From a virus, in the IMG/VR virus record IMGVR_UViG_3300021138_001972, positions 23,335 through 87,334 of that record: a stretch of DNA of 64,000 bases. The stretch is one strand, 5' to 3'. Below the pieces are notes generated by a model, which searched no databases, was not told the origin of the DNA, and saw only the letters and a list, made by a program, of their open reading frames with translations. Made by a program: the position numbers and the translations under genes. This document shows positions 1 to 64,000 of the stretch, piece after piece (position 1 is the stretch's first letter; the number at the start of each line of letters is the position of its first letter).

Positions 1-127
1 GTGACATCTATAATGATCGCAGTCCTTACCCGCGCCACATAGACGTTGATTTTGAAACGTCTGCAGTCTGAGTGCGCCTTGGTAATTTTGTTATGATTTT
101 GTCATGGTTGAGCAATTAAATAGTCAC

Positions 128-241
128 ATGAACGACAGTAATGCCAACGTAGCCGTGTCAAGTGTATCTGTGGACGTGGAACAGATGACAGCCGCTGACC
201 AAACCAGGTTGATGTTGCTGTTGCTTGATGACCTGCTGTGA
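128..241 (+). CDS. small hypothetical protein (37 aa), probably leaderless
   Basis: ATG 128 to TGA 241 (MNDSNANVAVSSVSVDVEQMTAADQTRLMLLLLDDLL), just downstream of a TAAATA motif; not in the ORF track. Confidence 0.45.
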   Translation: MNDSNANVAVSSVSVDVEQMTAADQTRLMLLLLDDLL

Positions 242-259
242 TGGAGAATAAATATCGCC

Positions 260-751
260 ATGGGATTCGGATTTAGGATAGCACTGCTCAACCTCATACT
301 GCTGCTGTGTAGCCTTGGTGCCTTCTATTGGTATTACAACGATGTACAAGCCAGGGTACAGGGACTGATGGATGAGAAAGCCAGGCTTACCGTACAGGTA
401 GCCGAGCAGAAGCAGGCCATAGACACCCTGCAGGCACATGCAGCTGCACAAGCACAGCAGGTAACTGAACTACAGCAAGGTCTCAACGAAGCCACGCAGG
501 CACGCAGGGATCTGGAGAACAAGTTCAACAACCGCGACATTGCACAGTGGGGTAGACAGGATGCCCAGCAGCTGGAAGATCACATGAACACAGCCACTCA
601 GCGAGTGTTCCAAGATCTCGAGACTACCACTGGTGCCAAGCCTAGTAATAAACCGCTGCCTGCACCCAGCAAGGCGCAGGTCAAGAACGCACCAAAGAAA
701 CCGGGCACAGTAGAGCCCTTCAAGCAATTGGATGGAGTCAATGCTCAATAA
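260..751 (+). CDS. i-spanin (Rz-like)
   Basis: N-terminal TM helix then long coiled coil; GGAG RBS; overlaps a lipoprotein gene. Confidence 0.7.
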   Translation: MGFGFRIALLNLILLLCSLGAFYWYYNDVQARVQGLMDEKARLTVQVAEQKQAIDTLQAHAAAQAQQVTELQQGLNEATQARRDLENKFNNRDIAQWGRQDAQQLEDHMNTATQRVFQDLETTTGAKPSNKPLPAPSKAQVKNAPKKPGTVEPFKQLDGVNAQ

Positions 752-1094
752 GCTATCATTACTGATACTCGCAGCTCTGCCACTGGCTGCTTGCCAAACA
801 ACCACAGTGGAAACCAAACCCGTGCAGCTGACCATCATACAGCCTGTAGATCCTCAGCCAGTTGATCTGCTCAACGTGCATGTGAACGTGGTTACCAAGG
901 GCAATGTCAATGATTTCATTGCCAAGGCCGCCACGGATCAAGGCACAGATAATCCAGTGTTCGTGGTGTTGGGTACCAAGGATTATCAAGCGCTTAGCTT
1001 GAACATTGCTGAACTCAAACGTTACATAGAGCAGGAACAAAAAATCATAGCGTACTACCGCAAGGCTACTGCCCAGGCTGCACCTGCTAATTAA
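741..1094 (+). CDS. o-spanin (Rz1-like lipoprotein)
   Basis: signal peptide with lipobox LAAC; overlaps the 3' end of the i-spanin; start taken at ATG 741 after GGAG. Confidence 0.7.
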   Translation: MLNKLSLLILAALPLAACQTTTVETKPVQLTIIQPVDPQPVDLLNVHVNVVTKGNVNDFIAKAATDQGTDNPVFVVLGTKDYQALSLNIAELKRYIEQEQKIIAYYRKATAQAAPAN

Positions 1095-1132
1095 ACGAAA
1101 ATATAAATATCTCCGTAATAGCACGGAGCAAC

Positions 1133-2071
1133 TTGATGATCAAGAGACTGGGTCCAGATGATGAGGCCACGGCTGCCAAACAACCCAAGGCTATAGATGG
1201 CCTGCAGTTTGATAGCGATGACGATGGTAGCGATGATAACTTTGCTAACATCGGAGGCACAACTGCGCCGTCTGCTGCACCGTCTAGTAACACTGCAACC
1301 ACAACCAATACCAGCACTAACATAACCATCAACACTGCCCCAGCCACAGCAGCACCAGGTATGGTCCCAGGCATGTCTCAACCCGGAATGGTCGGCGGCA
1401 CTGCGCAACCAGGCATGGTAGGTGGCATGACCCCTGGTATCAGCGGAATGGCTCAGCCTGGCATGATGGGCAGTATGAGCATGACAGCTGCACCTCCTCC
1501 GCCCCTGGCGCCGGCGGCTGCTCCTGGTACGCAAGCATTCGGTGGTGCGACAGCAGCAGGTGGGTCAGTCACAGCCAGCACAGAGTACGAGATAGCAGGA
1601 CCGATCACCAATGCCATTGGCGCCAGTGATCTCGGTGCTATAGCAGATGTTGACAAGCAGATAGTGCATCGCAAGATGCTGCTGGAAGAAGCCCGCTTCC
1701 AGTTAGAAGAAGAACGTGAACGCCATCGCATGAAGATGGAGCTGCGCAAGGAACAGTTCCGCGAGGATGAATTGCGCAGGGATGAGGAAAAGGAAGACAA
1801 CAAGGAAGGTGAGCATTGGATGAAAGCCTATTGGCGTCCTGCCATGGGCTGGCTGTATATGGTCATCTGCATGTTTGATTTCATCATAGCACCCATGCTC
1901 AGCATGGCTATGCCATTGTTTCTCAAATATCTAGGTGCTGCTACCGTTGCCTACACGCAGTGGCAAAGCCTTACGCTCAGCAATGGTGGATTGATCCACT
2001 TGGCATTTGGTGCTATCCTTGGCGTGACTGCCTGGACCCGAGGTCAGGAAAAGATAGCCAAGATGGGTTAA
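1133..2071 (+). CDS. 3TM holin-family protein with low-complexity N-terminal extension
   Basis: C-terminal WRPAMGWLYMVICMFDF...HLAFGAILGVTAWTRGQEK membrane domain; (Q)PGM(V/M) repeats; next to spanins. Confidence 0.6.
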   Translation: MMIKRLGPDDEATAAKQPKAIDGLQFDSDDDGSDDNFANIGGTTAPSAAPSSNTATTTNTSTNITINTAPATAAPGMVPGMSQPGMVGGTAQPGMVGGMTPGISGMAQPGMMGSMSMTAAPPPPLAPAAAPGTQAFGGATAAGGSVTASTEYEIAGPITNAIGASDLGAIADVDKQIVHRKMLLEEARFQLEEERERHRMKMELRKEQFREDELRRDEEKEDNKEGEHWMKAYWRPAMGWLYMVICMFDFIIAPMLSMAMPLFLKYLGAATVAYTQWQSLTLSNGGLIHLAFGAILGVTAWTRGQEKIAKMG

Positions 2072-3543
2072 TCCCTGCAGAATACAGGGATACCGTACTC
2101 ACTGGTAAATGCTTCTGCATCTGACTCTGAGTTGACCAGGGGCTGACCTTTTATGTTCAAGCTGGTATTGACCAGCATGGGACATTCAGTCATGTTGTAC
2201 CAACGCACCAACAGCTCCCAGAGTTTGGGATGCTGATGCCGGCCCACTGTCTGCAGCCTGCTGGTACCATCCACATGCACGATGCCAGGAAACTGCTCAG
2301 GACTCTTGCAGCGCACGGTGTACTGCATGTAGCTATGATCCTGTCCCAGAATATCAAAGTAGCTGCCTGCCAGTTCTTCCAGTATCACTGGTGCGAACGG
2401 TCTGAAGCTCTCGCGCTTCTTGGCAGCATTCATCTTGTGCTTGATGTCTGGATCTCTGGGATCTCCCAGCAGGCTGCGGTTACCCAGCGCACGCGGGCCG
2501 AACTCTGCACGACCGTTGGCTATGCCGACCAGCTGTCCCATGCCCAGCACTGACAGCGCACGCTGCACAGGATAGTCACCCGTGATGTTGTGGCCAAGAT
2601 AGGGTCCGGTCCATTTGGTGTGCTCGCCATGGTAGGCCAGTGCTGCACCGAGGCTGTTGCCAGCATCGCCGGGATTTGGCATGATCCACACGCGGTCCCA
2701 GATATTGCTGTATACCAGCATGCTGTTGGTCACGCAGTTCAACGCACAGCCGCCGCTGAGCACCAAGTTGTTGCTGCCCACGAGGTCGCGAGCATAGGCA
2801 CAGATGCTGACCATGATGGTGGTGAATATCTGCTGTGCCGCAGCAGCGATGTCTGCTGCATTGGTCTCTTCAGGCAGCCACCATGCGCAGCCTCTGTGCA
2901 GGTTGTGCCGCAGCTTGAAGAAAGGCCAGCTGGCTGTGACTTCTATGAGGTCATCGCGCATCTGCTGCGCCAGCCGCTGCGGATCTCCCAGTGCTGCCAG
3001 GCCCATCATGATGTATTCTTCTTCGTTAGGTTTGAAACCGCAGCGCTGTGTCATAGCACTGTAGAACAGCCCGAGGCTGTTGGGATAGCTGATGCTGGCA
3101 CGCTTGTAGATCTCACTGTCACGACCTTCCCAGATGCTGAGCGTGTCCCATTCGCCTATGGCATCAACTACCACGATGGCAGCGTCCCCGAAGCCACTGG
3201 TATAGAAACCACCGGCTGCATGGCTGTGATGATGGCTCACGGTCTTGATAGGAATGTGCTCGAGAAAGTTACCCTTGAGCTGTTTGCGTATGCTGGGTCC
3301 AAATGCGTCATCCCACTGCCCAGTATAGGCAGCGCGAGTCCTCAGCAGCCATGGTTTCTCATGCCATATCAACAGATCTGGTTCGCCGTGTGTGAATGCT
3401 TCTCTGATCAGAGGCCAGCAGAGATTGGGATCGTTCTTGGATCTGCTGTAGCGCTCGGCATGTGCAGCAAACGCTATCTCGCCATTGCGTAACACGCTAA
3501 CTGCTGCATCGTGCCCGCCTGCTGATATGCCCCAGATTATCAT
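2068..3543 (-). CDS. carbamoyltransferase (NodU/CmcH/TobZ family)
   Basis: HDAAV, ERYSRSK, HHHSHAA, DAIGE, GGCALNC, EFGPRALGNRS, RPFAP, HVDGTSRLQTV and NTSLN motifs. Confidence 0.95.
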   Translation of the reverse strand: MIIWGISAGGHDAAVSVLRNGEIAFAAHAERYSRSKNDPNLCWPLIREAFTHGEPDLLIWHEKPWLLRTRAAYTGQWDDAFGPSIRKQLKGNFLEHIPIKTVSHHHSHAAGGFYTSGFGDAAIVVVDAIGEWDTLSIWEGRDSEIYKRASISYPNSLGLFYSAMTQRCGFKPNEEEYIMMGLAALGDPQRLAQQMRDDLIEVTASWPFFKLRHNLHRGCAWWLPEETNAADIAAAAQQIFTTIMVSICAYARDLVGSNNLVLSGGCALNCVTNSMLVYSNIWDRVWIMPNPGDAGNSLGAALAYHGEHTKWTGPYLGHNITGDYPVQRALSVLGMGQLVGIANGRAEFGPRALGNRSLLGDPRDPDIKHKMNAAKKRESFRPFAPVILEELAGSYFDILGQDHSYMQYTVRCKSPEQFPGIVHVDGTSRLQTVGRHQHPKLWELLVRWYNMTECPMLVNTSLNIKGQPLVNSESDAEAFTSEYGIPVFCRD

Positions 3544-3582
3544 TTTTCTCTCACTGCGTTTTTTATTATGTAAGTATACTGC

Positions 3583-4785
3583 ATGAACAAGATATATCTA
3601 CTATACCATAGCCTATTTCAAGGCGTGCCAAGTTTAAACTGGCTACCCGCTCATATCGAGATGGATGGTACTGAATTACACGAGGGACTCTGTCACGATC
3701 CTCTGTTTGAGTTCAAGGACATATCTAAAGTCGCTTCGCAAGATAACTGGTTATATGAGCTAAACTATTTTTTCACACCTCAGGATTTTACAGATGACTG
3801 TACCATACTAGATAGAATAGTACATGATCAAAAATTAATGGAAGGTTTGCATCAAGGCAAGGGCAAAGTCTTGGTCAATCTCATGCATGAAGGATATTTT
3901 CCAGAACTCGTTGAACAGATGATTGGATTCTTACGCAGCAAAAACATACCGGATAATGCAGTGATATGCGCGTCTGGCGCTGCCAATGCGGCAGACATAT
4001 TCCCTGCACGAGGTATGATATACCAGACTATTTCAACTAGATATTTTGAAAGCAGAAGCACTAGATGGATAAAGTGGGGAAATTTCTCTAGACAGCTTCG
4101 ATCAAATGTTTCACGTAGATTTATCTGTTTCAATCGGCGTTTTCGATCACACAGATTACAGTTATTGGCATATCTACATGAAGCAGATGTGTTAGACCAA
4201 TTCTATATAAGTTTTGGTCGCAGCGTGGAGGGTCTGGATGCCAAGCAGAGCGCAAGAGATTTTTGTAGAGATTTACCAGATGTGGAAAAAGTGATTAAGA
4301 ACATTGATGCACTGTATGATAGATTGCCTTTCATCTTGGACAACAGTGTGTTAGATTACAATCTAGTAGATGAACACTTCAACAAAAACGTATTGCAGCT
4401 ATATGCAGATAGCGGTATCAGTGTCATTTCAGAGACTCTGTTCCACACAGATTCCATCTTCCACTCAGAAAAAACCTATCATCCCATGCGCTATTGCCAA
4501 CCTTTCATAATGGTCAATGCATCAGGCAGCTTAGCAACATTGCGCAGGGACGGTTATCGCACGTTTGGCGATTTCTGGGATGAAAGCTACGACGATATCA
4601 AGGATCACCATGCACGCATGCAGGCTATCATACAGCTGATTAAAGAAATAGCAGCTTGGTCAGATTCAAAATTTAAACAGTTTTTGATAGATAGCAGAGA
4701 GATCTGTTTGCACAATCTTCGCCTGCTTGAATCATGCCACGATCGCCTTGATTATATTGCTGATATTTCTAAGATATTTGATTAA
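3583..4785 (+). CDS. uncharacterised GT-like phage protein (paralog 1)
   Basis: CFNRR..HR, SETLF..SEKTYHPM..QPFI, GYRTFGDFWDESYD motifs shared with 7912-9123 and 11137-12396; AT-richer and on the opposite strand to its neighbours. Confidence 0.7.
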   Translation: MNKIYLLYHSLFQGVPSLNWLPAHIEMDGTELHEGLCHDPLFEFKDISKVASQDNWLYELNYFFTPQDFTDDCTILDRIVHDQKLMEGLHQGKGKVLVNLMHEGYFPELVEQMIGFLRSKNIPDNAVICASGAANAADIFPARGMIYQTISTRYFESRSTRWIKWGNFSRQLRSNVSRRFICFNRRFRSHRLQLLAYLHEADVLDQFYISFGRSVEGLDAKQSARDFCRDLPDVEKVIKNIDALYDRLPFILDNSVLDYNLVDEHFNKNVLQLYADSGISVISETLFHTDSIFHSEKTYHPMRYCQPFIMVNASGSLATLRRDGYRTFGDFWDESYDDIKDHHARMQAIIQLIKEIAAWSDSKFKQFLIDSREICLHNLRLLESCHDRLDYIADISKIFD

Positions 4786-6725
4786 ACTAATTTCAGCTGC
4801 GCTTTGCCAAAGTTTCGGCGCCTTGCGTAGTATATGTTCTGCAGAAACACCTGCAGAGACATGGTACGATCTTCTGGAAAATCCACCACGTATGCATCAT
4901 ATCTATTAGACAGCGGTTGATCTGATATGACATGATCCAAGAGATTGCTGTCAGTATGCAACTGCATAGGGTACAGTGTGATACGGTCATATCGCACCAC
5001 ATAGGCCTCGGTAATCTTTCTCAGATCCAGCAAGGGCCTGATCATGTTTCCAGTGGGCAGAGCAGGCTCAAGCAGGTGTCCATATGTTTCTTCAACGTAC
5101 ATCTCCACAGCTGAGCAATACCTATGGTAGCTGCGGTCAGCATGCATGCGTAGATTGCTAAGATGTATGAGATTCCATCCATGTATCCTAACCCCAGCTA
5201 TTGGATCAACTGAGATGCTGCCAGTGGTCATCCAGCTGCGATATGCGTCCATAACAAGATCTCGTTCACTGCGCCACCAGGCTGCATTCTGTTCAAGCCA
5301 TGTTTGGAATCCAATGTAGAATTCCTCGTAGCTTACAGCGCATGCCTTGCGCAAGAACCTACTATACCATTGGCTGATGCCATTGATGTGCCAGGTGTTG
5401 ATGAACCAGCTGAACTCTTGGCAAGACAGCATGTTGTCAAGAGGCAGGTCTCGAGTGCTGGTCACTACTTCCACACCTTCTAATATAGCATCGCCCTCAT
5501 CGTTGCCACTAAGATAATCATATACGGTAATGCTTGTGATGCTATTGGACTCACGCTGTGTGAGATTCATCTCAGCATTCTCCAACAGCTGTGCTTGGAA
5601 GAATTCTATGCCGCTGTGTTGATTGATCTCCAACAGGCCCCAGACATTTCTACGCCAACTGTCTACAGTCTCACCAGGTAAGCCCAGTATCAGTTCGGTG
5701 TTGACCGTGATGCCTTCGCGTTGGCACAGATCAAACACCTCGTTCAGCCGATTGATCTCTAGGTTCTTGCGCTTTATCTCACCGAGCACATGGTCGTCTA
5801 GGCTCTGCACGCTCAGAGTTAACCCATTGTTGAACCCGCGAGCAGTCAGCTTCTTGGCCAGCTTGACCACATCTGCCTTTTGGTTCTTGGCCCAACTGAG
5901 CCCCATGCGACGCGGATAGCCGAATCGATCCTGCGTCCCTATGACTTTCTCCACTATTAGATTATCGCGTTCGATGAACATGCCAAAGTTGGCATCTGTG
6001 ATGCTCATCCAATCGCACTCATGCTCGCCCATCCACTCTATCTCTGCAAACACCCGCTTGAGATCAAACTGCTTGACCTTGTTGTAGGTGAGGCTGCCCC
6101 AGTCACAGAAGGTGCACTGATAAGGGCAACCTCTGTTGGTCTCCAACGTGGCATTCCAAGTTACCGTGGGATTGTCAGCCATGATGCCATCAAACACGCC
6201 TGTGGTATAGGGGCTGGGGATCTGATCCAATCGGTCTATGCGCACTGCTGTGCCAGTGTCTACCACACGACCTTGGTCGTTCAGCAGCAGGCCTCTGACC
6301 GTGGGCAAAGCACCATGGTGCAGCAGATCAGCAAACGCTACCTCACCCTCCTTCTTGACCACTGCGTCAATGAAAGGATAGTGTTGGAATATGTCTGTGC
6401 TTTCCACGGGAGGTTCTGGTCCACCAAACACGATCTGGCAACGAGGATTATAGTCCTTGATCCTGCGAGCCAACTGGTAGTTGTAGCTTTTGTTCCAGAT
6501 GTAGGTGCTGAAACCTATTGTATCACAGTCTGCCAGCTGCTTGTACACAGATTCTATGGGATCGCGTCGCCACACCAGCTGGTCCAGATGCCAGCGTTCG
6601 GTGATCAGGCTCATCCGGCTGGCGTAGGCCCACAGCACGCCTGCGCTGTAAGGTAGGTAGTAGGCATTTAACTCGCGCGGACCCTGTGCGAAATTTGGCT
6701 GCACAAGGTTGAGCCTGCGTGTCAT
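4782..6725 (-). CDS. cobalamin-dependent radical SAM enzyme
   Basis: N-terminal B12-binding region (FSTYIWN..VFGGPEP..KEGE); ETNRGCPYQCTFCDWG; ELILGLPGET. Confidence 0.9.
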   Translation of the reverse strand: MTRRLNLVQPNFAQGPRELNAYYLPYSAGVLWAYASRMSLITERWHLDQLVWRRDPIESVYKQLADCDTIGFSTYIWNKSYNYQLARRIKDYNPRCQIVFGGPEPPVESTDIFQHYPFIDAVVKKEGEVAFADLLHHGALPTVRGLLLNDQGRVVDTGTAVRIDRLDQIPSPYTTGVFDGIMADNPTVTWNATLETNRGCPYQCTFCDWGSLTYNKVKQFDLKRVFAEIEWMGEHECDWMSITDANFGMFIERDNLIVEKVIGTQDRFGYPRRMGLSWAKNQKADVVKLAKKLTARGFNNGLTLSVQSLDDHVLGEIKRKNLEINRLNEVFDLCQREGITVNTELILGLPGETVDSWRRNVWGLLEINQHSGIEFFQAQLLENAEMNLTQRESNSITSITVYDYLSGNDEGDAILEGVEVVTSTRDLPLDNMLSCQEFSWFINTWHINGISQWYSRFLRKACAVSYEEFYIGFQTWLEQNAAWWRSERDLVMDAYRSWMTTGSISVDPIAGVRIHGWNLIHLSNLRMHADRSYHRYCSAVEMYVEETYGHLLEPALPTGNMIRPLLDLRKITEAYVVRYDRITLYPMQLHTDSNLLDHVISDQPLSNRYDAYVVDFPEDRTMSLQVFLQNIYYARRRNFGKAQLKLV

Positions 6726-7888
6726 GCGCTGGGAATTTCTCTGGTGTTGCCATATGGTATGTAGTCAATGCCCTCGGGCACCTTGGAGCTCCGCCACGGA
6801 TCTACTACCACGCTGCCCTGTGCCATCTGAGATAGCTGAGCTGTGTAATATCCCTGATGCGCCAGCAGATAGGCTGATGGTTCTGACGCTATCTCATCAT
6901 ACGCAACCGTTGCTCCCAGCTGTTCACAGTAGTATCCTACCAGCAGGCTGTAGCTGCCATCCGTATATGATACTCCGGGTTTGAAGCTCTTGCCCAGTAT
7001 GATCACTGGCAGCTTATGGCTGGCCAATTCTCGAGCCAGATTCTCTGCTTGCACTTCGCGGGCACGCATGATGCTGTCAAACAGATCATAACCTAACTTG
7101 AGCTTTTCAGCCATGTGGCGCAGTGCTATGTTGTCTCTGGGATGGCAGGGGCCGCCGTCTCCCATGCCTGGTTTCATGTAGGCAGGTCCTGTGATGCGAT
7201 AGCTGCTCTCGCTCAGTGCCCTGGCTACCACGTCCACATCCATGTTGCCGATGCGCTCTGCCACGTCCTGTATCATGTTGACCAAGCTCAGCTTGGCTGA
7301 GATGAAGGTGTTGTAGAATATCTTGGTGCTTTCCATCTCTTCCCAGGTACCCGTGACCATGCGAGGTGAGTTCTGCATCAGTGGTTTGTAGAACTGCATC
7401 AGCTGTTCCACTGCCATGTCGACACGCCCAGTAGCGTTGCCTATCATCACCATCTCGGGATTGACCATGTCGTGGGCCACAGTGCCCATGGCTATGAGAT
7501 AGGGATTATAGATCAAGCTGGCCTTGGTCAGATGCTTGGCCAGCTGTCGTCGAACCGTGCCGGGCAGCACCGTGCTGATCAGCACCACCGTCTTGCCATC
7601 AGCGTCCAGCTTATCCAGCTGATCCAACACACTAATAACCGTGCTGTAATCGAAATCCTTGTTGGGCAAGTGGCTGGTTGGTGCGCTGCCGTCGTACTGT
7701 GGATCATGCGGTGTCTGCACTGCTATGAATATTATGTCACCGTGTGCGACTATCTGTTCCAGCGTGCCCTGCCTTACCATCTGCGTGCTCACTGGTCGCA
7801 CATCCATGCCCATGACATCATGTACCCGTGCCATGGCCTCTGCCACCGGCAAGCCCAGCTTGCCTAAACCTATAACGCTTGCTTTCAT
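6722..7888 (-). CDS. UDP-glucose/GDP-mannose dehydrogenase family
   Basis: GLGKLG Rossmann motif, STVLPGT, KIFYNTF, GDGGPCHPRD catalytic Cys, SFKP. Confidence 0.9.
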   Translation of the reverse strand: MKASVIGLGKLGLPVAEAMARVHDVMGMDVRPVSTQMVRQGTLEQIVAHGDIIFIAVQTPHDPQYDGSAPTSHLPNKDFDYSTVISVLDQLDKLDADGKTVVLISTVLPGTVRRQLAKHLTKASLIYNPYLIAMGTVAHDMVNPEMVMIGNATGRVDMAVEQLMQFYKPLMQNSPRMVTGTWEEMESTKIFYNTFISAKLSLVNMIQDVAERIGNMDVDVVARALSESSYRITGPAYMKPGMGDGGPCHPRDNIALRHMAEKLKLGYDLFDSIMRAREVQAENLARELASHKLPVIILGKSFKPGVSYTDGSYSLLVGYYCEQLGATVAYDEIASEPSAYLLAHQGYYTAQLSQMAQGSVVVDPWRSSKVPEGIDYIPYGNTREIPSA

Positions 7889-7911
7889 ATGATGGTCCTC
7901 TTGATTTTATA

Positions 7912-9123
7912 TTATGCCACGAATTCTTGCCAGATCGCAAGTAGTCGTTGATAGTCCTTGCTGTTTTCCCAGTGCTGCCATGCTAATCTATGGTTGTGTC
8001 GCAGCGCAGGTTCTGCGCGGGCAAACCATGCAGGCAGGTCCTGTATCTCATTGAGCTTGGCTATCTGCTCTACGATGGCATCGATTCTCGCCACAGTGTC
8101 CAAATGGTCATAGCTCTCATCCCAGAGCATGGGAAAAGTCTGGAAGCCCAGCTCGCGCAATCTGTGCAGAGTGCCAGGGTTGCCCAGGACCATGAATGGG
8201 CTGCTGCACAGCATGGGTTTGAACACCTTCTCGCCTATCAGCAGCTGATCATTGCCCACATAGGTCTCGGTTATCACGCTAAACCAGCTGCGCAGATAGA
8301 TATCTTCGTTGAGATCATTGAAATGGTTAACGGTGAAATCAGTCTTGTCTACTGTCATGGGCAGCACACTCTGCACGCGGCGCACTAGGCTATCGTCCAA
8401 CAGCGTGCCATCTGGCAGCGCAGGCACGTCAGTGAAGCTGTCCATGCTGATCAAGCCCTGCGGCACCAAACCCTGCTCAAACAGCTTGAGGAACAGCCAA
8501 CGGCGATGCGGATGCAGCACCCTGTTAAGACAGTTGTAGAGCTTGGTATCGCTGTGTTTGGCCTGCAGCCATTGATCATAGCTCAGGGGTACCGTGCCAC
8601 GGCGTCCAAGCATGTCAGTGATAGCATGCAGATTGAACAGGGTACTGAGCACCTGCATCTGTGGTTCTACGCCATTGAAATCACACCAAGAAATATGAGA
8701 TTTTTCCGCTAAATGATCGCTGGTCATGTATATGATATTCTTGGCTGCTACGGCCCAGCGTGACGCTGTAGCATAGAACCAACTCCACAGATCAGGATCA
8801 GCGTTGCCTTCCTGGCTCTGATCAAATATCAGCAGCACCCTGCCGCGCTGTGCATCCCGCAGCACTGCCTCGGGCAGATAGCTCAGCGGGTCTTGGGCCC
8901 ACTGAGCAGGTCTATGGAAGCAGCCAATGGGAAACACATAGTGCCTTGGCCGATTGGCCACGCTGTAAGCGGGCCAGTCTGTGGTAAGCTGTGCATGCAC
9001 CCAAGAATCATGCAAGGGCCTAATGCCTTCGGTGGCCCACTGGTTACAGGCCAGCAGATTGCGACGATTGTCAAGGTCTTCATAGACCATGCTGGGTGCT
9101 CTCATCTGCAGCAGCTGTGGCAT
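7912..9123 (-). CDS. uncharacterised GT-like phage protein (paralog 2)
   Basis: NCLNR..HR, SVITET, EKVFKP..PF, GFQTF..WDESYD. Confidence 0.7.
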   Translation of the reverse strand: MPQLLQMRAPSMVYEDLDNRRNLLACNQWATEGIRPLHDSWVHAQLTTDWPAYSVANRPRHYVFPIGCFHRPAQWAQDPLSYLPEAVLRDAQRGRVLLIFDQSQEGNADPDLWSWFYATASRWAVAAKNIIYMTSDHLAEKSHISWCDFNGVEPQMQVLSTLFNLHAITDMLGRRGTVPLSYDQWLQAKHSDTKLYNCLNRVLHPHRRWLFLKLFEQGLVPQGLISMDSFTDVPALPDGTLLDDSLVRRVQSVLPMTVDKTDFTVNHFNDLNEDIYLRSWFSVITETYVGNDQLLIGEKVFKPMLCSSPFMVLGNPGTLHRLRELGFQTFPMLWDESYDHLDTVARIDAIVEQIAKLNEIQDLPAWFARAEPALRHNHRLAWQHWENSKDYQRLLAIWQEFVA

Positions 9124-9223
9124 GTATTACCTATAGATGAACGGATCGCGCGATCGCAATGCTGCCAAACGCTTCTTATAGGCACGGCGTTGCTTAAAAC
9201 GATGCCAAGGTGTTAACAGCCAA

Positions 9224-11140
9224 TTAATCAACCACATGTGTAATCTTCCTCTTGTGTAATACCTGTTTCCTACCATACCAAACTATCTGCCGCGCCCAGG
9301 TTTCAGCGCTGCCGGGATACTCTGCCGCTGTAAATGCCACGGTTACCGGCCTGTGGATCACTGGACCTGATCTGCACTGCAGCGCAGCAGCTATCATGCT
9401 GGGTATGTCGTGGCTGTAGCTGCTGCTATCATCTGCAGCATGCGCGGGCCCTAGTATCCACTGCTGTTGGAAATCAATGGCATCTGCGATGTGAGCATCT
9501 GTCATCCAATCTCGCAGGAACGGGACCAGCTCAGCGTAGAACTGCTCTGCCTGGGCTCTGAGTTGCAGGAACGTGAGCTCTTCCACTGGCCAATTGATGT
9601 CGCCAAACTGTGGATCGCTCTGCCCCAGATCCTCAGCGCCAGTCAGCATGAGATCCAGCGTTTGATCAATCCTTGCGATCTGTGCGCCCAGCAGCGTAGG
9701 CTGTCCCTGATGAGCTCGCAGCAAGCGCAGATAGAATTCCACGTAGCTGTGATTAACCCGCCAGTAGTCCATGGCCAGATACTGGGTGAGGCCCAGGCAG
9801 TGCAGGCTCTGCACAATCCAGCTGATCATGTAGGCCTGTCGCCAATCTGCATGAGGCATGGACTCAGTGGCTATGACTATGTCGTTGTACTCGGCAATCT
9901 CATCAGGACGTGTGCTGCTGTGATTGTCCATCAGAGGCACGCGCTGCTTGACGATGCCCTGCGCGGCCATGTGAGCAGCGTCAGCCATTTCTGAGTTGCG
10001 CAGTACCATGCAGGTGTAGATCACTAGATTGTCATGCTGCCCCCCCTGCAGCAGAGTCTCTATGCCTGCTGTGTAGCTGGCCAGTGTCTCGCCAGGCAGG
10101 CCTATGATCAGCTCTGTGTAGGTAGGTATACCCTGCTCGCGATAGCGTTCAACCAAGGGACGGAAGTCGTCGATGGCTATGTTCTTGCGCTTGATGGTTT
10201 CCAGCGTGTGCGGATCCATGCTCTGCATGCTCAGCGTCACACCCTTGCTCATGCCAGCGTCATTCAGCATGCGGCTGATCTCAAACACCTTGTGATCGCT
10301 CTTCTTGGCATAGCTCGCTCTAAACTTCTGAGGATAGCCCAGGCGCTGCTTGGTATCAACCATGGCTGTGGTGAGCTCTATGTCGCGAGCATAGATGCCA
10401 TAGTTGGCGTCGCAGTTGTAGAGCAGATCTATGTGATTGTGGCCAAACCAATCCAGCTCTTCTATCAATCGCGGCTGATCAAACTGCCGTATCTTGGTAT
10501 ACACAGCCGATCCCCAATCACAGAAGGTACAGCTGTAGGGACATCCTCTGTGGGTCTCCTGGCTGGCGTGCCAACTGATGCTGGGATTTGCTGCGATCAG
10601 CTGGTCAAACACCCCAGTCATGTAAGGGCTGGGTATCACTGATAGATCTGTTAGACGTGGCCGCGATTCTGTCTTGATGGTGCGGCCTTTGCGCCTATAG
10701 CTTATGCCTTGAACCTTGGCAGGGTCTGAGCGATCTCGGATGCAGCGCAGCAGTTCCGCGAAAGTGACTTCACCCTCGTCGTGTACCAAGAAATCTATGT
10801 CTGGGTTGTCTTCGAAAAACCCTGTGCTGTCACTGGGCACCTCGGGACCTCCACATATCACGCGGCAACCAGGATAGCGCATCTTGATCAGTGCTATGAG
10901 ATCCATGTTGTAGTTCCAGTTCCACAGATAGCAGCTGACTGCCAGCACGTCTGGATCTTGTATCCTGTTGAATGCCGTGCTCAGAGACTCTCGTAGAAAC
11001 AGTAGATCACACAGCTCGTAGGACTCTGCGATGTCGGCCTGGCTGTGGGCATAGCTCCACAGCATGCCTGCACTGTAAGGCAAGAACGCCTGACCACCGA
11101 AGCTGTTGTTGATCTGCGCTAGGTAAACACGTTTTATCAA
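9224..11140 (-). CDS. cobalamin-dependent radical SAM enzyme (paralog of 4782-6725)
   Basis: LPYSAG, CGGPEV, ETHRGCPYSCTFCDWG, ELIIGLPGET; start placed at TTG 11140, overlapping the upstream TGA. Confidence 0.9.
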   Translation of the reverse strand: MIKRVYLAQINNSFGGQAFLPYSAGMLWSYAHSQADIAESYELCDLLFLRESLSTAFNRIQDPDVLAVSCYLWNWNYNMDLIALIKMRYPGCRVICGGPEVPSDSTGFFEDNPDIDFLVHDEGEVTFAELLRCIRDRSDPAKVQGISYRRKGRTIKTESRPRLTDLSVIPSPYMTGVFDQLIAANPSISWHASQETHRGCPYSCTFCDWGSAVYTKIRQFDQPRLIEELDWFGHNHIDLLYNCDANYGIYARDIELTTAMVDTKQRLGYPQKFRASYAKKSDHKVFEISRMLNDAGMSKGVTLSMQSMDPHTLETIKRKNIAIDDFRPLVERYREQGIPTYTELIIGLPGETLASYTAGIETLLQGGQHDNLVIYTCMVLRNSEMADAAHMAAQGIVKQRVPLMDNHSSTRPDEIAEYNDIVIATESMPHADWRQAYMISWIVQSLHCLGLTQYLAMDYWRVNHSYVEFYLRLLRAHQGQPTLLGAQIARIDQTLDLMLTGAEDLGQSDPQFGDINWPVEELTFLQLRAQAEQFYAELVPFLRDWMTDAHIADAIDFQQQWILGPAHAADDSSSYSHDIPSMIAAALQCRSGPVIHRPVTVAFTAAEYPGSAETWARQIVWYGRKQVLHKRKITHVVD

Positions 11141-12396
11141 CTGTTTAGTCCATTGTACGCAGTCATGAACTGCTGATAGTAGTTGCTGTTGAACCAATCT
11201 CTGCTCATGAAATGCCGTTGGTTGTGTTCACAGATCTCACGTGCCTGCGCCAGCCATCCTGATTTGTCTTTGATCACTGACAGTCCCTGCAGGTTATCCA
11301 ACACTGAGTGCATGCGCTGGAGGTCAGGTAGGATATCATAGCTCTCGTCCCAGAGGCAATCAAAAGTCTGGTAGCCCCAGCTGCGCAGCTGTGCCATGGT
11401 TCCATGTTGTCCCCAGACTATGAATGGTTGCAGCGCAAACATGGGTTTCCACAGCTTTTCTGATATGAACAGATTGTGTGCTTCGTCAAATGCATGAGTC
11501 TCGGTGATCACGCTGCACCAGCTGTTGAGATATATCTCTGTGTTGATATGCATGGCCTTGTTGTTGCCAAAGTCACTGTCATCTACCACCAATGGCAGCA
11601 CAGTGCGGGCACGATCTATCACAGCCTGTGGTACACCGTGTTCTGTCCACGCATGATAGGCCAACTCATTGTGGCTGACCATGCCCTGTGTGTGTAGATC
11701 TCGGTCTATGAGATGCATCACCAAAAGTTCGCGATGGTTCCTGCTGATGCGATTGAGGCAGTTATAGTTAGCGATGCCGCGCGAGCGTGCCTTGGCTCGT
11801 TCGTGATCAGTCCAGGTCAGCAGCGGGCTGTTGCGCAGGTTCAGCTGCTGCATGTACATGAGATGTGGCATGCCTATCACCGTGATGCGATCCAGCACAC
11901 CATTGGTTGTGCACCACTCAGCATAGCCTCGGGGATCCAGCTCGTTGTTGGTCATGAAGCAGATGGCACGAGGCGGCAGATTAAACCGTGCGCAGCAGTG
12001 GTGCAGGAACTCATAGAGGCGGGAATCGTAGAAACCTTCGTTGAGATTGTCAATAACCAGCAGCACGCGACCATCTCTGGCATCAGCCATGACCTCAGTA
12101 GGCACGTAACTGAGAAAGTTTTCAAAACCATGGGCATTGCCCGGCCAGCCAGTCCAATAACCAGAATTGTTCCATGTGCCTATGTTGTAGGCATATCGCT
12201 GCGGCCTATCATGCAGTCCGCTGTGTTGCCAGCTGTGACCCGCACGGTTCCACCAATTGTTCTTGAAATAGTGAAACAGGTTGGCCATGGGAAAGCGGCC
12301 AGCAATCAGCTGAGTCTTGTCACCATATATGGTGTGTGGACAGGCTGTCATTGTCAGCAGCCGTTCAGCATCATCAAACACCCAGTGCACAGTCAT
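11137..12396 (-). CDS. uncharacterised GT-like phage protein (paralog 3)
   Basis: NCLNR..HR, SVITET, SEKLWKP..QPFI, GYQTF..WDESYD. Confidence 0.7.
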   Translation of the reverse strand: MTVHWVFDDAERLLTMTACPHTIYGDKTQLIAGRFPMANLFHYFKNNWWNRAGHSWQHSGLHDRPQRYAYNIGTWNNSGYWTGWPGNAHGFENFLSYVPTEVMADARDGRVLLVIDNLNEGFYDSRLYEFLHHCCARFNLPPRAICFMTNNELDPRGYAEWCTTNGVLDRITVIGMPHLMYMQQLNLRNSPLLTWTDHERAKARSRGIANYNCLNRISRNHRELLVMHLIDRDLHTQGMVSHNELAYHAWTEHGVPQAVIDRARTVLPLVVDDSDFGNNKAMHINTEIYLNSWCSVITETHAFDEAHNLFISEKLWKPMFALQPFIVWGQHGTMAQLRSWGYQTFDCLWDESYDILPDLQRMHSVLDNLQGLSVIKDKSGWLAQAREICEHNQRHFMSRDWFNSNYYQQFMTAYNGLNS

Positions 12397-13556
12397 GGTC
12401 GATAGCTCGCGAGTTCTGGTAGGCTTTGTGCGATGCTAGTTTGCTTGTAAGCATCCAATTGATCAACCTCTGTCCAAAAATTAGTCCACTGATCTGGATC
12501 ACCCTGTTCATCTAGATGAGCACGCGCTGATATCCAACTGCTGTAATTGCTGTCTTGCTCTCTGTTGAGCATGACAGAGTCCATGTTATATTTTACAGCA
12601 GATTTGACATCATCTGGTAGATGTTTGACATCTTGATTGGCAGGATAGGTTATCACGTTTAACCACGGCAGCCGGTCTCCAAACACTGCCGACGATGCCA
12701 GTGTGCTTGCCATGCTGCTCACCGTGAGGCAATTCAGTATTCCAAACGTAGCATGCACAGACATGCGCACGTTATCGCACCCTGCATGTATGAGATCAAT
12801 GTTGCGCATGATCACATCCCAGCTGCTGTTTTGCCGTATGTAATCATTGACAATGCCTGTGCCTTCCAAGCTAACACTGAGATCAACTTGCTTGAATTCT
12901 CGCCACAGGTCCAGCTGACCTGGCAGCAGTGTGGTCATGTTGGTATTATAACTGAGATTGATGCTGTCTGCCGTGCCTAGATCTATGCAGCGTTGCAATA
13001 TATCCAGTTGTTCTCTGACTATCAGTGGCTCTCCGCCTAGGAAATTAATGTGGGTGACCGTGTGCAGGCTCTGGTTTATCAGCTCTCTGGCAGCAGGTGC
13101 AGTGAACCAATCAGTGTTGCTGAGGTCAGCGTCGCTGGTACGTCCTAATCTGACATTGTCTATCTGCCACAGATGGCTGTTCCATTCATTGCACATCCTG
13201 CAGGTGAGATTGCACTTGTTGCCAAGAGTGATGTCCAGATAGCGCACTTCTGTGTGCAGAGGTTGTGCATCATGTTGCAGTATATCATTCCATATCTGCC
13301 TGAAGCTACGCCCACCAGAATCCTCTATGTCCCAGCATTTCTTGCAGCTGGGATGGCGTTGTTCTCGCATTTGTGCTTGCCGCACTTCGTTGTGATATGG
13401 GGTTCCCATGGCCTCTGACAGGCTGCTCATGTCATTGATCTGCTCGCGATAAGGTCCTCGGTAATGTGCATCATTGTTGCAGCAGATCCTCGATCGTCCT
13501 TGATTATCGACGCTGAGGCTTGACCATGGTAAAACACAAAAGCTATCTTTATGCAC
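12393..13556 (-). CDS. radical SAM protein with N-terminal twitch/SPASM-like domain
   Basis: FCVLPW..CC..CKKC, then NKCNLTCRMC and GGEPL; probable GTG start at 13556. Confidence 0.85.
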   Translation of the reverse strand: MHKDSFCVLPWSSLSVDNQGRSRICCNNDAHYRGPYREQINDMSSLSEAMGTPYHNEVRQAQMREQRHPSCKKCWDIEDSGGRSFRQIWNDILQHDAQPLHTEVRYLDITLGNKCNLTCRMCNEWNSHLWQIDNVRLGRTSDADLSNTDWFTAPAARELINQSLHTVTHINFLGGEPLIVREQLDILQRCIDLGTADSINLSYNTNMTTLLPGQLDLWREFKQVDLSVSLEGTGIVNDYIRQNSSWDVIMRNIDLIHAGCDNVRMSVHATFGILNCLTVSSMASTLASSAVFGDRLPWLNVITYPANQDVKHLPDDVKSAVKYNMDSVMLNREQDSNYSSWISARAHLDEQGDPDQWTNFWTEVDQLDAYKQTSIAQSLPELASYRP

Positions 13557-14523
13557 TGATCGTTCTCTTGGGTATGCAGATGTCTGTGCCACAATGGCAG
13601 TGATGCTTGTTGCATGTGATGGATAATGGTAGATCGTCAAGCACCAGTTGGTCATTGATGTTGCCTATCACGCCGCTTACGCCACAGCTGGCCAGCGTTA
13701 TACTGCCATCTATGCCTATGTTGATGCTGCTGCCAATGTCACACTGCCAACCCTCAAAGAAGTTGCGATGCTCTGCTGCCAGTCTATTGCTGTTCACAGG
13801 TTGTACCATGCCGTCGCTGTAGCGTTCCATAGTATGTGTACCGCCAACCCTGTTGTGTGGTTTGTCTGCAGTCTGCTTGATCTTTAGATTGTTGCGTTCT
13901 AACCAAGCCACCTTGCGCGGATCACTGTAGCTGTAGGGTTCAGCAGCCCTGCTCATCTCAGTCAGTATGGGCACATATTCCAGATGCACATTGGGCAGAG
14001 CTGCATATATCTGATCTGCTGCGGCCAGCTGACTGTCCCAGTGCTGCTCTGTCATCATCATGCGCACTGCCAAGTAGTTCACGTTGGTGCTGAGCAGCTG
14101 TGCATTAGCCATGAACAGATCGTGCTTGACCCACTCAGGATGATAGCTGGCTACCACGTCGTCAAAGTGATGACAGAAGCGTTCCCACCATACGGTAGGC
14201 TTGCTGAGATTGGTATTGACTGCTGTAGTAACCTTCCAGCCTGGCCTACCAGTGAACCATCGCAGCATGGGTATCAAACCCTGCCAGTGCGTGGGTTCAC
14301 CGCCGCTGAGAAACAGCTTGATCTTGCGATAGCCCTGCTGCCACATCTTATCCAGCGTCAATCCCAGATTGCGCTGATAGGTTTCCACGTCCTCGTTGGG
14401 TTGATCGCCGCCCCAGTTGCCTTCGTTGCAATAACTGCAACGGAAATTGCAGACGTCACTGGTCTGCCAGGTTATAAACAACACTGGATCTTCGCTCCAT
14501 GCGATTTCCACTAGATCATCCAT
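13549..14523 (-). CDS. radical SAM protein with C-terminal Cys-rich auxiliary domain
   Basis: CNFRCSYC, SGGEPT, C-terminal GWQC..ASC..C..CHCGTD. Confidence 0.85.
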   Translation of the reverse strand: MDDLVEIAWSEDPVLFITWQTSDVCNFRCSYCNEGNWGGDQPNEDVETYQRNLGLTLDKMWQQGYRKIKLFLSGGEPTHWQGLIPMLRWFTGRPGWKVTTAVNTNLSKPTVWWERFCHHFDDVVASYHPEWVKHDLFMANAQLLSTNVNYLAVRMMMTEQHWDSQLAAADQIYAALPNVHLEYVPILTEMSRAAEPYSYSDPRKVAWLERNNLKIKQTADKPHNRVGGTHTMERYSDGMVQPVNSNRLAAEHRNFFEGWQCDIGSSINIGIDGSITLASCGVSGVIGNINDQLVLDDLPLSITCNKHHCHCGTDICIPKRTISA

Positions 14524-17047
14524 GGTTTTTCCAATCTTCTTCGGTCCATTCGAGTACGTTTGCTAGTGTAGGCAACACGCTGTTCCAATATTGGCTTGGT
14601 TTAACATGATCACGCTGCCGCCGCAGATGCCAATCGTAAAACAGCCATTCGCGAAGCTTGTAGATGCCTTCTTCTTTGGGCAACACATCACTATCGCGCA
14701 ATGCACGCAAGCAATGGGCTAAACCATCTCGATAGTCGCAGGTGTGCTGCGGCCAATCATGCTCGTTGAAACGCTGGTCTAAGACATCAGCTGCTGCTAA
14801 TCTCGCTGCTAGTGGCAATGTAGTGAGCCTCTGATAGCTAGGACTCTCTAATATGATTGGAAACCATATGACTTTACGACCATGCAGATTGACCGTATTG
14901 ATCACCCATTCGATGAATGGTTCTAACTCCAAGCAATTAAAGGCGCTGATCACGGTATATATTTTGATGTTGCTTGCAGCTGACATAGTAAGATATCTCT
15001 GCACATTAGCAGTGATCTCATGCCAGTGGCTGCCTTGCCGTATGAAATCATTGGCAGCACCATGTGCATCTATGCTTAGCTGTATCTCTGTGTTAGAGAA
15101 TTGGCCTAGCTTATCTATCAGCTTTTGATTCCATAGCGTGCAGTTAGTAGTGAAGCTCACATGGCAATCATGGTTACCTGCTGTTAGCAGAGCATCCAGA
15201 TATCGCGGTATGTTGGCATCCATGGTAGGTTCGCCGCCTGTGATGTACAAGCGTTTCAATCCAGCAGCAAGCTTTCCAAAGCTTTCAAAGCTATGTTGTT
15301 CTTGAGCATATCCGTTCGATTCCGTGCCAACATGATCTAGCTCCTCATTCCAACTTTCTGCTAACCAACCAGGTAGTGCCAGGTGCTGTGGATCATTCTC
15401 AGGCAGATTGGCCCATCCAAGGCTCAGCTTTCGCTGTTCTGCAATGAGATTGCTGCTGCCACTCCAGCAGGTCTTGCACTGCAGATTGCACCTAGTGCTG
15501 GTACGCAGTTCGAAGCTAACGGGCAAGCTGGCTACAGTATCTAACCTGCTGCTGTCCTGTGCGAATGCAACATTAGCAGTCAATCTGGGACTGCTGTTGT
15601 TGAGCTGTTCTTGCCTGTAGCATACCTGGCAATCTCGCACTGGTTTGCCCTGCAACATCTGCGATCTGACCTGCTGCAGGTATTCGCCGTTCCATATCTG
15701 TTCTAGATCGTCTCGCGACCAGTCGGCAGGCCTTTCTCCGATGGTCACATGTTGATTATCAGAGATATTGCAGCAAAGCTTGACGCGACCCTGAGGTGTG
15801 GTGTTGATGTTTACCCAGGGCAATCGGCACATTGTAGCTGTGTCATTTGCAGTATTCATCAGGGTTAGTTCAGGGAATGTGTCCCAGAAGGATTCTTTCC
15901 TCAGCTGATCAAGTTTGGAGGTATCATTGTAGAAATCCTTGAGATGATGGCTGTCGTCACTGCTGTCCATGACGTTCACTATGCTCTGCCAGGCCGCCAA
16001 GCTGTCCTGCTTGGCCTGTAGCGATCGCAGCCAGTCCGTGTGCTGATGCAACCGCGATCTCGCTGCGTCCTTGAGCACTGCAGGCAGTGCCTTGACGCTG
16101 CTGTGTTCTGGATGATCGAGGATGTTTATGCGCACGTTGTCTGGTTCCAGCAGCCCTAGCTCTACCCATTCGCGGTGGAAGTCTGGCAGATGCAGCACGT
16201 TCATCAGGCTCACTGTTGGCGTGATATGGAACTGTACCTGCGGGATCTCCCTGATCATGCGCTCTCGATTGGCTACCACGTCTGCCCACACCATGTTCTT
16301 GCGCAGATACTCGCCGCGAGCATGGCTAGCATCCAAGCTGGCAGCAACGTGTATGTTGGGAAAATGCCGCCACAGCTCAAAGAGGTCTCGCTGCTTGTAG
16401 TCTAACACTGTGAAGTTAGTGGTATAGCGTATCCTCACCTGGGTATGGCCTGTGGCTATCCAGTGATCCAATATGTGATAGTGTTCTTCAGTGAGCAGGC
16501 TCTCGCCACCCGCGAAGTAGACTTCTTCGGTCTGGTCTAGATAGGGTAACAGCTGCGCCCAAAACTCTCCGCTGCGGTTGATGTTTATGATGCGCGGCTG
16601 ATCGTATGTGGGTTGCTGCGCCACAGCATCATCATACCATCCGCTGCTCAGCTCAGGGCCACAGGTCCTGCAGCGCAGGTTGCAGATGTTGCTGAACCGC
16701 ACGTCAAGGTATGCCATGTTTACCTCAGGCACCGTACCATCTGCCAGCGTGGATGACACGCTGCGGTGATGATGCGAATAGTCAGCTAAGCTCTGCTGTC
16801 TCAGAGTTTGGACACCTGCTGTTTCCAGCTCATAGCAGCGAGCACAGGCAGTGCTGGGTTGATCTGCAAGCATGTTGCGCCTTAGCTCTCGCATGGGCGC
16901 AGCGTTCCAGATCTCTGAGATGCTGGTTTGATTGGTGTTACCCAGTGCGTATCTGCTGTCGCTGACACAGCAGGGATAGGCGTTGCCGTTTGGCCAGAAA
17001 TGCATGTGTACCCAGGGCAACATGCAGAACACGCCATTGTTGCTCAT
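14516..17047 (-). CDS. tandem fusion of two twitch-radical SAM units
   Basis: two repeats of C.LPW..CC..C..C followed by CNLRCRTC/CNLQCKTC and GGE motifs. Confidence 0.85.
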   Translation of the reverse strand: MSNNGVFCMLPWVHMHFWPNGNAYPCCVSDSRYALGNTNQTSISEIWNAAPMRELRRNMLADQPSTACARCYELETAGVQTLRQQSLADYSHHHRSVSSTLADGTVPEVNMAYLDVRFSNICNLRCRTCGPELSSGWYDDAVAQQPTYDQPRIININRSGEFWAQLLPYLDQTEEVYFAGGESLLTEEHYHILDHWIATGHTQVRIRYTTNFTVLDYKQRDLFELWRHFPNIHVAASLDASHARGEYLRKNMVWADVVANRERMIREIPQVQFHITPTVSLMNVLHLPDFHREWVELGLLEPDNVRINILDHPEHSSVKALPAVLKDAARSRLHQHTDWLRSLQAKQDSLAAWQSIVNVMDSSDDSHHLKDFYNDTSKLDQLRKESFWDTFPELTLMNTANDTATMCRLPWVNINTTPQGRVKLCCNISDNQHVTIGERPADWSRDDLEQIWNGEYLQQVRSQMLQGKPVRDCQVCYRQEQLNNSSPRLTANVAFAQDSSRLDTVASLPVSFELRTSTRCNLQCKTCWSGSSNLIAEQRKLSLGWANLPENDPQHLALPGWLAESWNEELDHVGTESNGYAQEQHSFESFGKLAAGLKRLYITGGEPTMDANIPRYLDALLTAGNHDCHVSFTTNCTLWNQKLIDKLGQFSNTEIQLSIDAHGAANDFIRQGSHWHEITANVQRYLTMSAASNIKIYTVISAFNCLELEPFIEWVINTVNLHGRKVIWFPIILESPSYQRLTTLPLAARLAAADVLDQRFNEHDWPQHTCDYRDGLAHCLRALRDSDVLPKEEGIYKLREWLFYDWHLRRQRDHVKPSQYWNSVLPTLANVLEWTEEDWKNHG

Positions 17048-18417
17048 AACAGCGCACAGGCCTCATAGAACGCAACTAATTCTGGGAAGGTTGCACGGAA
17101 ATCAGTGCTGCGCCTGCGATCATACTCGGTGAACCAAGCGTGGAAATCCCGCCGTCCTTCCAGCAGCTTTTCAGCACTGTATTCAGTGGTTTCCATGTAC
17201 TTGACCACTCGCCGGAACTTGTCCACTTCCAAGCTGCCAAATGCCTGCTTGTCCTCGTCTGCTTCGTGTGCTTCCATGAATGACAGCGCTACTCGCATTG
17301 CGGGCATGAATTCTGCCTTGGGCAATATGTTGATGTCATACTGCAGAGGTTCTCTGAGATAGGGCGTGTCAAACCTGACATTGCGTATCTTGGGCCGGGG
17401 ATCATCTGTGGGAGCATAACGCGCACGCCATTCCAGCAGCTTGGCCAACAGTGACTGGAAGCGGGGCACGCTCAGCGCATTGAAGGTTATCATGAAGCTG
17501 ACGATCTGCCCGCTTAATCTCATGTAGGTGTCTAGGTTCTGCTCCCAGATCGTGAGATCTAATCCAGTACGTATGTATTCTGCCTGTGGGCCCCAGGTGT
17601 CTAAACTGGTAAACAAGCTGAAACTCTTGATACACTTGCGATCAATCAGCTCGCGCACCTTGCGGCTCATGCGCTCCACTAGTATGGGTTTTACACCAAG
17701 GTTGCTGTTGATGTTGAGCTCCAAGTTGGGCATGGGATTCTCTAATAGATCGTCTAGCAGTTTCCATGTGCTCTTGTGCAGCAGAGGTTCGCCGCCTGTG
17801 ACACGCATGATGTTAACTGTGTCGCGGATCTGCGGCCACCACTGCCACCAGGCATCCACGAACGGATTGGCATCTTCCTCGTAGATGGTCATCCAATCTA
17901 TGTCGCAGCGATGGTTCTTGACTTTTAGATAAGGACCATGATCTCTGATCTCGTTGTAGAACTTGCTGCTGCTCTTGGGATGGCAATAACCACATTTGAA
18001 GTTGCACTCATTGCCAAAGCTGATCTCGATGTATTCTGGCTTGACGTCAAAGCTAGCACCGCGCTGCTTGATCTCTTCCAAGCGTTCTGGACGATAGATG
18101 GTGCTGTTGCGTATGTGCCTATCGCTGACATAATCCTTGCCCATGTCCTCGATCTTCCAGCAGTAGTTGCAACCGTCTGGCTTACCACCTGCCATCATCT
18201 GCCTGCGCTCGCTCTTCTTCTGCGCAGTGTTGTGCAGTGCAGATGGGTTCATGCCTATACGCTTGATATCTATAGCATGCGGCGCCGGATGATAACAGCT
18301 GTGTGTCTCACCAGTATGTAGATATATTGTGGTATGATGCCACTTGGCCATGCAGAAAGTTGGACTGATTGCGTCCATTAATGGTGCTAGCTCATCTATG
18401 CGCTGTCTGTCTGCCAT
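17044..18417 (-). CDS. radical SAM protein with N-terminal twitch-like domain
   Basis: FCMAKW..HSCYH..CNYC, CNFKCGYC, TGGEPL. Confidence 0.85.
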   Translation of the reverse strand: MADRQRIDELAPLMDAISPTFCMAKWHHTTIYLHTGETHSCYHPAPHAIDIKRIGMNPSALHNTAQKKSERRQMMAGGKPDGCNYCWKIEDMGKDYVSDRHIRNSTIYRPERLEEIKQRGASFDVKPEYIEISFGNECNFKCGYCHPKSSSKFYNEIRDHGPYLKVKNHRCDIDWMTIYEEDANPFVDAWWQWWPQIRDTVNIMRVTGGEPLLHKSTWKLLDDLLENPMPNLELNINSNLGVKPILVERMSRKVRELIDRKCIKSFSLFTSLDTWGPQAEYIRTGLDLTIWEQNLDTYMRLSGQIVSFMITFNALSVPRFQSLLAKLLEWRARYAPTDDPRPKIRNVRFDTPYLREPLQYDINILPKAEFMPAMRVALSFMEAHEADEDKQAFGSLEVDKFRRVVKYMETTEYSAEKLLEGRRDFHAWFTEYDRRRSTDFRATFPELVAFYEACALL

Positions 18418-18535
18418 GCTATATTATATAACGTCGATCACAGATATCGCTACCTAAGATTATTTCTCGGATACACTTGAAAGTCGCGACCTGCGCACAC
18501 ATATATATTAATGAAAACCAGCGTGGGAGCATTCA

Positions 18536-18694
18536 ATGACGGACGGTGTAAAACCCAAGACCACCATCATATTACCCAAGATAACCAAGCCAGATCCCAA
18601 GAATTTACGTAACGATTTCAAAAACTCGCCCAAGCAAAATCGCTATAAAGCACCCAAGAACACCATCCGCAAAGCAGGACCCAGAGGGGGCTGA
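18536..18694 (+). CDS. small basic protein (52 aa)
   Basis: MTDGVKPK...RKAGPRGG with GGGAG RBS; not in the ORF track. Confidence 0.5.
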   Translation: MTDGVKPKTTIILPKITKPDPKNLRNDFKNSPKQNRYKAPKNTIRKAGPRGG

Positions 18695-18707
18695 ACCAAA
18701 ATTCCAC

Positions 18708-18736
18708 TTGACAGCACTAGATCCACGTGCTAGTTT
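18708..18736 (+). promoter_or_regulatory. sigma70-type promoter of the sigma gene
   Basis: TTGACA-17 bp-TAGTTT. Confidence 0.6.
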
Positions 18737-18797
18737 ACCGCTAGCTGAGGTATATCACATCAGGTTTGGTATGAGTATGACAAGGGACAACACACAT

Positions 18798-20279
18798 ATG
18801 GCAAAAGCAACAACCAAAGCAAAAGCTCCAAAAGACACCAAGGTCAAGGTCACTGCAGACAGTGGATCGCAGGATCCTGTACGCTTGTATCTCAGGGAAG
18901 TGGGCAAGACTCCACTGCTGAACCATGCCAAAGAGATTGAGATCAGCAAAAGCATCGAGAGCAGCAAGCAGACCATCATGGACACGCTGTTTGCAGTGCC
19001 CATGACTGTGCAGACCATCGATGCTTGGATTGGAGAGATCCAACGGGGCGATAAAGCAGTTGACACTGTGTTTGATCTGGAAGGCGACGAGGATGGCAAT
19101 CTCAGCAGCGAGCTGGATGCACAGCTATCACATGTGCGAGAATTGTGTGCACAGTATCTGTCAGACACCAGCAAGAAAGCAGCCAAGGACGAACTGATTG
19201 CTGCTTTTAATGAACTGCATCTGCTGCCCGCCAGCATTGGTACCATCATGGAACGGCTACAAGAGACCAACAGGCGATTGTTGGAAGGCGACGGCGCTCT
19301 CATGCGCTTGGCCATGGACGCAGGAGTTGACCGCAGCGAGTTCCTGGACAAGTATGTGGGACATGAGCATATGTCGTGGCTGCAAGGTACCAAAGGCAAG
19401 GGCTGGGACAAGCTTAAACACAAAGCCAACGAGATTGGCAACTGGGTTGGCATGATGCAGGAACAGGCTGATTCAGCTGGACTGCCGGTGGGCGAGCTGC
19501 GCACAGCTGTGCGTGTGTTGCGCCATCAGAGCAAGGTCAAGGATGAAGCCATAGCTGCTATGACCAAGGCCAATCTGCGCTTGGTGATCTCAGTGGCCAA
19601 GAAGTATAACCAAAACAGCAATAACGGCGGGCAGCTGCTGGATCTGATCCAAGAGGGCAACATTGGCCTGCTCAAAGCAGTGGAGAAGTTCAAGTGGCAG
19701 CTGGGCTATCGTTTCTCTACCTATGCCACCTGGTGGATCAGACAGGCCATCATCAAGGCAGCCACAGAATCCAACAGAACAATCAGAATCCCGTCGCATG
19801 TGTTGGACACGCTCAAGAAGATACAGAAGGCCACCAAGGAGCATGTGTTCGTCACTGGGCATGAGCCCAGCGTGGAAGAGCTAGCCAAGATGCTGAGCTG
19901 TGATGTGGACAAGATCAATCGCACGCTGCGAGTGGCCAAGGATCCCATCTCCCTGGAGACGCCCGTGGGTGACGAGGAAGAAGGCAAGCTAGGCAATCTC
20001 ATCGAAGACACTGAAAGCGAGAATGCCTTTGAACAGATTGCCAAGGCAGAGATCACTGAGGTCATAGGTGATGTGCTGGAAGGGCTGAGCAGCAGAGAAG
20101 AGCGTGTGCTGCGCATGCGCTTTGGCATTGGCACCATGCGAGAGTACACCCTGGAAGAGATCGGCAATCGCTTCAATGTCACTCGCGAGCGCGTGCGGCA
20201 GATCGAAAACAAGGCATTGGAGAGATTGAAGAATCCTCAGCGGGCTCGCGACCTGCTCAGTGCTATCACCGACCAATGA
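18798..20279 (+). CDS. rpoD: RpoD-like primary sigma-70 factor lacking region 1.1
   Basis: DPVRLYLRE (1.2), ANLRLVISVAKKY, DLIQEGNIGL, FSTYATWWIRQAI, RTIRIP, PISLETP, TLEEIG..VTRERVRQIE; start ATG 18798 after AAGGGA. Confidence 0.9.
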   Translation: MAKATTKAKAPKDTKVKVTADSGSQDPVRLYLREVGKTPLLNHAKEIEISKSIESSKQTIMDTLFAVPMTVQTIDAWIGEIQRGDKAVDTVFDLEGDEDGNLSSELDAQLSHVRELCAQYLSDTSKKAAKDELIAAFNELHLLPASIGTIMERLQETNRRLLEGDGALMRLAMDAGVDRSEFLDKYVGHEHMSWLQGTKGKGWDKLKHKANEIGNWVGMMQEQADSAGLPVGELRTAVRVLRHQSKVKDEAIAAMTKANLRLVISVAKKYNQNSNNGGQLLDLIQEGNIGLLKAVEKFKWQLGYRFSTYATWWIRQAIIKAATESNRTIRIPSHVLDTLKKIQKATKEHVFVTGHEPSVEELAKMLSCDVDKINRTLRVAKDPISLETPVGDEEEGKLGNLIEDTESENAFEQIAKAEITEVIGDVLEGLSSREERVLRMRFGIGTMREYTLEEIGNRFNVTRERVRQIENKALERLKNPQRARDLLSAITDQ

Positions 20280-20791
20280 CGGGAGCAAGTGACATGGAAC
20301 ATGCGGCAGCTGAACGCTATCTCATTGAGTGGATAGTCAAGGATCTCAGCCTGCCGCATGAGCAGTTGGCTGGGCTCAGCAAGTGTCCATTCGCACGCAA
20401 GGCACATCTTGATGGCAAGGTTGAGTTCATCACAGTTCTTGGCGATGCGCTATCGGTGATCATGGCAGCTGCTGATGCCTGGGATGACAGCAGAGATGTC
20501 GTGGTGTTCATCATGCCAGACAGCATGCCATCCAGCGCATTATGGGCTTTGATGGATGCGCTGAACCAGGAATACATGCCGCGCGATCTAGTGGTCTTAG
20601 ATGATCACAAGGCAGAGCCAGAACAGCAGCTGGGTCTCAGTTTCAACAATGGCAGGTACAATCTGTTGATGATGCAGAGATTGAGCAAATTGGATCTAGC
20701 CAGCAGGAAGCTGAAGATGCTGGGCTACTACAAAAACTGGACCAAAGAGTACCTTGACCAGGTGGTAACTTGGAGATCAAGCAGGGCCTAG
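20276..20791 (+). CDS. hypothetical protein (DUF1415-like CPFA motif)
   Basis: WI..LS..CPFARKA; coupled to the sigma stop codon. Confidence 0.55.
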   Translation: MTGASDMEHAAAERYLIEWIVKDLSLPHEQLAGLSKCPFARKAHLDGKVEFITVLGDALSVIMAAADAWDDSRDVVVFIMPDSMPSSALWALMDALNQEYMPRDLVVLDDHKAEPEQQLGLSFNNGRYNLLMMQRLSKLDLASRKLKMLGYYKNWTKEYLDQVVTWRSSRA

Positions 20792-21199
20792 CAGCTCAAA
20801 CCCTGCTATCTTGCTCTTGTACTCATCCGCATCGCCTAGATAGAGATAGCTGTAGCCCAGTGATTTATAATAGGCACATTCATGCTCTAGGCTGCGTATG
20901 CCCAAGCGTAGTTTTGGTTCTGCATAGTCCCAGGCAAACTGTATGGCTTCCACGTTGCGATCATCATATCTGCGCAGCAAGCTGAATGCTATCACAGATT
21001 GCTGATTGTAATACACTATCACGTCGTTACGGGCATCTGTGTATTCGCTATCAAAGATGGGCATCACGCTGCGAAACTTCTTGTGTTTGCAGTATTGAAC
21101 ATAGATCTGCTGCAGCTGATCTATGTTTGGATCATTGACGAGCTTGGCATTGGGTCTCAGCTGGTAATCTGTGTGACACAGGTTTATTCGAGCGTACAT
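20777..21199 (-). CDS. GNAT-fold protein resembling the aminoacyl-tRNA-protein transferase C-terminal domain
   Basis: WDY..PKLRLG..SLEHE..LGYSYLYLG..YK pattern typical of ATE/Bpt C-domains. Confidence 0.5.
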   Translation of the reverse strand: MYARINLCHTDYQLRPNAKLVNDPNIDQLQQIYVQYCKHKKFRSVMPIFDSEYTDARNDVIVYYNQQSVIAFSLLRRYDDRNVEAIQFAWDYAEPKLRLGIRSLEHECAYYKSLGYSYLYLGDADEYKSKIAGFELLGPA

Positions 21200-22440
21200 C
21201 AGTAGCCGTTGTCAAATACCGGTCCTTGCCTGTCAGGAAAATAATCTTCCTGCGTGCCCTCCCGATTGAGATCCAGCGTGATGCAGTGCAGCCCACCGTC
21301 CCAGAACCATCGGTGGCGCCAAGGCACTATGATGGGCTCTATGTTATGCTTCTTGAAGAACTGAAATGCAGTCTCGTTGTAGTTGCTCACGCACACATGT
21401 CTTTCGTCCAACATCAACACATTAACGTCAAACACAGATTCCTCTGCATAGCCAACCCAGTCCTGAAGCCAAGTTTCCACGAATTCTGTGAATTCGTCAT
21501 TGTCTTCTTCTCCTGGTACCCACCATTTGCCCTGCACCTTGCGCTTCATCTTGAGGAATCCGCGCATCTTGTTCCAGCTTTGGTTTTCCAAATAGCAAAC
21601 GTCCCAGCCAGGGAAGGTCTCTGCGTAGTTCTGTATTTCTCTGAGGCTGATGATGGCGCCAGGTTTGAGAGTGTGAAATACGCCATCGTTATGCCCACCA
21701 ATGGTCAGACCATTTATGCGCACATCGCTGTGTGAGTTTATCAGATCGGTTTGCAGCGTATCCAACGGCGGCCTGGTATAATCTAGCATGTAATCTATGT
21801 AAAGGTCCCTACCAACCAGAGTCATGCTGGCAGCATCTATGGATGGCCTAAGCGTGTTGTGGTGTCTGAGGATGTCAGCTGCGATCTGTGCATCAACGGT
21901 GTTAAAATAATCTGGTTTGACATAATCTTCATAGTTACCCCAGCCCTGACCTGCTATCTCATGCCATAGCCATCTAGGAATGCTACGGGTTCTGCGTTTG
22001 ATATCTTCGCTGCTATTTGCTATGCCTATCACCAGATTCACATACGAATCTATGTGGCTCTCATATCTGTAGAGTTCCTGCATGATTGAACCATGATCGG
22101 TGTTGGTCATGTAAAGCTTATCTCCGATCACCAGCTGAGTATCTCTGGGTTGCAACGGTGCGCGAGGTACACCCTGACCTCCGTTTATCTGGCCGCGGGC
22201 GTTAATATTATCCATTATGCTGATGTGCGGGTTCAATCTGGGACGCAGAACCGTAGCACCATAATCTTTGAGCACTTTTTGGAAACCTTCTAGGTCTTCT
22301 TGTGTGTCGTCGGCTATGCGTTGCAAGGCTGACCGTATCCGTGTATTCTTGATATCTTTGAAAAAGCTGCTGCTGTAACATTCACCTAATAGCACCACTT
22401 TCAACGGATGCCACTTGCACCAAACATTGTATCCAGACAT
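21199..22440 (-). CDS. amidinotransferase (pentein) family
   Basis: PRD, GHNDG, FDVN, WDGGLHCITLD catalytic Cys. Confidence 0.8.
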   Translation of the reverse strand: MSGYNVWCKWHPLKVVLLGECYSSSFFKDIKNTRIRSALQRIADDTQEDLEGFQKVLKDYGATVLRPRLNPHISIMDNINARGQINGGQGVPRAPLQPRDTQLVIGDKLYMTNTDHGSIMQELYRYESHIDSYVNLVIGIANSSEDIKRRTRSIPRWLWHEIAGQGWGNYEDYVKPDYFNTVDAQIAADILRHHNTLRPSIDAASMTLVGRDLYIDYMLDYTRPPLDTLQTDLINSHSDVRINGLTIGGHNDGVFHTLKPGAIISLREIQNYAETFPGWDVCYLENQSWNKMRGFLKMKRKVQGKWWVPGEEDNDEFTEFVETWLQDWVGYAEESVFDVNVLMLDERHVCVSNYNETAFQFFKKHNIEPIIVPWRHRWFWDGGLHCITLDLNREGTQEDYFPDRQGPVFDNGY

Positions 22441-22520
22441 TGTCGCACTCCACAGTTGATTGAGTAATTATGTGTCGCGGAACTGGCAGAATCTATCTAT
22501 GACTATCTGCGAGAGTGTCT

Positions 22521-23060
22521 TTATGCACCACTCAAACGGTGATTTATCACATCCCAGTCCACGCAGCGCCAGATCTTGCTGAGGAATGCATCCTTATCCC
22601 ATTCATAATCCAACGCATAGGTATGTTCCCAGAAGTCTATAGCAATCAGGATGTCGCGCCGTATCTTGTGGTTTGGTATGGTCTTGATCTCGCCGCGCTT
22701 GCTGAGGTATACCCAACCAGATCCCTGTATGCTTTTGGCAGCCTTGGCTATCTCCAGCTTGAAGTTATCGTAGCTGCGGAAGTTATCTTCTATCAGCTTG
22801 AGCGCAGCACCCACGGGACGGTTAGGTACCTTGGGTGTTCGGAACTGAGCCCAAAATATGGCATGCAGGAAAGCACCAGCTTCGTTGAAATCCGGATCGC
22901 CCTCGCCAGAATTAAACCTATCCACATAGCCTTTGGTGAGGTGATCATAGTGATATATCACGGTGGCTTTGCTCATCACTGGTTCCAGCGCATCGCGAGC
23001 ATATGGCAAGGGTTCAAGGGTTAGTTTTTCTTTGGTTTCGTTGAGCTGGGTGAGTTTCAT
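22521..23060 (-). CDS. Fe/Mn superoxide dismutase
   Basis: LPYARDALEP, metal ligands H..H..DFWEH, QGSGW; start ATG 23060, 6 nt after TAAATA. Confidence 0.9.
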   Translation of the reverse strand: MKLTQLNETKEKLTLEPLPYARDALEPVMSKATVIYHYDHLTKGYVDRFNSGEGDPDFNEAGAFLHAIFWAQFRTPKVPNRPVGAALKLIEDNFRSYDNFKLEIAKAAKSIQGSGWVYLSKRGEIKTIPNHKIRRDILIAIDFWEHTYALDYEWDKDAFLSKIWRCVDWDVINHRLSGA

Positions 23061-23136
23061 GCGGATATTTATCGCAGAGATTTCGCTTGTGCTCTGCGAA
23101 ATCTGTGCTAATATAACAGGGTAATCGGAGAGAAAC

Positions 23137-25182
23137 ATGCGTAATTTCATTGCCATTATGTTGCTTTTGCTAGCTGGTCCGGCCGCTGCACAGACATTTA
23201 CACAGGGCTATTACGTGCCCATCGGTCAATATTATGTGAGTTGGGCGTTGCCCACTATAAATCTCAGCGCAGCGCAGTCTCGAGGATTGACTGGAAAGGG
23301 TATCACGGTTGCTGTATTTGATACTGGGCTTACCAACAGTTACAAGTTCCTGGGCAACACAGCGGGTCCCAGTTACAACATCTACACGGGCGGCGCTGTA
23401 AACAGCGACGGCAACGGGCACGGTACTTTCGTTAGCAGCATCATCGCTGCTAACACGCAGACACAGCCTGGACAGATGACCATGTACGGCGTGGCATCAA
23501 GTGCTAAGATCATGCCCATCCAGGTCATGGATAGCACAGGGTCTGGCACATGGACTGATCAACAGTTGGCCAACGGTATCACCTTTGCTACCAACAATGG
23601 TGCCAAGGTTTTTAACAATAGCTGGGGCAGCAACCTCATGCAGAGCCAGGTCAACACTGCCACGGTATTGAGCCAGAACGCTCGGACTATCGCAGCCTAT
23701 GAGAACGCTGCTGCACACGGTGCGGTCACGGTGTTCGCTGCAGGCAATTACAGCACGACCAGTCCCGATTATTATGCAACCTTGCCCAGCATTGACAGCA
23801 AGCTAGCTGGCACGTGGTTGGTGGCTGTGGCAACTGATACCAATGGTGCTATCGCCAGCTACAGCAACCAATGCGGCATAGCCAAGGCCTATTGTCTGGC
23901 AGCACCCGGCAGCAACATACTGGGAATATACGGCACACAGCTGGCTATCGGTAGTGGCACCAGCTTTGCTGCACCAATGGTAGCAGGCGGCGTGGCACTG
24001 CTGGAACAGGAATGGCCCTATCTCACAGGCAGCCAGATCACCAGCATCCTCTTGCGCACAGCTACCAAGACAGGTATCTATGCCAACTCCAACATCTACG
24101 GCCAAGGCATGATGAACTTGGCCGCGGCAACTGCACCACAGGGCACTGTCGTGGTCCCAACCGGAGCAACTGTGGCAAGCGGTGCAGTGCCTCTGAACCA
24201 GAGTGGCCTCAGCCTTCCTGCGGGATTTGGCAAGATAGCCGCAGCTGGCAACAGCATGATGGTGCTGGATGATTACGGTCGTGCCTACAGCGTGAGCATG
24301 AGCAGCATGGTCGGTGGCACACAAAGCTGGGTCAACATGGACACACAGATGGCACGCTTTGGTGCTGATCAAACTATCACTGAGCTACCGGGTGGGTGGA
24401 AGCTTGGATTAGTAGATGATGCTAATCTCGCCGAGCACGCAACTGTGCCAACGGCTATAGCAGGACTGGGTAACCCATATCTCAGCATGGGCATGGATCA
24501 GAAGATGGTGGCGAGCACACCTAGTATGACCACTTGGTTCAGCACACATACCTATGCAGCAGGAGATGATCAATCACTGATGGGCACTGCTACCCAACCC
24601 AGCATTGCAGGCGCACTCTATCGCTGGGGCGATCTACAGCTAGGCTTGGTACACGAATCTAATAGCATCTACGGGCAGCAGGTTGCAGCAGGATCAAGCA
24701 TGGCGACCAGTGCAGACACTGCATTCGTTGCACTAGATCGTGGACTATCTCTGGGCAGTGGTTTCAGCCTGGATCTCAGTGCCAGCATCGGTTACAGCAA
24801 ACTGGGTGGTACTAACCAACTGGTAGATAACATGAGCCAGATCGTGTTGGCCAGTGCAGCTGTGGGATTCAGCAAGAGCGCAGTGTTCAGTGACAGCGAT
24901 CGCCTAGGCGTGGTTGCGAGCATGCCAAACCATACAGTCAGTGGTAGCGCAGTGCTAAATGTGCCCGCGAGTCGCGACATGGACGGTAACATCACTTATC
25001 AGTCACAGACACTGGATTTGGTTGGTACTGGTACCGAAACTGACCTGCAAGCATACTGGACCAATAGCTTCCGCCAAGGCAACAAGCTCAGCCTAGCAGC
25101 TGGCGTGCGCTTGCAACCAGACGGCAATGCTGATGCTGCACCAGATGGCATTGCTATGCTGCGTTGGAATTTACAGTTTTGA
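23137..25182 (+). CDS. secreted S8 subtilase with beta-barrel-like C-terminus
   Basis: signal peptide; FDTG, HGT, FAAGN, GTSFAAP triad; ends in WNLQF. Confidence 0.85.
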   Translation: MRNFIAIMLLLLAGPAAAQTFTQGYYVPIGQYYVSWALPTINLSAAQSRGLTGKGITVAVFDTGLTNSYKFLGNTAGPSYNIYTGGAVNSDGNGHGTFVSSIIAANTQTQPGQMTMYGVASSAKIMPIQVMDSTGSGTWTDQQLANGITFATNNGAKVFNNSWGSNLMQSQVNTATVLSQNARTIAAYENAAAHGAVTVFAAGNYSTTSPDYYATLPSIDSKLAGTWLVAVATDTNGAIASYSNQCGIAKAYCLAAPGSNILGIYGTQLAIGSGTSFAAPMVAGGVALLEQEWPYLTGSQITSILLRTATKTGIYANSNIYGQGMMNLAAATAPQGTVVVPTGATVASGAVPLNQSGLSLPAGFGKIAAAGNSMMVLDDYGRAYSVSMSSMVGGTQSWVNMDTQMARFGADQTITELPGGWKLGLVDDANLAEHATVPTAIAGLGNPYLSMGMDQKMVASTPSMTTWFSTHTYAAGDDQSLMGTATQPSIAGALYRWGDLQLGLVHESNSIYGQQVAAGSSMATSADTAFVALDRGLSLGSGFSLDLSASIGYSKLGGTNQLVDNMSQIVLASAAVGFSKSAVFSDSDRLGVVASMPNHTVSGSAVLNVPASRDMDGNITYQSQTLDLVGTGTETDLQAYWTNSFRQGNKLSLAAGVRLQPDGNADAAPDGIAMLRWNLQF

Positions 25183-25218
25183 ATCAAGCTGATCGTACAC
25201 TGCGATCAAGGAGATCCA

Positions 25219-25440
25219 GTGATGATCAATGAAAAGGCACCAAAGAACCGCGTTTACATAGAATGCAGTGACACTGCACGGCGAGTCAAAGGTACCATAA
25301 TACGCAAGGAACTGGCAGAGCTGGAGGTAGAGATGCCCACTGGATTTGTGATGAAAATGAAGCGCAAGAACAAGCGTAGCCCATTCATCATGCGTTTAGG
25401 CTTATTAGAATTCTACAGTGATGGCAAGGAAATCAGTTAA
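25219..25440 (+). CDS. hypothetical protein
   Basis: 73-aa ORF with AAGGAG RBS. Confidence 0.6.
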   Translation: MMINEKAPKNRVYIECSDTARRVKGTIIRKELAELEVEMPTGFVMKMKRKNKRSPFIMRLGLLEFYSDGKEIS

Positions 25441-25802
25441 ACGGTTACTGTAGAACCAGTGAACACGAAACTGGTATAACCTTTCTGGCTATAGATGAAC
25501 AGGCTCTCACCGCTAGCTAGATTTATATCCTGTAGCTGTGCTACTTGATTAGGCGGTACCTGCGTGTCATACATCACGTATCCAGTCTGATACAGTATTA
25601 GATTTGAACTCAGTCCTACTCTGATATAATCAGTGTCCCGTCCTAGATCAATAGGTATGCTACCATTGTCAACCTGAGGATTGCCTTGGTTGACTATCAG
25701 CAGCTGGCCTTGCACACCTAGATTGCTGCCATAAGGGGCAGTGTACATCCTTACGGTGTCGTATTGCGATGGCTTTAGCTCTTGGAATATCTGGAACGTC
25801 AT
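25437..25802 (-). CDS. hypothetical beta-rich (possibly virion) protein
   Basis: ORF with GAGG RBS; beta-strand-rich. Confidence 0.55.
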   Translation of the reverse strand: MTFQIFQELKPSQYDTVRMYTAPYGSNLGVQGQLLIVNQGNPQVDNGSIPIDLGRDTDYIRVGLSSNLILYQTGYVMYDTQVPPNQVAQLQDINLASGESLFIYSQKGYTSFVFTGSTVTV

Positions 25803-25827
25803 TGATACCTCTGGCAGTATTTAACTG

Positions 25828-26490
25828 CTATACCAGTCCGGCTTTGACCATACCGTGGTTGAAACTTACCGTACCCAGATGCTGCAGCTCACGGCTGAGC
25901 GCATCGTCGATCAGTATCTCGTAGCCTAGCTTGATTGCCTGCTGGCAGAAATAGAAATCTTCGCCCATGTGATCCTGTGTCTCGGGTATCCATGTGGTTT
26001 GGAAACGAGGTCTGGCCATCTGCTGTATCACGTCTGTCTTGACTAACATGCAGCCCATGCCCACTGCTGCTACGCTGATGAGGTCTTGCTTGCCGTCATT
26101 GATCACATAGCTGCGCCAGTCATGCATCTCACGGTATGCCACTGTCTTGTGCGGATATTGCCGTGTGACATAGTTTCCTGCTACCACGGCTGCATCATGC
26201 GCTAGCAATCTCTGTATAGTATCAGGCGGGAACATCATATCACTGTCTAACCACATGATGTGAGTGCTGCCTGCTTCAATAGCCATCTCAGCAAGCTGAT
26301 CGCGCTGGTTTACGATCAGAGTTCCTATGCAGAAATGTGGTGTAACTTCTGTGCCAATCATCTGGCAATGCTGCATGAGCTTGGCTAGATCAAAAGCAAA
26401 TGCTGCGTGCACTGTATCGCGGCAGGGCACACAGATGCTGATCTTGGCAGGTTGGATGCGTCCTAGCGCACGCTTCATCATGCCTGACAT
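25828..26490 (-). CDS. GT-A fold glycosyltransferase (GT2-like)
   Basis: LDSDM DxD motif, GMGCMLVK, GEDFYFC, H.G. Confidence 0.8.
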   Translation of the reverse strand: MSGMMKRALGRIQPAKISICVPCRDTVHAAFAFDLAKLMQHCQMIGTEVTPHFCIGTLIVNQRDQLAEMAIEAGSTHIMWLDSDMMFPPDTIQRLLAHDAAVVAGNYVTRQYPHKTVAYREMHDWRSYVINDGKQDLISVAAVGMGCMLVKTDVIQQMARPRFQTTWIPETQDHMGEDFYFCQQAIKLGYEILIDDALSRELQHLGTVSFNHGMVKAGLV

Positions 26491-26493
26491 GTG

Positions 26494-27213
26494 TTACTTT
26501 TTCTTCTTTTTCTTCTTTTTCTCTTTGCTGTCAGCGTCCGATGCAGCTTCCACCGCTTCAAACATCTTATCGCGTAGCTCGGCCATCTCAGCTACTGCAT
26601 CTGGCAACACTTCCGGAGCCTGGGTCGGCATGCTAGGAGGTCTATTCACAGCAACGCTGTTCTCAGCCTGTTCTGCAGTCTTCTTGAGGAATCCAGCGAA
26701 TTGATTGGTGATGATCACGCTCTTCTTGTAGTCAGCCAATGGCAGCATACTGGCCTGCATGAGGCTGGACTTACTGGCTTGCTTGTCCGTGAGCACTTCT
26801 ACACCTATTTCGCGTCCCAGCGTCTCGCTCCAGCTATCACCTTCGTTGAGCTCCAGCCCGCGTATGACATCTTCAAATTCACTGTCGTCGTAGACATCTA
26901 ACCATGCATCGACCTGCGCCATCTGCTGCACCAGATCGCTGCGGTCGCGATTTAGCTGATTGTTATTGGCTGCTACTATACGAGCCTGTATGGCCTGTTC
27001 GTTGGTATCGACTATTCGGGACACTGCATATTCTGCCAGCTCTATCTCTGCGGCGATCTTGTCAATAGCGTCTGCTAGGCTTTCCTTCTGCCTCAGCGCA
27101 TAGCGCATCTGTCGATGCCAGCTACCCTGTGATTCTATCTCGAAATTGCGGAATTCATAATCAGTCCTGCTGGGAATCTTATCCAACAGCTCTCGAGTCT
27201 TTGCGATATCCAT
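26494..27213 (-). CDS. hypothetical coiled-coil protein with poly-Lys tail
   Basis: ATG 27213 after GGAG; ends EKKKKKKKK. Confidence 0.65.
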   Translation of the reverse strand: MDIAKTRELLDKIPSRTDYEFRNFEIESQGSWHRQMRYALRQKESLADAIDKIAAEIELAEYAVSRIVDTNEQAIQARIVAANNNQLNRDRSDLVQQMAQVDAWLDVYDDSEFEDVIRGLELNEGDSWSETLGREIGVEVLTDKQASKSSLMQASMLPLADYKKSVIITNQFAGFLKKTAEQAENSVAVNRPPSMPTQAPEVLPDAVAEMAELRDKMFEAVEAASDADSKEKKKKKKKK

Positions 27214-27272
27214 GTCAGTCTCCGGTGTGAACTCACTAGAGTTTAGGCACCGTTGCACATAAGGTCAAGTTA

Positions 27273-27482
27273 TCAAACGTAATTGAAAGGTCCAACCCTG
27301 CCGCCAAAGGTAGCGCTCAATGGCGTTATCTGGCCTGCAGTACGCAGGCCTGATTTGGTAACACCTAGCACAGCATTGAGGCTTACATTGGTGCTGGCTG
27401 CCGGTAATGCACCAGCTGTGTAAGCCGCCCATACGCCACCCATCCTGATTGCAGTGCCTGTAGCTGGGATTGCGGTTACCAT
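27273..27482 (-). CDS. small putative fibre-associated protein
   Basis: IPATGTAIRMG..LSATFGG, G/T/A-rich; GAGG RBS. Confidence 0.5.
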   Translation of the reverse strand: MVTAIPATGTAIRMGGVWAAYTAGALPAASTNVSLNAVLGVTKSGLRTAGQITPLSATFGGRVGPFNYV

Positions 27483-27567
27483 TGATACCTCATGCCGTGA
27501 TCACAGATTATATCAGTTATGTAGCCTGAAAGTCTATCTACCTGCTGCTTTTTCATCGCTCGAGTTC

Positions 27568-29022
27568 TCACGGATGTGTATCTTTGTAAGCAGAAAAATC
27601 AGCTGCGAGCGCATCGTGCTTGGCATTCAGCTCCTGTAGAGCCTTGACCAACAGAGGTATCAGTGCTGTTTCACCAAGACCCAAGAATGGTTCTGCTGTG
27701 CCATCTAACAGCGTAGTACTGTTCTCATACACGATGCTATCAATGTAAGCGGTGTCTTTCAACACTGTCTGTACATCTTGTGCTATAAAACCAACCTTGG
27801 TACCTTGGGTGAAGTTGTGCACCGGATGCGGCTTCCAATCAAAGGTCACAGGATTGAGGCTCATCACCATGTCCAGAGTCGATCCCAGAGGCGTGATGTT
27901 ATCTTTATACTGTTGGTCAGATGTAGCTATAGTTGCACTTGTAGCAAAGATTTGGCTGTTAACCTGCAATCGATAATTGCCGTTGGATGCAGTGTATCCT
28001 ATCAATAGGTTACCAGCATTGCCAGTGGCAGGGAATGCTTGTACCAATCGCATCTGTTCAGTGTAGACTTCTGCACCAACAGTGCCACTGTAAGTACTGA
28101 ACACTAATGCATTGCCGAATCCAATACCAATGTTGCTGCCGCCCGATGCGCTGTTAGCAAATTGTATGCCGCCTGCATTGGTTCCAGCACCATCTACAAC
28201 TATAGTAGCTGTGCTGCCAGATGGCAGTGTTGTTGGTCCAACTAGTAGATTGCCTTGCCCACTGAGCTGCATGATATTAGTGGTTCCGGCGTACCATTTG
28301 AACTGACGTGTGGTAACAGTGCTTGGTATGCTGTACCATAGCGTGCCGCTTTCTATGCCCAGGGCAAAGTCAGTGGCTGCTGGGCCAATAGCTGGATATA
28401 ACAGCAGTTTGGTTCCCGCTGACCGTGTGGTAAACGTTGGAGCAGCTATACCGTTGACGTTCCATGCAATGCTGTTCTGCACAGCATTGGTCAGTGATAT
28501 GTTGCTACCGGCCACTATTACGTTGCTGCCAACGAATAAGTTGCCTGCTATGCCGGCACCGCCTGTGGTCTGTATCGCACCACTCACAGTCGATGTAGCT
28601 GCTGCAGTGTTGAATACTATGACAGCATTGGTTACGGTGCCGCCGTTCCAAGTAGGACCTGTTTCACCGATAGGACCAGTAGGACCTATGTAACCTGTTG
28701 GACCAGTGATACTTGGACCAGTTGGACCTGTGTATCCGATTGGTCCGGGTACCGTGCTGGTAGCACCAGTTGGGCCAGTTGCACCTGTGTTAGCTGCTGT
28801 ACCTGCTGCACCAGTAGCACCTCTGAGGCCAGTAGGACCAGTTGCACCAGTGTTCACTGCCGTACCAGCGATGCCTTGCGGGCCCTGCACGCCTGTGGGG
28901 CCAGTTGCACCAGTGTTTACTGCTGTACCTGGGGTGCCGCTTGGACCCGTAGGCCCTCCTAGCGGGCCGGTTGGGCCAGTAGGTCCTTGTATGTCTACCA
29001 CGGGATAAGAATAAACGCTCAT
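27568..29022 (-). CDS. collagen-like fibre protein with C-terminal intramolecular chaperone (peptidase S74)
   Basis: G-X-T triplets, then [30 protein letters not shown]. Confidence 0.85.
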
Positions 29023-29047
29023 GAGCACTCGCAGGATTGATCTTGGA

Positions 29048-29064
29048 TATTTAGCCCATAAATA
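29048..29064. promoter_or_regulatory. back-to-back TAAATA late-type promoters
   Basis: TATTTA (29048-29053) and TAAATA (29059-29064) between divergent genes; ATG follows 5 nt later at 29070. Confidence 0.65.
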
Positions 29065-29069
29065 TCTGC

Positions 29070-29546
29070 ATGGTCTACTATCCTTTACCTCTGACACCGC
29101 CGGGCGTGAACATCCGACAGGACTACAGTCCTACCAATCAATACACCATACCGCAATCTCAGACGGATTGCTGGCCCATGCGCTTGGCGCCAGACTGGCA
29201 GCAGTGTGTGATAGCTGCAAATCAAAGCACATTTTGGAGCCAGCAACAGGGTACCATGCTGCTGTGGCTCAGCATAGACCCCAATGGCATCAACGTGATC
29301 CCGCCAGGATTTGCTGGCAATCGCATCAATCTCAACGGTCTGGGCAACACTGTGTGCTACTATGCTGACACTCTCAGCGCCGATCAGATAAAACCTGCGC
29401 AGGCTGCATGGCCTCTGAACGTGAACCAGCTGGGCACTGGATCAATTCCCGCATACTGGTTGAATATACAGAACATCGACAACACTCAGAACGCCTACTA
29501 TCTGCAGTTCCACTACTACAACCAGTACACCTTCTTCATACAATAA
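29070..29546 (+). CDS. hypothetical protein
   Basis: 158-aa ORF, leaderless after TAAATA. Confidence 0.65.
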
Positions 29547-29584
29547 CGGTAGACAGTGTGTCATAATCATGCTATATTTCTAGC

Positions 29585-30403
29585 ATGAGCACACGCAAAT
29601 TCCTCCGAGAAGTCACGGTACTTGACACCGAAACCACTAACTTAATCGCCGATCAAGCTGAGATCGTGGAGCTGGCTGCTGCTCGCTTCAACGATCGAGA
29701 CGGTTGGGTGATCAGAGATAGGTTGTTCAACGCCCGCAATGGCATACCACCAGCTGCCAGCGCCAAGAACAACATTGGCCCAAGGATGATCCGAGATCAG
29801 CCCTATTGGGATCAATGTGTCAGTGAAATCAAACACATGCTGAACTGGGATAGTGCTAGATACTTCGTAGCACACAACTGCAGTTATGATCAATCTGTGC
29901 TGGCTGTGGCCTGGGATCGCTGTGGTAGCGCAGCAGACGTTGCTAGCTCGCGCAACCAGTCAGAATGGATCTGTACCTGGCGGCTAAGCAAGCACATACT
30001 AGCGCATGATTTTGGAGATATCGAGTATGGACTCAATTACCTCAGATATCTGCTTGATCTACCTGTACCTGATGATCACGTTAGCCATAGGGCGGGTGCT
30101 GACACTCTAATCTGTGCGCTGCTGTTGGAACGGCTGATTGGCATCGCTGTGGAGAAAGACCTGATCAGCCTTGGCACAGATGTGGGCGCACAGCTGCATG
30201 CACTGTGCTGGAGCACAATTCCCATCGTGTCATGGCCTTTTGGCAAGTATCGAGGCGTGGCACTCTCAGAGATACCGGATGACTATTGGGTCTGGGCACT
30301 CAAGAATCTGCCAGCACTGAATGACACAGACGCAGGCTACGACCGCGATCTAGCAGAAAATATTAGGCTGCTACTGGAAGCACGGCTGGCCGACGCAGTC
30401 TGA
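29585..30403 (+). CDS. DEDDh 3'-5' exonuclease (ExoX-like)
   Basis: LDTETT, VAHN..YD, HRAGAD, C-terminal WPFGKYRG..IP.DY. Confidence 0.9.
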   Translation: MSTRKFLREVTVLDTETTNLIADQAEIVELAAARFNDRDGWVIRDRLFNARNGIPPAASAKNNIGPRMIRDQPYWDQCVSEIKHMLNWDSARYFVAHNCSYDQSVLAVAWDRCGSAADVASSRNQSEWICTWRLSKHILAHDFGDIEYGLNYLRYLLDLPVPDDHVSHRAGADTLICALLLERLIGIAVEKDLISLGTDVGAQLHALCWSTIPIVSWPFGKYRGVALSEIPDDYWVWALKNLPALNDTDAGYDRDLAENIRLLLEARLADAV

Positions 30404-30893
30404 TCAGCTTCGCAGCCTTGAGCAGCTTGCGCATGTGCACACGCTTGCCCCAATCATAGCTTTCGCGATGAGTCTCGCGGAAGCCCCACTGCCTATAAAT
30501 CTTGAGGTTGCGCGACATCTTGCTGTTGGTGTATAACCTAACTTCGTCATAGCCCAGCTCACGTGCCTTGCTCTCAGCAAAAGCCAGTGCTTGCTGTCCC
30601 AGTCCCTGACCTTGATGATCAGGATTCACACACAGCGCTTGTATCATCAGGTGATCATCGGCAGGAGTTAGCACTACCATGGCATTCACACCTGCTGTGC
30701 TGTCCAGCAACCAGAGGTTCTTGGCTGCTATGTGGTGATCAAAGTTTTCAAGGAAAGTAGGCGGTGTGCGTCCTAGCAGCGGTATGTAGGCTGCGTAGGC
30801 ATGGTACACGATGTGCCAAACATGGTGCATGTCAACGAAGGTGGCACGTCGGAATGGAGCTGGCTCTGTGCCAGACTGAGGTAGGTTGTACAC
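30363..30893 (-). CDS. GNAT N-acetyltransferase
   Basis: V.PDHQGQGLG, LYTN..RN..Y..WGF. Confidence 0.9.
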   Translation of the reverse strand: MYNLPQSGTEPAPFRRATFVDMHHVWHIVYHAYAAYIPLLGRTPPTFLENFDHHIAAKNLWLLDSTAGVNAMVVLTPADDHLMIQALCVNPDHQGQGLGQQALAFAESKARELGYDEVRLYTNSKMSRNLKIYRQWGFRETHRESYDWGKRVHMRKLLKAAKLIRLRRPAVLPVAA

Positions 30894-31009
30894 TGCATGT
30901 AACCTCCTGCTCCTGGATCACTTGTATACCCAGGTCCTAAAGTGAATCTATTTAGTGATCTCGGTGTATCACTGGCAATATAATTGCGATTATCGGAGAT
31001 AACATTCAC

Positions 31010-31708
31010 ATGGACGACAAGGTCAAGATAGCAGTACTTTTCAGAGGACCTGTGCGTCCAACAGTGCAGAGCACCGTGGCTCGCTGTAGTGAATTCATGG
31101 CCCAGATGTCTAACATACAAAATGCCACAGTAACTACCTATCTAGCCACATGGCGAGGATGGAAGAACAACACCGCAGCCGAGCTGCTGGCCACAGATAT
31201 GTTCGACAATGTTATCATGCAGACTGAGCCAACAGATGCACAGATTGAACGTGCAACCAAGATCAAGAACCTTCCTAACGGTGCTGAGATACGTCCTGTT
31301 TTCAACATGTACTATCAGAGCAAGACTGCGTTGGACATGATAGCACAAGCAGACGATTACCATTACATCGTGCACACTCGCACTGATATTGCCATGCAAC
31401 TTGGGCAGTTCCTGCCACAATGGTTCGATAATAATGCTTATACTGCCCCGCACGTACCAGGTGTGTTAGCACCGCACGCACCTCATGTGCCAGCAGAAGA
31501 ACAATGGATGTGCGATCAGTTCGGAGTTGCTACAACACCGATGATGCATGCCGCGTGGAATTACGGCAGCATCGCAGAGCTTGGACAGAGGATAGAAGCA
31601 GCAGATAAACCAGAAGCAGTGCTGCAAAACATGATCACCGAGCGTAACATACCAACAAAAGCGCCACAGTATCTGGTTTGGCAGCTTGACCCGCAGCGCA
31701 ATAGCTGA
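31010..31708 (+). CDS. hypothetical protein (GT-like, RTD motif)
   Basis: KIAVLFRG..R, YIVHTRTD, DQFG; GGAG RBS. Confidence 0.6.
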   Translation: MDDKVKIAVLFRGPVRPTVQSTVARCSEFMAQMSNIQNATVTTYLATWRGWKNNTAAELLATDMFDNVIMQTEPTDAQIERATKIKNLPNGAEIRPVFNMYYQSKTALDMIAQADDYHYIVHTRTDIAMQLGQFLPQWFDNNAYTAPHVPGVLAPHAPHVPAEEQWMCDQFGVATTPMMHAAWNYGSIAELGQRIEAADKPEAVLQNMITERNIPTKAPQYLVWQLDPQRNS

Positions 31709-31714
31709 TATAAT
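31686..31714 (+). promoter_or_regulatory. near-consensus sigma70 promoter of the ferredoxin gene
   Basis: TTGACC-17 bp-TATAAT. Confidence 0.7.
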
Positions 31715-31821
31715 TAGATACATAACGGATGGGGACAGTGCTTGCGAGATCCCGTCAGCATCCGAGACAGCAAGAGCCACAGGCCTTTGGATAAAGGTAT
31801 CAAGGAGGAAAAGTGCGGACA

Positions 31822-32172
31822 ATGACATACGTAGTTACAGATAATTGCATCAAGTGCAAATACATGGATTGTGTCTCTGTCTGCCCTTAGCTAGTAGATT
31901 GTTTCTACGAGGGCGACAACATGCTGGTGATCAATCCCAGCGAGTGCATAGATTGCGGTGTTTGCGAACCAGAATGCCCTGCTGATGCCATATTTCCTGA
32001 CACCAACAAGAAGCAGGATCTCACGTCATGGTTGAAGTTAAATGATGACTACAGCAAGGCTTGGCCGCGAGTTACCAGGGCACGCCCACACGATCCGCTA
32101 GCCAAGGAATATGACGGCGAACCAGACAAGTTTTGGAAATACTTTTCCAAGGCCCCTGGACAGGGTGGTTGA
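31822..32172 (+). CDS. fdxA: FdxA-type 7Fe ferredoxin interrupted by an in-frame TAG-CTA insertion (recoded or pseudogene)
   Basis: [52 protein letters not shown]; TAG at 31888-31890. Confidence 0.85.
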
Positions 32173-32176
32173 TACC

Positions 32177-37585
<5,409 letters not shown>

Positions 37586-37621
37586 TTAGGCTGTCAACCT
37601 TAAACCAACATCCGAGATGTG

Positions 37622-38002
37622 TCAGGTATTCAATACTGTCCAGGCCATCGCAGCATACCACAGCGTGTGAGCTATTTGATCCATGCCCTGTAAGTGCCAG
37701 AATGCCCTGTCCTTGAGAGTCCATTCCATGCCAAAACGTATGCGGCTTTTGATATGATCTATGGCATAATGGCACGCAAATTCTGCCAGTGCCAACAGTG
37801 CAGCTAGCTCTAACCCAGCAAATAGCACAGTGACCACAAAGCCTAGACCCGCATGATCGCAGCTGTGTATGAAGTTCTTGTAGCTGAACACGGGCAGCTT
37901 AGCAGTATCTCCGCCTGGTATGCGGCCCTGCAGCATGAGATCAGCGATGCTGTGTTTGATCAATAGCAGCGTTAGGTAAAGCAGTGCTGTGTTAGTGGTC
38001 AT
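37622..38002 (-). CDS. DUF3307-like membrane protein
   Basis: KHSIAD..LQ, H..DH, HYAID..K, DQIAH. Confidence 0.75.
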   Translation of the reverse strand: MTTNTALLYLTLLLIKHSIADLMLQGRIPGGDTAKLPVFSYKNFIHSCDHAGLGFVVTVLFAGLELAALLALAEFACHYAIDHIKSRIRFGMEWTLKDRAFWHLQGMDQIAHTLWYAAMAWTVLNT

Positions 38003-38231
38003 GTGAGTCAGTGGCCAGTGCCACAGCCATCTTGTAACTATCATAAGCCAGCTTGACGTTGGGGTCTGATTCGCGCAGCTGTTTCTCCAGCTTGGCATCA
38101 GCCAAGTGTGCTCGAAGGTCTTCTAACATCTGCGTGAGCATGTAGCCAGCACTTACTGAGATGTCTACACCACCGTAGCTGTCCATCTTTTGGATTTGTA
38201 TCCAACCATCACCACTCACGTTCTTGATCAT
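37992..38231 (-). CDS. hypothetical protein
   Basis: 79-aa ORF with GGAG RBS. Confidence 0.6.
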   Translation of the reverse strand: MIKNVSGDGWIQIQKMDSYGGVDISVSAGYMLTQMLEDLRAHLADAKLEKQLRESDPNVKLAYDSYKMAVALATDSHDH

Positions 38232-38351
38232 GATTCGTCTCCCACAGCTGATTATGCCACAACAGCGGTATTATCGCAACTAGCTTATCATTATTTGCAC
38301 ATGCACAGATCTCATCTTAAATATAAACTAGGGTAAACAGCAGGAAACACT

Positions 38352-39590
38352 ATGAAAAGCATGGCATGCGATAAGATGTGGACTATGATGAACGTTAAAT
38401 CTAACAAACGTCAGATAACCACATGCTGCCTCAGATATTCAGATGCGATACCATTGGAAACGCTGCAGGATCTTGGACCCAAAATTTTCACTGACGCATT
38501 ACCTACTGTGCGACAGGACAGAGACCAGTTCATAGATGATAATATCATACCAGATGCCTGCAAAGTGTGCAAGGACACGTGGCCCAATTCGCTGTGGCAC
38601 AGCTGGAACGAATGGAAAGAACGAGATTGGACTGACAACGAGCTAGAACATCTGAGATCAGCAGAAATGTTGAATCTCATCGAGATAAGTCTTTCCAACG
38701 TTTGCAACCAAACCTGCATGTACTGTGGTCCGGAAAACAGCAGCGATTGGGCCAAGATACTGGGTATCCAACAAGAAGATACGTCTGACTGGGAGCTTAC
38801 CATGCTGCAATCTCTGTATGCGTTCATAGAGCAGACTGTGAATCTGCGGCCAGGTAGGATGACCTACAATTTCCTAGGTGGCGAACCTCTGCTTAACCTC
38901 AACATGTATGATGTCATAGACGGCATAATATCAAGCCATGCCAATGATCATTATCCAAACCGCAAGAAGGAGATAATGATCACGTCCAATCTCAACGTCA
39001 AACCCATATTGATTGACAGGTTGCTGGCCGTGATAGACGCTAATGAAGGCTGGCGCTGGATGATCAAGGGCAGCATAGACGCTGTTGGTACCACTGGCGA
39101 AACTGTGCGAGACGGGCTTAGCGTGGATCTCTTCCAAGAAAACCTAGAGAAGCTGCTGAAAAATCCAAAGGTCAGCATCGAGATCCTACCCAGTGTCAGC
39201 GTGCTTAGCTTGCCAGAGTTCTCAGATTTGATCAAGTGGGTCAAGGACATTATGAAGCGCAATAATCTCATGGACCAGTATGGTACCAGATGGCGCATGG
39301 GCATCAACGTGGTGCACTATCCCGAGGCCCTGCATCCGGGCAATCTCTCAGAAGATTTCCGTGACTGCATAACTCGATGTTTGGAGGAAGCTGCTGAAAT
39401 TCCTGACACTGGCAACAGGAATTCGTTCCTGCTGCACATCAACAACATGGGTGGGATCATAGGCACCAAGCGTTCTGAATCAGACCGCGCAGAGATGCGA
39501 CGTTGGTTCAAGCAGCAGGGACAGATCAAGAGCAAGGACTATTGGTCCCTGTTTCCCCTGCTAAATCAGCTCTGCGGTCCTGCTGATTGA
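38352..39590 (+). CDS. radical SAM protein with N-terminal Cys-rich domain
   Basis: C..W..CC..CKVC; CNQTCMYC; LGGEPL. Confidence 0.85.
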   Translation: MKSMACDKMWTMMNVKSNKRQITTCCLRYSDAIPLETLQDLGPKIFTDALPTVRQDRDQFIDDNIIPDACKVCKDTWPNSLWHSWNEWKERDWTDNELEHLRSAEMLNLIEISLSNVCNQTCMYCGPENSSDWAKILGIQQEDTSDWELTMLQSLYAFIEQTVNLRPGRMTYNFLGGEPLLNLNMYDVIDGIISSHANDHYPNRKKEIMITSNLNVKPILIDRLLAVIDANEGWRWMIKGSIDAVGTTGETVRDGLSVDLFQENLEKLLKNPKVSIEILPSVSVLSLPEFSDLIKWVKDIMKRNNLMDQYGTRWRMGINVVHYPEALHPGNLSEDFRDCITRCLEEAAEIPDTGNRNSFLLHINNMGGIIGTKRSESDRAEMRRWFKQQGQIKSKDYWSLFPLLNQLCGPAD

Positions 39591-39595
39591 CGTGT

Positions 39596-40144
39596 TTAGA
39601 TAAACCAACCCCAGATAGCGTCGCTGAGCAGCAGAGCTCCGATCAGACCGCAGGCAATGCTGGCCCACAGCATTTCCATGCTCACTGCAAGTATCGCAGT
39701 TGAGCTGAGCACTATGGCAATCTGTAGCGCAGCACTGCTGAAGCTGAAGTAAGGTCCGTGTGCCTTGGCAGCATCGCGCTCTTCTTCTAGCACTTTGGCC
39801 TTGGCCAGCAGTTCGCGCTTGCCCTCACCAGTCTTGGGATCGCTCTCATAGCTAGATATCTTAGCCCTGATCTCAGCAGCCTTGGCATCGTCCTTGCGTG
39901 CCAGCGCGTCATCTAGGGCATATTCAGCTAGATTCTGTTTGATGCTCTTGGCCTGATAGAAGTTGTAGACATCGTTGATCTTCAGCGTGTTGGTCAGCAC
40001 CCGGCTGCTGACACCGTTGGCGATCAGAGTTCCAATAGCCAATAGTGCCGCCAGTATGCTGATGGTTATGGCCCCACGGCCCTTCATCACTGCTTCGCCT
40101 TCGCTGCGACTTAATACCTTACCAGTCTTGTCCTTTAGTGCCAT
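39596..40144 (-). CDS. DUF4337-like membrane protein
   Basis: YNFYQAKSIKQ, LQIAIVLSS with flanking TM helices. Confidence 0.7.
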   Translation of the reverse strand: MALKDKTGKVLSRSEGEAVMKGRGAITISILAALLAIGTLIANGVSSRVLTNTLKINDVYNFYQAKSIKQNLAEYALDDALARKDDAKAAEIRAKISSYESDPKTGEGKRELLAKAKVLEEERDAAKAHGPYFSFSSAALQIAIVLSSTAILAVSMEMLWASIACGLIGALLLSDAIWGWFI

Positions 40145-40195
40145 GTGAGATCTCCATAAATGCACACATGCTAATTTATCTGATCAGGGACAAAT

Positions 40196-41380
40196 TTACT
40201 CTTGCACCATAGCTGCTATAGCTGCTGTCTTTGGATAGATCGCGCGCCAATCTCCTCCGCCCCAGCGGGCCTGGCTGTCATCTAAGAACCCAGTCAACAA
40301 TCTGGTTTGTTTGATGCTAGGCTGATCTGATGGTAGCGCAAGCCATGTGGATATCTGCTCACTGATCACGTTAGCATGCGAGAGGTCTGACGTTGCAAAC
40401 GCAGACAACAGAGATTGAAAGTGCTGTAGCTCATCTCGGAACGATCCAAACCATTCTGCAGGATCCAACGCTGGAGGATCAACTACCGGATTGATCTCGT
40501 CCCAGATCGGAGCATTACAGAGGCTGGATCTGCTATCAAAAACAAACTGTGCCAGTGCAGGCATGGATTCTAACGTCAGTGGTGTTAGTGTTAATGCTGG
40601 ACGCATGATCACGGGTTTTGATCCCAGTCGTAACCAATTGTCTCGCCACCGTTCCCAGTTACAGTTCTGCCTCTGCCAATCATTTTGATTACCTACACCA
40701 TCGACACTGACACGGAAATATATGGTATTACCCTGGTCTACCAACTTATCTAACAGCGATTCTATGCGTGAGAGATAGCGATCTGGCGTGTTGAGATTGG
40801 TGTTGAACACTATTTCAACATCGTGCCATGATATCTTCTCCAGGATATCATAGGTATCCTGTATCAAGAAAGGTTCGCCTCCGGTTAGATTTATGCGGTG
40901 TATCTTCTGCTGGTTTGCTAACAACCAATTGTAGAATTGTGCATGCAGATCCTTGAATACAGCACGTTGTTTGCTCGCAGCTGCAGGCTCTTTGTTGTAC
41001 TGGGTATCATCATGTCTGAGAGCCCATATGCTGCTGCTGCGAGGCCCACAGTATCTGCAGGCCATGTCGCAGGTATTACCAAGGTTTATCTCTACGACTA
41101 TGTCGTCGTAGCTATCTAGAGACTGAGGTATGAGAGTCGGACGCGCTGTTCCCTGCCTAGGGCTCCATTGGCTGTTGGCTTCGAGATCCCAGCAGTGCCT
41201 GCAATCCGCAGGTTTACGCCCCTGTAATTGGTCCTGCCTTCGTGATTTAATAGCAGGACCATTGAACCAGTCCTCACCTGCTACCATTGGTTTCCACGGA
41301 GTCTTGCAGCATACTCGCTGTTCCATGTTAGCTAGATCAAAAAGGAAATAATTCCAGCTGCGTGCACAGTAAGTGTCCAT
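40196..41380 (-). CDS. radical SAM protein with N-terminal Cys-rich domain
   Basis: YC..SW..CC..CRHCW; CDMACRYC; TGGEPF. Confidence 0.85.
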   Translation of the reverse strand: MDTYCARSWNYFLFDLANMEQRVCCKTPWKPMVAGEDWFNGPAIKSRRQDQLQGRKPADCRHCWDLEANSQWSPRQGTARPTLIPQSLDSYDDIVVEINLGNTCDMACRYCGPRSSSIWALRHDDTQYNKEPAAASKQRAVFKDLHAQFYNWLLANQQKIHRINLTGGEPFLIQDTYDILEKISWHDVEIVFNTNLNTPDRYLSRIESLLDKLVDQGNTIYFRVSVDGVGNQNDWQRQNCNWERWRDNWLRLGSKPVIMRPALTLTPLTLESMPALAQFVFDSRSSLCNAPIWDEINPVVDPPALDPAEWFGSFRDELQHFQSLLSAFATSDLSHANVISEQISTWLALPSDQPSIKQTRLLTGFLDDSQARWGGGDWRAIYPKTAAIAAMVQE

Positions 41381-41439
41381 GTATGCCCTTTATACCAGAT
41401 ATTTATTGGTTAGTAGCACACATGGACCTGCGAGTTATC

Positions 41440-41553
41440 TCACTTCTTGCTGCTTTTGGCTGGCTGTGCTGAGACAGCTGTGCGCGGTGGATTGGCCACG
41501 CTTTCCTTGAGTTTGGGCTTCTTGGGCTTCTTCTTGCTCATGGGATCTGCCAT
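41440..41553 (-). CDS. small Lys-rich protein (37 aa)
   Basis: MADPMSKKKPKKPKLK...SSKK with AAGGAG RBS; not in the ORF track. Confidence 0.45.
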   Translation of the reverse strand: MADPMSKKKPKKPKLKESVANPPRTAVSAQPAKSSKK

Positions 41554-41618
41554 GTGATTCTCCTTGTTTGGCTATCGCATTCAGCGACAGTTAATGTTAA
41601 GGATTTGACAGTATGAGA

Positions 41619-43487
41619 TCAACTTAGGTTGATGGTCTTCCATCCAGTGCTGGTCTTGAAATACAGCACATCACCGTTGCGTGTTAGGTCGCCTATGCTG
41701 CCTTCTGTGGTCGGTACAGTGCCAAGATCAGGTAGGCTAAGCAAAGCTTGGCTGCTGAAAGTCCAAGTCTTTGACGTAGCCAGTATGCTGATGTTGCCAA
41801 CGGTTTGTAACAATCCATTACCCGTGTTTGATATGGGCAGGTTTAGCTCACCGTTTGGCCCAAAGATCCAGTTATAGCTGCCGTTGCTACGCAGGGTGTA
41901 ACCGCTGCCGTTGGTGTAGAATCCACGACCTGACGAGTCGCGCAGATCCAAGCTGGTGGTAACTGTGTTGTCTGTGGCAAACTGGCCCGTGATGCTGCCG
42001 TTGATCTTGGCGCCATTGGGGAAGATGGTGTTACCATCTGAGCCAAACAGCCAACCGTAGGTACCACTGTCAGTGGCGGCATTGCTGTTGATGCGCACAG
42101 TACCTTGGCTGCCCACTGTTAAGTTTGTGTCAATGGTCTGCAAATAATTGTTGCGTGGCAGCGTGAGTATGCCATTATAGCCAAAGGTCCATCCCTGTGT
42201 TTGGTCAACATTGGGTATTATGGTAATGTTGGTGTTGTCGGACTGCAACGAGAAGCTGTCCCAGTTCTGAGTCCTGATGATGCCCTTGTCTGGTATTTCT
42301 AGCGTCCCACCATAGCCAAAGGTCCACACGTTGCCAGTCTCTGTGGCAAGGTTTCCTGCGAACACTCGCACACCATCCTCATTGCCTGCTATCACGCCCT
42401 GACTTGGCATGATAAACCTACCCACGCTATCAGCATCAAAGGTGAAAGTGTGGGGGCCGCTGGTGATGTTTACCCAACCAGTGGTGCTGGTGATGTTGAG
42501 ATTGCCACTGGCAGTGACGATGTTGCCTGAGGCGGGCAACGTGAGGGTGCCATCTTGGCTAAATGTCCACGTGTAGGGCAATGCCAACCCAGTACCAATG
42601 GTCACCGGACCATAATAATTGTATAACAGTGCAGGATCGCCACTGCCATATGTGGGAATAACCAGTGCAGTTGTGGATCCATGACTGAGGTCTGAATTGT
42701 TGACGGTTACGCCATTTAGGCTATACATGGTTGTATTCACAAACGAAATATTACCTATGTTACCACCACCGCCTGCTGGACCTGTGGCACCAGTAGGACC
42801 TGGTACTGTGCTAGCTGTACCTGTAGGACCAGTGCGTCCTACGGGTCCAGTGATGCTGACACCTGTCGGACCTGTGCTACCTGTTGGTCCACCCAGGGGA
42901 CCTGTGGGTCCCGTGCTGCCCCTGATGCCTTGTTCACCGCGCGGGCCAGTTATGTTACCTGTTGGGCCAGTTGCCCCAGTTGGACCACCCAGTGGACCAG
43001 TAGGACCTGTACGACCTATGTCACCCATGGGTCCTGTGATGCCCTGCGTGCCCTGATAGCCTCTGGGACCCTGTGGTCCAGTTGGTCCTCCCAGAGGTCC
43101 AGTTGGTCCAGTCTCGCCTCTGAGTCCCGTTGGACCTGTAACACCATCGTAGCCTGCACTGCCTGTGGGACCTGTGGCACCAGTTTCGCCCACGCCTGGA
43201 CCAGTGGGACCAATATAACCACGCTCTCCAGTAGGACCGGTAGCACCCGGCGCACCCACACCGCCCTGTGCTCCAGTTGGTCCACCAAGAGGACCAGTTG
43301 GACCTGTCTCACCTCTGAGCCCGGTTGGACCAGTAGCGCCGTAGCCAGTGGGACCGGTTGATCCTGTGGGACCAGTGTCGCCCATATCTCCAGTTGGTCC
43401 TGTGACTTGGCTGTCCAATCCATAGGGACCAGTGGGGCCCTGCGAACCTGTGGGACCTGTGATATAATTGACCGTGGTAACCATCAA
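41619..43487 (-). CDS. collagen-like fibre protein
   Basis: G-P-T triplets, then repeated WTFG.DG.L.LP modules. Confidence 0.8.
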
Positions 43488-43543
43488 TGTTTCCTGTGTG
43501 ATGCAGGATATTTATGGAGGGTGCGCACCATAAATATCTGACC

Positions 43544-44416
43544 ATGCGCATGCTTGAGCTACTTGAACACACTGATGACCTAGACGAAGCCAGCTTGCGA
43601 GACCTTGCCAAGGCTGGTGTCATAGGCGCTGGCCTCATAGGTGCAGGATTAGGTGCCAACAGCATGCTAAGCAAGGCACCTGATCCCACGGCGATCACAC
43701 AACCAGCTCAGGCTGTGAAAACTGCCCCTTCGTCTGATGCAGTGGACAAAGCACAGCACCAGGCAGAGCCTCAAAAGGCACAGAATAATCCAAATTTTCC
43801 AGCTGAGCTCAAGGGGTTAGATAGCAAGGATGCCAAGACACGCGTCAGCACCTTTGCCCGGGTGGTGCTGCCTTTGATAGACGCTGAGAACGCGGAGATA
43901 CGCAAGCAACGCCAAGCATTGACACAGCTGAGCAAGCAGAAATCACTGACCAAGGCACAGGCAGATTGGCTGGAAGGCATGCGTGAATACTACAAGGCAG
44001 ACAGCCTGCAGGATCTGCTGGCCAAAGTAGACATTGTGCCACGCAGCATGGCACTAGCACAAGCAGCAGTGGAAAGCAGTTGGGGGCAGCAGCCTCTGGC
44101 ACAGCAGGCCAACGTGTTCTATGGCCAAAAGACTTTTGATCCAGAGGCACCCAGTGCCACAGGTCAGTACGGTGAGAAGTATCGTGCGTTTGATAGTCCC
44201 CAAGACAGCGTGCGTGCCTACATGCGCAATCTCAACACGCATCCTGCTTATGAACCATTCAGGTCAGCCCGAGCAGAGCTGAGATCCAAGAACCGGCCAC
44301 TGCAGGGTGCACAGTTGGTCAAGAGCCTGGGCAGCTACAGCACCAAGGGTGGTTATGGTCAGCAGCTGCACAGCATCATACAAGGTCGTGGTCTGAATAA
44401 ACTTGACACCAATTGA
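43544..44416 (+). CDS. Bax-like glucosaminidase (GH73) peptidoglycan hydrolase
   Basis: LAQAAVESSWG, N.FYG, Y..NLNTHPAY..FR, YS..Y; leaderless ATG after TAAATA. Confidence 0.8.
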   Translation: MRMLELLEHTDDLDEASLRDLAKAGVIGAGLIGAGLGANSMLSKAPDPTAITQPAQAVKTAPSSDAVDKAQHQAEPQKAQNNPNFPAELKGLDSKDAKTRVSTFARVVLPLIDAENAEIRKQRQALTQLSKQKSLTKAQADWLEGMREYYKADSLQDLLAKVDIVPRSMALAQAAVESSWGQQPLAQQANVFYGQKTFDPEAPSATGQYGEKYRAFDSPQDSVRAYMRNLNTHPAYEPFRSARAELRSKNRPLQGAQLVKSLGSYSTKGGYGQQLHSIIQGRGLNKLDTN

Positions 44417-44437
44417 TCACCTGCCTATCATTGGTGC

Positions 44438-44746
44438 ATGACAGACAAACTCAGTGAACTGGAACGTTGGGAAAAGCTGCGCAATCGAGCCATGGATCGC
44501 GGCTTCATAATGAACGTGGACCGACACAAGATTACCATGGCCCCCAGCGTGCTCAAGGTGCTTGATCACAGCAAGCGTGGCGCAGTGTCCTTCCTCAGCT
44601 TGGAAGAAGTAGAAAGCTGGTTGGACGGCTATGATTGGATGCTGGCACATGCCACCGGCATGGGATTCAATATCAAAGTAGCTGAAAAAGATGCGTATGA
44701 CCAGTGGGATCAGCATCGTATTCTCAGGGTTCTCAGCAGCGATTAA
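44438..44746 (+). CDS. hypothetical protein, leaderless from a sigma70 promoter
   Basis: TTGACA(44403)-17-TATCAT, then ATG 6 nt later. Confidence 0.65.
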   Translation: MTDKLSELERWEKLRNRAMDRGFIMNVDRHKITMAPSVLKVLDHSKRGAVSFLSLEEVESWLDGYDWMLAHATGMGFNIKVAEKDAYDQWDQHRILRVLSSD

Positions 44747-44776
44747 ACAAAAAACTTTGATTTTTCATCTTTTCGG

Positions 44777-44806
44777 TTGACGTTTATCACACAGGCTGTA
44801 TAAATA
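44777..44806 (+). promoter_or_regulatory. composite promoter of the tRNA-array leader
   Basis: TTGACG (44777-44782) and TG-TATAAATA (44797-44806), 4 nt before ATG 44811. Confidence 0.7.
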
Positions 44807-44810
44807 ACTC

Positions 44811-44963
44811 ATGATGACAACATTCGCGCCTAAATCAACCAGCTTTACACAGCAGCACAGCTATCAAGCCATGCCCAATACCATTTGGCTGGCAATAGCT
44901 GGAGTCCAGCTCTGTGGCTTAGATCGCGGCGTGGAATTGCCAGCAGAGGGGTGTAGAGGATAG
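44811..44963 (+). CDS. putative attenuator leader peptide (50 aa, all 20 amino acids)
   Basis: MMTTFAPKSTSFTQQHSYQAMPNTIWLAIAGVQLCGLDRGVELPAEGCRG*; 3' end overlaps an antiterminator; not in the ORF track. Confidence 0.75.
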   Translation: MMTTFAPKSTSFTQQHSYQAMPNTIWLAIAGVQLCGLDRGVELPAEGCRG

Positions 44964-45003
44964 TGTAGCAGCCAAAAGCAGCACAATTATTCCAAAACAC
45001 CCC
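44948..45003 (+). promoter_or_regulatory. antiterminator hairpin
   Basis: GGGGTGT (44948-44954) pairs with ACACCCC (44997-45003); GGATAGTGT pairs with ACAATTATTCC; excludes the terminator stem. Confidence 0.7.
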
Positions 45004-45030
45004 CAGAATCGAAAGATTCGGGGGTTTTTT
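45000..45030 (+). terminator. intrinsic terminator (attenuator)
   Basis: CCCCC-A-GAATC-GAAA-GATTC-GGGGG followed by T6. Confidence 0.9.
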
Positions 45031-45039
45031 ATTGGTGTG

Positions 45040-45248
45040 AAGCGGGACTGATAATCCAGCTGTTGATCGCCGAGTGTGGTACATGGGGAAACGTGGTCCT
45101 CGCCGGGCACTATAAACTTCTGGCAAACGGGCGGCCCTGGTGATGGAATCCCTTGTGTGGGACTAAAAACCCAGGTTGATAGACAAGCGCATTGGCCACG
45201 ACGTGGTGATCGATGATGCGCTTCTCTATCCGTTGCGGCAACACAACG
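45040..45248 (+). ncRNA. structured non-coding RNA candidate
   Basis: consecutive hairpins GCCGGG/TCTGGC, CCTGG..TCCC/GGGA..CCAGG, GATAGA..AAGCGCAT/ATGCGCTT..TCTATC; no ORF. Confidence 0.45.
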
Positions 45249-45251
45249 TAT

Positions 45252-45327
45252 GCTCCCATCATCTAGCGGCCTAGGATATCCGCCTTTCACGTGGAACACA
45301 CCGGTTCGAATCCGGTTGGGAGCACCA
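45252..45327 (+). tRNA. tRNA-Glu(TTC)
   Basis: full cloverleaf, TTCGAAT loop, CCA. Confidence 0.95.
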
Positions 45328-45342
45328 TTCTTGGAGACACAC

Positions 45343-45546
45343 ATGCAGGGATATCTGATCATAAACACCAATGAGCAAGGCACGGTGACCACATACACAC
45401 AATTTAACATGGCTGTGTGGACACATGTGATCAACGAGATATTAGAGCAGCGTCCAGATATCTGTTTTGAGCAAAGCGAATCACCAGATCCCAGCGGACG
45501 CTATTGTGGGATAATAGAAACTTTTTGGCGCATAACTCAGTGGTAG
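45343..45546 (+). CDS. hypothetical protein; its stop lies inside tRNA-Ile
   Basis: GGAG RBS, ATG 45343. Confidence 0.45.
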   Translation: MQGYLIINTNEQGTVTTYTQFNMAVWTHVINEILEQRPDICFEQSESPDPSGRYCGIIETFWRITQW

Positions 45547-45600
45547 AGTACTGTCCTGATAAGACAGAAGTCGTTGGTTCAAATCCAACTGTGCCAACCA
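45526..45600 (+). tRNA. tRNA-Ile(GAT)
   Basis: full cloverleaf, CCA. Confidence 0.95.
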
Positions 45601-45653
45601 AGTAAATAGGTTAATTAGTAAACAATACCTATCACGTGCGGGAGGGCACACAC

Positions 45654-45968
45654 ATGAAATACCTAGTACCATTGCTGCTGATCAGCAGCACTGCCGTGGC
45701 AGAAGACAGTGTTTCACGCTGTGCCGGCGCTGACAAGATATTTCCCTATCTGAACCAGCAGTACGGCGAGATAGCATTCGCAGAGTTTCTTGATCCGCAG
45801 AATCACCACATGGTCATGTTGGTGAGCCCCAAGACCAGCACATGGACAGTGCTGATGGAGGAGACCACAGACCACTTCTGCGCAGTGGCAGCTGGCACCA
45901 AATTTGAGCCTGCTGACCAGAAAAAGTTTGAGAAATACCAAGACAAGAAGCCAGAAATACCAGGTTGA
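45654..45968 (+). CDS. small secreted protein
   Basis: signal peptide MKYLVPLLLISSTAVA, two Cys, GGAGG RBS. Confidence 0.7.
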   Translation: MKYLVPLLLISSTAVAEDSVSRCAGADKIFPYLNQQYGEIAFAEFLDPQNHHMVMLVSPKTSTWTVLMEETTDHFCAVAAGTKFEPADQKKFEKYQDKKPEIPG

Positions 45969-45975
45969 TCATCAA

Positions 45976-46182
45976 CGGGAGAGCTGGACGGAAACTCCAG
46001 CTGTGACTCAACGTCGCTGTTGAGCTCCCGCCCAGTTTGAGCTAGCGGTAGAAGGATCACAGCCCGGCCATGACCCGGACATCTGTGTGAACCACGGCGA
46101 TGCTCATCAATCTTGGACCAGCGGTAGAGGCAGCGCAGCGCATGGCTCTGAACCACAGCGGGTGCGCACACGGCTGGTCCAA
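45976..46182 (+). ncRNA. structured RNA candidate(s)
   Basis: three-way junction 45976-46030, then two stem-loops sharing AGCGGTAGA and TGAACCAC. Confidence 0.45.
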
Positions 46183-46190
46183 ACCCAGAT

Positions 46191-46264
46191 GCCGCCTTGG
46201 TTCAATGGTAGAACGCGAGTTTGTGGAACTCGACACAGTGGTTCAATTCCACTAGGCGGTACCA
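46191..46264 (+). tRNA. tRNA-His(GTG), no encoded G-1, A73
   Basis: full cloverleaf, CCA. Confidence 0.95.
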
Positions 46265-46410
46265 ACAAGGCAAGATCCCAGAGGCCCCATAGGCAGCTGT
46301 AGGGGATCGCTGCGCAGGCGGGACGGGGGCCGTGCGTGGGTGAGCACCATTGACGCAGCTCACATAGGCATTATCATGTAAGACATTTTGATAATCAGCA
46401 CAGAGGTAAC

Positions 46411-47019
46411 ATGCCAAATCTAGTTCCAGTGGTAGTAGAAAAGGAAGCCGGCGGCGAACGCAGCTATGACATCTTCAGCAGATTGCTCAAAGATCGCATC
46501 ATCATGTTAGACACAGACGTGAGCGAGCACAGCGCCAGCTTGATCGTGGCCCAGCTGCTGTTCTTGGAGAGCCAAAGCCCCAAGAAAGACATCTACATGT
46601 ACATCAACAGCCCAGGTGGCGTGGTCACAGCTGGCATGGCCATCTATGACACAATGAATTTCATCAAACCAGACGTGTGCACCATAGTCATGGGACAGGC
46701 CTGCAGCATGGGCAGCTTATTAGCCACAGCAGGCGCAGCAGGCAAGCGTTACATGCTGCCCTACGCACGCCACATGATACATCAACCTAGTGGTGGTGCT
46801 CGTGGTCAGGCCACTGACATCCAGATCCAGGCCCGTGAGATACAGAAGATGAAGACTTATCTCACTGAGATCTACGCCAAGCACAACACAGCTGGCAAGA
46901 CCTTTGCAGATCTCAGCGCTGACATGGAACGCGACTTCTTCATGAGCGCAGAAGAAGCGCTGGCCTACGGCTTGATCGACAAGATCATTGCCAACAGAGA
47001 CAGCATCACAGGCGAGTAA
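46411..47019 (+). CDS. clpP: ATP-dependent Clp protease proteolytic subunit
   Basis: [45 protein letters not shown]. Confidence 0.97.
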
Positions 47020-47027
47020 AATAGTGG

Positions 47028-47071
47028 TTGACAGCAGCTGTAACCGTGCTATTGTACGGTATAGCTGCTGT
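47028..47071 (+). promoter_or_regulatory. sigma70 promoter embedded in an ~18-bp inverted repeat
   Basis: TTGACA-16-TATTGT within ACAGCAGCTGTAACCGTGC/GTACGGTATAGCTGCTGT. Confidence 0.5.
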
Positions 47072-47099
47072 TTGACATGAAAATCTGAGGTAACGCAAG

Positions 47100-47207
47100 T
47101 TATCTCTTCACAGATACACTGCCCAGACGTGGGGTATGATACATGGATCAGTTGACTCTGATGCCATTATGGTTTGAGTCCATGACAGTGTGTCTTTGAA
47201 GGGATAA
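47100..47207 (+). ncRNA. tRNA-like module closed by a 22-bp stem
   Basis: 47100-47121 pairs with 47186-47207 (two G-U); internal T-arm ATGG-TTTGAGT-CCAT. Confidence 0.5.
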
Positions 47208-47209
47208 TT

Positions 47210-47482
47210 GGGCTCGGCAGAGCCAACGAGGCAAACATGTGGAGCTTCGGCTGACGTAGACGTTGTTGATAATTCTGAAAGTGGATTGACCTATCCTAGG
47301 CCGGTTCTTTCTAACTCAGACGGACTCGACTCTGGAACCAAGCGGAAGGCCACATCAATGGTTGTAGGTGACGATTGGTGATATAGGAACCTTCGGAAAT
47401 TGTGGCAGTATGGCACTGCCGGTGAAGCACCCAGGGAGATGCTGGGACAGCAGATGAGCAATCATCTAACAGAACAAATGCC
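47210..47482 (+). ncRNA. ~270-nt structured RNA candidate
   Basis: many hairpins with TTCG and GCAA tetraloops; no credible ORF. Confidence 0.45.
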
Positions 47483-47490
47483 AAAAGTTT

Positions 47491-47579
47491 GGGACGGCTG
47501 CTCAGACGGCGGATGGGCACGGGGCTGTAAACCTCGCACATAAGAAACGGAGTAGGTTCGAATCCTACCCGTCCCACCA
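47491..47579 (+). tRNA. tRNA-Tyr(GTA)
   Basis: cloverleaf with long variable region, CCA. Confidence 0.93.
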
Positions 47580-47633
47580 AATACCAGACTATCAGTCCGG
47601 CAATTCTGTATAAATAATATACAGGAGATTGAT

Positions 47634-48032
47634 ATGTTTAAGAACAGCAAGAAACAAGGCGATGCTGCATTAGGCCAAGCTATTGCGTATTTCACAATGC
47701 TTGGCTATGATGTTGCGTTGCCGTTAACAGATAGCGCAGATTGGGATCTAATTGTTGAAATGGAAGATGGGCTAAAGAGGATACAAGTAAAGTCATCCTT
47801 CCAACTTAACAAATCGGGTGTGATGATGTTTAATTGTGATGTGAAGGGCGGTAATCAAAGCTTTAACAAGCCCGCCAAGACTATACAGTCACAATGTTGG
47901 GATTTAATCTTTTTACATCATATGGTTACCGGAAAACAAGCATTGATACCTAAAGAAGTCCTCATAACAAAAGGTCAAATCAACTTAGGTAGCACTCAAT
48001 GTAAGTACAAGCAATATTACATAGGTGGTTGA
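47634..48032 (+). CDS. free-standing PD-(D/E)XK endonuclease (group I intron-associated family)
   Basis: GY.V..P..WDLIVE..RIQVKS; AT-rich. Confidence 0.75.
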   Translation: MFKNSKKQGDAALGQAIAYFTMLGYDVALPLTDSADWDLIVEMEDGLKRIQVKSSFQLNKSGVMMFNCDVKGGNQSFNKPAKTIQSQCWDLIFLHHMVTGKQALIPKEVLITKGQINLGSTQCKYKQYYIGG

Positions 48033-48056
48033 TATCGTACCACTCACCAACTACAT

Positions 48057-48134
48057 CGGGGTATAGCGAAGTCTGGCCATCGCGCCTGGTTTGGGACCAG
48101 GAGACCCTCAGTTCGAATCTGAGTACCCCGACCA
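48057..48134 (+). tRNA. tRNA-Pro(TGG)
   Basis: full cloverleaf, CCA. Confidence 0.95.
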
Positions 48135-48138
48135 TGAT

Positions 48139-48319
48139 TCTAGGAGGCAGAGTAGCCATACACGGTCATGCCAAACGGTCACTGCTTACCACCCATCAGG
48201 GTAGAACTAGCACACCCTGGCATGGCGAGGTCGGGTTGCGGGGTGCCGATATGTAGGTCCCGCTTAGAACCTTGGGAACCCGTGCGCTGAAAAGAGGGTC
48301 GACACTCGTCCCTCCTAGA
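48139..48319 (+). ncRNA. ~180-nt structured RNA candidate
   Basis: closing stem TCTAGGAGG/CCTCCTAGA; internal GTCATGCCA/TGGCATGGC and GGGTT/AACCC. Confidence 0.45.
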
Positions 48320-48353
48320 TACCTCTCTATAAATATCTATATGAGGATTAGAT

Positions 48354-48578
48354 ATGAATAAAGAACTTGATGAATATCGTCAGTCAAATTATGATGACAC
48401 ATCATCAAATCCTCACAAGCTGAAAACAGTGATTTCTCCAACTAAACCAGGATCTGGTTGGGTGGAAGTGACACCAGACATTGTAGCAAAATTAGAAATT
48501 TCTACAGTTAATATCAGAAATGCAGTCAAGAAACTCAAAGATATAATGACAAATACCGTTACGTATCCTGCTCATTAG
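48354..48578 (+). CDS. hypothetical protein
   Basis: TATAAATA, GAGG RBS, AT-rich ORF. Confidence 0.55.
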   Translation: MNKELDEYRQSNYDDTSSNPHKLKTVISPTKPGSGWVEVTPDIVAKLEISTVNIRNAVKKLKDIMTNTVTYPAH

Positions 48579-48655
48579 CACCCGTATGCCGCCTGGCTTC
48601 GAACCAGGAGAAAGCTAATGGAATCATGGGGGTTCGAGTCCCTCCGGGTGCGCCA
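48578..48655 (+). tRNA. atypical tRNA-Arg(TCG) without a canonical D-arm
   Basis: intact acceptor, anticodon and T arms with GCCA; only TATGCCG in place of the D-arm; long variable region. Confidence 0.7.
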
Positions 48656-48662
48656 ATGCTCA

Positions 48663-48799
48663 GTTTGTTTCCGCAACGCAACATCGCAGCATACCCTGGG
48701 TAGTAGCTGTGGATTGGTCCAACGGAGAGGACGCTACCCTAACGGGCAGAAGTGCGGGTTCGAATCCCAGCATCACGATGTTGCGCTGCGGAAACAAAC
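48663..48799 (+). ncRNA. degenerate tRNA-like module closed by a 24-bp inverted repeat
   Basis: 48663-48686 vs 48776-48799 (23/24); internal GTCC/GGAC D-like arm and GGG-TTCGAAT-CCC. Confidence 0.55.
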
Positions 48800-48836
48800 G
48801 GTTGACAGCATGTGAAAACGTGCTAATGTGAGACAT

Positions 48837-48911
48837 GGACTGGTAGCCAAGCGGTAAGGCCCGCCTCTCATAAAGGTGTCAGCGTAGGTTCGAATCCTAC
48901 CCGGTCCACCA
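48837..48911 (+). tRNA. tRNA(CAT), Ile2 or elongator Met
   Basis: full cloverleaf, paired 1-72, CCA; sigma70 promoter at 48802. Confidence 0.9.
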
Positions 48912-48920
48912 AAGTTTTAT

Positions 48921-48996
48921 TCTGGTGTAGTCAAATAGTAAGGACAGCACGCTGTTAACGTGTCTCATGTTGGGGCGGAACCAACCACCAGAGCCA
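48921..48996 (+). tRNA. tRNA-Asn(GTT) with non-canonical T-loop
   Basis: cloverleaf, T-loop GGCGGAA, GCCA. Confidence 0.85.
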
Positions 48997-49121
48997 ATTG
49001 GCAAGGGGAACATCCGGGAAGTGCGGCGTGAGTCACGTGTCATGCAACGCGGCCCCTTGCTGTTGATGTTAGAGGGTTGTAGGTGACCTGTATGGACTGG
49101 GAACCTTCGCACAGATATCAC

Positions 49122-49197
49122 GGACCCATAGCTCAATAGGTCGAGCAAGCGGCTTTTAACCGAGAGGTTCCCAGTTCGAGTCTGGGTGGGTCTACCA
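49122..49197 (+). tRNA. tRNA-Lys(TTT)
   Basis: cloverleaf, CCA. Confidence 0.93.
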
Positions 49198-49205
49198 AAC
49201 TTTAT

Positions 49206-49284
49206 GGACCGGTGTCCCGAGCGGCGAAGGGGGCTGACTCTTAATCAGCTAATACCGTGGGTTCGAGTCCCACCCGGTTCACCA
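49206..49284 (+). tRNA. tRNA-Lys(CTT)
   Basis: cloverleaf, CCA. Confidence 0.92.
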
Positions 49285-49329
49285 AACTCGCAGTAGACAA
49301 TCACACAGTCTGCTGTATAATATGAACAT

Positions 49330-49407
49330 GCCCCATTAGCCCAACTGGTTAGAGGTGCTAGACTTAGAATCTAGAGGTTCTCAGTTCGAATCTGAGATGG
49401 GGCACCA
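49330..49407 (+). tRNA. tRNA-Leu(TAG), short variable arm
   Basis: cloverleaf, CCA. Confidence 0.92.
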
Positions 49408-49414
49408 AATTTAT

Positions 49415-49489
49415 GCGAGCGTAGTGTAACGGCGAGCACCACGGCCTCCAACTCCGTTAGTCAGGGTTCGAATCCTTGCGCTCGTGCCA
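49415..49489 (+). tRNA. tRNA-Trp(CCA)
   Basis: cloverleaf, G73, CCA. Confidence 0.92.
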
Positions 49490-49510
49490 TTATTGAGAAA
49501 GGACGCTATC

Positions 49511-49774
49511 ATGACCGACGACGCAAATACCAAACCAGAGTTCAAGATAGTGTTCGCACCAGGCAGCTTTGACGACTTTGAAGGCACTCAGGCTGAGCTT
49601 GACGAGTTGGTAGCTGCTATCACCGAAGAGCTGAGCAGCGGCAATGTTCTGTCAGCTAGCACAGAGATCACTGCTGAAGACTGGGCAGCACTGCCTGATC
49701 ATGTCAGAGATAGCTTGATTGCAGAATTCGAAGCCATCGAGGCTGAGGCTACGACCACCAGGACTCTGCACTAA
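49511..49774 (+). CDS. small acidic hypothetical protein
   Basis: AAGGA RBS, ATG 49511; FAPGSFDDFEGTQAELDEL. Confidence 0.65.
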   Translation: MTDDANTKPEFKIVFAPGSFDDFEGTQAELDELVAAITEELSSGNVLSASTEITAEDWAALPDHVRDSLIAEFEAIEAEATTTRTLH

Positions 49775-49781
49775 ATATCTG

Positions 49782-49937
49782 ATGAAGATAGCAGATTTAT
49801 TGACTGAAAAAAAAGTACAAACCATCAAGAGTGCCACTGGCAAGCACGGTGAGATCAATCGCCGCAAGGCCAAGGCTGCGGTGGATCCGCATAACTATTT
49901 CAAGAACGAGAAAAGCGCTTACCAAAACACAAAGTGA
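49782..49937 (+). CDS. small basic protein with MKIADLLTE leader
   Basis: leaderless ATG after TAAATA. Confidence 0.55.
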   Translation: MKIADLLTEKKVQTIKSATGKHGEINRRKAKAAVDPHNYFKNEKSAYQNTK

Positions 49938-50013
49938 GCCTGCAGGGAGGTGTTGGCCATCTCACCGCTTTCATACGGCGGTCAATCGGGTTCGATGCCT
50001 GATGCAGGCACCA
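49938..50013 (+). tRNA. tRNA-Met(CAT), elongator type
   Basis: cloverleaf, paired acceptor, CCA. Confidence 0.85.
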
Positions 50014-50099
50014 TGCCATCAAGGTTGCAAAGCCAGTCATGCGGCTGTAAATATGTGTAGCATGCGACAGTGCATGCTCAACCCAGGGAGTGCATGAAC

Positions 50100-50177
50100 A
50101 TGGCATGGACCACACCCACGATCTCCGAAGTAACCTGCGGCATGGAAGTAACCAGCTACAGCTCAGCTGAGATCTGA
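50100..50177 (+). CDS. pqqA: pyrroloquinoline quinone precursor peptide PqqA
   Basis: MAWTTPTISEVTCGMEVTSYSSAEI: W..P..E..G.E.x3.Y pattern of alphaproteobacterial PqqA; GGGAG RBS; not in the ORF track. Confidence 0.9.
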   Translation: MAWTTPTISEVTCGMEVTSYSSAEI

Positions 50178-50180
50178 CAC

Positions 50181-50208
50181 AGTTGGGATGGCTGAAGCCA
50201 TCCCAATT
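50181..50208 (+). terminator. hairpin after pqqA
   Basis: AGTTGGGATGGC-TGAA-GCCATCCCAATT. Confidence 0.6.
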
Positions 50209-50220
50209 ATTCCCTAATAG

Positions 50221-50298
50221 ATTGCTTCATTACTAATCTGGTGAAAGCGCCTACCTGAATAGCAGCAGAGTCTGGATCGAAACCAGGAGGTAGCACCA
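50221..50298 (+). pseudogene. degenerate tRNA-Phe(GAA)
   Basis: CT-GAA-TA loop, T-arm and ACCA kept; acceptor, D and anticodon stems mismatched. Confidence 0.55.
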
Positions 50299-50358
50299 TA
50301 CAATGACTAACCTAAATAACAGGGGCATGGGCGGTTCGACTCCGTCCCCAAGCACTAT

Positions 50359-51339
50359 CTATCTGCTGGCTTGCTCTAGCTCTAGCTCAAGTTCTCTGAC
50401 CTTATGCCATAAATCTTCTCGCTGAACAGCGGGCATGATGTGTATGGCTCTGTATAATATCTCTATGTTCTTGCGAGAATATGCTGACACCTTGTCAGCA
50501 TCTATGCTAGATAGGGTTCCGCGATCTGGCAGTGCCATTCCAAAGAAAAGCGCTCGGTAATCCAATACAGTGTAAAGTTCGGTCCTAGCCCCACACCAAG
50601 CTCTGGTGTAGGTGAGATATTCGCTGTTAAAATAACGATTATAATCGCTGAAGTTTATCTCCTTGAGCACATAACTTTCGAAGCTATCAGGGTCAGACGG
50701 ATCACGGTCATGTGCCTTGCAGTCGCAGAAGTAGGATATGCTGAATGGGGTACCATTTAGATCCACTCCGCAGGTATTGTTCTGCGTGAGACCGTTTATG
50801 GCATTTAGATATTCTATGTTATCCAAGACACCATCATAGCGATTGCTGTTGAGCAACTGTAGGAGGTATGCGGTCTTGTATTTGTAATCAGTGGTGAACT
50901 TGTTCTTGTAGACTTCCAACAGCTTGGGTATCCAACAATCCTGTTCTGCTACCGTTATGGATATCAGCTCATCTGTGCTGAAATCAAAAACATGGCTGGT
51001 TATGTAGGGTGGTTCGTGCCCCAGTGCTGAACGCCTCGTTCCCCAGTGTCTTGGGCTCTTGAGCATGCCTACTGCTCTAGCATAAAGTTGGTCAGGATCA
51101 GCTTGGTAATGCACAACACCAGATCGGACAGCGAGACTGTTCTCATCCATCTGTAACCATGGTATGTCAGCAGTCCAGTCATTGCTGGCACTGGGTTCGC
51201 GCCGCCATCCGTCGCCCATCATGCCGCCTATGAAATGGCAACCTGCGCCAGTTGGGCATATCATCGTCGTGCCTACGTGCATCTGCTGATGCTTGAAGTC
51301 TTGCCACAGCCTGTGGTCAGTCATATCTATGATCATCAT
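50359..51339 (-). CDS. hypothetical protein (paralog of 53937-54941)
   Basis: shared P.GA..F.GG.M, HE.PY.TS, YFCDCKA..RDP.DPD.F, DY..LFF motifs. Confidence 0.75.
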   Translation of the reverse strand: MMIIDMTDHRLWQDFKHQQMHVGTTMICPTGAGCHFIGGMMGDGWRREPSASNDWTADIPWLQMDENSLAVRSGVVHYQADPDQLYARAVGMLKSPRHWGTRRSALGHEPPYITSHVFDFSTDELISITVAEQDCWIPKLLEVYKNKFTTDYKYKTAYLLQLLNSNRYDGVLDNIEYLNAINGLTQNNTCGVDLNGTPFSISYFCDCKAHDRDPSDPDSFESYVLKEINFSDYNRYFNSEYLTYTRAWCGARTELYTVLDYRALFFGMALPDRGTLSSIDADKVSAYSRKNIEILYRAIHIMPAVQREDLWHKVRELELELEQASR

Positions 51340-51359
51340 ATAATTTATGGTACAAAACT

Positions 51360-51435
51360 GCGCATGTCGATCTCTGGTGAGATCACCTGTCTGTCTAACA
51401 GGTCAAGGTGGGTTCGATTCCCATCATGCGCGCCA
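51360..51435 (+). tRNA. tRNA-Asp(GTC)
   Basis: cloverleaf, GCCA. Confidence 0.93.
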
Positions 51436-51473
51436 TTTACAATCTCTAGTAGAAGCTATATAATGCTACAGAC

Positions 51474-51547
51474 GGTCTGGTGTCAGAGTGGCTATGTAGA
51501 GGACTGCAAATCCTCCTACGGGGGTTCGATTCCCTCCTAGACCTCCA
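51474..51547 (+). tRNA. tRNA-Cys(GCA)
   Basis: cloverleaf, U73, CCA. Confidence 0.92.
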
Positions 51548-51548
51548 A

Positions 51549-52316
51549 CTAAATCTTGATGGCTTTGACCAATAGGTGCCATCCGAGATATTCCTTGACA
51601 GCAGCACGCATGTCCTCAGGCATGGCGGCAAACCATGGTTCAAGCTCATAACGTCCTGCCTTGTAAGCATCCACGTTGTACATGAAACAGTGGTCCTGCC
51701 GTATGCGCCCGATGGTGAACAGGCCATCCACTAGATCATAGATGTCATCGTGAGTATAGGTCTTGGCATACGGGCATGCAGCTTGCGCTTCGTACTGATC
51801 TAATCCCTTGCGTATCATGGCATATTTCCAGCTGTTTGCCGCATATACCATGAATCGCAGTTCACCTTGGTCAGCCAATACCGCATGTGCATTGGCAATG
51901 ATACCGCGGTCATTGGGGTGATGATGTATGACGCCGCAGCTGTAGACCAGATCAAACTGTCCAAGGTCGCTGAGATCACTGCTGGCATCACGTTGATGGA
52001 ATTCGCCAGGTAGATCAAATACCGCAAAACGATCGCGTGCGACTGCTAGGCTCTGTGCGCTGAGATCGATGCCAACATATTCAGCACCGTGTCGTGCAAA
52101 TTCTTCAGCATCTGCACCTATGCCGCAGCCTATCTCCAGCACGCGCCGTCCCTGCCAATGATGGAAGGCTGCGAAGTCTCTGATGTGAGGTTCCACGAGA
52201 TATCTGCGTGCATTGGCTTCGCGATAGTATTCAGCGGTGCCAATGGGTTTGGTGCTGTGTTTGATGTTGCAGGGCTGTGTGTCCCAGTAACGCTGTATCT
52301 TTTCTATCAAATCCAT
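51549..52316 (-). CDS. class I SAM-dependent methyltransferase
   Basis: VLEIGCGIG, GIDLS, FDLVYSCGVIHH. Confidence 0.9.
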   Translation of the reverse strand: MDLIEKIQRYWDTQPCNIKHSTKPIGTAEYYREANARRYLVEPHIRDFAAFHHWQGRRVLEIGCGIGADAEEFARHGAEYVGIDLSAQSLAVARDRFAVFDLPGEFHQRDASSDLSDLGQFDLVYSCGVIHHHPNDRGIIANAHAVLADQGELRFMVYAANSWKYAMIRKGLDQYEAQAACPYAKTYTHDDIYDLVDGLFTIGRIRQDHCFMYNVDAYKAGRYELEPWFAAMPEDMRAAVKEYLGWHLLVKAIKI

Positions 52317-52337
52317 GTGATACTTACCATGCAAATA

Positions 52338-52412
52338 GGGTGTATAGTTCAGCGGTAGAACACTTGGTCGACATCCAAGTGGTCGTTGGTTCAAGCCCAG
52401 CTACACTACCCA
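52338..52412 (+). tRNA. tRNA-Val(GAC), partly degenerate
   Basis: cloverleaf with C33 and a mismatched 1-72 pair. Confidence 0.65.
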
Positions 52413-52415
52413 ACA

Positions 52416-52760
52416 TCACAGCTGTATGGCTATGCTCTGTTCGTTCACAGGGAGGTCGTGATCTGCATTGTCAGCTTTGCGACGATTTGCTGGACAGTGC
52501 CACACACATACCGCAAAGCTGCCATGTTCCCAGCTGTTTTCTATGCGCTGCATGGCTTGGCTGTGCATGATGCTGTGCGGATCATGCGCCTTGGCATCCA
52601 GCTGATCAAACAGATCGCCCAGGAACTCCCTGGTCTGCGGCAACACCAAGTTGCTAGCACACCAGCAGCAGGGCATGAGATATCCGTCGGATGCCAGATA
52701 GGCTTCCTGCTCAGGTTCGGCACCATCCCTGGATCTGCAGGCAGGATCAACTTGCGGCAT
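52416..52760 (-). CDS. stand-alone SPASM/twitch domain
   Basis: DPAC..DGYLMPCCW..CVWHC; overlaps the upstream radical SAM gene. Confidence 0.65.
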   Translation of the reverse strand: MPQVDPACRSRDGAEPEQEAYLASDGYLMPCCWCASNLVLPQTREFLGDLFDQLDAKAHDPHSIMHSQAMQRIENSWEHGSFAVCVWHCPANRRKADNADHDLPVNEQSIAIQL

Positions 52761-53367
52761 TCACACTGTCCCTGATCTGTTCAAAGGTTTTGGTTGGTAT
52801 CAACGACTGATGCTGCTGCTCGTATCGTGTGCTCCATATGCACAACAATTCGTTGAACCCCAGAGATCGTGCCATGTCAATGCCCGCGGGTATGTCATCT
52901 TGATTGTGACTGAATATTATCCATTTCCAGCACATGCGCACCTCGGGATTTGCTGCACGCAGCGTGCGTATGCCAGCTTCCACGGTAGGCCATCTGCTGT
53001 TCACGCGATAGAGATGATTGTTATAAGGCAGTCCGTCAATGCTGAACGTGATGCTGTCTCTTTTGGTCAGCAGAGGTGCCAACTGCATCCACCATCGTTC
53101 ACTTCTAAACGAGCCGTTGGTCACTATCTCAAATGTGATGCTGGGCTGTCGAGCTCGTATGGCAGCAACCAGCTCAGGTAACTGAGGATGATATATGGGA
53201 TCGCCGTGGTTACCGCTCATCATGACCAAATCATAGTTGGAGCAGATGCTGGCAGCTATGTCGATATCTATGTCCATCATTTGCAGATCTCTCCATCCTG
53301 TGCGTGCACACTGATGGCACGCTAGTGTGCATCTCGAGGTAGGTTCTAGGTGTAAACGTCTAATCAT
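52747..53367 (-). CDS. radical SAM domain protein
   Basis: CTLACHQC, GNHGDP, TNG, FSIDGL. Confidence 0.85.
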   Translation of the reverse strand: MIRRLHLEPTSRCTLACHQCARTGWRDLQMMDIDIDIAASICSNYDLVMMSGNHGDPIYHPQLPELVAAIRARQPSITFEIVTNGSFRSERWWMQLAPLLTKRDSITFSIDGLPYNNHLYRVNSRWPTVEAGIRTLRAANPEVRMCWKWIIFSHNQDDIPAGIDMARSLGFNELLCIWSTRYEQQHQSLIPTKTFEQIRDSVNAAS

Positions 53368-53395
53368 GACCTATTTAATGTTAAACACTCTGCCA

Positions 53396-53470
53396 GCTCC
53401 AATCATCTAGCAGCCTAGGATACCCGACTCTTTGCGGATCACAAGGGTTCAAATCCCTTTGGGAGCACCA
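53396..53470 (+). pseudogene. degenerate tRNA-Glu-like gene
   Basis: body resembles 45252-45327; anticodon arm disrupted (CTC). Confidence 0.6.
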
Positions 53471-53489
53471 AATCATTGTTAAATAACTG

Positions 53490-53693
53490 ATGCGCTTGAT
53501 AGATCTATTTCTCACCGAAGACGAGCTGGCAGAACTGGAGTTCATGGGCAGCACCTGCACCAAAGATTGCAGCGGTCATCGCGCTGGCTACAAGTGGAGC
53601 ATGGACAGAGGCGGGCGACAACCCAGCTCAACCAGCCCAAGCTTCAACAAGGGTGCTGCTATAGCAGCCAAGGTCCGGGTAGCTCAGTGGTAG
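53490..53693 (+). CDS. truncated copy of 55011-55334, fused to a tRNA gene
   Basis: near-identical first ~65 aa; stop lies in the tRNA D-loop. Confidence 0.6.
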   Translation: MRLIDLFLTEDELAELEFMGSTCTKDCSGHRAGYKWSMDRGGRQPSSTSPSFNKGAAIAAKVRVAQW

Positions 53694-53747
53694 AGCCTGA
53701 GCCTCAAGAGCTCCGCGTCGGTGGTTCAATCCCATCCTCGGGCACCA
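53673..53747 (+). tRNA. tRNA with CAA anticodon on a Phe-like body
   Basis: GTCCGGG..CTCGGGC-A-CCA acceptor, short variable loop, CT-CAA-GA loop. Confidence 0.75.
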
Positions 53748-53752
53748 TATCT

Positions 53753-53828
53753 GCGCATGTGGATCTCTGGTGAGATCACCTGTCTGTCTAACAGGTCGAG
53801 GTGGGTTCAATTCCCATCATGCGCGCCA
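53753..53828 (+). tRNA. tRNA-Asp(GTC), second copy
   Basis: 3 differences from 51360-51435. Confidence 0.93.
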
Positions 53829-53842
53829 AAAACTAGTGTCAT

Positions 53843-53916
53843 GGTCTGGTGGCGGAGTGGCCACGCTGTGGACTGCAAATCCACCCACGGGGGTTCGATT
53901 CCCTCCCAGACCTCCA
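53843..53916 (+). tRNA. tRNA-Cys(GCA), second copy
   Basis: cloverleaf, U73, CCA. Confidence 0.92.
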
Positions 53917-53936
53917 ACTGAGTATCTATCGCTAGG

Positions 53937-54941
53937 CTACAAATCTCTGCATACCACAGCTTCGGCTAATTGCTGCCGCAGCTTGGCTAATGTTTGCTGC
54001 ATCAGCGCACGTTCTGGATCTGGTATGACATACACAAACTCATCAAGTAGATCAAGATTCTTGAAACTATAAGCTTTGATCTGCGCTGTATCTATACGAC
54101 TAAGTTTACCTCGCTCGGGTAATTTTAGATCAAAGAACAGATCACAATAATCAACCGGCGTGTAGATATCTGAGCTCTGGGCACACCAAAGCCTGGTCTG
54201 TTGATAATAATCACATTCAAATCTCTGATATGCGGTGCTATAATAGATGTTTTCTCTGATATAGGCATCAAAGTTATCCGGATCAGCCGGATCGCGGCCA
54301 AGTGCTTTGCAGTCACAGAAATACAGCATGCTGAATTGACTACCCAACAACCTAAATCCATTTACCCTATCTCGCAGTTTTTCCGTAGCATTGAAATATT
54401 CCAGATAGTCTATGGTACCGTGAAAGCCATCTTTGGTGAGTATATCATTGAGTATTTCTATCAAGGACCAAGGCTTATAGGTGAATACCGTGGTAAACTT
54501 ATTCTTGCGCACACGCAACAGTTCAGCTATCCAGGCATGTTCTTCACGCATGGTAATAGCTATCAGTTCGTTGGTGTGAAAATTTACTATATTGCTGGTT
54601 AGATATGGTGATTCATGAGCAGTTGCAATCTTCGTGGTATCCCGTATCTGCGGATTTCTCACAAAATCTTTGGCTCTTGAATATAAACTATCCAAATTCA
54701 CTGCGCATCTCATATGGCTGTCTTTCCATCTTACACTGCAGTCGTCTAGCTCGAGATAGTTCATAGTCGCGCCCCAGTCGTTGGTGGCAGCATCTTGATA
54801 CCACCATTTGCCTTGCATCAATCCACCGAGAAAATTGCCACTGGCGCCAGAAGGATAGATCAACGAGCTGTGAGTTTTGACTTCAAAGTACTTGAAATCT
54901 TTGAACACTGGATGATCAATATCTAAGGGCAATAACATCAA
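53937..54941 (-). CDS. hypothetical protein (paralog of 50359-51339)
   Basis: shared motifs with 50359-51339. Confidence 0.75.
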   Translation of the reverse strand: MMLLPLDIDHPVFKDFKYFEVKTHSSLIYPSGASGNFLGGLMQGKWWYQDAATNDWGATMNYLELDDCSVRWKDSHMRCAVNLDSLYSRAKDFVRNPQIRDTTKIATAHESPYLTSNIVNFHTNELIAITMREEHAWIAELLRVRKNKFTTVFTYKPWSLIEILNDILTKDGFHGTIDYLEYFNATEKLRDRVNGFRLLGSQFSMLYFCDCKALGRDPADPDNFDAYIRENIYYSTAYQRFECDYYQQTRLWCAQSSDIYTPVDYCDLFFDLKLPERGKLSRIDTAQIKAYSFKNLDLLDEFVYVIPDPERALMQQTLAKLRQQLAEAVVCRDL

Positions 54942-55010
54942 ACTATATATGCTGCTGGTCAGCTGGATTGTTCACTAAGATTTGACTGTGGAAATATGTG
55001 TAAATAAACC

Positions 55011-55334
55011 ATGCGCTTGATAGATCTATTCCTCACCGAAGACAAGCTGGCAGAACTGGAGTTCATGGGCAGCACTTGCACCAAGGACTGCAGCGGCCAT
55101 CGAGCTGGTTATTATTGGAGCCTAGATCGCGGCGGCAAGCAACCTAGCCCGCTGAGTCCCAGCCCTAGCTTCAACAAGGGTGCTGCTATAGCAGCCAAGG
55201 TTCGAGTAGCAAGACCACAAGGTGGAGGTAAATTTGCTCAGTATCTCAGCCAAACACCCAGCGCTGTGCGAAAGAGACAGCAGCGTGCACAGGCCAAGAT
55301 TACACCACCTGCAGTTTCACCTAACAATCCTTGA
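55011..55334 (+). CDS. small protein with CTKDCSGH.AGY.W motif
   Basis: leaderless after TAAATA; MRLIDLFLTE leader. Confidence 0.7.
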   Translation: MRLIDLFLTEDKLAELEFMGSTCTKDCSGHRAGYYWSLDRGGKQPSPLSPSPSFNKGAAIAAKVRVARPQGGGKFAQYLSQTPSAVRKRQQRAQAKITPPAVSPNNP

Positions 55335-55393
55335 ATCTGCATTGGCATTGCCCCTGTGACCAACACAGGGTTAACATCCTGGTTGTTGGCAGC

Positions 55394-56050
55394 TTACCTG
55401 TTGAAATCTATGGAATGAGAGAATGGTTGTTTGTATTCCTGTGTGAAATCGTATGATTGATCAAATAGAGATGCTAGATCTCGCAACATCTCAGATTCGC
55501 TTTTGTTGTGCAAATGAAACCATGCGCTATGGATGACAGCTGCGTCTTCGTAGGCATCATCTAATCCAAAGAAATGCCTAATGCTGTGATAAAATTTTGG
55601 ATCAAGCTCTGGTTGATACAGCAACGACGAATCTAATACCAGAGAAGGTTTTCTCTCGCCAGCGTCTATCAGGTACTGGGCATTGGTGCGTTCTACCTGT
55701 TCTAAAAACCATCTTATGGTCCTATTATTCAGAGAGCTGTTCCATTTTACATAAGAACGTAAACATAACTGCGGGTCGCAGCTGAGAAACAACCAGGAAT
55801 CTCTGTGATCATTAATGTCTGTCGCATCATGGGCCACGGCAATTCTTGAATGCAACTGCGGTAGCTCCCTGAACTTCCATTCGTAAGCTAACCAATTGTG
55901 CCATGTCCTCTGAGCTGGGTATACCTCACTGAGCATGCGATCTCTGTCTATACCTAGGTCGGGATATGACAGCATCATCAACCATCGCACGTGGTTCTTG
56001 AAAGCTCCCATTGGTGCAATTATAGCGTGTTTCTTGGAATCTTCAGGCAT
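55394..56050 (-). CDS. hypothetical protein
   Basis: 218-aa ORF. Confidence 0.65.
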   Translation of the reverse strand: MPEDSKKHAIIAPMGAFKNHVRWLMMLSYPDLGIDRDRMLSEVYPAQRTWHNWLAYEWKFRELPQLHSRIAVAHDATDINDHRDSWLFLSCDPQLCLRSYVKWNSSLNNRTIRWFLEQVERTNAQYLIDAGERKPSLVLDSSLLYQPELDPKFYHSIRHFFGLDDAYEDAAVIHSAWFHLHNKSESEMLRDLASLFDQSYDFTQEYKQPFSHSIDFNR

Positions 56051-56144
56051 GGGCCTTGGTCATCTGTGATATGCTCATACTTATGATGCACTATACGGCA
56101 TTTAAATCTCATGTATCTGTTTTTTTCATGGTTTGAACTCATCT

Positions 56145-56216
56145 GCATCCAGCCAGCAGATAGGATCGCACAGACTTCCAATCTGCATAGACGGGTTTGA
56201 CTCGTTGAGGGCACCA
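56145..56216 (+). pseudogene. heavily degenerate tRNA (TCC anticodon loop)
   Basis: CAGA-CTTCCAA-TCTG arm, remnant T-arm, CACCA. Confidence 0.4.
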
Positions 56217-56220
56217 CCAT

Positions 56221-56297
56221 GCGATCGTAGTCCAACTGGCAGAGTCATCAGCTTGAGGTGCTGCGTGTTGGCGGTTCCAATACGTGCAATCGCACCA
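56221..56297 (+). pseudogene. degenerate tRNA-Leu(GAG)
   Basis: Leu-type D-loop, TT-GAG-GT loop, broken T-arm, ACCA. Confidence 0.6.
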
Positions 56298-56311
56298 TAT
56301 TATTGACATGG

Positions 56312-57019
56312 TCAATTATTTAATAATCGGCGTTTTCCAGGCCAAACATGATCTTTGTATTCTTGGATATGTTTACGCCATAAGATAGTCAAAGATATTG
56401 TTGAGTGAGGATAATTTGATTTATCCACAAAGGCGGCAACAGATTTACAATCTGACTTGAGATACATTTCCCATAATTCGCAAGCTTTTTGTCTGGCAGC
56501 TTCTCTGGCTATGGCACGCCTGTCTATTTTTGCACGTTTTGCTCTAGCGAAATCTATTATACGGCCCTTAATCCAACCAACCTCCAACCAATGAGGTAAT
56601 TCATGTTCTTCTATTTTTTGATTTTTTTCCAGGACAAGATTGGTGATCCACACCTTACCAAATTGACTGTTCTTAGTTCCCGATTGATTAAGACTCATAA
56701 CCAACGAGAAATTTTTCCTACAGGCTTCATATAATCTGGAATTCATATATCTCTTACCGTTGGCTGACGCTGCCATCATCATGAATGCGTGCTGCATCTT
56801 ATACCATTCGCATGTTCCAACAGGATACATTTTGGTAAGTAGGTAATGGCAAACAAAATGTTCTCTAGATGATAACGCGATTAAATTTTCTAAATCATTA
56901 CTACCGCCGATTGATCGAGGTAGAATGTGATGTATTTCTTGATACTCGTTGATATCTGCAGATTTTTTCTTTCTGTTATTGATTATTGCATGATACCAAT
57001 TGTAATATTTGTTTGACAT
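56312..57019 (-). CDS. free-standing HNH homing endonuclease
   Basis: HHILPRSIGGSNDLENLIALSSREHFVCHYLL; AT-rich. Confidence 0.85.
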   Translation of the reverse strand: MSNKYYNWYHAIINNRKKKSADINEYQEIHHILPRSIGGSNDLENLIALSSREHFVCHYLLTKMYPVGTCEWYKMQHAFMMMAASANGKRYMNSRLYEACRKNFSLVMSLNQSGTKNSQFGKVWITNLVLEKNQKIEEHELPHWLEVGWIKGRIIDFARAKRAKIDRRAIAREAARQKACELWEMYLKSDCKSVAAFVDKSNYPHSTISLTILWRKHIQEYKDHVWPGKRRLLNN

Positions 57020-57072
57020 AATACACCACAGTTAATCAAATGTATTTATTATTGATTAACTGTTATCAATGG

Positions 57073-57149
57073 TGCTGGACGGTCACAAGGTGGGACAGCA
57101 GACTGTTAATCTGTTCATCAGGTAGGTTCGATTCCTACTCCAGCAGCCA
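57073..57149 (+). tRNA. tRNA-Asn(GTT), second isodecoder
   Basis: cloverleaf, GCCA. Confidence 0.92.
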
Positions 57150-57278
57150 CTCTTTCAGATCCTCTGCTCATGAGACAATGGTCGAGCGTGTTCCTCGGGA
57201 CACCGAGTAGATGGATTTGGAGCTGCTCAAGGTGAGAGGTCCCAGTGTATAAAGGGACCTCTCGAGTACGCTCAGCTA

Positions 57279-57614
57279 TTACTTGTGGCTTTTGCCGTTA
57301 CCGTTGATGAAAGCATTGAACTTCTCAGCTGCTTCTAGCACCTTGTCCACACCAGGTACCTCTGGCATGGTCACGCTGTGGACCACTTGGCCCCGCTTGT
57401 CATCGTGCTGAGCACTGAACTCTAACTGTCCGATCTTGGTCTTGTATTCAAACTGCACCACGTCCTTGGCCATGTCCAGCAACTGTGTGCGGATCTCATA
57501 TCCGTTCTTGTTGAACTTGACTTCTGGTAGTGCGCTGTAGGCTTTCATGTTCTCTGCAAACTCTTGTGCGAACTTGGTGTAATCAAACTTGAATAGGTCT
57601 TGCATGTTGCTCAT
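57279..57614 (-). CDS. hypothetical phage protein
   Basis: AGGAG RBS; FNKNGYEIRTQLLDMAKD..VLEAAEKF. Confidence 0.7.
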   Translation of the reverse strand: MSNMQDLFKFDYTKFAQEFAENMKAYSALPEVKFNKNGYEIRTQLLDMAKDVVQFEYKTKIGQLEFSAQHDDKRGQVVHSVTMPEVPGVDKVLEAAEKFNAFINGNGKSHK

Positions 57615-57701
57615 TGTGTTAGCTCCTCTGTGTGTGTTGACGCAGCAGTGTTGCTGCTGTATATATTTAATGCATTCAGATGACAAGAGCAAGTGGTGAA
57701 T

Positions 57702-57778
57702 GGTCACGTAGTCTAACTGGACAAGGCAACGCTCTTCTAAAGCGTCTTATGTAGGTTCGAGTCCTACCGTGACCGCCA
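57702..57778 (+). tRNA. tRNA-Arg(TCT)
   Basis: cloverleaf, GCCA. Confidence 0.93.
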
Positions 57779-57813
57779 ACTTGACTGTGGTGGCAAAATC
57801 TATATAATTACAT

Positions 57814-57848
57814 TGCGCGGTGGTGGAAAAGTGCCACGACAGGTTCTG
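57814..57848 (+). pseudogene. 5' fragment of an initiator-like tRNA
   Basis: TGCGCGG-TG-GTGG-AAAAGTG-CCAC-G-ACAGG, then abrupt AT-rich sequence. Confidence 0.5.
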
Positions 57849-57880
57849 AATGATAAATACATTTATCAAAGGAATAGTAA

Positions 57881-58651
57881 ATGTATTACACGATTTATCA
57901 GATAACCAATCTCGTAAATGGCAAGATTTATATAGGCAAACATCAAACAAATGACTTAGCGGATGGTTATTTTGGATCTGGCACTGCATTGAAAAAGGCA
58001 ATAGCTAAACACGGGAAAGATGTATTTCGCAAGGACATCCTACATGTCTTTAACAATGAAGCAGAAATGAATGCTAAAGAAAAGGAACTTATAACCGAAG
58101 ATTTTGTTAGGAGGTTAGATACATATAACCTTGGAGTCGGAGGGGAGGGCGGCCCCCACTTCAAAGGCAGAAAACACTCTGATCAGACTAGGCAAAAACT
58201 AGCAGAAATACGGCAGATAAATCCGATAGTGTATACAGATGAACTAAGACGCAAGATGTCAGAAAAAAATAAAGGGCGTGTTGTCTCAGATTTGACTAAA
58301 CAAAAATTGAGTCAATTGGCCAACGAACGATATGCATCAGATAGCGAGGTTAGAAAAAAAATATCTGCTGCTATGAAACAATATTGCCATAGATATCCAA
58401 TGTCAGACGAAACTAAACAAAAATTGCATCTAGCGCATGTTGGAAAACGATTATCGGATGATCACAAAGATAAGATAAGAACTACTATGTTGTCAAAGTC
58501 AACTAAAGATTGGCCAGCAATACAGCAGGATTTTGACAACGGATTATCGCGAGAAAAGTTATTTTCTAAACATAACATTACCAGAAATATGCTGAGAGCA
58601 GGTAAAGCTGCTGGTTTATTTGTCGGTAGTTATAGAAGTAGACACAATTAA
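57881..58651 (+). CDS. GIY-YIG (Seg-like) homing endonuclease with NUMOD3-like repeats
   Basis: TIYQITNLVNGKIYIGKH..Y.GSG..YNL..GG; KHSDQTRQKL repeats. Confidence 0.88.
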   Translation: MYYTIYQITNLVNGKIYIGKHQTNDLADGYFGSGTALKKAIAKHGKDVFRKDILHVFNNEAEMNAKEKELITEDFVRRLDTYNLGVGGEGGPHFKGRKHSDQTRQKLAEIRQINPIVYTDELRRKMSEKNKGRVVSDLTKQKLSQLANERYASDSEVRKKISAAMKQYCHRYPMSDETKQKLHLAHVGKRLSDDHKDKIRTTMLSKSTKDWPAIQQDFDNGLSREKLFSKHNITRNMLRAGKAAGLFVGSYRSRHN

Positions 58652-58674
58652 ATCTTAGTTTATAATTATACTAT

Positions 58675-58750
58675 AGCGGATTAGGGAAAAAGTTATCCCG
58701 CCTGGCTCATAACCAGGAGACACCAGGAGCGTTACCTGGATCCGCAACCA
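58675..58750 (+). tRNA. initiator-type tRNA-fMet(CAT)
   Basis: A1-A72 mismatch, purine-11 D-stem, T-loop AGCGTTA, CCA. Confidence 0.8.
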
Positions 58751-58761
58751 AATTTTGAGAC

Positions 58762-58879
58762 GCGGATGTAGCTCAGTGGTAGAGCGCGACCTTGCCAGAA
58801 CACATTGTTGCACCCTAGTGCATGTTAAGGTGTGTTCCGGAAGGTTGATGTCGAGGGTTCGAATCCCTTCGTCCGCTCA
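58762..58879 (+). tRNA. tRNA-Gly(GCC) with a 44-nt insertion in the anticodon loop
   Basis: both halves intact; insert 58798-58841; 3' end TCA, no full CCA. Confidence 0.75.
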
Positions 58880-58884
58880 TTGGC

Positions 58885-58935
58885 TCCTCAGTAGCATAAG
58901 TAGCAGTGTCAATAAGACTGCTGTGCTACTGAGGA
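58885..58935 (+). promoter_or_regulatory. RBS-sequestering hairpin upstream of the GIY-YIG gene
   Basis: TCCTCAGTAGCA pairs with TGCTACTGAGGA; TAAGTA inside. Confidence 0.7.
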
Positions 58936-58941
58936 CCATCA

Positions 58942-59604
58942 ATGTTTTATACCATCTATAAGATAACCAATCTTGTAAATCAAAAGACCTACATAGGCAA
59001 GCATCAGACTGCTGATCTTGACGATGGTTATATGGGCAGCGGTAAGCTCCTGAAACTTGCCATAAACAAATATGGTATTGAGAACTTCAGCAAGGAAATC
59101 CTGCATGTATTTGATAACGAAGCTGACATGAATGCCAAGGAAAAGGAATTGGTAGTCGTGGGCGAGTCAACCTACAATCTCAACGTTGGAGGTAATGGCG
59201 GTTTTGGTTACATCAACAGCAATCTGCACCTGTGGAAAGGCAAGAACCAACGGGCTAGGAAATTGGCAGACAAGAAGGTTGAAGAACGCTACGGACCAGA
59301 ATGGCGCACAGTGATAGGCAAGATGGGCGTCAAGGCTAGACAGGTAAAATATCCAGATCTTAGCAGCAAAACTGCCAAACGCGGGCATGAAGAGGGATGG
59401 CTGACTTTCAAAGGTATGAAGCACACAGACGAAACCAAGAGAAAGATAAGTGAAGCCAACAAGCGATTGGTAGGAGCAGCTAACAGCCAATATGGAACTT
59501 GTTGGGTCATGAACGAGGCTGGCAGCAAGAAGATTCCAAAAGAAGAACTCGACAAGTACCTAAGTTTAGGGTATATTAAGGGTAGAAGAATTATGCGAAC
59601 GTAA
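58942..59604 (+). CDS. GIY-YIG (Seg-like) homing endonuclease
   Basis: TIYKITNLVNQKTYIGKH..YMGSG..YNL; KHTDETKRKIS. Confidence 0.88.
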   Translation: MFYTIYKITNLVNQKTYIGKHQTADLDDGYMGSGKLLKLAINKYGIENFSKEILHVFDNEADMNAKEKELVVVGESTYNLNVGGNGGFGYINSNLHLWKGKNQRARKLADKKVEERYGPEWRTVIGKMGVKARQVKYPDLSSKTAKRGHEEGWLTFKGMKHTDETKRKISEANKRLVGAANSQYGTCWVMNEAGSKKIPKEELDKYLSLGYIKGRRIMRT

Positions 59605-59669
59605 CTCAGTGGTAGAGTCTCAGCCTTCCAAGCTGTTGGTCGAGGGTTCGATTCCCTCCGTTCGCTCCA
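59595..59669 (+). tRNA. tRNA-Gly(TCC)
   Basis: cloverleaf, U73, CCA. Confidence 0.93.
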
Positions 59670-59693
59670 AGAAACGTAGCACAGGGATGAACC

Positions 59694-60428
59694 ATGGGTG
59701 AGAGCAAGCGCAAGGCCAAGCAGACAAAACCACGGCAGTTCAACAAGATCGATCTCACAGAAAGGCCAGACATACCTGTGATGGCTGGCAAGCTGGAACT
59801 GGGCTTGCTCACAGCAGTGAGAGCCGAAGCACTGCGGCAGCGCACTGCTGACCCGGTGTCATACAATCATGGCCTTGCTGGCATGATCAAGGAAGAATAT
59901 CATTTCAACCCAGAGTCAGTGCCAGCACTGCTCAGCTACATCGAAGAGATGTATGAGACCTATAATCGGCACTTTGATCTCTACGGTGACAAGGTCAGCT
60001 GCCTGGGACACATATGGACCAACTTCCAAAAGAAGCACGAGTTCAACCCCATACACAATCACACCGGGGCTGTGAGTTTTACCATCTGGGTGCAGATACC
60101 CTATGACATAGCAGCTGAGCAAGCTGTGTTTCCACAGGGCACGGTGAACGTGACCAGCAACTTCCAGTTTGTGTACAGTGGCCAAACGGAAGACATCGTG
60201 ACCTACAACTTCCCAGTTCAAAAGGACTGGGAAGGCATGATACTGATGTGGCCCAGCTGGCTGTGTCACCTGGTCCATCCGTTCTACACTAGCGATGACT
60301 ATCGCATCAGCTTGGCTGGCAATATCTATGTGCTGGGTGAGAACTACAAATGCCAGGCAACAGATGATCCAGACGAGATCATACGCCAGACGCTGGCCAT
60401 GCAGGCAGCGCAGAGACAATCACAATAA
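59694..60428 (+). CDS. putative 2OG-Fe(II) oxygenase
   Basis: NPIHNH, WPSWL.H.V.PF, RISLAGN. Confidence 0.8.
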   Translation: MGESKRKAKQTKPRQFNKIDLTERPDIPVMAGKLELGLLTAVRAEALRQRTADPVSYNHGLAGMIKEEYHFNPESVPALLSYIEEMYETYNRHFDLYGDKVSCLGHIWTNFQKKHEFNPIHNHTGAVSFTIWVQIPYDIAAEQAVFPQGTVNVTSNFQFVYSGQTEDIVTYNFPVQKDWEGMILMWPSWLCHLVHPFYTSDDYRISLAGNIYVLGENYKCQATDDPDEIIRQTLAMQAAQRQSQ

Positions 60429-60457
60429 CTATTAAATACCCATGAAAGGAGACAGCC

Positions 60458-60616
60458 ATGAAACAGAGCAAACTAATCCACAAACTCTATCAGGCTTGTC
60501 TCGACCACGACGAGAAGGCCATCGCTGAGCTCCGCAGGAAAGAGTTCAAGAAGATCTTCAAGCACCGAGCCGAGAACAAGACGTTCGGTAGCAATTGGTC
60601 AGTAGTTCGCATATAA
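60458..60616 (+). CDS. small basic hypothetical protein (52 aa)
   Basis: TAAATA, AAGGAG RBS, MKQSKLIHKLYQAC...; not in the ORF track. Confidence 0.6.
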   Translation: MKQSKLIHKLYQACLDHDEKAIAELRRKEFKKIFKHRAENKTFGSNWSVVRI

Positions 60617-60626
60617 TAAACAACAA

Positions 60627-60702
60627 GGGCCCTTAGCTCATCTGGGAGAGCGATAGCTTTGCAAGCTATAGGTGATCGGTTCGAGTCCGATAGGGTCCAC
60701 CA
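60627..60702 (+). tRNA. tRNA-Ala(TGC)
   Basis: G3-U70, CCA. Confidence 0.95.
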
Positions 60703-60709
60703 AACTAAT

Positions 60710-60784
60710 GAGCGATTGGCGCAGCGGTAGCGCAGGGCTTTTACACAGCTAAGGTCGGGAGTTCGAATCTCTCATCGCCCACCA
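60710..60784 (+). tRNA. tRNA-Val(TAC)
   Basis: cloverleaf, CCA. Confidence 0.9.
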
Positions 60785-60950
60785 ACATTTGATTTGCATA
60801 ACTAGCAGGCGAGATGCTATTCTCGCACATCAACTTCACAGGAAGAAAGATGCCCTACGACGGCCACAGTAATGGGCCGCTGGCACGCAGCTGATGATCG
60901 CTAGCAAGCGTTGATCCTGCGGCCCAGCGGCTGACCAAGGAGATGCGCAG

Positions 60951-61307
60951 ATGAGCAGATACATTTCGGCTGGGTTTGATACTCTCAGCAACTGGATAGC
61001 AGCAGCGCTGGGACAACCTGCTGCGTTCATAATAGCCTGTGCCACCGTGTTGATATGGGCACTCACTGGACCTATATTCCAGTACAGCGACACGTGGCAG
61101 CTGGTGATCAATACCAGCACCACCATAATAACCTTCCTCATGGTTTTCTTGCTGCAGAACACAGGTAACAGGACCATACAAGAAATGCACGAGCGCTTGC
61201 GTAATCTGGAGCAATTGAACGTTCAGCTGCTGCAAGAGCTTAGAAACCAACAGAAACCGGTTGACAACAACAGGGATCTCGTAAATAATATGACATGCTC
61301 AAGTTGA
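60951..61307 (+). CDS. low-affinity iron permease family protein
   Basis: GPIFQYSDTWQLVINTSTTIITFLMVFLLQNT..R. Confidence 0.85.
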   Translation: MSRYISAGFDTLSNWIAAALGQPAAFIIACATVLIWALTGPIFQYSDTWQLVINTSTTIITFLMVFLLQNTGNRTIQEMHERLRNLEQLNVQLLQELRNQQKPVDNNRDLVNNMTCSS

Positions 61308-61333
61308 GCCTGTGACACAGAGGAACATTCCAA

Positions 61334-61513
61334 ATGAACGTCAAGACATTGGTATTGGCCACGGTATTGGTGGCTTTCAGTGGTGCTGCTATGGCTGCTA
61401 CCAAACCAGCTGTGCCTGCCAAGGATCCCAAGGCAGTGTGCAAGATGGTGCATGGCAAGCAGAAGTGCAAGAAGCCACACAAGAGCCCATTCAAGCCTGC
61501 CAAGGCCAAGTGA
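61334..61513 (+). CDS. small secreted Lys-rich protein (59 aa)
   Basis: GAGGA RBS, signal peptide MNVKTLVLATVLVAFSGAAMA, C..C; not in the ORF track. Confidence 0.6.
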   Translation: MNVKTLVLATVLVAFSGAAMAATKPAVPAKDPKAVCKMVHGKQKCKKPHKSPFKPAKAK

Positions 61514-61574
61514 TCAAACCATCACTAGTAGACAATCACAGAGGCAGCTTGTAGCTGCCTTTGTCATCTAATAA

Positions 61575-61657
61575 GCTGAGTTGGCACAGTGGCGACTGCA
61601 CCGCTTTTGTAAGGCGGAACTCAAACACCGGGGGTTCGAGTCCCTCACTCAGCACCA
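61575..61657 (+). tRNA. tRNA-Thr(TGT), enlarged variable region
   Basis: cloverleaf, CCA. Confidence 0.88.
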
Positions 61658-61675
61658 TCCACACACGGACCACAC

Positions 61676-61915
61676 ATGCTAGATTATCTGATCACTTTCA
61701 TCGCACTGTTTGCCACAGACGTGAGCTACACATATTATCTGAGAGCTGTTCACAGGGACCAGGCTGTGAGTGCCAGCGCCTGGGCAGTAGTAGTGTTCTT
61801 TATCGCTAGCGTGGGCATCATCAACTATACCACAGACCATTGGCAGCTGATCCCAGCTTGCCTAGGCGCAGCCTGCGGTACCTTCGTTGGTATGAAGATT
61901 CGCAACAAGCACTGA
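61676..61915 (+). CDS. small membrane protein
   Basis: three hydrophobic segments. Confidence 0.7.
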   Translation: MLDYLITFIALFATDVSYTYYLRAVHRDQAVSASAWAVVVFFIASVGIINYTTDHWQLIPACLGAACGTFVGMKIRNKH

Positions 61916-61916
61916 A

Positions 61917-62579
61917 TCACCAACCCATGGCATGATAGAGATCGCCCACGTTGTTGGCGCGACGCACTGGCTGATCACAGCTGTCAAACGTCTTGCTGAA
62001 GACGCTGGTGCACCAGCCTGGATGGTTGGGCTGCCAGAAATCTCTGCGATTCCAACCTTGGTTGATTATGTGCTCCTGCACATCGTTGTACTGCCAGCGG
62101 CAGCTGTTGTCCAGTATTATGATGCCGTCTTGTTTCACGCACTGTGCTGCATAATACAAGCAGAGGCTGCGTGCCATACCGTCAACAACAACCACATCAA
62201 AGTAACCCTGTGGCCATTTGAATATGGTTCCTGCATATTTGCGCCATTCCCAGTTCTCCATGCCATGGTACTGAGACTCAACCTGGCTGGTTGGATGCAG
62301 CGGTAGATCAAAATCTTCAGCAAAGAACGCTGCTTCTGCTGCTTTAGCTTCCGCACAGCTTTCGCCGTCCCGTCCAACATATATTATGCTGTCAAGGCTG
62401 GTGTTGCTGCGTGCAGTGATCACCCAGGCTGCGTCATGCTCCATGGCACGCACTTCTGCGCAGCGTTTGTAGTAGTAGGTGGTGCTGCCACCTGCTCCAA
62501 ATTCAAACACTCGCCACGTGGGCTGTATGATGCTGTCCAGATAGTCTATCGCAGGTTGCGTGTACAATGGTTGGGTCAT
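61917..62579 (-). CDS. class I SAM-dependent methyltransferase-like protein
   Basis: VFEFGAGGST, EHD..W, FDVVVVDG..R, IILDNS. Confidence 0.75.
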   Translation of the reverse strand: MTQPLYTQPAIDYLDSIIQPTWRVFEFGAGGSTTYYYKRCAEVRAMEHDAAWVITARSNTSLDSIIYVGRDGESCAEAKAAEAAFFAEDFDLPLHPTSQVESQYHGMENWEWRKYAGTIFKWPQGYFDVVVVDGMARSLCLYYAAQCVKQDGIIILDNSCRWQYNDVQEHIINQGWNRRDFWQPNHPGWCTSVFSKTFDSCDQPVRRANNVGDLYHAMGW

Positions 62580-62620
62580 CTTTAAATTATAATTCGCGGC
62601 AGTGCTAGATCAAAATAAAT

Positions 62621-62696
62621 GCCCAGATATCCCAACGGCAGAGGAACCAGTCTCAAAAGCTGTGTGTTGTGGGTTCGAGTCCCACTCTGGGCACCA
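62621..62696 (+). tRNA. tRNA-Leu(CAA), short variable arm
   Basis: Leu-type D-loop, CCA. Confidence 0.9.
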
Positions 62697-62701
62697 TCGA
62701 T

Positions 62702-62777
62702 GCTCTCTTGGTGAAACCGGAGATCACAGGGGTCTACGAAACCCCAGTTCCAGATTCGAATTCTGGGGAGAGCGCCA
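62702..62777 (+). tRNA. tRNA-Arg(ACG)
   Basis: cloverleaf, GCCA. Confidence 0.92.
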
Positions 62778-62819
62778 ACTATACTCCATAAATATATCAG
62801 CATTAATAGGAGACGTCAC

Positions 62820-63548
62820 ATGCCATTAGATCTATCACAGCTCGGCGAATGGCAGCACTGCCAACGCAACTGGGATCACAGCAAGCCTGTCACCGACGAA
62901 GACGTGACCAATCTCATCAACATAGCCACGCAGATGCCCATCAAGCAGAACAATGATTATTTCGATCTAGTGGTGATCAGAGACCGTGCGGTGATCGATC
63001 AACTGGTGCAGCTGACTTCGCGAGGTGCATATACGCCAGATGACAGCCACGAGTTGGACATGCTGACCAGAGCCTATCCTGATCCCAGCACCTATCCCGC
63101 AGGTGTTGAATCACCAGAGCAACTGGAGGAAGTGTGGCAGATAAATCCACAGGTGCTGGCCCCGCTGTTGATAGTGTTTGTCAAGAAACCAGTTAACGTA
63201 CCAGAAGTTGATCATCGCAGCGGCTATGCTGCTCTGTATGGTGAGAACAGCGACATCTTTGAAAAGATGGTGGCACAGGACATGTTCACAGCAATTGGCA
63301 TTGCTGCTGGTGCCATGATAGCTTACTGCAGAGACCGAGGCATGGCCACTGCCATGTGTACCTGCCACAATCACGAGGCCATCGCAGAGCTGCTGGGTTT
63401 CCAAGCCGACCAGAAAGGTCACGTGAGCCAGCTGATATTCTGCACAGGCTATGCCAATCCCAATCTCAAATACAACGTGCATCCAATCCTAGACAAGCTG
63501 GATTTTGGCACACTTGAGAGACCAAAGATCAACGTGACCTATCTATGA
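62820..63548 (+). CDS. nitroreductase-family protein
   Basis: HCQRNWD, P.KQN, IGIAAG..G.AT..C.C, GY. Confidence 0.7.
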   Translation: MPLDLSQLGEWQHCQRNWDHSKPVTDEDVTNLINIATQMPIKQNNDYFDLVVIRDRAVIDQLVQLTSRGAYTPDDSHELDMLTRAYPDPSTYPAGVESPEQLEEVWQINPQVLAPLLIVFVKKPVNVPEVDHRSGYAALYGENSDIFEKMVAQDMFTAIGIAAGAMIAYCRDRGMATAMCTCHNHEAIAELLGFQADQKGHVSQLIFCTGYANPNLKYNVHPILDKLDFGTLERPKINVTYL

Positions 63549-63730
63549 GCAACTGGGTCAGCAATCCCTGCCAGGGCAAGCGTTGCCATCAGGTACAGGG
63601 ACGCTGTGCAGATTGTGGTCGCACCATGCCAGAGATCCTAGAGTGGACTCGCGCCACTGCTGAGAGAAAGCGTGAGATCAAAGCTGCGGCAGCTCAGAGA
63701 CTGGCTAGACAAACTGCAGAAAGACAGTGA
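63545..63730 (+). CDS. DUF1289-like small Cys protein
   Basis: NPC..C..C..CGRT..EI..W. Confidence 0.7.
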   Translation: MSNWVSNPCQGKRCHQVQGRCADCGRTMPEILEWTRATAERKREIKAAAAQRLARQTAERQ

Positions 63731-63743
63731 CATTTAGATATTC

Positions 63744-63791
63744 GGAGGTATGCGAGCAAGGTTGATGGTTCCAAGCCTTGTACCTCCGCCA
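63744..63791 (+). pseudogene. internally deleted tRNA (Ser-like acceptor minihelix)
   Basis: GGAGGTA/TACCTCC-G-CCA with CAAGG/CCTTG stem; no anticodon arm. Confidence 0.5.
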
Positions 63792-63794
63792 TAT

Positions 63795-63869
63795 TGGGGA
63801 GTAGTTCAGCGATAGAACGCAGGTCTCTGGAACCTGATGTCGGTGGTTTGAATCCATCCTCCCCAGCCA
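63795..63869 (+). tRNA. tRNA-Gln(CTG)
   Basis: U1-A72, cloverleaf, GCCA. Confidence 0.9.
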
Positions 63870-63884
63870 TTTTTCCACAACGAT

Positions 63885-63958
63885 TCGGGGATAGTTTAAT
63901 GGTAGAACGAGGGCCTTTGAAGCCCATAGTCTTGGTTCGAGACCAGGTCCCCGAACCA
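63885..63958 (+). tRNA. tRNA-Gln(TTG)
   Basis: U1-A72, cloverleaf, CCA. Confidence 0.9.
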
Positions 63959-64000
63959 GCATGCTCTGTTGTTATGAAGCTACCATAAATCTGCATATAT

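Follow-up and report, generated by a model that had tools for sequence, protein, structure and literature searches.

A compact module of about 260 bp, made up of a promoter, an open reading frame (ORF) and two competing hairpins, lies ahead of the tRNA genes of a large freshwater phage and may act as a leaderless, ribosome-mediated transcription attenuator that senses general translation capacity, a reading to which we give about an even chance from its sequence and that of its relatives. Several elements of an attenuator were found: an ORF at the 5′ end, a Rho-independent terminator, a mutually exclusive antiterminator, an arm that a ribosome could mask, and a frame that is kept while the peptide drifts. 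The observations are of sequence features, conservation, covariation, energetics and frame preservation; from them we infer where transcription starts, that the ORF is translated, which way the switch works and what physiological role it has. Coordinates (Table 1) are those of the window, the whole 64,000-nucleotide stretch of viral DNA that was analysed.

Table 1. Features of the module and of its surroundings in the window
Feature	Position	Strand	Details
Leaderless control: promoter TTGACA-17-TATCAT, 6 nt, ATG of 102-aa gene	44403..44746 (gene 44438-44746)	+	
-35 box TTGACG	44777..44782	+	GGTTGAC invariant in 9 relatives
Extended -10 region TG-TATAAATA	44797..44806	+	-10 read as TATAAA, 44799-44804
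Putative leader/sensor ORF	44811..44963	+	ATG 44811, TAG 44961-63, 50 sense codons
Antiterminator hairpin	44948..45003	+	5′ arm 44948-44966, 3′ arm 44983-45003
Intrinsic terminator	45000..45033	+	10-bp stem with bulged A, GAAA loop, U-tract; folding, covariation
Conserved structured spacer, terminator to first tRNA	45036..45251	+	79-89% nucleotide identity, L006 and L020
tRNA-Glu(UUC)	45252-45327	+	ARAGORN, Rfam; start of first downstream unit 45252..46264
tRNA-Ile(GAU)	45526-45600	+	ARAGORN, Rfam
104-aa ORF with Shine-Dalgarno site	45654-45968	+	between tRNA-Ile and tRNA-His
tRNA-His(GUG)	46191-46264	+	ARAGORN, Rfam
Next sigma-70-like promoter TTGACG-16-TATCAT	46350..46377	+	before ClpP-like gene

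The promoter that the original prediction had placed ahead of the ORF (TTGACG..TG-TATAAATA) is present there, with a spacer of 16 nt. The relatives keep this length, while their sequences differ in the 5′ half of the spacer, and the −10 region AGGCTGTATAAATA is invariant except for TATAAGTA in the relative L020. Because the −35 and −10 elements remain invariant while the sequence between them varies at a constant 16 nt, we judge the promoter to be real; a simple scanner leaves it off its list because the last base of the −10 hexamer is A. Another promoter-like sequence (TTGCCA-16-GATAGT, 44937-64) was judged incidental, being weak and conserved only through its position in an invariant block.

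Exactly 6 nt separate the end of the −10 box from the ATG of the ORF, and the promoter geometry predicts that transcription starts at the A of this first ATG. An ATG at the predicted +1, together with the invariance of ATGATGACAA, makes a credible translation start. The upstream gene for a 102-aa protein serves as a control for such a leaderless arrangement: in 14 relatives it has −35 and −10 boxes with the ATG exactly 6 nt beyond, even where the upstream DNA is different, and it is clearly coding (dN/dS 0.13-0.27; codon-position events 71/49/141). In nine more of the contig's long ORFs, one of them 1796 aa in length, TAAATA or TATAAT precedes the ATG by 5-7 nt.

The reading frame itself is well preserved. 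It runs uninterrupted for 50 codons to a TAG stop in 6/6 distinct DNA relatives, and the 15 distinct full-length peptides are all 48-50 residues long. Each of the other five frames across the ORF contains 1-5 stops, and the indels within the ORF are of 3 nt while those of 1 nt are found just outside it. Since the distance from the −10 box to the ATG is the same as in the coding 102-aa gene, the frame is the sole open one and its indels are of 3 nt, the ORF is likely translated from a leaderless transcript.

Two competing structures had been claimed at the end of the ORF, and both were found. The terminator (CCCCC-A-GAATC GAAA GATTC-GGGGG, followed by TTTTTTATT) has a folding energy of −15 to −17.6 kcal/mol in the window and −13.9 to −17.9 kcal/mol across orthologs, and its stem covaries (CCCCC.A.GAATC/GATTCGGGGG, CCCCGGGAATC/GATTCCGGGG and CCCTCAGAATC/GATTCTGAGG in the orthologs). 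It is the sole canonical hairpin-plus-T-run on the plus strand of the 64-kb window, and the bulged A caused a simple scanner to miss it. In the antiterminator, GGGGUGU-AGA-GGAUAGUGU pairs with ACAAUUAUUCC-AAA-ACACCCC; its 5′ arm contains the stop codon of the ORF, and this block is invariant. In 6/6 orthologs the nascent RNA has the antiterminator as its minimum-energy fold (−19.4 to −23.1 kcal/mol), more stable than the terminator, and the two are mutually exclusive, C45000-45003 being common to both. Freeing the C-run of the terminator costs 11.9 kcal/mol compared to 1.3±1.5 kcal/mol in shuffled sequences, a cost reached by 0/300 of them. The lower helix of the antiterminator is 100% paired in all orthologs, where the partner changes A44997G and C45003T are wobble-compatible; with an invariant helix and two wobble changes, the covariation support is weak. 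We regard the antiterminator/terminator switch as real. The consensus fold provides no upstream partner for the 5′ arm, i.e., no anti-antiterminator (1:2 hairpin). A 9-bp helix of 44888-96 with 44936-44, which occurs in the single-sequence minimum-energy fold, was rejected on inspection of the alignment as unsupported by the changes in L020, L010 and L021.

In the mechanism that we propose from these features, RNA polymerase would start at or next to the A of the ATG, as the promoter geometry implies, and the transcript would open with the start codon of the ORF. As the RNA emerges, the two arms of the antiterminator would pair and lock 4/5 of the C's at the base of the terminator stem. With these C's locked, the default would be readthrough into the spacer, tRNA-Glu, tRNA-Ile and tRNA-His, and it could extend further into the array, as the window has no other canonical terminator on the plus strand. 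A ribosome that keeps pace and sits at the stop codon would cover the 5′ arm of the antiterminator, so that the terminator folds and transcription stops; masking of this arm from the stop codon is expected from ribosome footprint sizes. A ribosome held up during initiation, or anywhere within roughly the first 42 codons, would leave the antiterminator intact. Slow decoding would then give more transcription of phage tRNAs, and the module would report overall translation capacity. Of the attenuation logic originally put forward, the geometry, the promoter, the open frame and the stop within the arm fit; expression, translation and regulated readthrough are predicted, and one relative, L021, carries a different cargo.

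The ORF was further claimed to use 38 distinct codons among its 50, to encode all 20 amino acids and, in this way, to sample the whole host tRNA pool. An independent count agrees on the codons and amino acids: there are four Ala codons, four Leu codons in four uses, three Pro and three Gly codons, with ATA, AGA and TTA included, and Ala, at 5/50 residues, shows no obvious enrichment. The first 42 "sensing" codons already contain all 20 amino acids. In random sequence of local composition, the probability of at least 38 distinct codons is 0.078, that of all 20 amino acids 0.05, and that of both 0.009, while among real-gene 50-codon windows of the same contig the corresponding values are 0.3%, 4% and 0/2243. 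In this comparison, which the original prediction had suggested for gene windows, such content is rare in real genes, whereas against random sequence the codon diversity is only moderately unusual.

The relatives are similar in this respect. Each of the six DNA orthologs has 38-41 distinct codons per 50, compared to a random expectation of 34.2±2.3, with no enrichment for one amino acid linked to the regulated genes; all 20 amino acids are kept in 14/15 distinct full-length peptides, and L020, which lost its sole Asp at codon 38, regained one at codon 32. That the full amino-acid set and the near-maximal codon diversity are themselves under selection, as a test track for all tRNAs, is a doubtful proposition, for which these data are suggestive. 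A by-product is possible, and selection is not separable from it because most single-copy residues of the ORF are located in RNA-constrained invariant blocks and the compared sequences are related. The claim of pan-codon sampling is thus confirmed in content, while selection for that content is only suggestive.

The complete module is kept in five further distinct metagenome relatives and is conserved well beyond its flanking genes. In the alignment of relatives called for by the original prediction, ORF length, codon diversity and terminator covariation hold; the covariation of the antiterminator falls short, and in L021 the module precedes a radical-SAM gene. The order of the element followed by tRNAs is the same in L006, L007 and L020, and tRNAs come after the module in 4/5 resolvable contexts, while in L021 it is located between two radical-SAM genes and not before tRNAs. 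Recombination breakpoints are found directly after the U-tract, and there are three spacer types. The context in L021 and the position of these breakpoints indicate that the module behaves as a portable cassette. IMG/VR contains one other contig with the module, 100% identical. In an annotated phage collection, DNA matches were to tRNAs only and the 102-aa protein had none, and pattern scans of genome contigs for the module gave no match.

Transcript nucleotides 43-83 and 99-160 are near-invariant, which is more than a simple attenuator needs, and these blocks may point to a trans-acting RNA or a protein-binding site. The module might be a stand-alone small RNA gene, possibly of dual function (RNA and peptide), whose abundant transcript of about 220 nt acts in trans while the ORF is incidental or secondary; we hold this as a tentative possibility. 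The terminator is strong enough that the module could be a self-contained transcription unit with its own strong promoter, its nucleotide conservation is far above that of the neighbouring genes, its single-stranded 5′ end AUGAUGACAA is invariant, and its long-range helices include 3 compensatory pairs. The cassette behaviour in varied contexts, with recombination breaks right after the U-tract, would also suit such a gene, and rnTrpL provides a precedent for a trans-acting sRNA derived from an attenuator (PMC6614838). However, a constitutive 3′ end would be opposed by the stable, invariant helix in which the base of the module's terminator is sequestered, and coincidence would have to account for the open frame, the placement of the ATG at the predicted +1, the 3-nt size of the indels and a stop in the competing arm; no Rfam match was found either.

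The same invariant blocks are typical of binding cores, and termination could be controlled by a protein, a tRNA or a small ligand at the 5′ domain or the antiterminator, in the manner of a riboswitch, T-box, PyrR, TRAP or LicT, which we consider unlikely. Alternative antiterminator and terminator structures that are real and conserved, and a downstream spacer that is likewise structured RNA (7 compensatory pairs among 3 sequences), are consistent with such control, but it leaves unexplained why the frame is preserved, why the indels are of 3 nt, why the ATG has a leaderless geometry and why the stop lies in the 5′ arm. A search of 44777-45251 against Rfam 15 at E up to 10 gave no family match, T-box included, except a trivial 36-nt terminator-like one. 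Candidates considered and found to have no Rfam match were tmRNA, RNase P, 6S, T-box, GOLLD/ROOL and a LicT-type RAT site, to which the likeness of the module is, we presume, superficial.

It is very improbable that the ORF is an ordinary 50-aa phage protein gene, with its own promoter and terminator and the peptide as its functional product, even though gene callers predicted it in many metagenome contigs (five 90% clusters), its middle block QHSYQAMPNTIWLA is conserved with some synonymous changes included, and leaderless genes are common in the phage. A functional small protein is expected to show a third-position excess and a dN/dS well below 1; here the substitutions by codon position are 13/19/23, with no periodicity, dN/dS is 0.2-1.7 and reaches at least 1 among close relatives, and the replacements at variable peptide positions are radical. 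The dS of the ORF is 0-0.16 (0.36-0.59 to L020) compared to 0.6-2.5 in the neighbouring 102-aa gene, a constraint on synonymous sites that coding alone does not explain, and the codon diversity is atypical for the genes of this phage, as the gene windows indicate. AlphaFold2 gave no confident fold on a 6-sequence alignment of the peptide (pLDDT 51, pTM 0.12), which is uninformative. Pfam and PHROG searches with the peptide found no family, and a profile search of 1.84 billion representatives recovered, besides the cluster already known, just two proteins, both repetitive junk. From the lack of codon periodicity, the dN/dS of up to 1.7 and the radical replacements, we judge that the peptide sequence is not the target of selection, and from the low dS that the constraint is at the nucleotide level.

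That the ORF and the pairing arose by chance, in intergenic DNA closed by the terminator of the operon upstream, is scarcely credible and already largely refuted by the conservation data: the feature was noticed post hoc, and 8% of random 50-codon ORFs of the same composition have 38 or more distinct codons, but the promoter boxes are conserved, the terminator covaries, the module is conserved beyond its flanking genes, the competing helix is matched by none of the shuffles and the frame is open in all relatives.

If the module is an attenuator, its cargo would begin with the spacer, in which neither an Rfam match nor a sigma-70-like promoter was found. From the terminator to the first tRNAs, a scan for sigma-70-like promoters likewise found none in the window, L006, L007 or L020, though phage-specific promoters may be present. 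The next sigma-70-like promoter, at 46350, has conserved counterparts at the matching position in L006 (1387) and L020 (4343). The array had been described as about 31 same-strand tRNA genes; ARAGORN finds 28 and Rfam adds two (48578, 58762), for about 30. Internal promoters had been listed at 46350, 47028, 48802, 49294 and 57781, and all of these except 48802 are in the scan. Further along, many tRNAs are served by promoters of their own, which counts against attenuator control of the array. In two runs labelled metatranscriptomic and flagged as probably DNA, one contig extends from 44812 through the terminator into tRNA-Glu and tRNA-Ile, and another includes the promoter and upstream DNA; no conclusion is drawn from these contigs.

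Compared to known leaders such as trpL, hisL, leuL, thrL, ilv, pheL and pheM (pheST), the module has the same overall plan, in which a promoter is followed by a short ORF and by an exclusive antiterminator/terminator pair between which the position of the ribosome chooses. Classical leader peptides, of 14-32 codons, come with a Shine-Dalgarno site, cognate-codon runs and a 1:2 anti-antiterminator, and transcription terminates when they are not translated. The phage module differs in several features. First, its ORF has 50 codons, which is long for a leader peptide, and appears to be leaderless. Second, it has no codon run and its codon diversity is near-maximal. Third, it lacks a 1:2 hairpin and is therefore predicted to read through without translation, the opposite of the trp type.

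The original prediction knew of no described system like this one, which proved incorrect: the 5′ leader of mycobacterial whiB7 works likewise, with a long, amino-acid-diverse uORF, encoding 19/20 amino acids in M. smegmatis, and a Rho-independent terminator (bioRxiv 10.1101/2023.06.02.543512). Efficient translation of that uORF leads to termination and translation stress to the antiterminator and readthrough, and whiB7 is responsive both to ribosome-targeting drugs and to the depletion of a wide set of amino acids, tRNAs and synthetases (bioRxiv 10.1101/2023.06.02.543512). The same logic is proposed here for the phage module, with no sequence relationship between the two. The whiB7 leader is cellular, has a transcription factor as its cargo and an Ala-enriched uORF, whereas the module is phage-encoded and has tRNA genes as its cargo, whose products are what the proposed sensor would sense. 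Lack of codon enrichment thus sets the module apart from leaders of the trp/his type and not from those of the whiB7 type.

Other systems share single aspects. Leaderless leader peptides are found in Deinococcus deserti (PMC4007540), and mycobacteria have leaderless poly-Cys uORFs (bioRxiv 10.1101/834739); in both, as predicted for the module, transcription starts at the AUG of a small regulatory ORF that precedes the genes under control, but these ORFs are short, enriched for one amino acid and linked to cellular synthetase or biosynthesis genes. The toiL uORF of E. coli topAI-yjhQ, which uses Rho and the initiation of translation (PMC12121999), and the uORFs that attenuate ARE-ABCF resistance genes, vmlR among them (PMC9226507), would resemble the module in being general sensors of ribosome stalling at several positions that relieve premature termination; unlike it, they are antibiotic-responsive and control resistance or toxin genes. 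In Anabaena, the trn L-array of supernumerary tRNAs is switched on when translation is impaired (PMC8421152; PMC10272220), a comparable demand-driven supply of tRNA, but it uses the protein repressor TrcR on direct repeats of the promoter and no leader ORF with a terminator.

The module is compact, and mutations in it give clear and opposite predictions. Leaderless gene starts, moreover, are flagged by this analysis as widespread in the phage lineage. The tRNA arrays of phages are usually viewed as compensation for codon usage or as spare parts against host defences that cleave tRNA. A cis-acting sensor of translation capacity on tRNA genes would give the phage closed-loop control of its tRNA supply. 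If the attenuator reading is true, ribosome-mediated attenuation would reach beyond amino-acid and resistance genes and include tRNA genes themselves. If selection for pan-codon content is true as well, depletion of any charged tRNA, whether by starvation, anticodon nucleases or tRNA-targeting defences, would stall the ribosome and turn on the supply of phage tRNAs, and the module would constitute a demand-driven, self-correcting counter-defence circuit.

The promoter, ORF and two competing hairpins that the original prediction placed ahead of the phage tRNA array were all recovered, and together they form a compact module (see table). The promoter reads TTGACG, a 16-nt spacer and TG-TATAAATA, with four bases leading to ATGATG. 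The ORF, recounted, has 50 sense codons before its TAG, with 38 distinct codons and 20/20 amino acids. The terminator, CCCCC-A-GAAUC GAAA GAUUC-GGGGG followed by U6AUU, folds at -15 to -17.6 kcal/mol; its bulged A hid it from a simple scanner. Nascent RNA folded to 45004-45016 gives exactly the claimed antiterminator, with GGGGUGU/ACACCCC below, a 3x4 internal loop, and GGAUAGUGU/ACAAUUAUUCC above.

Features of the module, the downstream tRNA region and related sites in the window (window coordinates)
Feature	Position	Strand	Remarks
102-aa gene	44438-44746		just upstream of the module
-35 box	44777-82		TTGACG
Extended -10 element	44797-806		TG-TATAAATA
50-codon ORF	44811-44963		TAG at 44961-63
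Promoter-like match	44937-44964		TTGCCA-16-GATAGT, 9/12
Antiterminator 5' arm	44948-44966
Antiterminator 3' arm	44983-45003
Terminator	45000-45033	+
Spacer, terminator to tRNA-Glu	45036-45251		216 nt
First spacer hairpin	~45042-45062		7-bp stem, 7-nt loop
Interval between tRNA-Glu and tRNA-Ile	45343-45546		~200 nt, includes a 67-codon ORF
ClpP-like protease gene	46411-47019		PHROG 94, E = 9e-46
tRNA	48578-48652		Rfam, missed by ARAGORN
tRNA	58762-58877		Rfam, missed by ARAGORN; 116 nt
RpoD-like sigma factor ORF	18708-20279	+	523 aa; PHROG 351, E = 3e-95
ORFs with TAAATA/TATAAT 5-7 nt before the start, without Shine-Dalgarno	260, 29070, 43544	+
ORFs with TAAATA/TATAAT 5-7 nt before the start, without Shine-Dalgarno	37567, 23060, 18417, 12938, 62579, 56011	-

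The source contig (87,334 bp, IMG/VR viral), of which the window is the final 64 kb, has a CheckV completeness of ~17%, which points to a very large phage. The annotated phage collection and IMG/VR yielded nothing beyond one identical second contig, and the relatives of the window come from freshwater and lake metagenomes. The 102-aa protein belongs to a metagenome family with 60-97% identity, and 20 metagenome loci were gathered with this family as anchor. The complete module, from promoter to terminator, occurs in five more distinct sequences (loci L006, L007 (= L008), L010, L021 (= L022) and L020), so that the comparisons rest on six distinct full-length DNA sequences. L011, L013 and L014 have partial modules where their contigs end, the last two being identical across the aligned part. 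Nucleotide identity of the module among relatives is 80-98%, and the ORF product falls into five 90% clusters of 48-50 residues.

In each of the six orthologs, the nascent RNA adopts the antiterminator helix as its minimum-energy fold; as isolated hairpins, the antiterminators are more stable than the terminators (-19.4 to -23.1 compared to -13.9 to -17.9 kcal/mol). The antiterminator takes up C45000-45003, which the terminator needs for four of its five basal G-C pairs, so that the two structures are mutually exclusive. Freeing the C-run in nascent RNA costs 11.9 kcal/mol, compared to 1.3±1.5 in dinucleotide-preserving shuffles of the upstream sequence (0/300 reach the observed value). In full-length RNA, the two states differ by at most about 2 kcal/mol. 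The expected covariation of both hairpins was borne out for the terminator stem, with the variants CCCCC.A.GAATC/GATTCGGGGG, CCCCGGGAATC/GATTCCGGGG and CCCTCAGAATC/GATTCTGAGG. It was weak for the antiterminator, because pairing of the lower helix in all sequences reflects invariance and two wobble-compatible changes (A44997G, C45003T). The stop codon of the ORF lies inside the invariant 5' arm of the antiterminator. Folding extends to the 5' half of the transcript, where three pairs show compensatory changes, all of them from L020, a level matched by 2/500 shuffles. The weak promoter-like match within the invariant block holding the antiterminator 5' arm is seen in every relative, probably as a mere consequence of the invariance of that block.

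Conservation of ORF length, also anticipated, was found in all six DNA orthologs, each with 50 codons and the same TAG. The distinct full-length peptides (n=15) have 48-50 residues each and share the C-terminus ELP[A/T]EGCxG, and in every ortholog the remaining five reading frames are interrupted by 1-5 stops. Under random placement of substitutions, the chance of an open frame is 0.69 for L007, 0.63 for L010, 0.56 for L021 and 0.26 for L020. Among the indels listed, those within the ORF all come in multiples of three, and single-base indels are found just outside it. A 3-nt deletion at 44917/8 occurs in contigs from four runs; in the peptide alignment, one codon was gained and one lost in cluster P0030, and one codon was lost in each of P0031 and P0032. 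The frame evidence from the peptide set is partly biased, as detection requires an open frame, while the neighbour-anchored DNA set is unbiased.

Could the ORF encode a functional small protein? This explanation fits poorly. Substitution events fall on the three codon positions without periodicity (13/19/23), pairwise dN/dS values lie between 0.2 and 1.7, and variable residues undergo radical replacements (e.g., T/Q/P at residue 10 and Q/V/L/G/K at residue 14), indicating that the amino-acid sequence is not the main target of selection. Furthermore, the peptide matched no Pfam or PHROG family, and its AlphaFold2 model had a pLDDT of 51. Synonymous divergence of the ORF is 0-0.16 (0.36-0.59 to L020), compared to 0.6-2.5 or saturation in the adjacent gene for the same genome pairs, which implies that the RNA itself is constrained. 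A regulatory leader ORF within a switch would be expected to combine just the traits seen in these sequence comparisons: an open frame, a drifting peptide and a constrained RNA.

The codon diversity of the ORF stood out against 50-codon windows from real genes of the contig: 38 distinct codons are reached by 0.3% of them and 20/20 amino acids by 4%, and 0/2243 have both. The fair null is unselected sequence with the local composition, which gives 34.2±2.3 distinct codons, with P = 0.078 for at least 38 and 0.003 for at least 41, 0.05 for all 20 amino acids, and 0.009 for at least 38 codons together with 20 amino acids. The diversity extends to the relatives: the six orthologs have 38, 38, 41, 41, 39 and 38 distinct codons, and each contains 20/20 amino acids within its first 42 codons. 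The amino-acid set is complete in 14/15 distinct full-length peptides, P0029 being without Ile, and L020 has lost the single Asp at codon 38 and acquired one at codon 32. These observations are suggestive, and selection for amino-acid completeness is regarded as a rather unlikely reading, since the sequences compared share kinship and most single-copy residues sit in RNA-constrained blocks.

Among relatives, GGTTGAC and AGGCTGTATAAATA are invariant, save for TATAAGTA in L020, and the discriminator and the 5' half of the 16-nt spacer vary. Such conservation is what a working promoter should show. With the -10 element read as TATAAA (44799-804), six bases before ATG, the usual +1 coincides with the first base of the start codon, A. 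The 102-aa gene serves as an internal control: it is clearly protein-coding (dN/dS 0.13-0.27; substitution events by codon position 71/49/141), and in 14 relatives its ATG lies exactly six bases after a -10 box preceded by a -35 box, without a Shine-Dalgarno site, even with unrelated upstream DNA. Nine more long ORFs of the contig, one of 1796 aa, have TAAATA/TATAAT 5-7 nt before ATG. This phage lineage thus seems to use leaderless mRNAs routinely, and the 50-codon ORF has matching geometry. The contig also encodes an RpoD-like RNA polymerase sigma factor; a phage-supplied sigma-70-type factor may serve the many TTGACA/TATAAT promoters of the tRNA region.

The downstream array comprises 28 same-strand tRNAs by ARAGORN and two more by Rfam, rather than the ~31 predicted; the 116-nt span of the second Rfam tRNA implies an insertion of ~44 nt. 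In the window, L006, L007 and L020, tRNAs lie within ~230 nt after the module, and no sigma-70-like promoter was found between the terminator and the first tRNAs. The next promoter is a conserved TTGACG-16-TATCAT before the ClpP-like gene, which lies within the array. A permissive scan for stable single hairpins (-9 kcal/mol or better) directly before a T-rich run returned one + strand site in the window, the module terminator; the - strand has three. Within the ~19 kb tRNA array, the scan revealed no second canonical intrinsic terminator, so transcripts past 45033 would meet no further canonical stop there. The spacer before tRNA-Glu, 79-89% identical in L006/L020 with seven compensatory pairs in three sequences, is by this evidence a conserved structured RNA, without an Rfam match. 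Its first hairpin has a covarying stem and an invariant loop, YUGAUAA, resembling the tRNA-Ile(GAU) anticodon loop. In L007 and L021, its place is taken by a different spacer, which is non-homologous and has a covarying hairpin of its own. The gap between tRNA-Glu and tRNA-Ile is 9 nt in L006.

Several observations argue against a strict link between module and tRNAs. First, several tRNAs further down have consensus promoters directly upstream, as the original prediction had pointed out. Second, in the most distant relative (L021 3965-6306), the module is not directly before tRNAs; it is flanked by a 468-aa radical-SAM/SPASM-like gene and a radical-SAM-like ORF with a CNLSCPGC motif. Third, at least three different kinds of spacer follow the U-tract across relatives.

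The suggestion that no such system had been described did not survive, as the mycobacterial whiB7 leader has the same logic, a long and diverse ORF governing a terminator (bioRxiv 10.1101/2023.06.02.543512). Its uORF contains 19/20 amino acids in M. smegmatis; efficient translation leads to a Rho-independent terminator and stalling to antitermination, and inducers include depletion of many amino acids, tRNAs and synthetases (same reference). Leaderless leader peptides are known from Deinococcus deserti (PMC4007540) and mycobacteria (bioRxiv 10.1101/834739), and the E. coli uORF toiL senses many ribosome inhibitors (PMC12121999). The tRNA array of Anabaena is likewise induced by translational stress, but is controlled by the repressor TrcR (PMC8421152, PMC10272220). 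No paper on tRNA genes, or on a phage tRNA array, under leader-ORF attenuation turned up in a full-text literature search; we rate the logic as known and this use as without precedent in that search.

The reading of the module with the best support is ribosome-mediated attenuation in which the antiterminator forms by default. Compared to trp, it is without a 1:2 hairpin, and loss of translation should therefore give readthrough. Given the geometry of the ribosome footprint, a ribosome reaching the stop codon in time would cover the 5' arm of the antiterminator, and the terminator would fold. If the ribosome were delayed at initiation or within about the first 42 codons, the antiterminator would stay in place and transcription would proceed into the tRNA genes.
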